Positions 1-34,824 are shown, counted from the stretch's first letter. The stretch: DNA of 34,824 nt from Candidatus Thorarchaeota archaeon (GCA_048882385.1 JBHLRQ010000027.1:1-34824); one strand, 5' to 3'. The notes: generated by a model not told the origin, from the letters alone. Numbers and translations: made by a program.

Positions 1-3
1 AGG

Positions 4-768
4 ATGCCTACTCTTTTCGTCGGACATGGCTCACCAATGAATGCTGTTGAAGATAATGAGTTTACTCGTGGATGGGAGAAAATTGCCAAAAGCATTCCAG
101 AACCAAAGGCAATTCTATGTATCTCAGCTCATTGGTTTGTTCCATCGACATCAATTACCTCAAACGAACAGCCAAAAACAATTCATGATTTCTATGGATT
201 CCCTCCAGAGCTGTACCGGCAACAATATTCTGCACCCGGCAATCCAGTCCTGGCCACGAAAATTTCAGAGATACTAAAGGATTATTCAATCAATCTTGAT
301 ACGACCTGGGGTCTGGACCATGGAACTTGGTCGGTACTAAAGAAGATGTATCCTAAAGCTGACATACCAACTATCCAGCTAAGTATTAATTATACCAAAC
401 CACCGCAATTCCATTTTGAACTTGGACATAGGTTGGAGTTACTTAGAAATATGGGAGTTTTGATCATCGGCAGTGGCAACCTAGTTCACAATCTAGGTGC
501 TGTAGCATGGAACTCTCCAAGCCTTGTATATGAGTGGGCTCAGCAATTTGAAGATGCAATCATCGATTCATTGTACAAAGAAGATCCAAATGTTTTCATC
601 GGTTTTGAGAACATTCAAGAGATTGCCAAAAAATCACATCCTTCTCCAGATCATTATCTGCCACTACTATATGCTGTAGGTGCAGGCGGTTTTGAGGATG
701 AACCAATTCTAAATAATCAAAAGCTCATTCATGGTTCCATCTCTATGACATGTTTCACGTTTAGATAG
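4..768 (+). CDS. ygiD: 4,5-DOPA extradiol dioxygenase (DODA/YgiD, LigB superfamily); may begin a few codons upstream of the window
   Basis: Motifs MPTLFVGHGSPMN, SAHW, TIHDFYGFP, WGLDHGTW, GSGNLVHNL and HPSPDHYLPL are characteristic of the family. Confidence 0.9.
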   Translation: MPTLFVGHGSPMNAVEDNEFTRGWEKIAKSIPEPKAILCISAHWFVPSTSITSNEQPKTIHDFYGFPPELYRQQYSAPGNPVLATKISEILKDYSINLDTTWGLDHGTWSVLKKMYPKADIPTIQLSINYTKPPQFHFELGHRLELLRNMGVLIIGSGNLVHNLGAVAWNSPSLVYEWAQQFEDAIIDSLYKEDPNVFIGFENIQEIAKKSHPSPDHYLPLLYAVGAGGFEDEPILNNQKLIHGSISMTCFTFR

Positions 769-890
769 TATCATTTCATCTTCGATAAAGTATCAATAAT
801 TCCATCCAGAAGTCTGAAGTCGATTGAATAAGTGAGATTTAAATAAATCAAATACCTAAGTCGAAGTTTACTTTGGCTGAGGAGTAGAAC

Positions 891-2075
891 ATGTCATTCG
901 TACATCAAGTATTTCTAAAGAAAATTCTTGATGGTATACATCCAGCATTAACTAATACATTCTTCTCCTGGGTCATCAGAAATCCTCGATATCTACGAGC
1001 AGTTATTCGGTTGGGTCGATCGTATAAGAGGGCTGAAAGGACACGGTTCATGTATAAGGAGAGAGGTCTGCAAGTCCCTTCTGTGATGATACTAAGTGTT
1101 ACATCAGCGTGTAATCTAGTCTGCGCAGGATGTTATGCAGCATCAACTAGAAGGGCTTCTAAAGACAATGGAGAATCAACAACGCAATTATCTCGTGACA
1201 CAAATCTCCCTAAGTGGAGGTCAATTATCTCCGAAGCTAAAGACTTGGGAGTGTTCGGATTTGTAATTGCAGGAGGAGAACCATTTCTTTGTGATGGAAT
1301 AATTGACCTATGCATGGAATTCAATGATCTATTCTTTCTAATCGTTACTAATGGCACTTCAATCAAGCATGGAGATTTTGAAAAACTACGTAAAGCATCC
1401 AATATTGCAATTGTCATAAGTTTGGAAGGTGACAAGGAAATTACAGATTCCAGGCGCGGTGAAGGCGTACATGCTCGAGCAATAAAATCTCTTGAACATC
1501 TTTGGAGTATTGGCGTCTTGACTGGTGTTTCAGCAACAATAACCAGAGCAAATTACCACTTCTGGATGAATAGAAGAAGTCTTGACAAGCTTGTAGAAAG
1601 AGGAGTAAGAATTGGTGTTTTCATAGAGTATATCCCCACACCAGAACCTACTGCTCCAGCACGTCAGTCTCTTTCACCATGCGCCGATCAAGGAAAGATG
1701 CTCTCTGTTGAGGAACGTCAGCAGTTCCGGAAGCATGTAGTTTCATATCGCAGCCAAAATCCAATATTCCTTCTTCATTCACCAAACGATGAGGAATTCT
1801 TTGGTGGATGCGTTTCAGCTGGTAGAGGATTTATTCATGTAACTCCAGCAGGTGACCTAACAGCATGTCCTGTTTCGAATCTCGCTACGCATAATCTACA
1901 TGATTCTAGTCTCAAAAAAGGACTTGCCAGTCCTCTCTTTAAGAAAATAAGGGAGAATGGTAGCATTCTAGAAAACCATGACCTTCCGTGTGCTCTTTTA
2001 TCTCATCATGATGAAGTTCTGGAATTAGCAAGATCCGTTGGGGCTTACCGCACCGATACAAGAAGTACTGTGTGA
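891..2075 (+). CDS. Radical SAM protein with SPASM/twitch domain
   Basis: CNLVCAGC (CxxxCxxC), GGEPF, TNG, and C-terminal GCVSAGRG...GDLTACP...C. GGAG upstream of the ATG. Confidence 0.9.
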   Translation: MSFVHQVFLKKILDGIHPALTNTFFSWVIRNPRYLRAVIRLGRSYKRAERTRFMYKERGLQVPSVMILSVTSACNLVCAGCYAASTRRASKDNGESTTQLSRDTNLPKWRSIISEAKDLGVFGFVIAGGEPFLCDGIIDLCMEFNDLFFLIVTNGTSIKHGDFEKLRKASNIAIVISLEGDKEITDSRRGEGVHARAIKSLEHLWSIGVLTGVSATITRANYHFWMNRRSLDKLVERGVRIGVFIEYIPTPEPTAPARQSLSPCADQGKMLSVEERQQFRKHVVSYRSQNPIFLLHSPNDEEFFGGCVSAGRGFIHVTPAGDLTACPVSNLATHNLHDSSLKKGLASPLFKKIRENGSILENHDLPCALLSHHDEVLELARSVGAYRTDTRSTV

Positions 2076-2079
2076 AATA

Positions 2080-2579
2080 TCACGCATCATCAGAAAGATG
2101 AGGATGTGGATGATCCAGCTTGTGCAGTCTTTCATACAAATACTTGATTGAATCCCAACAACCAGGTCTGCGATAAAGGACAGCAAACTCATCTGCATGT
2201 GGTGCAAACTTTTCCCAGAATGAGATTAATGAAATTGCTGTCGTTTCAGGTACAAAATCGTCGTCGATGAATTTCCTTTTGACAAGTGTGCTCAAACTAT
2301 CAAAATAAGATCCCACTCTAGTAAATTTCGCGAAAGCATCAGAGTTTGCCTGTGGTCCATATTTATCAAAAAATCCTGAGGATTCTCATAACTATACAGC
2401 TAAACCTCATTGATGTCTTTGATGAATTCGATGTCATAGAGCATCTTATGAAAATCCAGGAAGATTCCTAGTTTTCTCGCTCTGGTAAATCTAATTATTG
2501 AATGCAGAGTCGCTATGATTCCAATTACTACACTACCCAATCCCACTATTGTTGTTATTGATGTCAAATCTATCTGCAT
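2080..2579 (-). pseudogene. Disrupted gene for a single-pass membrane protein (DUF4760-like), with an in-frame TAG and a 1-nt frameshift
   Basis: GGAGG precedes ATG at 2579 (MQIDLTSITTIVGLGSVVIGIIATL...). TAG at 2402-2400 is followed in frame by LYSYENPQDF. Adding one base to the 6-nt homopolymer at 2368-2373 gives FDKYGPQANSDAFAKFTRVGSYFDSL, joining the 2080..2316 ORF. The family assignment is from memory. Confidence 0.75.
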
Positions 2580-2700
2580 TTCAAACACCCAAACCTCCAA
2601 TTCCGAACCAACATTAAATTGCTCTCCTGTTTGAGTCTGGATAAATTGACTTATCAGTAAGGAAACAATGATATGTTTCTACAACTTAGAGGCGCTTTTC

Positions 2701-2922
2701 ATGGGTGAAAAGAAAATCAAGATTAAGAAAATCGGAAAAGCCATTGCAGACCATTGTATCTGGGGAACTCATCTTGATTTTCTGTGCGATGAGTGCAATA
2801 GTAGGATGAAACCTGGTGGTAACTTCCAACATGTCTTGGGAGGCCGAGAGTATCAGTTCTGTACTGAGAAATGTATGAAGGCATATGTTGAGAAATGGGT
2901 CCCTCCAAGTGATGCATATTAA
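2701..2922 (+). CDS. Small metal-binding protein with TRASH/YHS-like zinc finger
   Basis: CDEC...YQFCTEKC pattern. The start is probably ATG 2701 (track start 2668). Confidence 0.65.
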   Translation: MGEKKIKIKKIGKAIADHCIWGTHLDFLCDECNSRMKPGGNFQHVLGGREYQFCTEKCMKAYVEKWVPPSDAY

Positions 2923-3434
2923 TCCTCCAATTCTGGTTTCCATGGAGTTCTTCTGGGAATCCATCTTGGTACGTTTTTCATGTATGATGTGTATTGATAA
3001 CCAAACTTGCCTGTCAACTCTGGTTCTTCTCCTTTGACAAATAGAATATGATTTCCAATCCAGAGTACAATAAACAGTAGCAGTAAAGGTGTTGATGTGA
3101 AGAGAATTGCTTCACCAATTACTGTAAAAAGCACACCCAAGACCATTGGATTCCTAGTATATTGATAGAATCCTTGGACCACAAGGTTAACTGGCGGATC
3201 CCATGGAGCCGCAGATCCTTCGCCATATTTTGCAAAATGGTAGGTTGTTACAGACACTAGAATCAAACCAATACCAAGTGAGAATATTCCCAAAGTTGTC
3301 AGCAAAATACCAAGAGGAAATGATAGATTCCAGACAAAACTGTATCCTGTGAAAAGGAGAAAAATGAGAGGGACAACGAAAATACCTAGAAAGGGTTCTA
3401 ACACAAATCCCTTTATGTAACGCAGAGTTCCCAT
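2919..3434 (-). CDS. Isoprenylcysteine carboxyl methyltransferase / PEMT-family membrane methyltransferase
   Basis: TM helices plus GFYQYTRNPM, EEPEL...FG...Y..Y...VPRWIP. Confidence 0.85.
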   Translation of the reverse strand: MGTLRYIKGFVLEPFLGIFVVPLIFLLFTGYSFVWNLSFPLGILLTTLGIFSLGIGLILVSVTTYHFAKYGEGSAAPWDPPVNLVVQGFYQYTRNPMVLGVLFTVIGEAILFTSTPLLLLFIVLWIGNHILFVKGEEPELTGKFGYQYTSYMKNVPRWIPRRTPWKPELED

Positions 3435-3443
3435 TTTGTTCCC

Positions 3444-3653
3444 TCACTCACATCGTTTTTCGAAACCCATCCTTTTCAACAGAGGATCTGGGATGCACCA
3501 ATTGGTGAAGCTAGATTGAACAATGAGAAGTCCTTGGATTGTCGTAAGAACCAATCCAATTTGCATATGGACAAAATAAGCAATACCAAGAAAAATCAGA
3601 ACAAAGCTACCTTGAATTAGCGCCCTAGCATTCTCCAAGTACACTGAATTCAC
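3444..3653 (-). CDS. Small two-TM membrane protein, DUF2892/YgaP-like
   Basis: Two hydrophobic segments followed by QSSFTNWCIPDPLLKRMG. GTG start. Confidence 0.65.
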   Translation of the reverse strand: MNSVYLENARALIQGSFVLIFLGIAYFVHMQIGLVLTTIQGLLIVQSSFTNWCIPDPLLKRMGFEKRCE

Positions 3654-3806
3654 CTTCTCAAAGTTTCAGAAGTACAAACGCACCTCTTAAAGACGATGAT
3701 TTCTCTCTCAGCATCGTTTGATTTGTGTAGAAAAGAAATGCGTGAAATCTAATATTTCCCAATACAAGCCAGATGCTTATTAGTCACGTAAGCTGTAACC
3801 CTCTTT

Positions 3807-5018
3807 ATGGACCCCGAAAAAATAAGACGTGATTTTCCAATCTTCAAGAGACAGATCAAAGGAAAACCCATTCGCTATATGGACTCAGCTTGTATGTCCT
3901 TAAAACCACTTCAAGTAATAGAAGCGATTGTTGAATATTATGAAAACTTCCCAGCCTGCGCTGGAAGAAGTGTACACCGACTCAGTCACGAAGTTGAGGA
4001 AGCTCGCATTAAAGCAAGAAACACAATGAAATCATTCATTGGAGCAAAGAAATCTGAAGAAATCATCTTCACTCGCAATACAACAGAAGGACTCAATCTT
4101 GTCGTGAATTCTATTCAGTTGACTCAAGGCGATTCAATTCTTACAACAGACAGGGAACATAACTCAAGTCTTGTTTCAAGTCAACTAGTTTCTAAGAAGT
4201 ATGGTGCAAAACACTACGCAGTTAGGTCTAGTCCAGACCATAGATTTAGTATGGAGTCTTTTCAGAACGCACTGACTTCAGATGTAAAGTTAGTGTCATT
4301 TGTTTGGACATCCAATCTTGATGGATATTCTCTTCCCGTCAAAGACATTATAGACACAGCACACGACAATGGGTCTCTTGTTTTACTAGATGCTGCTCAG
4401 ACTGCTCCACATTACAAGATCGATGTTGATAAGCTGAATGTTGATTTTCTTGCTTTCTCTGGACATAAGATGTTGGGACCTACAGGAACAGGCGTCCTCT
4501 ATGTGAAGAAGGACAATTATCAACAAATGGATCCGTTTATTGTTGGTGGAGAAACTGTTGATTGGAGTACATTGGAAGACCATGAGTTTCTAGAACCACC
4601 TCAGAGGTATGAGGCTGGTCTACAGAACTATGCTGGAGAATTGGGTTTGGCTGCTGCTGCACGTTATCTCAAATCCATTGGATTAGAGAAAATTGAGAAA
4701 CACGAAAATGATCTCAACAAGAGGATGCATGATGGTTTAGAACAGATCAGTGGAGCCTCTATCATAGGTATTAATGATGCTCGTGAGCGCGGCGGAATTA
4801 CATCCTTCACACTAGAAGGCGTCCAGTATCATGATGTGGCAATGATAATGAATCGGAATTACAATATAATGGTCCGCTCTGGACAACACTGTGTTCACTC
4901 TTGGTTCACAGCCAATGATATTGATGGGAGTGTTCGAGCTTCACTTTATCTCTACAACACCAAAGAAGAGATTGAAACATTCATTGAGGCTGCAGAAACA
5001 ATTGCGAAGTTAGGATAA
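3807..5018 (+). CDS. sufS: Cysteine desulfurase, SufS-like (class V PLP enzyme)
   Basis: IRRDFPIF, YMDSA, FTRNTTEG, EHNS, DAAQ, FSGHKMLGPTG (PLP Lys), RSGQHC (catalytic Cys), RASLYLYNT. Confidence 0.92.
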   Translation: MDPEKIRRDFPIFKRQIKGKPIRYMDSACMSLKPLQVIEAIVEYYENFPACAGRSVHRLSHEVEEARIKARNTMKSFIGAKKSEEIIFTRNTTEGLNLVVNSIQLTQGDSILTTDREHNSSLVSSQLVSKKYGAKHYAVRSSPDHRFSMESFQNALTSDVKLVSFVWTSNLDGYSLPVKDIIDTAHDNGSLVLLDAAQTAPHYKIDVDKLNVDFLAFSGHKMLGPTGTGVLYVKKDNYQQMDPFIVGGETVDWSTLEDHEFLEPPQRYEAGLQNYAGELGLAAAARYLKSIGLEKIEKHENDLNKRMHDGLEQISGASIIGINDARERGGITSFTLEGVQYHDVAMIMNRNYNIMVRSGQHCVHSWFTANDIDGSVRASLYLYNTKEEIETFIEAAETIAKLG

Positions 5019-5030
5019 TGTGATGAAACA

Positions 5031-5342
5031 ATGGAAGTTTGTCTCATACCTACTGTCGAATTGACTATTATCATCCTGATGTACTTGAGATGGCCAAGGT
5101 ATGGTCAAGCAATTTGGCATTGTCTGACTCGGTATTCGACACTACGAGCATGTGACATCGATTTTCACGACAAAGCTAGATCAACATTGACAAGCATAGT
5201 TATGCGATCCAGTATCAGAGCTGGAAGAGCAATATACAAGAATTTCGAAGCTGTCTCGGTTTTGTCAGTTCTTTTGTTCATTGCATTCATCGTGAACCTA
5301 TTCATGGGTCTAGTGACTTGTATACTTGTTCTCATTCCTTGA
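5031..5342 (+). CDS. Hypothetical membrane protein with C-x9-C motif
   Basis: ORF 12 nt after sufS, with N- and C-terminal hydrophobic helices and CLTRYSTLRAC. Confidence 0.6.
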   Translation: MEVCLIPTVELTIIILMYLRWPRYGQAIWHCLTRYSTLRACDIDFHDKARSTLTSIVMRSSIRAGRAIYKNFEAVSVLSVLLFIAFIVNLFMGLVTCILVLIP

Positions 5343-5365
5343 ATGTATCAATTCTATAATAATCC

Positions 5366-5383
5366 TTTTCAGGAGCCTGAAAA
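5366..5383. promoter_or_regulatory. Perfect 8-2-8 inverted repeat TTTTCAGG-AG-CCTGAAAA (operator or terminator)
   Basis: Read directly in the intergenic region between the sufS unit and the amino-acid ABC operon. Confidence 0.5.
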
Positions 5384-5545
5384 TTGGAGAGAGTGTCAAA
5401 TACCTGAAACATTTGGTAATTCCGTGTTCAAACCACCCCCTCTTTTTCCCATTCGCTGTTTCAGAACTATAAACACAATCTATTTGTACTATGGAGAATG
5501 AATGTTTTAAGAATCAAATTTGATTCGAATGGAGGCGAGAAACAT

Positions 5546-6325
5546 ATGAGCCAGAGAAATATTATGGGAATCGCATTCCTCGTTATCGGCCTCGTTGTTG
5601 GTTTCGGCTTGGGAATTTTCATTCCACTAGGCGGACCTGTTGCTGATGTATCACTTCAGACAGTCCAAGACAGAGGTACGCTAATCGTAGGTACAAGTGC
5701 TGACTACCCACCGTTCGAATCTCTCAACGCCACGAATGATGTTGTGGGATTTGATGCGGATCTTATGGAATATATTGCCGCTTACATGGGTGTGACCCTT
5801 GTGTGGCAAAACATGGATTTTGACTCTCTAGTTGGAGCATGCAGTGCTGGTACAATCGATGTGATCGCAGCAGCGATGTTCATAACAGAAGATAGAGCTG
5901 CAGTTCTGCAACATAGTATCCCCTATCTCCAGACACAAATGTCTGTTGTCGTCATGAACGACTCAGTCCTTGCTATCTCAAGTCTAGATGATCTATCTGG
6001 ATACAACGTTGGTGTGCAGATTGGATCAGTCGAGGATGATATTATTACTGATGTCGCTGGAGTTACTAAAACTGGATTTGCTACGGCTGATTTAATGTTT
6101 ACTGCACTTGAATTAGGAACCGTTGATGCAATATTCCTAGACACTCCTGTTGTTCCAGCATTTGCAGCTACATACAATGTAAAGACTATTCTTCAATTGG
6201 CTGCAGAACTCACAGTTCTCTATGTTGGAAGAAATGCTGACAGCTTACTCATTGAAATTAATGCAGCAATCTCAGCAGGACTTCAAGATGGAACAATCGA
6301 TGGTCTAGTTGTAGAATGGCTTTGA
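5546..6325 (+). CDS. Polar amino-acid ABC transporter substrate-binding protein (membrane-anchored)
   Basis: N-terminal TM, VGTSADYPPFE, GFDADL, MDFDSLV. GGAGG before ATG 5546 (track start 5498). Confidence 0.92.
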   Translation: MSQRNIMGIAFLVIGLVVGFGLGIFIPLGGPVADVSLQTVQDRGTLIVGTSADYPPFESLNATNDVVGFDADLMEYIAAYMGVTLVWQNMDFDSLVGACSAGTIDVIAAAMFITEDRAAVLQHSIPYLQTQMSVVVMNDSVLAISSLDDLSGYNVGVQIGSVEDDIITDVAGVTKTGFATADLMFTALELGTVDAIFLDTPVVPAFAATYNVKTILQLAAELTVLYVGRNADSLLIEINAAISAGLQDGTIDGLVVEWL

Positions 6326-6336
6326 GGTAATATTCC

Positions 6337-7023
6337 ATGCAAGAGTCGGTAGATCTATGGACAATAATCAACAGTATCATTGTCTATGGACTGCCGGCCA
6401 CTCTTTTCTTAACTGCAGTTGGTTTAATTTTTGGATTTATTCTTGGCCTGATGTTGGCTCTAATGAGAGTATATGGCATAGTAGAATTCCAATGGCTCGC
6501 TAGTGGTTACGAAAAAATCTTGCGGGGAATTCCAATACTCGTTCTGATGTTTCTCTTCGGTTGGGGGATGCCTGGTCTTTTTTGGTTTGTTCCTGCGGAA
6601 TTCCGAACTCTTGCAGGTGTTATTCTTGCACTCTCACTCCGTAGTGGTGCGTATCAATCACAGTTGATCCGTGGCGCTATTCTCTCCGTAAGTGAGGGAC
6701 AGATGATGGCAGCTCGTTCTATTGGTATGACTGAAATGCAAGCATCAAGACATATCATCCTACCACAAGCGTTGAGAATTGCAGTCCCTGGTTGGTCGAA
6801 TGAATATGCGGTACTCATCAAGGATTCATCGTTTGCTGCGGCTGTGGGTATTGTAGAGATGTTCAGAATAGCACAATCAAATCTACAATCATATCCAGGT
6901 CTTTGGATACCAATCATGGTCACTGTTGCTTTTGTCTATCTGATATTCACCCTTCCTGTTACAAAGGTAGTCGGTGAGCGACAGACCAAGAAGCTGCGAG
7001 AGCTTGGTCTGGGAGGAGGTTGA
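6337..7023 (+). CDS. Amino-acid ABC transporter permease (HisM/GlnP-like)
   Basis: [43 protein letters not shown]. Confidence 0.93.
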
Positions 7024-7028
7024 ACTTT

Positions 7029-7787
7029 ATGGTCAAAGTGTTAGAAGTAAAGAATGTCTGGAAATCTTACGGAGATTTGGAGGTTCTCAAGGGAATCTCA
7101 TTTGACGTACTTGAGAAAGAAGTCAAAGTAGTTTTCGGACCGAGTGGTTCAGGTAAGAGCACTCTGCTTCGCTGCATAAACATGCTAGAAACCTTAGACA
7201 AAGGTGATGTGCTCCTACGGGGTGAGAGTCTAATTGGCAAGGATGCGAATATCGACTCTTTTCGTTCTAGGATTGGATTTGTTTTTCAACATTTCAATCT
7301 CTTTGCCCATCTGAGAGCCATCCAGAATGTAAGCATCGGTCTTGAGAAGGTGTTGCGCCTTTCTAAAGAAGATGCTCAGGAACGGGCGCATAAGGCACTT
7401 GATTTGGTCAAGATGACAGACTGGGCGCATCACTATCCTGCTCAATTGTCTGGTGGACAACAACAAAGAGTTGGTATAGCGAGAGCAATGGCGATGGACC
7501 CAGATGTGATACTGTTCGATGAGCCCACAAGCGCGTTGGATCCAGAACTGATTGGAGAGGTCCTTCAGGTGATGCTTAATATTGCCCAGGTCGGAACAAC
7601 CATGATTGTAGTCACCCACGAGATGGGTTTTGCACGGGCTGTATCATCTGAAATGATATTCATGGATGAAGGCGTGATAGTTGAGCGAGGTACACCTCAA
7701 CATTTCTTCAAATCGCCTCAGTCTGAACGCGCTAAAATGTTCCTCCACCGACTCGAGGTGCTATATGGATCGGAAAGTGGCGATTAA
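7029..7787 (+). CDS. Amino-acid ABC transporter ATP-binding protein (GlnQ-like)
   Basis: Walker [10 protein letters not shown], signature LSGGQQQR, Walker [28 protein letters not shown] upstream of ATG 7029. Confidence 0.95.
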
Positions 7788-7792
7788 GAAAG

Positions 7793-8572
7793 GTGGATGA
7801 TAGAATGACGAATGAGAATCCTTCACTGCTGCTATACACACCAGAGCAGTTTGATTTCTCATTCATTGTTGATTATGGGGATCAGATTCTTGCAGGATTG
7901 GGAATGACTCTTTACCTATATGTTACAGCGTTGATTATAGGTTTCTTTCTGGGTCTTTTTCTTGCATTTGTTAGACAATACGGTGGAAGAATCTCCTCCC
8001 GCATTGCAACTGGATACATCGAGTTGATACGAGCCACTCCACTTCTGGTTCAGTTATTTCTCTTCTTCATATTACCATTTGGACTGAGTCGATTCATCGA
8101 GTCGTATGGATTTGGTCCGATATACTCCGATTGGAGGATTGAATTTGGAGGTGTCACTATCCTTAGTCACACCATCTTCATGAGTATACTTACCTTAGGT
8201 TTAAACAGTGCGGCATACCAGGCTGAATACTTCAGAGGTGCTATCTCATCAATTGGGTCTGGCCAAATAATGGCTGCTCGCTCAATTGGTATGTCATCCC
8301 GCGATGGAATCCGACACATTATTCTACCGCAGTCCCTAAGACGCGTGATTCCTGCATGGTCTAATGAAGCGGCGTATCTACCAAAATATACGGTTGTCGC
8401 GTTCTATATTGGCGTTGAGGAGCTTTTCGCTAAAGCCCGTTTCATAGTGTCTCAAACATTTCAGGCGTTAGCTACATACCTGTTCATCGCTTTGATCTTT
8501 CTTGTCCTAATTGCAATTGTTTCCAAGGGTCTTGAGGTTATTCATGAAAAAACAAGTATACCAGGTGTTTGA
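7793..8572 (+). CDS. Amino-acid ABC transporter permease (second subunit)
   Basis: [41 protein letters not shown]. Confidence 0.93.
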   Translation: MDDRMTNENPSLLLYTPEQFDFSFIVDYGDQILAGLGMTLYLYVTALIIGFFLGLFLAFVRQYGGRISSRIATGYIELIRATPLLVQLFLFFILPFGLSRFIESYGFGPIYSDWRIEFGGVTILSHTIFMSILTLGLNSAAYQAEYFRGAISSIGSGQIMAARSIGMSSRDGIRHIILPQSLRRVIPAWSNEAAYLPKYTVVAFYIGVEELFAKARFIVSQTFQALATYLFIALIFLVLIAIVSKGLEVIHEKTSIPGV

Positions 8573-8623
8573 TGGCTTGAGTCATTAGTGTTATTTTGTA
8601 GTATGCATTCTCTCTAGTACGAT

Positions 8624-9601
8624 GTGACGATGATAAAAGTAAAGTTTGGAGTTCACATAGAACCCCAACTGGGATACGACTACGAGACCTCCCTAAAGAT
8701 TGCACTTGAGGCTGAGAAACTTGGATACGAGTCCTTTTGGTGTAGTGACCATCTCTTCCTAAATGACATGTCTGAGAACCAGAACTGCATGGATGCTTGG
8801 ACACTTCTTGCCGCATTAGCAGCTGATACTACTAAGATTCGTCTTGGTACTTTGGTCACCTGCAACTCATATAGACATCCTTCATTACTTGCCAAGATAG
8901 CAGCATCAATCGATATGATTTCAAATGGACGTCTTTGGTTTGGATATGGTGCTGGTTGGAAAGAAGTTGAATACAAAGCCTATGGGTATCCATTCCCTAA
9001 GATACAGGATCGTATGGATGCCATGGAGGAAGCTCTTGAAATCATCAAACTACTTTGGACTCAACCGAGTCCAAGCTACGATGGCAAGCATTACTCTATC
9101 AAGACCGCTTTCTCAGCTCCAAAACCAGTGCAGAAACCACACCCTCCTATCTTAATTGGTGGTGATGGTGAAAAACGCACTCTACGAGCAGTAGCGAAAT
9201 ATGCGGATTACTGTAACTTATTCCTGAAAGAGGACCTGCAGAAAAAACTGGATGTTCTTAAAGATCATTGCAAATCAGTTGGACGTCCCTACGACGATGT
9301 CGGTAAAAGTCTGTTTGCTCAAGGATGGCCTGGTGTTTTCGTTACTGACCGTGAGGATGACCTTGAAACACATCTCGAATGGAGAGCTGAGAATCTTGGT
9401 TCTTCAAAAGAGAAAGCCCTTGAACATGCAAGAAGATTCGCTCCAGGATCATGGGTAGGTTATCCCGAGGAGGTTACAGAGCGATTTGAGTACCTGATTG
9501 GATTGGGCTTTGACTTCTTCCAAGTGATGTTTCCAGGAATTGGAGATGACTACCTAGAAGCAAGCAACATGTTCGCCAAATTTGTCAAGAAAAACTTCTG
9601 A
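8624..9601 (+). CDS. LLM-class (luciferase-like), probably F420-dependent oxidoreductase
   Basis: AEKLGYESFWCSDH, IRLGTLVTCNSYRHPSLLAK, SNGR...GAGW, PKPVQKPHPPILIGGDGEK. Confidence 0.9.
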   Translation: MTMIKVKFGVHIEPQLGYDYETSLKIALEAEKLGYESFWCSDHLFLNDMSENQNCMDAWTLLAALAADTTKIRLGTLVTCNSYRHPSLLAKIAASIDMISNGRLWFGYGAGWKEVEYKAYGYPFPKIQDRMDAMEEALEIIKLLWTQPSPSYDGKHYSIKTAFSAPKPVQKPHPPILIGGDGEKRTLRAVAKYADYCNLFLKEDLQKKLDVLKDHCKSVGRPYDDVGKSLFAQGWPGVFVTDREDDLETHLEWRAENLGSSKEKALEHARRFAPGSWVGYPEEVTERFEYLIGLGFDFFQVMFPGIGDDYLEASNMFAKFVKKNF

Positions 9602-10405
9602 TCAGAACTCGTCAAGTCCTTCATGATCAATCCATGCTTTGAAGTGGGATTCAAATGTGCCTCGGACGCCCCTAGATGCTATCAATCCTGTGACAAACTC
9701 ATCGAAAGTCTTTGAGAACTGAAGATACTCTGAAAAGCCCTTCTTTCTCAATCTTATACTCTCCCTCGCAATATCATCTGAGCTGATTTTCATCTCTTTG
9801 GCAAGGAGGTTTCTGATCTCCTCGTACTCTTTAACATGAATCACTTGTCCTGTGCTTCTTGCTTTCAAGATTCTATAACCATTTCCGGTTCTCCACAAAC
9901 GTGAAACATTCACCCATTCCTTTGTCAATGATGGAAGCAACTCATCAATCTCATTCAGTACATGAATCGTTTCACGATATCTGGCATCAATCAAGTCAGC
10001 CGCAATAATTGCAGATCGAGTTGATGAGATAATGCCAACATTGAAGAAAAGAGTTGATCCTCCTTTCAAGAACTGTGCTTTTGCATTTTCAATAAGTTTG
10101 TAAAATAGTCTGTTTGAAACTTGTTCGAAATTTCTAGGAGTTTCAATCAATCGCAATTCATTGAAAGGAATACAATCAACACCGAGAAGTTCTGAAACCT
10201 CAAAGATAGAGAAAACCGTGTGGTTTGTTTTCAACCAATGTTTTTGGAATGTTTCAGAACAAGCTACTTGTAGAATCGTGACTAAGTCATCCCAATCCTG
10301 CTTGGATTTAACCTCTGTATCTAAAGCATTGGAAATGATCGACTTTAGTTCTTCAGATTGATCATTCGCTAGTACTTCGTATATTATGTCAGTATCAATC
10401 TCCAT
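9602..10405 (-). CDS. Hypothetical protein (lineage-specific, mostly helical)
   Basis: 267-aa ORF with normal composition and no motif I recognise. Confidence 0.7.
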   Translation of the reverse strand: MEIDTDIIYEVLANDQSEELKSIISNALDTEVKSKQDWDDLVTILQVACSETFQKHWLKTNHTVFSIFEVSELLGVDCIPFNELRLIETPRNFEQVSNRLFYKLIENAKAQFLKGGSTLFFNVGIISSTRSAIIAADLIDARYRETIHVLNEIDELLPSLTKEWVNVSRLWRTGNGYRILKARSTGQVIHVKEYEEIRNLLAKEMKISSDDIARESIRLRKKGFSEYLQFSKTFDEFVTGLIASRGVRGTFESHFKAWIDHEGLDEF

Positions 10406-10481
10406 CGCAAGATAACCAGAACTGTATCACTACTTCTGATTTACGCTATTAGTATAATTAGAACATTTATTAGAAGACCTA

Positions 10482-11162
10482 ATGATAATTGAATTATATT
10501 ATAGGGGTATCACATTGCCCGAGAGTGGAGGCGAGACTGAAGGTCCAACTCTACTTGAGCTCGATATAATGCGCTCATTTGGGTGGGCCGTTGTAGAAAC
10601 CGAGGAATCACTATACCAGAGGTATCTCAATCTATCAGCTGCAAGATCCTTGATGCCAAGCACGGTCTTCAAGACTCATCTCCGAGAAATGGAAGCCAAG
10701 GGTTTTGTTTCTTCTCTAAATCTGCATGGAAAGAAGGCATATCGTCGTTTACTTATTGGAAAAGAAGTGGGGGCTGAAATCCACCCTCAAGTTCCACTTG
10801 ATGAAATGCGGTTGGCTCTTGGTAGCTTGAAAGCTAAACCCAAATTTGGAAAAAAGATTCGCACAAAAGTCACCCCCGATGTGGTCGAAGACTCAGATAT
10901 TGTAGGAAAGGAAATTCAGACTGCCCTGGAAAACTGGATGCTTCGAGATTCAGGTAGAATAAGCAAAGGTGCAGTCCATGCTCATATAGCTAACATGATG
11001 AATGCACTTCAAGAATCTGAAGAGGAGCTCTTTGAATATGTGAGAATTGAGATTCCTGGTTTACTTGCGGACTTGGGTGAATTGCTACGTACATACGGTC
11101 CAGACTTTTTGCTTTTGACGCTCCGAGTTACTGAACACAAAGTCAGAAAATACAAGTTCTGA
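10482..11162 (+). CDS. Hypothetical protein with probable N-terminal winged-helix domain
   Basis: LELDIMRSF...FKTHLREMEAKGFVSSLNLHGKKAYRRL resembles a wHTH recognition helix and wing. The true start may be the TTG at 10515. Confidence 0.65.
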   Translation: MIIELYYRGITLPESGGETEGPTLLELDIMRSFGWAVVETEESLYQRYLNLSAARSLMPSTVFKTHLREMEAKGFVSSLNLHGKKAYRRLLIGKEVGAEIHPQVPLDEMRLALGSLKAKPKFGKKIRTKVTPDVVEDSDIVGKEIQTALENWMLRDSGRISKGAVHAHIANMMNALQESEEELFEYVRIEIPGLLADLGELLRTYGPDFLLLTLRVTEHKVRKYKF

Positions 11163-11207
11163 TGATTTATCAATTCGAAAGTACCATGAAATCTCTCAAA
11201 GGTCAAA

Positions 11208-11384
11208 ATGCCTAGAATTTCCTATCTTGGACAATCTGGATTCTATCTTGAAACATATGACTGCAAATTTCTCATTGATCCAAAATACTGCATCAGAATT
11301 TCGCTCAAGAAACTTCAAAGTATTAGATCTGATGTGAAGTGTATAATTCCTAAAATTGGTGAGCCTCTAAGGGGCTACAAATGA
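11208..11384 (+). pseudogene. Internally deleted remnant of an MBL-fold hydrolase (UlaG/UPF0173-like), 58 aa, absent from the ORF track
   Basis: Translates to MPRISYLGQSGFYLETYDCKFLIDPKYCIRISLKKLQSIRSDVKCIIPKIGEPLRGYK*. The MBL N-terminal strands (YLGQSGF...LIDP) are joined to a C-terminal-like IPKIGE, with no HxHxDH. Confidence 0.6.
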
Positions 11385-11469
11385 ATAGATAAAATTCTTG
11401 ATACTGTCAGTTGTCTGCCTTGTTCAACTAGTTCATATGCTGCTTAGAGAACTGTAGAAGCGAGAGCTA

Positions 11470-12252
11470 ATGATAGTGGAATGGGATTCAGAAGATCGCT
11501 CTGGAGTTCGTCACTTATTTCATCCCCATAAAAGAGCACGTGCAATTATCTTCCCCGCATTAGATTTGGGACTTGGGCAAGTATGGACCAACTCGCGTGA
11601 ATCACCTACCGTAGCCAGACTTCAGCTTTCGGTAATTAACGCACTTGCAGGAGATAGTTCTAGTTCAGATGCTGTCGATATCGTTCGTATGATCGAACCG
11701 ATGCAACTTGCTTTTGGACATGACGACAATTGGACGCTCATAATCAAAGAGCTATGGGGTGATTGTCTTGAGATTCAGCCCCGAACTGTATTCACGACAG
11801 AATCTCTTGATTTGGACCATCTGAGAGTACTACGAGAACAGATACCTTCTGGCTACCACCTTGAGAGAATGAGTCTTGAAGATATTCAGAGAATCGACAA
11901 GAGAAAGGCAATGCATATCCCAATCTTATTTGGTAGCTCGGAGGAATTCTGCAAGAAAGGAATTGGTTATTGTATAAAGCACGACAACAAGATAGTATGT
12001 ATGGCTTCGACATTCACACCTTTTACTGATATGTTCGAGATTCAAGTTGATACTTTTGACAGTGAACATCGACGTAAGGGTCTCGCCACTGTTGCTTCTG
12101 CAGCACTTATGGTATATGCCCTCGAGAACGGGATAACTCCCTATTGGGATGCTGCGAATGAAGCTTCAATTCAGCTAGCTTTGAAACTGGGTTACACTGA
12201 ACCAGACCCCTGGGAAGCTTACTACTTGAAACCGGTATCTGGTGCCAGATAG
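11470..12252 (+). CDS. GNAT-family N-acetyltransferase
   Basis: EIQVDT...HRRKGLAT (acetyl-CoA motif A), YWDAANEASIQLALKLGY. Confidence 0.88.
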   Translation: MIVEWDSEDRSGVRHLFHPHKRARAIIFPALDLGLGQVWTNSRESPTVARLQLSVINALAGDSSSSDAVDIVRMIEPMQLAFGHDDNWTLIIKELWGDCLEIQPRTVFTTESLDLDHLRVLREQIPSGYHLERMSLEDIQRIDKRKAMHIPILFGSSEEFCKKGIGYCIKHDNKIVCMASTFTPFTDMFEIQVDTFDSEHRRKGLATVASAALMVYALENGITPYWDAANEASIQLALKLGYTEPDPWEAYYLKPVSGAR

Positions 12253-12255
12253 GTC

Positions 12256-13347
12256 TTACTTCTTCTTAACAACCACTATAACTACTGCTACCAGCGCTAT
12301 TACTCCAGCTGAAGCAATTCCTACTATCATTAGATTGTTCAGGAATCCATTCGAGGTTGTTTCTAGTTCAACTGAAAATATTTCGAGCTCTCTACACACC
12401 TCTACTGTTTCATTAGAATCTTCAACTTCTATATCAAGAATGTAGTTTCCCACATCAAGACCGGCGATTATCCCAGTATAATTTCCATCCAAGTCATCAT
12501 CACTCAGAACAATTTCATCAACAAGAGTTCTGTTATTTCCAGTGTAGATCATAGCAGTAACTTCTGCAATTCCAGTGGAAAGAATACCTCCCAGAGTTTC
12601 ATTTAGATTATCAGTCATGACACCAATGGAAATGTTAGATCCAGGTTCTGCAGGTGTTGTAGGTAGATACAATTCTGTTACACGAGAGAGTCCGAGGATC
12701 TCTCTGATTATCTCTGCACAAACTTCCGAGGTTGGAGCTTCAAGCCATCCACCACCAGTTGTTCCTCCACCTCTCCCACCAGTGATAATCCTCCCATCAG
12801 CGATTGCTTCAACTCCATAGACAGTTGTAGCTCCTGCTGCAGTCATCTGTGGACTACTCAGTGTAAACGAAACTACCTTGCAACCATTAACAATGTCATT
12901 CGCTTCTGCCATTATCCGTGTTCCAGTGCAGATTGAAGCAACAATAAGACCTAGGTCGAATGCATCTGAAATAAATGTCAATATCGTATTACTGGCAATC
13001 ATATCCGCCCAATGTCCTCCAGATGTAATTAGAAGACAGTCGAATTGCTGGACCATCTCAGGTGTCATCTCAGATAGCAACAAATCCGCAGTTATTGGTC
13101 TTGGTTCTCTGTTGGTACATGAATCAATCTCATAATCAATCGAATGAGCTACTGTTGTCACATTGACTCCATATGACTCCAACCTGTCCTTCGCGTCAAA
13201 ATAGTTCCATCCAAATCCATCACATAATACAACTAAAACATTGATCTCTGAAACATCAGTAGCTTTCACAGATTGTGTGATCTGAGAACCTGAAAAAACT
13301 AGGGAAAAAATTAGCAAGCTTGTAACCAGAATCATCTTGAATCTCAT
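12256..13347 (-). CDS. Secreted, membrane-anchored DJ-1/PfpI-family protein
   Basis: Signal peptide (...SVKA), DJ-1 core (ITADLLL, FDCLLITSGG, ASICTG, DGRIITG), beta-rich domain with DDDLDGNYTG, C-terminal TM plus KKK. Confidence 0.85.
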   Translation of the reverse strand: MRFKMILVTSLLIFSLVFSGSQITQSVKATDVSEINVLVVLCDGFGWNYFDAKDRLESYGVNVTTVAHSIDYEIDSCTNREPRPITADLLLSEMTPEMVQQFDCLLITSGGHWADMIASNTILTFISDAFDLGLIVASICTGTRIMAEANDIVNGCKVVSFTLSSPQMTAAGATTVYGVEAIADGRIITGGRGGGTTGGGWLEAPTSEVCAEIIREILGLSRVTELYLPTTPAEPGSNISIGVMTDNLNETLGGILSTGIAEVTAMIYTGNNRTLVDEIVLSDDDLDGNYTGIIAGLDVGNYILDIEVEDSNETVEVCRELEIFSVELETTSNGFLNNLMIVGIASAGVIALVAVVIVVVKKK

Positions 13348-13420
13348 ATCAATCGATAAATGATACCTGAGGCAATATATTAGGAATCAGATTGGCGTAA
13401 TGGATTAGAAAGAATGGATT

Positions 13421-13442
13421 GGAGACCCCTATAGGGATCTCC
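13421..13442 (-). terminator. Near-perfect palindrome GGAGACCCCTATAGGGATCTCC downstream of tldE; probable terminator hairpin
   Basis: 22-nt dyad with one mismatch (a G-U pair on the minus strand), 15 nt after the tldE stop, followed by a pyrimidine-rich tract on the minus strand. Confidence 0.5.
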
Positions 13443-13457
13443 ATAATGTCCGATTAG

Positions 13458-14855
13458 TTAACCTGTAACTGAAAAGTCGTCAAAGACCAAAGTTGGGATC
13501 TCGATATCAAATGGTAGAAACTCTATATTACTACCAATCTCTCGAAGATTTTGAAATCCTTCATAGTAGTTGCCAGCAATAGACACAGGTTCTACAGGTC
13601 CTTTGAGCTCTCCATTCTCAACAAGAAATGCGGTACCTGCAACACACGAAAACTCTCCAGTTGCGACCATAGAATGAAATATCCCCAGTGGGAACTCTCG
13701 GATGAGTATCGCTTTGCCATCAATAGATGAAATGATCTCCTCCTCTGTCTTACTACCAGGAGTTATCTCCAGCCATTTGGTTGACACAGATGGTTTTTCT
13801 TCGAAAGGTGTTGTATCATCTCCAAATATACCACCACCTCGAGAACAGTTACCAGTAGACTCAAGACCAAAAGCTTTGCCATAGTAATTGTCGAATAGAT
13901 AGTTCTTCAGGACTCCATTCTCGATGACTGTGTTCTTTTGCTGTGGTTGACCTTCTGCATCTATTGCCTCTGTTCTAAGTCCAATCTTACTCTGACCATT
14001 ATCAACGATTGAGAGTTGCTTTGAAGCAATAGTATCTCCGATTTTATCACAGAGTGGTGATATGCCATCAACAACAGTTCTTCCCAGTGTGGATTGACCA
14101 AGACTAGAGAGAATAAAGAGCGCGGCTGGAATAGGAGTCCAAATTGTAGGCAGTTTGGCTGTTATGTCTAATTTCTTTGCTCCTAGTTGAGTGATTGCAT
14201 TTTCAGCTGCTATTCTTCCTACTCCCTCAGGGTTGAACAAGCGCTCTCTGGATACATCAAAATGAAATGACCCTTTCCGTTCTTCACCTTGGATTGCATA
14301 GACACTTGATTGACAACCACTATCACCACTACGTGTTGCCTCAAGGATTCCTCTTGTACTTCCTACAGCATACCCGCTCCAATCAACTGAAGCTAAAGCA
14401 GAAACGACTTTCACTCTTTCATCTACTGCTTTTGCTTCCTCTATTATTTCCTCACAGTGCTTGATTAGATCATCAGAACCAATTGATAGTATCTCATCTG
14501 TAAAAGCACCTTCTCTACCTTTCCCCTTTGGATCGGGAAATCCTTTGAATCGATTATCTTCAACATTAACACTGTTAATGATGGACAAAGCCTCTTCTGC
14601 TGCTAGTTTTATCCTCTCAGGTGATACACCACTTGCTACTGCAAATCCAATGCGTTTTCCTTTTGCAGCCCGTACAGCTGTACCTGCTGCAGCTCCATCT
14701 TTGGCAGTTACAATTCCTTGAGAAATGCTTGCGGAAACACTATTCTGGTAGGAAACGAATATTTCAAACTCAACAGAATTGTCTAGAGACTTGGCATACT
14801 TGAGTCCAGTATCTGTCACAGAAAGTAGTTCATCTTTTAGATTATCAAATTCCAT
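13458..14855 (-). CDS. tldE: TldE/PmbA family protein
   Basis: IDAEG, VIENGVLKNYLFD, STGNCSRG, TGEFS, ENGE, SIAGN. No HExxH. Follows tldD. Confidence 0.9.
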   Translation of the reverse strand: MEFDNLKDELLSVTDTGLKYAKSLDNSVEFEIFVSYQNSVSASISQGIVTAKDGAAAGTAVRAAKGKRIGFAVASGVSPERIKLAAEEALSIINSVNVEDNRFKGFPDPKGKGREGAFTDEILSIGSDDLIKHCEEIIEEAKAVDERVKVVSALASVDWSGYAVGSTRGILEATRSGDSGCQSSVYAIQGEERKGSFHFDVSRERLFNPEGVGRIAAENAITQLGAKKLDITAKLPTIWTPIPAALFILSSLGQSTLGRTVVDGISPLCDKIGDTIASKQLSIVDNGQSKIGLRTEAIDAEGQPQQKNTVIENGVLKNYLFDNYYGKAFGLESTGNCSRGGGIFGDDTTPFEEKPSVSTKWLEITPGSKTEEEIISSIDGKAILIREFPLGIFHSMVATGEFSCVAGTAFLVENGELKGPVEPVSIAGNYYEGFQNLREIGSNIEFLPFDIEIPTLVFDDFSVTG

Positions 14856-14873
14856 TCATAATCAACTCCTTAG

Positions 14874-16298
14874 TTATGCTTCCCCTCCAAAGGTAACATC
14901 ATTGATAATCAACTTCGGACCTCCGTCTCCTACTGGGAGTGGATACTGTCCACCTTTCCCGCAACCACCAAAGTATCCAGAACCCAGATGCAGGTCTTTG
15001 GTTGCACCTTCAACTTTGGACAAAAGGTCTAGGATGTTTCCGGAGAGGGCTACTTCACGAATTGGATATTGAATCTCGCCATTCTCGACCCAATATCCAC
15101 GTACAGCTTTAAACACAAAGCTTCCATCACCTTCAACCTGTCCTCCTGTGGATTGAATTGCATATATGCCCGTTCCCAGTTTCTCTATAGCTTCCTCTTC
15201 TGTCAAATCTCCAGGAAGGAAGTATGTATTTGTCATTCTGGGGATTGATGGAAATACATAGCTCACTGCACGAGAATTCCCAGTTGGTTCCTGCTCCAAT
15301 TTGTTTGCAGTCCCTCGATTGTGTAAGTAGTGTTTTAGAACGCCTTTCTCCAGAATTGTTGTTTGATTCGCTGCAATTCCTTGATCATCATATGGTAGCC
15401 ACAGTCCTCCATATTTCTTAATATCTGGAACTCCTCCATCTACAATTGTTGCTTGTTCAGTTCCTAAGGTCTGACCAACACGATCAGTCAAAGGAGATCC
15501 ACCTGTTACTACAAAATCCGCTTCACTCAAGTGTCCAAATGACTCATGAGCCAAGACTCCAACAAGCTCCTCTTCCACGAGGGCTCGGAATTTCCCAGCT
15601 GGACATGCTTTTGCTTTTAGCTGTTCCTTTGCGTTTTTTCCAGCTTCTTCACCCATTTTCTCTGGAGTATACTTTTCTTTCTCGAACTCTTCCAGTCCAA
15701 AAGTTCCTCCATGTCCTTTACGTCCAAGGACCATTGCTCCAGCGTCTGTCTTTGATGTCACACTGAGTCGTAAATCTGAAACAAGAAAATTCCAATCAAT
15801 TATCGATCCGTCGCTATTTACAAACAGTTTTGGACCATGAAGTTCACCCCACATCGCCCGAACACTTCGAATATTTTCTCCGTGTTCTCTTGCTGTCTCT
15901 ACCGTTCGATTCACCATGTCGATTTTATAGGATAGTTCCGTGTCTTGAGGGTGAATCTTCACAGATGGAGTGTCTGATTTCTTACTTTTCACGGCAGACC
16001 CTCGTTCAAATGGTAGCTTTAGTTTTGCCGCTTTTGAGGATGCACTAGCCATCCGGTAAGCTTTTTCCACTGCTGCTCTGATATCTTTCTTTTCAGAACT
16101 TGGTGTAAAGGAGAAACCCGACACACCATCAACAAAAGCAGTGATGGCAAATCCTTGTCTAGATTTGACTTGGATGTCCTGCCAAATGTCATCTACCCGC
16201 CTCAAAGCTCTCAGGGTGAGATCATCAAATCTCGCCTCCACAAAATCTGCACCCATATCCTCTCCGATGCGGATACAATCTTCTAATCTATCCAACAT
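14874..16298 (-). CDS. tldD: TldD family metalloprotease
   Basis: HESFGHLSEAD, YDDQG, TGNSRA, PRMTNTY, GGQV, GCGKGGQ...PVGDGGP. Confidence 0.93.
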   Translation of the reverse strand: MLDRLEDCIRIGEDMGADFVEARFDDLTLRALRRVDDIWQDIQVKSRQGFAITAFVDGVSGFSFTPSSEKKDIRAAVEKAYRMASASSKAAKLKLPFERGSAVKSKKSDTPSVKIHPQDTELSYKIDMVNRTVETAREHGENIRSVRAMWGELHGPKLFVNSDGSIIDWNFLVSDLRLSVTSKTDAGAMVLGRKGHGGTFGLEEFEKEKYTPEKMGEEAGKNAKEQLKAKACPAGKFRALVEEELVGVLAHESFGHLSEADFVVTGGSPLTDRVGQTLGTEQATIVDGGVPDIKKYGGLWLPYDDQGIAANQTTILEKGVLKHYLHNRGTANKLEQEPTGNSRAVSYVFPSIPRMTNTYFLPGDLTEEEAIEKLGTGIYAIQSTGGQVEGDGSFVFKAVRGYWVENGEIQYPIREVALSGNILDLLSKVEGATKDLHLGSGYFGGCGKGGQYPLPVGDGGPKLIINDVTFGGEA

Positions 16299-16429
16299 GT
16301 TTTAGATACCTCTATCATGTTCTCTGTATCCATAAAACTGGTCACTCATTATTGAGTTACTGGTCATTACTGACCATTATTTTGACAATAAAAATGCAAT
16401 TCTCAACGCGAGAACTCATATTGTTACTA

Positions 16430-17185
16430 TTAATCTTCAAGAATTCTATACCAATAGGTGTACAGAGTTTTGAAACCCATAGACTCATACAGAGTTTTCG
16501 CAGCCTCGTTTTCCTCTTCAACCTGTAGAAAAGCATTCTTGGCTCCCAAATCTTCTCCCCACATAGCCAATGCACACGAAACTGACCAAGCCACACCTTG
16601 GCGTTTATATTCTGGCATTGTTCTTATTGAAAACAATCCAAGCCAATCTCCTTCTACCACTCCGAGACCGACTCCTGCAATATTTCCATGCATTGAAACT
16701 CTAGCAATATTTTTCCTACCACGAATGCGGTGAATTATTTCCCGTCTTACGTCAATTGCAAGTTTTCCTCTCTCAGATCGATGCATTAGAGTATCGAGCG
16801 AGTCTTCTGTAACGCTGAATAAATCAACAGGGATGAGTGGTCTTAAACAAGAAACTGTGTCAATTGGAACAGTCTGAACATTAGTTATCATTCGTTTTTG
16901 AAATCCTTTGTTTTCCAATATTTTATCGAGTCCTTTTGGTTGACTAGCTGGTGATATTTTGAATGCTGGAGGAGTAGACTTTTCTTGATAGAGACTGATG
17001 ACATAATCTACTACACTCTCAACATCAATATTACTATCCCATTCATTTGGCAAGACGCTATTGGCTCTCCATGTTACGCCTTGATCCCAGTGTATTTTCC
17101 ACCCTTTGTAAGTAACAATCTCTCTCGCTGGCCAGCAATGTGATGCCAATAGCTCGAGCTCAGCAATCTCCTTCTCCGACACCAT
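16430..17185 (-). CDS. GNAT-family N-acetyltransferase
   Basis: WPA...GVTWRANSV N-terminus, PEYKRQGVA, AFLQVEEENEAAKTLYESMGF. Confidence 0.9.
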   Translation of the reverse strand: MVSEKEIAELELLASHCWPAREIVTYKGWKIHWDQGVTWRANSVLPNEWDSNIDVESVVDYVISLYQEKSTPPAFKISPASQPKGLDKILENKGFQKRMITNVQTVPIDTVSCLRPLIPVDLFSVTEDSLDTLMHRSERGKLAIDVRREIIHRIRGRKNIARVSMHGNIAGVGLGVVEGDWLGLFSIRTMPEYKRQGVAWSVSCALAMWGEDLGAKNAFLQVEEENEAAKTLYESMGFKTLYTYWYRILED

Positions 17186-17274
17186 GGCAGTATGGAACGT
17201 GAAACTACCTAAAATATTCGTTACTTTTGTTAACTATCGACATGCTTATTATTTGCTATAGTTAACTTAATATC

Positions 17275-17643
17275 ATGCCACGAGTAGTTCATTTCGAAAT
17301 TGTTGCAGATGATGCTGAACGGATTTCAAAGTTTTATGAAACTGTTTTTGGTTGGACAGTCCAGAAATGGAATGGACCAATCGATTATTGGTTTCTAATG
17401 ACAGGTGATGAGAAAGAACCTGGAATTGATGGTGCATTTGGAATGCGTCAGAGTGAAGATGACATCCCTGTGAATACTATCGATGTTCCTTCTGTTGATG
17501 AAGCAGTCAAGAAAATTGTAGAGAATGGAGGAGAGATTGTTCGACCAAAGCAAACAATTCCTGGAGTTGGACATCTCGCTTATTTCAAGGACACTGAAGG
17601 AAATCTCTGGGGCATCATGGAAAGCGACACGTCGGTCAAATAA
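17275..17643 (+). CDS. VOC/glyoxalase-bleomycin resistance family protein
   Basis: VVHFEI, FYETVFGW, PGIDG, IPGVGHLAYFKDTEGNLWGI. Confidence 0.92.
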   Translation: MPRVVHFEIVADDAERISKFYETVFGWTVQKWNGPIDYWFLMTGDEKEPGIDGAFGMRQSEDDIPVNTIDVPSVDEAVKKIVENGGEIVRPKQTIPGVGHLAYFKDTEGNLWGIMESDTSVK

Positions 17644-17700
17644 CCCACAGAACAAAACACCTTTGTGACCTAGCCTCTTCTCTCATTTGAGGCTGTCTTA

Positions 17701-19884
17701 GTGAAACATGAGCTCAATGAGATTGCATGGTACATCATTACTGGTATCCACAAAAATGTCGTATCTGCAAGTTCATCGAATACTCTTGATATAACTGAGG
17801 CTGTAAGATTAGCAAGTCTTTCCTATGTGATTGAATGCGTAAATCAGGAAAAATGGAGATTCTCTCAACTCTCGTATGAAGCAGAACGACTCGGTGTTTC
17901 ATACCATGCAATATCCAACATCATAGATAGTGGGTTGGATTCATTCAAAGGTCCGAAATTAACTGATCTCACTAGGCACGAACTTGTCATACTTCTTGGA
18001 CTAATTCATTCAATTGGCAGTTTTCATTTACCTCTTCATTACAGTCAAGGAACTGCACAGAGACCACTTGGAGCATACTACACACCTCAGCGTGTGGCAG
18101 ATTACATCGTTTCACTGACCCTGACTCCTACACTGACCAAACTTGCAGAGAGTGTACCCAAGAAGGGTGTGAAAGCAATAGATACCATATTGTCATTACG
18201 AACACTCGATCCAGCCTGTGGTACAGGTGTCTTTCTAGTTTCAGCTTTGAATGCATATGTTAATGCACTAGATAAAGGACTTCATCTTGCTCGTGAATCA
18301 CGAATTAGTCATGACCTTCTAGAATCTGAAGAAGTCACGAATTTCATTCCAAAACTTCGGACAAATCTGTATGGTGTAGATGTTGATGCTGGTGCTCTCG
18401 AAGTCACAGATGTGTCACTCCGATTATTATCGGGCTCTATGGATGAATCCTTTTATGGAACTAATCTTAAACAGGGCAACTCTCTTGTTTCGCTCAAAGG
18501 TTTTGATGGAAATCAATCACATAGTCATTATTTTTCAGATGCTGCATCCAGACTCCCGTTCGAGTGGTCTGAAGAGTTTGAGGATGTGTTGAAACGTGGT
18601 GGTTTTGATTTTGTTGTGATGAACCCACCATATGAGCGATTGAAACCAAATCTTGCTGAATTTTTGAGAGAGAGAATTATAACGGGAGATCGAGAAATCC
18701 ATCTTGAAGAGTTTAACACTTACAAACAACAAATGAATGAAGACCTTCAATATTTCCGACGATCGGGCGAGTACTGTCTTGGGAATAAATATTCAATTGA
18801 TACTCATCGACTCTTTATTGAAAGAGCCATTCAATTGTCTCGTGTAGGTGGCAACATCGGTTTCATTGTCCCATCAACAATACTCGGTGATTTGTCCTCA
18901 TCCCCCCTTCGAAGGTCTATTATCAAAGAAAATGAACTTAAAACGGTAAGTGACTTTCCTGAAACCTCAAGACTATTCGAAGGTGTAACACAATCTGTTT
19001 CTATTATCTCTCTTCAGAAAGGTGGGAAGACAACATCATTTAGAGCCCAATTTGGACTCGTGGATTTTGATAATATTTCAAACCATAGTAGTATGCAAAT
19101 TAAGATAGAGAAGATTGAGGATGCAGTCGGTCCACATCTTTCCATCCCCCAACTGAATGAGGGATGTTGGTCACTATTTGAAAAACTACACAAGCACCCA
19201 GCACTATCCACTGTTGAAGGCTACGATGTGAAGCGAGGAGAATTAGATCTAACTCTAAACAAGTCTTGTATCACTTCCAAAGAAACTGAATTTCAACTAA
19301 TTCGAGGATCTGATATTTCCCGCTATTCACTGATCACTAGATCAAAAAGACCCATTGAATATGTAGATGTTGAGAAACTTAGTGAAACATTAGGCTCTTC
19401 CTCTAGAATTAGTCATATCAATAAATCAAGAATCGCATGTCAACAGGTTTCAAATAGAACGCAAAGGTGGCGCTTGAAATTTACCAGTATACCAAAAGGT
19501 TTCGTTCTAGCAAATTCCTGCAATTATATAACCATAGAAGATGGAATTCCAAAGAGAAATTTGGTATTATTACAGACTGTTCTAAATTCAGAGTTAATGA
19601 ACTGGCGATTTGGGTTGACAAATACAAATAATCATGTATCTATTCAAGAACTATTTCAGCTTCCTATTCCCCGCGTTGAAAATATCTCGAAGTATGTATT
19701 CAATTCAGTAAGAACAGCGGTTAACTCAGTCCAGAATGGAAACATTGCTAAAGAATCTCTACTGGAAGCAATTGTCTTCTCTATCTATGGATTTTCACCA
19801 ACTGAAGCACGCACGATTTTAGAACTGAGAAAGACTCCTCAATTCGAGATTCAGGAGATTGTTGATACATTGCAAACCATGTAA
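17701..19884 (+). CDS. N6-adenine DNA methyltransferase (gamma class, Alw26I/Eco31I/Esp3I-type with TaqI-like TRD)
   Basis: GAYYTP, motif I LDPACGTGVF, YGVDVD, motif IV VMNPPY, GFIVPSTILGD, and C-terminal RGELDLT, CQQVSN...RLKF, LANSCNY, NNHVS. Confidence 0.9.
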   Translation: MKHELNEIAWYIITGIHKNVVSASSSNTLDITEAVRLASLSYVIECVNQEKWRFSQLSYEAERLGVSYHAISNIIDSGLDSFKGPKLTDLTRHELVILLGLIHSIGSFHLPLHYSQGTAQRPLGAYYTPQRVADYIVSLTLTPTLTKLAESVPKKGVKAIDTILSLRTLDPACGTGVFLVSALNAYVNALDKGLHLARESRISHDLLESEEVTNFIPKLRTNLYGVDVDAGALEVTDVSLRLLSGSMDESFYGTNLKQGNSLVSLKGFDGNQSHSHYFSDAASRLPFEWSEEFEDVLKRGGFDFVVMNPPYERLKPNLAEFLRERIITGDREIHLEEFNTYKQQMNEDLQYFRRSGEYCLGNKYSIDTHRLFIERAIQLSRVGGNIGFIVPSTILGDLSSSPLRRSIIKENELKTVSDFPETSRLFEGVTQSVSIISLQKGGKTTSFRAQFGLVDFDNISNHSSMQIKIEKIEDAVGPHLSIPQLNEGCWSLFEKLHKHPALSTVEGYDVKRGELDLTLNKSCITSKETEFQLIRGSDISRYSLITRSKRPIEYVDVEKLSETLGSSSRISHINKSRIACQQVSNRTQRWRLKFTSIPKGFVLANSCNYITIEDGIPKRNLVLLQTVLNSELMNWRFGLTNTNNHVSIQELFQLPIPRVENISKYVFNSVRTAVNSVQNGNIAKESLLEAIVFSIYGFSPTEARTILELRKTPQFEIQEIVDTLQTM

Positions 19885-19897
19885 TAGTAAGGCTTTC

Positions 19898-21163
19898 ATG
19901 CAAGGAACCAATCGAAATCTTGTGAATTCCATATCACTTGTTTCCATTGAGTCTCATATTAGAGAAGAAGCAGATGAGTTTCTCTATAATCATGTATGCT
20001 CTTCATTGAGCGCCCTTGATATGGAGATGGTTCGCTCAGTGCCCCCTGGAGGTAACTGGCAAGATATTCCTGATAAGGTAGTTGAGAAGTCAGCGCGTCT
20101 TACTCAGATACGAAAGTCTGGTGGTCGTACGACATACTACGGGAGACTCATGAACCATCTTCCTAGCTACACAATCAATACATACTTCAATCGTCCAGGA
20201 AACGGAACATTTGTTCATCCAAACCAAGACCGATTAATTTCAATGCGAGAAGCTGCACGATTACAATCCTTTCCGGATCATTATCGATTCTTGGGGAATT
20301 ACAGTTCAAGATACAAACAAATTGGAAACGCTGTCCCACCTCTTTTAGCCAGAGCAGTAGCAGACCAGCTACCTACAGGTTTCATCGTGGACATGTTCTC
20401 TGGTGCTGGAGGATTATCAGAAGGATTTGTCCAAGCTGGAAATAATGTTGTTTTGGCTACAGATGCAAATTCACACATGTGCCAAACCTACGCATACAAC
20501 CATCCTCAGACAAACGTTGTTCGTGCCAATGTTACTAATTCATCTCAATCAGATGATTTGATTGAGGAGATAGAGCGATCATTAATGGGTAGAACATTGA
20601 CTACTCTTGTTGGTGGTCCACCATGCCAGGGATTTTCAACAGCTGGAAGGTGGGTTCCAACTGATTCGAGAAACTCACTTGTTATGAGGATGTTGGATTT
20701 TGTGTCTTTACTTAGACCTGAGAGTGTAGTGATTGAGAATGTTCCAGGTATGAAATGGATGAATAAGGGTCAAACATTAAAATCGGTCATGAAACGACTT
20801 GAAGATGAAGAATACTCAGTATCTGTTCTTGATTTGAAAGCGGAAGAGTATGCAGTTCCTCAAAGAAGACGAAGGGTGTTTGTTGTTGCTAGAGTTAATG
20901 ATGAACCAATTACAGCTCCACAAGGAATACTAGCCTCATTACTAGGAGGAAGAAATCGCCAAGAATCAAGACTTAGCACTGACGAATTGCCCCCTCCTGT
21001 TAATGTTGCGGAAGCTGTATCAGATCTTCCTCTGTTAACTCCAGGGGGTGGCTTTGATAGAATCGAATACAATCCGAGATGGATAAAATCAGACTATCAA
21101 AGATTGATGAGAGGAAATCTGCATTTACAGGAATTCATCGCAAAGAGAGCCAAGCAACGTTGA
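19898..21163 (+). CDS. Circularly permuted C5-cytosine DNA methyltransferase
   Basis: Motif order TRD - IX (REAARLQSFPD) - X (YKQIGNAVPP) - I (DMFSGAGG) - IV (GGPPCQGFS) - VI (ENVPG) - VIII (QRRRRVF). The start is uncertain (TTG 19859 or ATG 19898). Confidence 0.92.
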   Translation: MQGTNRNLVNSISLVSIESHIREEADEFLYNHVCSSLSALDMEMVRSVPPGGNWQDIPDKVVEKSARLTQIRKSGGRTTYYGRLMNHLPSYTINTYFNRPGNGTFVHPNQDRLISMREAARLQSFPDHYRFLGNYSSRYKQIGNAVPPLLARAVADQLPTGFIVDMFSGAGGLSEGFVQAGNNVVLATDANSHMCQTYAYNHPQTNVVRANVTNSSQSDDLIEEIERSLMGRTLTTLVGGPPCQGFSTAGRWVPTDSRNSLVMRMLDFVSLLRPESVVIENVPGMKWMNKGQTLKSVMKRLEDEEYSVSVLDLKAEEYAVPQRRRRVFVVARVNDEPITAPQGILASLLGGRNRQESRLSTDELPPPVNVAEAVSDLPLLTPGGGFDRIEYNPRWIKSDYQRLMRGNLHLQEFIAKRAKQR

Positions 21164-21217
21164 TTAGTGAAGAATGATTGAACTATCCAAAGAGAGGTTA
21201 CTGGAGGAATCTTCAAG

Positions 21218-22915
21218 GTGATTGTGAGTGCCATTCTCTATGACCTACTTGGGTCAAAGGCATTAGCGTCTACTACATTCAGTCGTGACGCTATCTCTGA
21301 AGATTTTCTCCAAAGAGTCCTTGAAATCTACTATAAGCTAATCCAAGAGGATTCGGCACGAGACTTTGTCACAACCGAAATTGAAGATCGAGGTACCGTT
21401 TTGTCTAAGATAAGTGAAGTGACTTTGATTATAGGTGTCACTGACACTGGTACGATTCACGATAATGATATTGAGCGGATGAAGAGCTTCTCAGATGCTG
21501 TTGAAAAGCAAGTCGAACAATCATCTGTCAGAGAATTCAAAGATGATTTCGAACGTTTTGCAGAGGCGTTATTGAAAGAACGAATCCGAATTTGTTTTGT
21601 CACTTCCGAAGACCCATCGTTCGAAGACAAATCAGGCACTGCTGTTGACATGTTGTTTAGGACAAGAGGTCAAAGAGGCCGTGGATATACAGTCCCAGCT
21701 GCAATTGGTCCATTTGGTGTAGAAATAATGCGAATCTCATACGATTCAATAATCAAAACTAATTGGTCTGAAGACCTATCAAGTGCTGATGTATTTGGTT
21801 TGATTATCTCACCTCCTCTGCCAACAGCAGACCGAGTTGAACATGTCGTAATGCGGATTCGAGATGAATCCTCAGCAAAGCTGATTATAATTCCAGGATC
21901 TGATGATGAATTGGAACTTTCTAGAGAATATGAGGAACAATACGGTCTCGAGCTTTGTGATTCAGTTTCACCTAGACCTACAATCCTTCTACTCTCTGTT
22001 ATGGCTATAGCTGGATTCACCTACATGCACGCAGAGCTCGCGTTACAGAATTGGATTATTGATACTACTATCGATCAACTTTCATCAGATGATGAGCCGG
22101 AGGATGATGCTTTAGGTCATCAAGCCTTTTTTGTTGTAGACAAACGAACAGGCACTGCAGCTTATAGTTACTACTACGAAGAGAAATCGAGACTTCTTGA
22201 AATAGCACCGAATATTGTTGCTGCAATATCTGCCTTCAAGTTCGATCCAGCAAAACCAAACGAAACTTCTGTCTTCCAAGCAGGGGATCTCAATTACATT
22301 ACAATTGAACGTAATGATTATGTCTATACGCTAATCACTGGAAAGGATGCAAATGTGGAAGCACTTCGTGAACGATTTTCATTCTTGCCAGATCTTTTCA
22401 TGGATGAGGTTCCCGAGGTCGTCGAAAATCCCACAGATCTATTTCGGTCACCTCCTTTTACACTAAAACTACTGGCAACGCTTCCACATGAAGCAATTCC
22501 CGGGAGAATGGCTCCAACGCAATCAAGAGCGCTATTGTGGGAACGATTTGAGAATGCACCTGTTAGAGATTTCTTGGAAGCAGTTTGGAATAGATTGGAT
22601 GGCACACTCACAATGGCGAGGCTTGTTCCAGGAAAGGGTCCTGAAATGATGCTGGGGGCTATACACCTCTTAAACAGATTAGGAGCTATAAGGTTCGAAT
22701 TACGAATTGGACCTGATGACGCACCTATCTTGATTGGAGTTCCAGATGATGAGGTACTCTCATTATACTCACGTGTTGACGAGATTCTTGCACTTGTTGA
22801 TGGCAACAGGACAATAATCGATATTGCGAAAGAATTGGGTCTTCAACCCAGCGTTCTTGTTACAGTCTTTGCTGAACTTCATAGACGAGAAATAGTGACT
22901 ATTGATGAAGTGTAA
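21218..22915 (+). CDS. Longin / pseudo-GTPase / longin / tandem winged-helix protein (paralogue of the downstream gene)
   Basis: Collinear similarity to 23006..24967 but lacking GxxxxGKS, DxxG and NKxD. Two DG-x-T wH repeats at the C-terminus. GGAGG before the GTG start. Confidence 0.7.
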   Translation: MIVSAILYDLLGSKALASTTFSRDAISEDFLQRVLEIYYKLIQEDSARDFVTTEIEDRGTVLSKISEVTLIIGVTDTGTIHDNDIERMKSFSDAVEKQVEQSSVREFKDDFERFAEALLKERIRICFVTSEDPSFEDKSGTAVDMLFRTRGQRGRGYTVPAAIGPFGVEIMRISYDSIIKTNWSEDLSSADVFGLIISPPLPTADRVEHVVMRIRDESSAKLIIIPGSDDELELSREYEEQYGLELCDSVSPRPTILLLSVMAIAGFTYMHAELALQNWIIDTTIDQLSSDDEPEDDALGHQAFFVVDKRTGTAAYSYYYEEKSRLLEIAPNIVAAISAFKFDPAKPNETSVFQAGDLNYITIERNDYVYTLITGKDANVEALRERFSFLPDLFMDEVPEVVENPTDLFRSPPFTLKLLATLPHEAIPGRMAPTQSRALLWERFENAPVRDFLEAVWNRLDGTLTMARLVPGKGPEMMLGAIHLLNRLGAIRFELRIGPDDAPILIGVPDDEVLSLYSRVDEILALVDGNRTIIDIAKELGLQPSVLVTVFAELHRREIVTIDEV

Positions 22916-23005
22916 ACCATATACCCATAAGGTTCAAGAATGCTCAGAACGAGCAAGAAAAGTAGATAACACGATACAAAATACACTTTGTTTGGATGTG
23001 AGACC

Positions 23006-24967
23006 TTGATTCACAACGTTCTTCTAATCGAAAAGGCAAATGGAAACGTTGTAGTCAAGACTAGATTCTGGAAAATTGATTTCGAACAGAAAGATATCCT
23101 TGAGTTTCTTGCAGGATACAACGATCTTCAGTCAACTGAAGGACTTGCTGAGGATACACCAGTATTTGTTGCAGAGAAACACAAAGTCTTTCACGGTCCT
23201 GTTGATGCTGACATGCTCCTCCTCTTAGTTACTGATGGTCGCGATGAAGATAGGGCCATTCAACACAGAGTGCGAGAAGGTGCATCTAGAATCTCTACCT
23301 CTCTCAGAGGCAACAGCATCGGTTACATTCGTGACAATCTTGATGATATACTTGGAGAACTAATCTTCACTCATTTCAAGGTCTCATTCGTAGGGAGCGG
23401 TGGCGTTGGAAAGAGTACATTATTGCGACTACTCTTTGGAAAGGAACCTGCTCCTGGAGGATATGTTCCTACAATAAACGTAGCTGTAGACTCCTCTGAA
23501 ACAATACAGTTTGGAACCTTCTTGGTGACTGTCTGGGATTTCGCTGGGCAGGCTGTGTTTCAGGATCTCTGGAGCTTCTATTTCTCAGGAACTGATGTCA
23601 TCTTTCTGATTACCGACTCAAGTTTCAGGAATGTGATGCAGACAAAATCGCTGTTGCGTAACATCCGCAAGGAAGCGCCTGCAGTTCCACTCTTTATCAT
23701 TGCAAACAAACAAGACCTTCCTGAATCAATGAAGGCTGAAAAAATCAAGAGGCTTCTTGGAGCTCCAACCTTCGCAATGGTTGCAACAGATAAAACTCGA
23801 AGAGACGAATTCATTAGGCTCATGCTTGAGGTGTCCGCAAAGACAGTAGGTGTTCAACTTCCAGAGTTGCCTATTAGTGAGATGATAACAGTTAGGCGCG
23901 GCTCTGAAGAGATTGATCCCGGTCCACAAGCTCCGGGTCCTCGAGCTAGAACCGCTCAACCATCAGGTTATGAAAATGTTCCATATGACGAAAGTAGTAT
24001 TGAATCGATAAGTGAAACTCCTATTCCCAATGGCGAAGAAGCATTGGCTATCGCTGAATCTTCTGAAACTCCTATCCAAGCAACTACACAAAAACAGCAA
24101 ATGGTTGCTCAGGTGGTTCCAGATAAAGCCCGTATTCTTCACTTCTTACTTATTGTGCAGAGGGATGGTATGCCTGAAGTGGCCTTTCATCTGAAGTATG
24201 CTGATGATGAAATCGACAAGAATTCAGTGGCGTCTTTGATTTCAGCATTAGATTCCTTTGGGGGTATCGATGCTGAAGCAGGAAAGGACTCTTCATCTAT
24301 AGATGCTCTTGAAACTATTGAGCACGAAGGCAATCTGGTCATGGTCGAGAAATCCAAACACTTTGTTATGGCTCTGATCGTGACTAACGATGGTGATGAA
24401 GATGTCCAACGAAGTATTCTTACTTCTCTGCTCGTAGAAATTGAACAAAGATACGCGGATGTTTGGGATTCATGGGACGGGAATGCCTCAATCTTTGAAA
24501 CTTCTGTATTTGAAGTTTTGACAAGACTTCCATTGAAGCCCATAAGTTTTGATTATATTGTTCGTTCAAGAGAAGCTGGAAAGCCACTGCCTTTTGAGAA
24601 TCGCGAAGTTGGTGCTGCTGTGGTAGCAGTCAAGAGTGCAATTGAGACTAATGAGACAATTGGTGGTCTTGTTCGGAGTGTCGACCTGCCTCGCGATACT
24701 GTTCTAGGCTGTCTTCAAATCATGAATCAATTCGGATGGATTGATTTCAAGGTCGAGATTGGTCCAGAAAGTCATCTTAGGAAAAAGGGCGATGTGGATG
24801 AAGAGACACAGAAAGCCTATGGAGCAGTGGTTGTGAAATTCGTTGATCTTTGTGATGGTACCATTCCTATGCAGGATGTAGTGAGAAAACTCAATGTTAG
24901 TCTGCCAGCAATGAAATTTGTTGCTACCAAGCTAGTTCTTGATGGAGTCCTAGAAGTCGTAGCATGA
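23006..24967 (+). CDS. Multidomain Ras-superfamily small GTPase: longin - GTPase - linker - longin - tandem winged helix
   Basis: G1 GSGGVGKST, G2 YVPT, G3 WDFAGQ, G4 NKQD. Longin-like IHNVLLIEKANG... and ILHFLLIVQRDG...LISALDSF. Probable start TTG 23006 (track start 22988). Confidence 0.88.
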   Translation: MIHNVLLIEKANGNVVVKTRFWKIDFEQKDILEFLAGYNDLQSTEGLAEDTPVFVAEKHKVFHGPVDADMLLLLVTDGRDEDRAIQHRVREGASRISTSLRGNSIGYIRDNLDDILGELIFTHFKVSFVGSGGVGKSTLLRLLFGKEPAPGGYVPTINVAVDSSETIQFGTFLVTVWDFAGQAVFQDLWSFYFSGTDVIFLITDSSFRNVMQTKSLLRNIRKEAPAVPLFIIANKQDLPESMKAEKIKRLLGAPTFAMVATDKTRRDEFIRLMLEVSAKTVGVQLPELPISEMITVRRGSEEIDPGPQAPGPRARTAQPSGYENVPYDESSIESISETPIPNGEEALAIAESSETPIQATTQKQQMVAQVVPDKARILHFLLIVQRDGMPEVAFHLKYADDEIDKNSVASLISALDSFGGIDAEAGKDSSSIDALETIEHEGNLVMVEKSKHFVMALIVTNDGDEDVQRSILTSLLVEIEQRYADVWDSWDGNASIFETSVFEVLTRLPLKPISFDYIVRSREAGKPLPFENREVGAAVVAVKSAIETNETIGGLVRSVDLPRDTVLGCLQIMNQFGWIDFKVEIGPESHLRKKGDVDEETQKAYGAVVVKFVDLCDGTIPMQDVVRKLNVSLPAMKFVATKLVLDGVLEVVA

Positions 24968-27106
24968 TTACGTCTTGATGATTATCCTCTCTCTATAATC
25001 TGGTAGGTTGATTCCCTTTGGTGACTTTTCTATTGGTGTGTGAACCATTATTCGTTTTCCTGAACACGAATCTATGTATTTCTGAAGATTGGATGCTGAG
25101 GAATGTGCACTGAGTCTAGCATATTCTACCTTACACTCATGTGGTTCAAACCCATGTAGGAGGTTCCATCCTGGTGTTCGTGGTGCAAGATAGCCACAGA
25201 GAATGATGGCTGCTTTCGGATTGTTCCTTTGCTCGTTGAAATGATATCTTGCAAGACCTCCTCCTAACATTCCACCTCCGGAAACAAGAACATCATCTTC
25301 ATTGAGGTGGACCTTATTTTTCTTCATACTCTCCCAATGCCCACTAACTCCAACTAGATTTGTCACACGATCTGCCATACCTGTTACCATCACATTTCGG
25401 TTCTTCGTTACGCCAAGATTCTCTAGAATTGTCAGAATCTCTTGGGATCGACCGACTGCGAAGCTTGGAATAATAACTGGTCCATGATTTGCTATGAGGT
25501 TGCTAATTGATTCTGAAACGCCCTTTCGATCGAAATCTTCACGTCCCCAATAAGTACCATCAAAGATGATGTAGTCTGAATCTGTTGGGATAGATGCTCC
25601 TGGAAACAGAGCTGATTCATCCATATTGAAGTCACCAGTGTACAAAATCTTTGTTCCTTCTACATCGATTGAAAAAGCTGCACTTCCTGGGATATGGCAA
25701 GCATCAATTGGCGTTACAACTATTCCTGGACTTACTTCATTACTCTCTCCATATTCTAGGCGAACATGGTTATCTGTAGCTTTTTTGACATTATCTTCTG
25801 AAAATCTGGAAACTAAATCCAATTTGTCATGTTTCCTTGGAGCTGCTGGTGTTCCAACCTTTAGAGCGTCATTCAAAAGTAGTTTGGCAATTCCGCCTGT
25901 TGTTCCAACTGAACACCATTTCCCATCAAACTTGTCGAAGAGAATTGGAAGTCCACCCAAATGGTCAAGGTGTCCATGACTTACCAGTACTGTATCAATC
26001 ATTTCTAATTCTGGAATCCACTCTGGAATCCTATGATTCGCAACCGACAAACCAAAGTCCAGTAGAATCCCTCCAGTATCGGTTTTTATAAGAATGCCAC
26101 TACGACCAATCTCAGGTCCACCCAGGAAAATTATCTCGATGCTTTTTGTCCTACGCGAGTATGCGACTGATGGAAGTAGTCCCATTCTGAGCTTCTTGGG
26201 GATTAGTTCGAAAATCACAGGATCTACTGCATCTCCAGGCGGTGGAGATGGAAGGTCTTGCAGTCGAATTGGCAAGACTGCTTTAGAATGACTCTTGAAT
26301 TTATTGTCTTCAAAATACCTGTTCACTGCATCGATGGATTTTGACACAGTCATGTCTGTGTGTACAACAGATTGAGCTCCTTCGTATGTCTTTTCTCTTG
26401 ATATGGAAAAAAGATCCGATAGGAGAGCGTCTGGAGTCCACTCCTTGCATGTTTCATATACCTCGAAGAATGGTCTCCCTTCAATGGCTTCTCGTAGATA
26501 CTGTGGATGACGAGTAATGGCATCCACTAATTTCAAGTCCTCTGAATCTACAACAGATTTGATATCAATCCCTAAATCTTCTCCAGCTTTGATGAATGAT
26601 GCTGGTCCAAAAACAGGCGCACCCAGAAATTGTATCCAAAATCGAACTTCTGAAAAGATTTGATTCACATCATCATGATGAGTTGCTGCTAAGAACAGCA
26701 ACCCTTTTCGAAGCCATTGTTCTATCTTTTGCTGATTTCTTAAGTGTTTGAGAGAAAATCTATAGATATGCCTGAAATCCTCTTCATTGTAATTACCAAG
26801 GATTAACCCGTAAAGTCCAAGTGTCAAAGCCTGCACAATATCTGTAACTGAGGGTTCTTCTCTAACATCTCTGAATATTTCCATCAGGATCTTGTTGGCA
26901 GAACTTGCTTTTTCGAGTGATTCTACGGAACTACCTATTGATTTTGCCAATTCGAACAAAAGTAGTTCGCGAGATTCATTGAATATATCATTCTCATCTG
27001 GAATCTTTTCATTCCTTGAGAGGAGCTTAAGGTCTGATTCTGCCTGACTGAACATTGATCTAATTATTTTATTCTTAGTCTTAGGGATACCTTTCTTTAT
27101 GTTCAT
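24968..27106 (-). CDS. MBL-fold beta-CASP nuclease (CPSF73/aCPSF-like) with a long uncharacterised N-terminal domain
   Basis: FLGG..EIGRS, LLDFG, SHGHLDH, HIPGS, YTGD, DGTY, SFAVGRSQE, GML.GG, GY, LSAH. Start ATG 27106 or GTG 27115. Confidence 0.9.
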   Translation of the reverse strand: MNIKKGIPKTKNKIIRSMFSQAESDLKLLSRNEKIPDENDIFNESRELLLFELAKSIGSSVESLEKASSANKILMEIFRDVREEPSVTDIVQALTLGLYGLILGNYNEEDFRHIYRFSLKHLRNQQKIEQWLRKGLLFLAATHHDDVNQIFSEVRFWIQFLGAPVFGPASFIKAGEDLGIDIKSVVDSEDLKLVDAITRHPQYLREAIEGRPFFEVYETCKEWTPDALLSDLFSISREKTYEGAQSVVHTDMTVSKSIDAVNRYFEDNKFKSHSKAVLPIRLQDLPSPPPGDAVDPVIFELIPKKLRMGLLPSVAYSRRTKSIEIIFLGGPEIGRSGILIKTDTGGILLDFGLSVANHRIPEWIPELEMIDTVLVSHGHLDHLGGLPILFDKFDGKWCSVGTTGGIAKLLLNDALKVGTPAAPRKHDKLDLVSRFSEDNVKKATDNHVRLEYGESNEVSPGIVVTPIDACHIPGSAAFSIDVEGTKILYTGDFNMDESALFPGASIPTDSDYIIFDGTYWGREDFDRKGVSESISNLIANHGPVIIPSFAVGRSQEILTILENLGVTKNRNVMVTGMADRVTNLVGVSGHWESMKKNKVHLNEDDVLVSGGGMLGGGLARYHFNEQRNNPKAAIILCGYLAPRTPGWNLLHGFEPHECKVEYARLSAHSSASNLQKYIDSCSGKRIMVHTPIEKSPKGINLPDYRERIIIKT

Positions 27107-27151
27107 TGAAATCACATGAATTCTTAGTGTCTTGGTTTGTAAGAGCCCTTC

Positions 27152-28204
27152 TTAGGCTTTGTTAGTGACATTATACATTCCTTGACGACTATCTCTTAAC
27201 GAGAGTTTCTTGTCAACAAGTCCTTCACTCATGAGAAGTGATAGTGCGTATCTAACGGTACGTGGGGGGAGTAGTGTTTCCTCTATTATTTCCTTCTGGG
27301 TAAGCTGTCCTTTATATTCAAGAATCTTGAAGACAAGCTTTGCACTTGGGGGAAGTTCTTGGGCGATTTCTTCAGTTGTTTCAGTTTTTCTCAGTAATTT
27401 TCCTCTAAGTGCTGCGATCCTCTCTTCAGCGAATTTGACGAAAACTGCACTGGAATCTGCTTTCCGAATATGTACAGGTTGGTCGTCCACTTTTCTTCTG
27501 ATCTGACCATCAAGTACAGCTTCGACAGTCACAGAACTTGTCAAGTCGCGAATCTCAAGATTAAGAACATCTGACAAAACAAGGGGTCTTCTTGCTGGAT
27601 TGACACTATTGACAGGAATTACTGATAATACTGGAGATGATGGTAAAATGACTGGTCCTCCCACGCTCAATGAGTATGCCGTGCTTCCTGTTGGCGTAGC
27701 CACAATGAGTCCATCACTTCCATCTTTCCAGAAGTGCTCTCCATCTATGAAGAGGGAGTATCGAATCAGCGTTGCACTTCTCCGAGCAAAGATTCCAATG
27801 TCATTCAAGAGAGGAGGTGTTTCCTTTCCCAATATTTCCGCGACTATCCTTTTTCGTTCTTCCTTCTTCCATCTAAGGTCTAGAAGATCGCTAATGACAT
27901 AATCAATACTTGAGGACGATATTTCAAAGAGGAAATCTGGTTGACCTTTTGATGCCAATGGGAGAATTGGAACATCTCTCTTTCCCAACTCAAGGAGTTT
28001 CCTTAATAGTATTCTATCAGACCCAATTATCGCAATTAAATCAACATCCATCTTTCTGATATTTGTCCCACTAGAATCTTTCAGAATTGTTGCTAGTTTA
28101 TCCTCTAGCATTAGATCAACACCGCTTTTATTTAGAACATCGATGACATTCCGTGCGTCTTCCAGTATGCTTGATTCCAATCCCGATGCGATGCCTATTC
28201 TCGT
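27152..28204 (-). CDS. NAD kinase-fold protein fused to a C-terminal winged HTH; apparent ACG start
   Basis: LND, DGLIVATPTGSTAYSLSVGGP, RPLV and DGQ motifs. GGDG is replaced by GSDR. C-terminal LPPSAKLVFKILEYKGQLTQKEIIEETLLPPRTVRYALSLL. GGAGG-N8-ACG gives (M)RIGIASG (track start TTG 28180). Confidence 0.85.
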   Translation of the reverse strand, partial: TRIGIASGLESSILEDARNVIDVLNKSGVDLMLEDKLATILKDSSGTNIRKMDVDLIAIIGSDRILLRKLLELGKRDVPILPLASKGQPDFLFEISSSSIDYVISDLLDLRWKKEERKRIVAEILGKETPPLLNDIGIFARRSATLIRYSLFIDGEHFWKDGSDGLIVATPTGSTAYSLSVGGPVILPSSPVLSVIPVNSVNPARRPLVLSDVLNLEIRDLTSSVTVEAVLDGQIRRKVDDQPVHIRKADSSAVFVKFAEERIAALRGKLLRKTETTEEIAQELPPSAKLVFKILEYKGQLTQKEIIEETLLPPRTVRYALSLLMSEGLVDKKLSLRDSRQGMYNVTNKA

Positions 28205-28279
28205 TTAATCTGCCTCCTCTGGCTATAGGATGATTATCCAAAGAACTGGAAGTCACACTTAAATCACACTGAATCTGAA

Positions 28280-28307
28280 TTGGCAAAAGTTGCCAAATGT
28301 TTGTCAA
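28280..28307. promoter_or_regulatory. Candidate operator: TTGGCAA-AAG-TTGCCAA palindrome plus a third TTGTCAA box
   Basis: Perfect 7-3-7 dyad at 28280-28296 and a further box at 28301-28307, lying between the divergent NADK-HTH gene and nadA. Confidence 0.65.
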
Positions 28308-28332
28308 CTATTCATTAATTGCCGATTGAAAT

Positions 28333-28340
28333 TTTATTAA
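28333..28340 (+). promoter_or_regulatory. Putative TATA box for nadA
   Basis: TTTATTAA ending about 35 nt upstream of the nadA ATG. Confidence 0.4.
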
Positions 28341-28374
28341 AAGGTCAATTATTTGAAATTCACATGGTGGTCTG

Positions 28375-29334
28375 ATGGAACGTGACATCAAAGGCTTGCA
28401 GGATGCAATTCTCAAACTCAAGAAGGAGCGAAAATCTCTCATTCTTGCACATAACTACCAAACTATAGATATCCAAGAGATAGCTGATTTTGTTGGTGAT
28501 TCTCTTCAGCTTGCCAGACAGTCTGCAGAAGTCAAAGGTTATGACATGGTTATCTTTGCTGGAGTGAAATTCATGGCTGAGATGGCTGCAGTCCTATCAC
28601 CAAACATACCAATATACATCCCAGATCCAAAAGCCCTCTGTCCTCTTGCTGGCTATCTTGATGCACAAAAAATACGAGAGAAGAAGAAAGAGTACCCCGG
28701 GGTACCTGTAGTTGTTTATGTAAACACCACAGCGGAAGCAAAGTCAGAAGCTGATATGATATGTACATCTGGAAGTGCTGTAGAAGTTGTAGAATCACTT
28801 GGTGTTGATCGAGTTATTTTTGGTCCTGATGCCAATCTTGCGGAATACGTCCGTACTCACACAGATGTTGAAATAATAGATATTGACACTAGAGGTCACT
28901 GCTACGTACATAATATGTTTGATCTAAGTATGTTGATAGAGATGAAAGAGCAATATCCTAATTCTATTGCCATAGCTCACCCAGAGTGTCCTATAGAAGT
29001 GCAAGAACAAGCCGATATGATCGGGTCAACTGGAATGATGGTTCGCACAGTAGCAGAGTCTGACGCCAAAGTTTTCATCATTGCCACTGAGATGGGTCTT
29101 ATTCATCAACTACAAAAAAGACACCCTGAAAAGACTATCATCCCTATGTATGAGGGAGCAGTCTGTCGCCAGATGAAGAAGCATACTCTAGAGAAGATCC
29201 TCGATGTTTTGCAAAATCTGCCACCTGATAATATTGTAACCGTTCCTGAGCCGTTTATTCCACATATTCGAGGAATATTAGAAAAGATGAACAAGGTAAA
29301 AGGTCAAGGTCCAGCTGTGCAGGTTGAGGTGTGA
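28375..29334 (+). CDS. nadA: Quinolinate synthase NadA
   Basis: ILAHNYQ, GDSL, GVKFMAE, CPLA, YVNT, CTS, FGPDANL, CYVH, AHPEC, GST, TE, C..MK. Confidence 0.95.
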   Translation: MERDIKGLQDAILKLKKERKSLILAHNYQTIDIQEIADFVGDSLQLARQSAEVKGYDMVIFAGVKFMAEMAAVLSPNIPIYIPDPKALCPLAGYLDAQKIREKKKEYPGVPVVVYVNTTAEAKSEADMICTSGSAVEVVESLGVDRVIFGPDANLAEYVRTHTDVEIIDIDTRGHCYVHNMFDLSMLIEMKEQYPNSIAIAHPECPIEVQEQADMIGSTGMMVRTVAESDAKVFIIATEMGLIHQLQKRHPEKTIIPMYEGAVCRQMKKHTLEKILDVLQNLPPDNIVTVPEPFIPHIRGILEKMNKVKGQGPAVQVEV

Positions 29335-29339
29335 TTTCT

Positions 29340-30206
29340 TCACTTGGTGTATCTTCTCCATACCAAGATTAACACTAATGAAATAAGAACCACTGCACTC
29401 AGAACCACTGTTAATATTTGATATGGGTCTGGAAATGGAGGTTTCAATCCACGATATTCATTGAAGGTGAAACTAGTTCCTACAGTACTGAAATTTAGTG
29501 TATCATCGATAACGAAATCCCAATTCGCCACAGACCCTGATGCATTAGAAGATTCAACTAAATGCTGAGCTTGGTAAAAGGAGAACGACTCGAATCCAAT
29601 CTCATTCTCTACAAATATCTCTACTGTCTGATGAGTTACGCCAGTGAATGTTCTTGCACTGCCTATAATATACGAAAAATGTCCATAGTTAATAGATGAC
29701 AGAGGGAAGGCTTGAGTTTGAACCCTGATCAAGTATGTTGCATTTGCTTGCATTTCATATACGAATTGTACGAAATCTGCTGACTCTATCCATGTTCCTC
29801 CAAAATTACCGGGCTCTGTAATGAAGCCTTGTGAAGTCAGATTCTCCCAAGTTAGAATTTTATGATTGACAAGTGTACTGTTTATGTGAATTGTGAAGTT
29901 GATTTCTATATATCCCCCTCCATAGCCATGCCAGTATTCAGGGTATACAAAGGCCAATGACGCATTCAGAGTTTCATTGGAAATAACCTCAAAAACGCAC
30001 GATACATCTACTGCAACCCCACTACTCATTCTGATGTGTGCTTGAGCTTTTGGCATCGATAAACTTGAGCTATTTGTAAATGTGCCACTGATATCGAGAT
30101 TCACCGTATCAGCAAGATCCGCGTCAGAGTGTTATACAGAAATTGACATGACGCATATGGTAAGAATGATCAATAACACGAATACAGATTTCTCCTTTCG
30201 AAACAA
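29340..30206 (-). pseudogene. Secreted, C-terminally anchored beta-rich surface protein with an in-frame TAA immediately after the signal peptide
   Basis: GGAGAGG then TTG 30206 gives MFRKEKSVFVLLIILTICVMSISV*HSDADLADTV, continuing in frame into the 29340..30104 ORF. TAA at 30134-30132. C-terminal TM plus WRRYTK. Confidence 0.75.
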
Positions 30207-30270
30207 TGTTCCTCTCCTAATACTAATTATTTATGCGAAAAAATATGAATTCTGTTGTGTTCACTTTTAC

Positions 30271-30936
30271 TCAAGATGTCAGACTAGAAATATTGATGAT
30301 TTCAGGCAGCTCTGAGAGATTGGAAACCGCGTGTCCTTTGTATCCAATTCTCTCAAATTCCTGAAAATTAAACATTCTCAGAACAGGAATGAAATCGCAG
30401 AAACCCTTTGACCTCTCAAAGTCTTTTAATGAGTCTCCAATGAAAATCATCCTATCGAAATGAATGTTGAAGTTTGAGTTGATATATTTGAAGTGGTCAG
30501 CTCCCTTCTCGAATCCCGGTCTATACCCAACAATAGCCTTGAACAGGTTTAGAATCCCCTTTCGCTTGAAATACTCCTCAATTGTAGGTTGAAATGTTGA
30601 GGATGAAACGAAGACAGCATATCCCATGTCAGAGAGTTTTCGAACTGTACTTTCAGCATCAGGGAATAATTCCTGTTCGTAGATGCGTTCAATTTTCAGC
30701 TGTTCGAACTCCTCGATGGCAGATGCATTCCTTGAGTCATCTGGAAAGTTCATCTTAATTTGATGTTCGTAGGGCAGTCCTGTGGTTGAAACATACATTT
30801 TAGTGGCATCCTCCTTTGATACTCCAAAATGCTTCATCATGATATGGACGCCAATCTTCTGAAGGAAGGGCATACTATCTGCCAATGTGCCATCGAAATC
30901 AAAGATGATTGCACTATAGAGGTTTTTTTCTTCCAT
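30271..30936 (-). CDS. HAD-superfamily hydrolase (subfamily IA)
   Basis: IIFDFDGTLADS, LFPD, VSSS, K, FIGDSLKD. Confidence 0.9.
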   Translation of the reverse strand: MEEKNLYSAIIFDFDGTLADSMPFLQKIGVHIMMKHFGVSKEDATKMYVSTTGLPYEHQIKMNFPDDSRNASAIEEFEQLKIERIYEQELFPDAESTVRKLSDMGYAVFVSSSTFQPTIEEYFKRKGILNLFKAIVGYRPGFEKGADHFKYINSNFNIHFDRMIFIGDSLKDFERSKGFCDFIPVLRMFNFQEFERIGYKGHAVSNLSELPEIINISSLTS

Positions 30937-30993
30937 GTAACCAACTCACCACGGAGGAAATTCTAATTCCACTTTAGATGCTTTTGGTGCGTA

Positions 30994-31521
30994 TTAGCTA
31001 TGAGTTCCCTGTTTGTAATCATCCATGCAACGCTTTATTGTCTGATACGCGTCACTCAACTCTCGGAATTTTTTGATCTCTGTATGACCCCCTTCCTGAA
31101 TCTTGTATGTCGCGTAAAAGTGTGTCAATTCATCCATCCTACTTCTTGGAAGATCGATGATACTTCTCACATCTCTATAATAGGGTTCATTCATTGGTAC
31201 CGCGATAATTTTGTCATCGATTTTGCCAGCATCGTCCATCTCCATTATCCCAATAGGTCTTGCATGCACTACGCAGGATGTGAAGGTTGGTTCGTTGATG
31301 AGAAGAACAACATCAAGAGGATCTCCATCATGGTCCAGAGTCTGTGGAATGAATCCATAATCAAAGGGAGCGAATGTATACAGAACCCTATCTAGTTTGA
31401 AGAGATTGAGATCGGCATCATATTCATACTTATTCTTACTCGCTTTTGTCAGTTCGACAATAACATAGATTTCACTCGGCGGATTTGGCCCTGGAGGTAT
31501 GTCGTGCAGGTAATTTGTCAT
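30994..31521 (-). CDS. ppa: Family I inorganic pyrophosphatase
   Basis: KNKYEYD, LDRVLY, YGFIPQTL, DGDPLDV, DDKII, YK. Confidence 0.95.
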   Translation of the reverse strand: MTNYLHDIPPGPNPPSEIYVIVELTKASKNKYEYDADLNLFKLDRVLYTFAPFDYGFIPQTLDHDGDPLDVVLLINEPTFTSCVVHARPIGIMEMDDAGKIDDKIIAVPMNEPYYRDVRSIIDLPRSRMDELTHFYATYKIQEGGHTEIKKFRELSDAYQTIKRCMDDYKQGTHS

Positions 31522-31588
31522 CTAATCATCGCCAATGTTACACATACTCTCTTCTTATTGAGGTTTATCACTCAAACGACAAGCCTTT

Positions 31589-32206
31589 ATGAGGGGTCAA
31601 AACTCTGAGTATGTGCACGCATTGGAGGCTACTGTGTTGTCTACTGACGAATCTTCTATTATTGAAACAAGTGAAGAGGAATTGCTTGATGTGGGATCCC
31701 TCTTTAGAGGTACTGCTACGATTACACTGGTAGCTGAAATTGTATCCGCAATTATGCTCCTCGGCTCAGCATCTGCGTACGTTATCCGTGATTTCATCAG
31801 CATTATAGAACCTGATGTAGCAATTTTCCTTGTATTATTTGGCGCGATGCTCACTCTCTTCATTTTCCTAGCAGCCATAGGTTTCTTCGTTAGGTTTAAT
31901 CGTCGGATTGGAAGGGTGGTTATTGCTGAAGGTGTTGGGGAAGTCGACCTCAATCGACCGGGTGTGAAAACAGTTGTGATAATCTACGGTCTAGCAGTAG
32001 GTTTCATACTGATCCTTGGTGTTTATGGCTACTACCTACTTTGGAGATACTTCCTTGCAGCAGAAGCCGCCACTTCTCTAAGCTTCTTTGGGATGTCATT
32101 ATCTGTTGGAATATTCTTCATCTGTCTGCTGGTTCAGATTGTGATCACAGTCATTGGTCGTACAGCTACTACGATCATCCGGAAGGTCTTGGATGAAGAA
32201 GTTTAG
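31589..32206 (+). CDS. Hypothetical four-TM membrane protein
   Basis: Four hydrophobic helices. GGAGG suggests the true start is GTG 31634 or TTG 31637. Confidence 0.75.
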   Translation: MRGQNSEYVHALEATVLSTDESSIIETSEEELLDVGSLFRGTATITLVAEIVSAIMLLGSASAYVIRDFISIIEPDVAIFLVLFGAMLTLFIFLAAIGFFVRFNRRIGRVVIAEGVGEVDLNRPGVKTVVIIYGLAVGFILILGVYGYYLLWRYFLAAEAATSLSFFGMSLSVGIFFICLLVQIVITVIGRTATTIIRKVLDEEV

Positions 32207-32274
32207 ATGAATCTCATCCATAGGGGAGAAGTTTAATTATATGCCTGGTCAGCCTCAGACAAGGTGCTAGAAAA

Positions 32275-33444
32275 GTGAAATTGCATCTCTGGCAAATCTC
32301 TTACCTGGTCGGTCTAGCGATTGTAGTCCCTCTTCTATTACTTGAATTTCTTGGTCTACATTTAATTCCGGAATTCATCCTACCCTATTTAGAACTACTA
32401 GGAGGAATCATGTTAATTGCTGGAGCTTGCGAAGCTTTTGTTCTCTCTGTTGAAGGTATTGCACATAATATGCAGCTGACAGACTATGTTTCTGGTATAT
32501 ATGCAAGCATCGCGAGTACAATTCCAGAGCTCTTCGTACTTCTTTTTCTAATTCTTGGTGGACAGTATGAGATGGCTTGGATTCTAGCTCTCGCAACGAT
32601 ATTCATGAACTCACTAGTGTTTGCATTATACACACTTGTACTTCCAAAAGACGAACACGGAAACTACAAACTTCCGGATGCAATAATGTGGGTTGGTTCA
32701 GACCTGCTTTCTATGGGTGCAGTGATTTCATTGTCTGTGGGTCTCTCCATGATGCTTGTGCATCTGTTTCCCATCACACCAACTGGTGGTGAAATAAGGC
32801 AATCTCTCGATTCAGGCGAGCTAATACTCTTTGGTCTATGTCTGGTCTTAGTATTCATCGCTTATCTGTATAGAATCACGAAATATTACGGTCGGTGCGA
32901 CCCAAGCTCTGATGATCCCTATATCTCCTGCGAGGTGCAACACGAGGTCATGCCAAAGCAGACGGTCATAATCTACATTGTTCTTGCCTCCCTAGGAGCC
33001 CTACTTGGAGGTGAAGCACTTTCTTCCTTCGCACACTTTGCTATCAACGAAGCTGGTCTCCCTATTGTTCATGCAGCCCTTCTATTGGTGATCTTTGGTG
33101 GTACACCAGAATACATCATTGTTGCTAGTAGTCATCGAAAGAACGAACTCGAGGTGGCCCTCTCAAATGCCTTTGGCGGAATTGTGCAGGTCTTCTTTGT
33201 CATCTTTGGATTCACCATGATATTTTCAGGATTCATTGGCTTCATTGATCCTCTACATTTTGGCTTGGACATCCTCCCCATCGATGTCTATTCAGTAGTC
33301 TTGTTATTATTCGCATTTCCAACCATGTTCATATTACGGATAATGATAACAGATGACTCCAAGATTAATGCATTAGAGTCGGCAGCTATGATTGCGGTCT
33401 TTGTTATGATGCTCTATATTCTACTCGTTTATGGGGGCGTCTGA
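32275..33444 (+). CDS. CaCA-superfamily cation/Ca2+ antiporter
   Basis: About 10-11 TM helices with two alpha-repeats, ASIASTIPE and FGGTPE...ALSNAFGG. Confidence 0.85.
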   Translation: MKLHLWQISYLVGLAIVVPLLLLEFLGLHLIPEFILPYLELLGGIMLIAGACEAFVLSVEGIAHNMQLTDYVSGIYASIASTIPELFVLLFLILGGQYEMAWILALATIFMNSLVFALYTLVLPKDEHGNYKLPDAIMWVGSDLLSMGAVISLSVGLSMMLVHLFPITPTGGEIRQSLDSGELILFGLCLVLVFIAYLYRITKYYGRCDPSSDDPYISCEVQHEVMPKQTVIIYIVLASLGALLGGEALSSFAHFAINEAGLPIVHAALLLVIFGGTPEYIIVASSHRKNELEVALSNAFGGIVQVFFVIFGFTMIFSGFIGFIDPLHFGLDILPIDVYSVVLLLFAFPTMFILRIMITDDSKINALESAAMIAVFVMMLYILLVYGGV

Positions 33445-33468
33445 CAATCAAATGGACATAATGAATAC

Positions 33469-33705
33469 CTAGTAGTGGCGGTATTCTCCCAGAATCTGTA
33501 CTTTGATGATACACTCGATAGATACAAACTCATCAGCGTCCTCGGTGCTTCCATGTCTGAGACCGACTACATCCTTACCGACAAATGCCACACGTCCTTC
33601 AGCTACTATCATCATTCCTGGACCATAGAATCTTAGTCGCTCACCCGACTTTGCCGCATCGAGCAAAACGCTTCGTAGGGTTGCATCCTTCTCGAAATTC
33701 GACAT
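33469..33705 (-). CDS. Small hypothetical protein, possible Sm/Hfq-like beta-barrel
   Basis: An N-terminal helix followed by about five predicted strands, with EGRVAFVGKDVV and FVSIECIIKV. Confidence 0.6.
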   Translation of the reverse strand: MSNFEKDATLRSVLLDAAKSGERLRFYGPGMMIVAEGRVAFVGKDVVGLRHGSTEDADEFVSIECIIKVQILGEYRHY

Positions 33706-33810
33706 GTCATAGACTATCAGCTCTCACTGTGATAAAGATTGGTTTCTGTCATTTCGCAACTCTCTTAACTAGTAGAATCTATTTCTTAGGGAGTTTAAGG
33801 AGTTGATACA

Positions 33811-34089
33811 ATGAAGTATATCATGTTCTGGGAATATGACCCTGGTGACCATAACGTAGTGATGGACAAATTGAAAGAGTTTAGGGGAATCGTAAAGAAG
33901 AATCCCGATGACCATGCAAGATTCATCTCGAAAAACTACACTATGGTTGACGGTACAGAGGGCTTTCAGCTTGTAGAAACCGAGAATCCTGAACACCTTG
34001 TCAAGATCACTCGTCATTATCTACCGGAAGTCAGTTTCAGATTCGCACCAATTGTGGAACTTGAGAAGGTTGATCAAAAAGTCAAATAG
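33811..34089 (+). CDS. DUF3303-like small protein
   Basis: MKYIMFWE...GFQLVETENPEHL...F.PIVE pattern. AGGAG upstream. Confidence 0.7.
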   Translation: MKYIMFWEYDPGDHNVVMDKLKEFRGIVKKNPDDHARFISKNYTMVDGTEGFQLVETENPEHLVKITRHYLPEVSFRFAPIVELEKVDQKVK

Positions 34090-34106
34090 ACCCCTAAAAT
34101 TAGAAG

Positions 34107-34133
34107 TGAGGCGCCTAGTCTAAGGCGCACTCA
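34107..34133. terminator. GC-rich hairpin between convergent genes (possible bidirectional terminator)
   Basis: TGAG-GCGCCT-(AGTCTA)-AGGCGC-A-CTCA. Confidence 0.55.
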
Positions 34134-34145
34134 AGATAAGTATGT

Positions 34146-34824
34146 TTAGATTATGCCTACCTGCTTTCCGATCTTCTCATAAGCGGCTAACGCAACATCC
34201 AGCTGCTCTTTGGTCAGACCAGAATTCATCATGTTTCGAATCCTTGCAGCATCGCGTGCAACCATTGGGAATACGATAGGCAGCGCTAGGATTCCTTCCT
34301 TGTACAGTCCGTCACTCAGAGCAACTGCTTTACTACTCTCACCAGTCATGGCTGGTATAATAGGCGTTTGACTCTTTCCTGTGTCATAGCCCATCTGTTG
34401 GAGTCCCTTGATGAAGTATTCACGGTTGTCCCAGAGAGTCTTCACATGTTCCTCTTCGGTTTCAAGGACATCTATTGCTGCTATGCAAGCCGCTGCAGTT
34501 GCTGGCGGATGTGAAGCACTGAGTAACCATGAACGACTCTTGTTCAGTGCGAAATTTACCATGTCGCGACTTCCAGACACGTGACCACCCATAACGCCGA
34601 ATGCCTTCGAGAAGGTTCCCATCTCAAAATGAACGTCATTATGTGTCAGATTGAAGTGTGAAACGATACCCCTTCCGCCTTTTCCAAGAACCGCCTCCCC
34701 ATGAGCATCGTCCACATAAATCATTGCGCCATGTGGCTTTGCGGCTTTGACAATTCCGTCAAGTGGGGCAATATCTCCGTCCATTGAAAAGACACCATCT
34801 GTGATGACAAGCATCTTCTTAGGA
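34146..34824 (-). CDS. Alpha-oxoamine synthase (2-amino-3-ketobutyrate CoA ligase / 8-amino-7-oxononanoate synthase), 5'-truncated by the window edge
   Basis: ITDGVFSMDGD, VDDAHG, GTFSKAFG (PLP Lys), SQTPIIP, IVFPMV...ARIR. Confidence 0.92.
   Translation of the reverse strand, partial: PKKMLVITDGVFSMDGDIAPLDGIVKAAKPHGAMIYVDDAHGEAVLGKGGRGIVSHFNLTHNDVHFEMGTFSKAFGVMGGHVSGSRDMVNFALNKSRSWLLSASHPPATAAACIAAIDVLETEEEHVKTLWDNREYFIKGLQQMGYDTGKSQTPIIPAMTGESSKAVALSDGLYKEGILALPIVFPMVARDAARIRNMMNSGLTKEQLDVALAAYEKIGKQVGII

Follow-up and report, generated by a model that had tools for sequence, protein, structure and literature searches.

An Arf-like GTPase and its pseudoGTPase paralogue encoded side by side in Thorarchaeota: a predicted heteromeric complex

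Eukaryotes build their central nutrient and trafficking switches (Rag-Ragulator, GATOR1, Mon1-Ccz1) on paired G proteins and longin/roadblock platforms, whose origin is an open question in eukaryogenesis. In the window analysed here, a stretch of 34,824 nucleotides from a Candidatus Thorarchaeota archaeon, two adjacent genes, called A and B below, encode proteins of similar layout: a longin domain (L1), a G domain or a domain resembling one, a second longin/roadblock domain (L2), and two winged helices (wH-wH) (Table 1). The question raised by this locus is whether A and B act together as one complex or whether they are neighbors only by descent.

Table 1. Features of the A-B locus, in positions of the window
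Feature	Position	Strand	Description
Gene A	21218..22915	+	565 aa; pseudoGTPase paralogue: longin, pseudo-G, longin/roadblock, wH-wH
A L1	21218..21574	+	residues 1-119; N-terminal longin domain
A pseudo-G domain	21575..22042	+	residues 120-275; small-GTPase fold without G1, G3, G4 motifs
A L2	22109..22417	+	residues 298-400; second longin/roadblock domain; best conserved A domain
A C-terminal part	22418..22912	+	residues 401-565; conserved linker motif and two predicted winged helices
A-B intergenic spacer	22916..23005		90 nt
Gene B	23006..24967	+	653 aa; longin, Arf-like G domain, acidic/low-complexity linker, longin/roadblock, wH-wH
B G domain	23366..23875	+	residues 121-290; Pfam match
B G1	23393-23419	+	GSGGVGKST
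B G3	23534-23551	+	WDFAGQ
B G4	23705-23716	+	NKQD
B L2 and wH-wH module	24125..24964	+	residues 374-653; homology to A module

The two proteins and their homology

Both open reading frames were found where an earlier note on this DNA had placed them. Gene A starts with GTG, with GGAGG 10 nt upstream. The frame of gene B is open from the TTG at 22988, and the likeliest start is the TTG at 23006, because MIHNV opens 20 of the 23 rows of orthologue alignment A2. Protein searches returned 200 homologues of A, every one unnamed or "hypothetical", and 235 of B, many of which carry the name ADP-ribosylation factor-like.

The G1, G3, and G4 motifs of B are invariant in 44 of 44 orthologues, as expected for the Ras superfamily. 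Among the Pfam matches, Arf (E 1.2e-18) precedes Roc (5e-16), Ras (3e-13), and Gtr1_RagA (3e-5); the curated cut-offs are exceeded, with 67.6 bits against 22.3 for Pfam Arf and 58.9 bits against 42.5 for NCBIfam small_GTP, and the closest solved sequences to the G domain are Arf1 and Arf6 (E about 1e-15). By its motifs and profile scores, protein B is a small GTPase of the Ras superfamily and the Arf family with an intact G domain, which is preceded by a longin domain of 120 residues. For B, AF2 gave a poor model (mean pLDDT 55.9; 26-45 in the G domain/switch region), so the folds of its L2 and wH-wH parts are assigned by homology to A, and its Foldseek list is a lead only.

The AF2 model of A (pLDDT 81.6) consists of longin, small-GTPase, and longin/roadblock folds. 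The middle domain is modelled as a small-GTPase fold and not as a longin, which is one of the points on which the earlier note had made its reading depend. The note had also stated that the downstream protein keeps its G motifs, while the upstream one has lost the P-loop, DxxG, and NKxD; the loss holds throughout the family. GxxxxGK[ST] occurs nowhere in any of 63 A-family members and [NT]KxD stands at the G4 place in none of them, and the G3 place reads MRISYD and the G4 place PGSD. Judged from sequence and model, the middle domain of A is a pseudoGTPase, in which the G fold is kept and the nucleotide-binding motifs are lost, and most likely it cannot bind nucleotide canonically, being devoid of the P-loop lysine/serine, DxxG, and NKxD. 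It has conserved motifs of its own (IGP, PGSD..LE..R, LCDSVS, and DMHPELA). The linker motif of the C-terminal part reads RFSFLPDL...SPPFTLKLLATLP, and F387, L390, P391, F414, K417, L419, and P423 are invariant columns of A.

The relationship between A and B was reported in the earlier note as a block-by-block correspondence of longin-GTPase-longin-wH-wH paralogues. In BLASTP, all quoted blocks are in register, within two collinear HSPs (A444-542/B536-637, 27% identity, E 1e-5; A70-240/B77-252, 22%, E 0.002). The profiles of the two families are joined by hhalign in a single end-to-end alignment of 543 columns (probability 93.8%, E 1.7e-7). In a 6 x 6 matrix of L1, G or pseudo-G, L2, the middle segment, wH-wH, and a composite from L2 to the end, matches were obtained for L1-L1 (95.4%, E 1.6e-8), pseudo-G-G (85.2%, E 6e-6, 87 columns), L2-L2 (34.6%, E 4e-4), wH-wH (98.1%, E 7.7e-14), and the two composites (98.6%, E 9e-16, 259 columns). 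The four comparisons of a composite with its own overlapping L2 or wH-wH part gave 31-98%, and no match was obtained between the short middle segments of A and B (0.4%). All 26 non-cognate domain pairs remained below 7%; therefore, the similarity of A and B is well beyond chance. On this profile evidence, A and B are paralogues over their full length, collinear and domain by domain. Outside its own family, A is remote from other sequences: its profile gave no match at E <= 10 in a PDB sequence search, and 44 matches among 1.84 billion representatives, all from its own family or fragments, with B unrecovered at a library-wide E <= 0.001. In the ESM Atlas, residues 296-565 matched nothing but unnamed Thorarchaeota clusters (about 291-425 aa).

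Conservation of the gene pair

Gene A occurs in 76 of the 86 genomes of one GTDB family of Thorarchaeota (G000 included), in all 16 genera, and no orthologue was found in the other 314 Asgard genomes searched. In 63 of these 76 genomes, A immediately precedes B on the same strand, with a spacer of about 90-185 nt, which bears out the co-conservation claimed for the two genes. In the other genomes, an insert lies between A and B in four, and contig ends hide the arrangement in nine; all three numbers are hand counts. Within the family, 74 genomes have both genes, three only B, two only A (fragments at contig ends), and seven neither.

The main alternative to a complex is that A and B form no stable pair. 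The adjacency would then be the trace of a tandem duplication, B would act alone or as a homodimer, and A would be employed elsewhere, for example as a longin/wH scaffold for another small GTPase. This reading, which we consider unlikely, draws on several observations. B orthologues are found without detectable A in G368 (one contig of 2.58 Mb), in G322, and in the sister-family genome G311, so B can do without A; the gene upstream of B in G322 has no detected relation to A. The inserts are an opposite-strand gene in G375 and stretches of 1.9-3.6 kb in three related genomes, so co-transcription of A and B is not universal. The genome contains at least 28 matches to the G domain or modules of B, and no A-B fusion turned up among proteins of 990-2825 aa, although this is weak evidence. 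However, the order A-B persists across 16 genera despite an A identity of 33-55% between genera, and the seven genomes lacking both genes include two of one genus (completeness 93% and 85%); A and B are both present in their relatives G333 and G334.

The two proteins evolve at different rates. In 21 paired genomes, the mean p-distance is 0.64 for A and 0.36 for B; the difference is far larger for the pseudo-G and G domains (0.70 against 0.10), L2 gives 0.47 in both, and L1 is the least conserved domain of A (0.76). The distance matrices of A and B correlate (r = 0.69). For the pseudo-G domain, dN is 0.12-0.53 and dS is saturated, and the computable dN/dS values of 0.05-0.2 are bounds only, because synonymous sites are saturated between the available genomes. 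These values indicate that A is under purifying selection and is not decaying.

The predicted complex and competing explanations

It is proposed, with a probability of about 0.6, that A and B, duplication paralogues of a longin/G/longin/wH-wH gene, act as a heteromeric GTPase:pseudoGTPase complex. A complex model, computed with both L2 domains and without the wH-wH tails, gave ipSAE values of 0.68, 0.67, and 0.67 in three runs, far above the best of three controls (0.02), with a partner pLDDT of at least 77 and at least 23% of contacts shared between runs. Among 157 solved complexes, 116 attain this mark, and among 215 mismatched pairs two do so; these counts apply here only roughly, because own alignments were supplied and GTP and Mg were included. 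The binding and its interface are thus predicted, ipSAE being a model confidence and not a measurement. The 20-24 confident contacts all join the G domain of B to the pseudo-G domain of A, the predicted contact face; no confident longin-longin or L2-L2 contact is listed, and residues outside the list are uncertain rather than excluded. The longin-longin pairing expected in the earlier note by analogy with Mon1-Ccz1, FLCN-FNIP, and GATOR1 is therefore not what the model predicts. Of its "obligate heterodimer", the heteromeric complex is supported by the prediction, and "obligate" is not supported, given the genomes with B and no A and the four with inserts.

The predicted contact coincides with the most conserved patch of A, which in a fast-evolving domain speaks against the two proteins being unpaired. 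Over the 11 confident interface residues of A, the top-residue frequency averages 0.80, compared with 0.45 elsewhere in the domain (Mann-Whitney p 2e-5). Of 158 positions, 33 reach a conservation of 70% or more, and nine of the 11 residues belong to these; the test is not fully independent, because the predictor used the alignments. The predicted interface residues of B (DSSFRN and LPESMK..RLLG) are equally conserved in genomes without A, which fits an unpaired B as well and means that A is not what keeps this surface of B constant.

In the preferred reading, that of a heteromeric complex, duplication in the ancestor of one Thorarchaeota family would have given A and B. B would be the switch, since its nucleotide pocket is complete and of the Arf type, with the catalytic Gln in WDFAGQ, and its G domain is almost frozen in evolution. 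A is proposed to have retained the G fold because the fold bears the docking surface for B. In the model, the alpha4/beta6/alpha5 side of the pseudo-G domain packs on the equivalent side of B (segments after G3 and after NKQD), resulting in a pseudo-symmetric dimer. The simplest history would be an ancestral B:B homodimer, one subunit of which degenerated into a nucleotide-free scaffold, and effectors or regulators may find platforms in the longin/roadblock domains and the winged helices, four of each in the complex. That the dead copy A regulates B is conjecture, and no GAP or GEF residue was identified in the A/B analysis.

Regulation is central to another, quite improbable explanation, that A is an enzymatic GAP or GEF of B acting via a longin-longin platform, as NPRL2-NPRL3, FLCN-FNIP, or Mon1-Ccz1, with the pseudo-G domain a mere spacer. 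The best Foldseek matches of A include SEA/GATOR1 chains, MON1A-CCZ1, and Fuzzy (E 6e-7 to 1e-4), and the poor B model matches the same; however, the TM-scores of the multi-domain matches of A are 0.14-0.32. At L2, 21 of 63 A members have a weak match to Fuz_longin_1 (at most 21.6 bits, with the cut-off at 26.1). Two loops also fit this explanation: a near-invariant TDGRDEDR with two arginines, candidates for a catalytic finger, in L1 of B, and a conserved DL.G(S/P)K before strand 2 of A L1, a place equivalent to that of the GP motif of GAP-type longins (available part of PMC12290439). Against this, no arginine finger was located in a structure, L1 is the domain of A that varies most, and the confident contacts run from G to pseudo-G, not from longin to longin. 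PF06218 (NPR2) has no match in the genome at E <= 1, and matches to PF24064 (HTH_NPRL3) are below the cut-off, none of them in A or B, with five of 14 control genomes showing the same, which is chance level. Membership of A and B in the NPRL2/NPRL3 families has no sequence support from these two models, and the three consecutive longin domains of the tri-longin Rab GEFs (Mon1-Ccz1, Fuzzy-Inturned, HPS1-HPS4) are not present in A, whose middle domain is a G fold. A very improbable explanation, that A and B are DNA-binding regulators whose activity is set by GTP, has in its favor weak C-terminal Pfam matches (HTH_47, MarR, TrmB, and Rrf2 at A residues 515-562; Sulfolobus_pRN; DUF742 in 6/63 members), but these wHTH matches are below Pfam cut-offs except MarR_2 (best E 3.6e-6, 3/63 members; score not shown), winged helices of NPRL2/3-type and ESCRT-II-type proteins bind proteins, and no conserved neighboring target genes were seen, only a convergent beta-CASP gene being kept among the flanking genes.

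Relation to known paired GTPases and longin proteins

Rags dimerise via their C-terminal roadblock domains. The Rag/Gtr heterodimers (RagA/B-RagC/D, Gtr1-Gtr2) resemble A and B in being pairs of paralogous proteins with a G domain and a roadblock-type domain, and the domain order, with the roadblock domain C-terminal to the G domain, is found here too. In Foldseek, A matches Gtr1 and RagA (E 2e-6 to 8e-6), and Pfam Gtr1_RagA is matched weakly by all 44 B orthologues (best 2.1e-6). However, both Rag subunits bind GTP, whereas A, lacking G1, G3, and G4 in 63/63 members, would not do so canonically; a roadblock-roadblock contact is not confident in the A:B model; and B scores better as an Arf than as a Rag, with a canonical NKQD and additional L1 and wH-wH parts.

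Asgard Arf/Rag-like GTPases fused to longin/roadblock domains have been published, including one operonic Rag-like pair of Prometheoarchaeum MK-D1 predicted to heterodimerise (PMC10933270), and longin-GTPase fusions and NPRL2-like longin proteins have been described in Thorarchaeota genomes, the latter in most of them (10.1101/2020.10.19.343400); the comparisons that follow refer to the available parts of these sources. As in A and B, a longin and a roadblock-type domain flank the G domain within one chain of the published proteins (LokiRagO, PDB 8yl2), and an Arf-like annotation goes with a Rag-like architecture. A and B differ from these GTPases in that one partner is without all nucleotide motifs, both have an extra wH-wH tail, the confident predicted contact is G to pseudo-G, not roadblock to roadblock, and the A family is restricted to one Thorarchaeota family. 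The earlier note knew of no characterised example; this stands for the A/B pair as far as literature searches go, while the general kind is in print, and what appears to be new is the pseudoGTPase partner. No description of such a partner was found in these searches, although such an architecture may be shown in figure 5c or the supplements of 10.1101/2020.10.19.343400, or in supplementary figures of PMC10933270.

NPRL2-NPRL3 of GATOR1 are likewise a paralogous pair of a longin and a small C-terminal helical/winged-helix part; they contain no G domain, and no arginine finger was identified in A or B. GATOR1/SEAC chains are matched in Foldseek by A (8adl_S, 6.4e-7; 9o5d_D, 9.6e-6) and by B, overall at E 6e-7 to 1e-4 and TM 0.15-0.22 (matches without residue ranges), the VIA lists for this comparison being filled by residues 1-270. 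In the signal recognition particle receptor (SR), the SRX longin domain of SR-alpha binds the Arf-like GTPase SR-beta; the SR domains, however, are on separate chains and act in protein targeting, and there is no signal-recognition context at the A/B locus.

With two well-conserved genes, this archaeal system is compact, and one of its subunits is a pseudoGTPase with a conserved predicted docking face. How two subunits become unequal after a duplication can be tested on it directly, with B-only lineages as natural controls. The family is specific to one Thorarchaeota lineage. The value of the locus is mainly for mechanism and evolution, not direct eukaryotic ancestry. A bolder and doubtful extension is a self-contained two-subunit switch, in which a live Arf-like G domain docks on a dead one via the alpha4-alpha5 side and both chains carry longin-wH-wH modules of the kind that became eukaryotic NPRL2/NPRL3-type regulators. 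If true, it would be a living example of a homodimeric G protein turning into an asymmetric Rag-style pair with built-in regulators, and would name a client GTPase for Asgard "NPRL2-like" longin proteins. A 379-aa longin and wH protein encoded upstream of the C7 paralogue is unrelated to A (probability 0.2%). Elsewhere in the genome, tandem genes encode the L2-wH-wH module on its own, and A residues 305-565 match a standalone protein of 291 aa encoded there (94.7%, E 5.9e-8).

Homology and domain state of the two paralogues

The gene pair lies in an assembly of 3.70 Mb in 256 contigs, with completeness of 95.3%; to judge by the source names attached to its closest homologues, the window belongs to a Thorarchaeota-type Asgard archaeon. 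Protein A, the pseudoGTPase paralogue, is built of a first longin (L1), a pseudo-G domain, a second longin/roadblock domain (L2) and two predicted winged helices (wH-wH); protein B, the Arf-like GTPase paralogue encoded downstream, has a G domain in the equivalent place. The start of gene B was assigned from MIHNV, the N-terminus in 20 of 23 rows of the B-family alignment A2; since it maps to the TTG at 23006, B most likely has the length listed in the table, and with this start the spacer between the genes is 90 nt.

Positions of the genes, loci and loops discussed (window coordinates, or those of the loci L023-L027 outside the window)
Feature	Location	Strand	Remark
DNA methyltransferase gene	17701..19884	+	overlaps the next gene
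DNA methyltransferase gene	19859..21163	+	pair directly upstream of gene A
Gene A	21218..22915	+	GTG start, GGAGG 10 nt before it; 565 aa
DL.G(S/P)K loop, first longin of A	21239..21259		A residues 8-14
Gene B	start most likely TTG at 23006	+	frame open since 22988; most likely 653 aa
TDGRDEDR loop, first longin of B	23231..23254		B residues 76-83
Metallo-beta-lactamase/beta-CASP nuclease gene	24968..27115	-	long N-terminal extension; convergent with gene B
NAD kinase gene	27152..28180	-	fused C-terminal MarR-like winged helix
beta-CASP counterpart in sister-family genome G311	L023 7288..8922	-	just downstream of B past one small ORF
526-aa ORF in genome G375	L024 1932..3512	-	opposite strand, inserted between A and B
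379-aa and 566-aa protein genes, contig C7	L025 3377..6720
Tandem 292- and 272-aa genes near Roadblock/LC7 gene, contig C84	L026 2203..3903 and 968..1360	- and +
372-aa and 283-aa protein genes, contig C86	L027 1271..3237
Masked stretch in repetitive ORF, contig C86	L027 about 4400..4500		X in translations

BLASTP aligned A444-542 with B536-637 (27% identity, E 1e-5) and, collinearly, A70-240 with B77-252 (22%, E 0.002), and every block of similarity quoted in the earlier note falls within these two alignments. Family profiles built on 24 A and 23 B sequences aligned end to end over 543 columns (probability 93.8%, E 1.7e-7). Deeper alignments (63 A and 44 B sequences) were then split by domain and all 36 profile pairs compared. 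Cognate matches were obtained for L1 (95.4%, E 1.6e-8), pseudo-G with G (85.2%, E 6e-6, 87 columns), L2 (34.6%, E 4e-4), wH-wH (98.1%, E 7.7e-14) and the composite from L2 to the end (98.6%, E 9e-16, 259 columns). The four overlapping comparisons of a composite with its own L2 or wH-wH part gave 31-98%, the short middle segments of A and B had no mutual match (0.4%), and all 26 non-cognate pairs scored below 7%. Judged from the sequences, the block-by-block homology of A and B is genuine.

AF2 modelled A confidently, with a mean pLDDT of 81.6 and values of 84-93 in the middle domain. VIA-align gave three domains in each of its two uses, a re-examination of the Foldseek list and a search of 48,161 representative chains. 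The top Foldseek matches were SEA/GATOR1 chains, MON1A-CCZ1, Gtr1/RagA, LokiRagO and Fuzzy (E 6e-7 to 1e-4), with low TM-scores, as expected of a flexible multi-domain model. Weak Pfam matches and the strong A-B profile match are the basis for the C-terminal winged helices. Because AF2 gave only a poor model for B (pLDDT 55.9), its longin and winged-helix folds were inferred through homology to A.

The statement in the earlier note that B keeps the G motifs and A has lost them held for both families. B matches Pfam Arf (1.2e-18), also Roc and Ras, weakly Gtr1_RagA, and the NCBIfam small_GTP model; among solved sequences, Arf1 and Arf6 come closest (E about 1e-15). GSGGVGKST, WDFAGQ and NKQD are invariant in 44/44 B orthologues, whereas GxxxxGK[ST] is absent at any position from all 63 members of the A family, and [NT]KxD is likewise missing from the G4 site in every one. 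The A-family equivalents are C-F-V-T-S-E-D-P-S-F-E-D-K-S-G, MRISYD and PGSD, and the family has conserved motifs of its own (IGP, PGSD..LE..R, LCDSVS and DMHPELA). A conserved DL.G(S/P)K loop, GPK in some orthologues, precedes strand 2 in the first longin of A, and a near-invariant TDGRDEDR loop is found in that of B; by sequence, these could be candidate counterparts of longin GAPs' GP-motif and arginine finger.

Distribution, synteny and selection

A search of 1.84 billion cluster representatives with the A profile retrieved 44 proteins, each from A's own family. In a phylum survey, 400 genomes were searched with the A and B profiles. Of the 85 genomes searched in the window's GTDB family, 75 have an orthologue of A (76/86 with the assembly holding the window), and 16/16 genera are represented; outside this family the profile yields weak C-terminal matches only, in one sister-family genome and in 3/19 genomes of another family (f14). 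B-profile matches at E <= 1e-30 were found in 259/400 genomes, and orthologue-level matches (E below 1e-100) are limited to the window's family and the sister-family genome G311.

A lack of co-conservation, which the earlier note names as a refutation, is not seen in the counts, which, as the genomes are related and non-independent, are descriptive and not statistics: both genes are present in 74 of 86 genomes, B only in 3, A only in 2 (contig-end fragments) and neither in 7. In a hand count on coordinates, 63 of the 76 genomes with A have it directly upstream of a co-oriented B, the two being about 90-185 nt apart. The interval is 1.9-3.6 kb in four (G372, G373, G375 and G377), and in nine the arrangement falls at contig ends or across separate contigs (gene cut or genes apart). 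In one subclade of genus g12, as read in G375, the insert is an ORF without Pfam match whose product has the look of a membrane or secreted protein.

In the 21 genomes with both genes, A has a mean pairwise p-distance of 0.64 and B one of 0.36; by domain, the values are 0.70 for pseudo-G vs 0.10 for G, 0.76 vs 0.33 for L1, and 0.47 for either L2. The distance matrices are correlated (r = 0.69). In same-genus species pairs dS is saturated and pseudo-G dN is 0.12-0.28; dN/dS is 0.05-0.2 in computable cases. By these sequence measures, A is fast-evolving yet under purifying selection.

The predicted complex and its relation to known systems

The complex was modelled from residues 1-430 of A and 1-495 of B, each chain spanning its two longins and its G or pseudo-G domain; the alignments were author-supplied, and GTP and Mg were included. 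Three runs gave ipSAE of 0.68, 0.67 and 0.67, against 0.02 for the best of three controls, with partner pLDDT of at least 77 and contact agreement between runs of at least 23%; the tool's calibration, in which this mark was reached by 116/157 solved complexes and 2/215 mismatched pairs, is only roughly valid here. In the model, the G folds meet through equivalent sides. Confident predicted contacts involve A residues 232, 236, 246, 248, 263, 269-271, 273-274 and 277, in the post-PGSD helix, the LCDSVS strand and the DMHPELA helix, and B residues 206-208, 210, 239-240, 242-243, 246, 249-250 and 252, in DSSFRN and the post-NKQD helix. The mean top-residue frequency of the A interface is 0.80 vs 0.45 in the rest of the domain (Mann-Whitney p 2e-5), and 9 of its 11 residues are within the 33 of 158 positions conserved at >= 70%, a test that is not fully independent, as the predictor had the alignment.

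A putative A:B heterodimer, a heteromeric GTPase:pseudoGTPase complex, is supported by synteny and the controlled model. The earlier note had called this heterodimer obligate, and that part does not stand, since B occurs without A; regulation of B by A, also proposed there, is a putative role. In G311 an intact B orthologue (644 aa) has a secreted caspase-domain protein as its upstream neighbour instead of A; downstream, G311 and the window share the convergent beta-CASP gene. A is also absent from G368, a single 2.58-Mb contig, and from G322, both with B, and a deeper 63-sequence profile finds none there. B can therefore persist without A, and its predicted-interface residues are retained in G311 and G368.

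According to the portion of PMC10933270 considered here, GTPases of MK-D1 carry fused longin and/or roadblock domains, and one operonic Rag-like pair is predicted to heterodimerise via roadblock domains. The corresponding portion of a preprint (10.1101/2020.10.19.343400) describes Rag-family GTPases to which longin domains are fused, and a family of NPRL2-like longin proteins present in most Thor genomes. Those portions contain no mention of a pseudoGTPase partner, and targeted literature searches found no publication on one. Both Rag subunits bind nucleotide, which A most likely cannot do in the canonical way, and by this measure the pair falls outside the Rag family; by sequence, A and B are not members of NPRL2/3, and the fold evidence consists of the low-TM Foldseek matches to SEA/GATOR1 chains. 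The pair is a variant of an already published kind.

Related loci and neighbouring genes

Other contigs of the same assembly hold related genes. On C86, the gene just upstream of a 283-aa longin-Arf-like GTPase encodes a 372-aa protein whose N-terminus looks longin-like by eye and which has a weak helix-turn-helix match; on C7, a 566-aa longin-GTPase, acidic in its tail, is preceded upstream by a 379-aa protein that by eye resembles the 372-aa one. Neither partner protein has a relation to A. The tandem paralogous genes of C84 encode the L2-wH-wH module alone, and comparison of A residues 305-565 with the 292-aa ORF (291 residues in translation) gave a match of 94.7% (E 5.9e-8). With separate longin-GTPases and standalone L2-wH-wH genes in one assembly, B looks like a fusion of the two, and A like its degenerate duplicate.

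Of the two methyltransferases encoded upstream of A, one is of the Eco57I/N6-type and carries a TaqI-like specificity domain, and the second is a C5-cytosine methylase whose Pfam match is split into two stretches; by eye, motifs IX-X precede I-VIII, so that it looks circularly permuted. The pair may be a mobile restriction-modification island. The masked stretch on C86 belongs to a lysine/glutamate-rich repetitive ORF.
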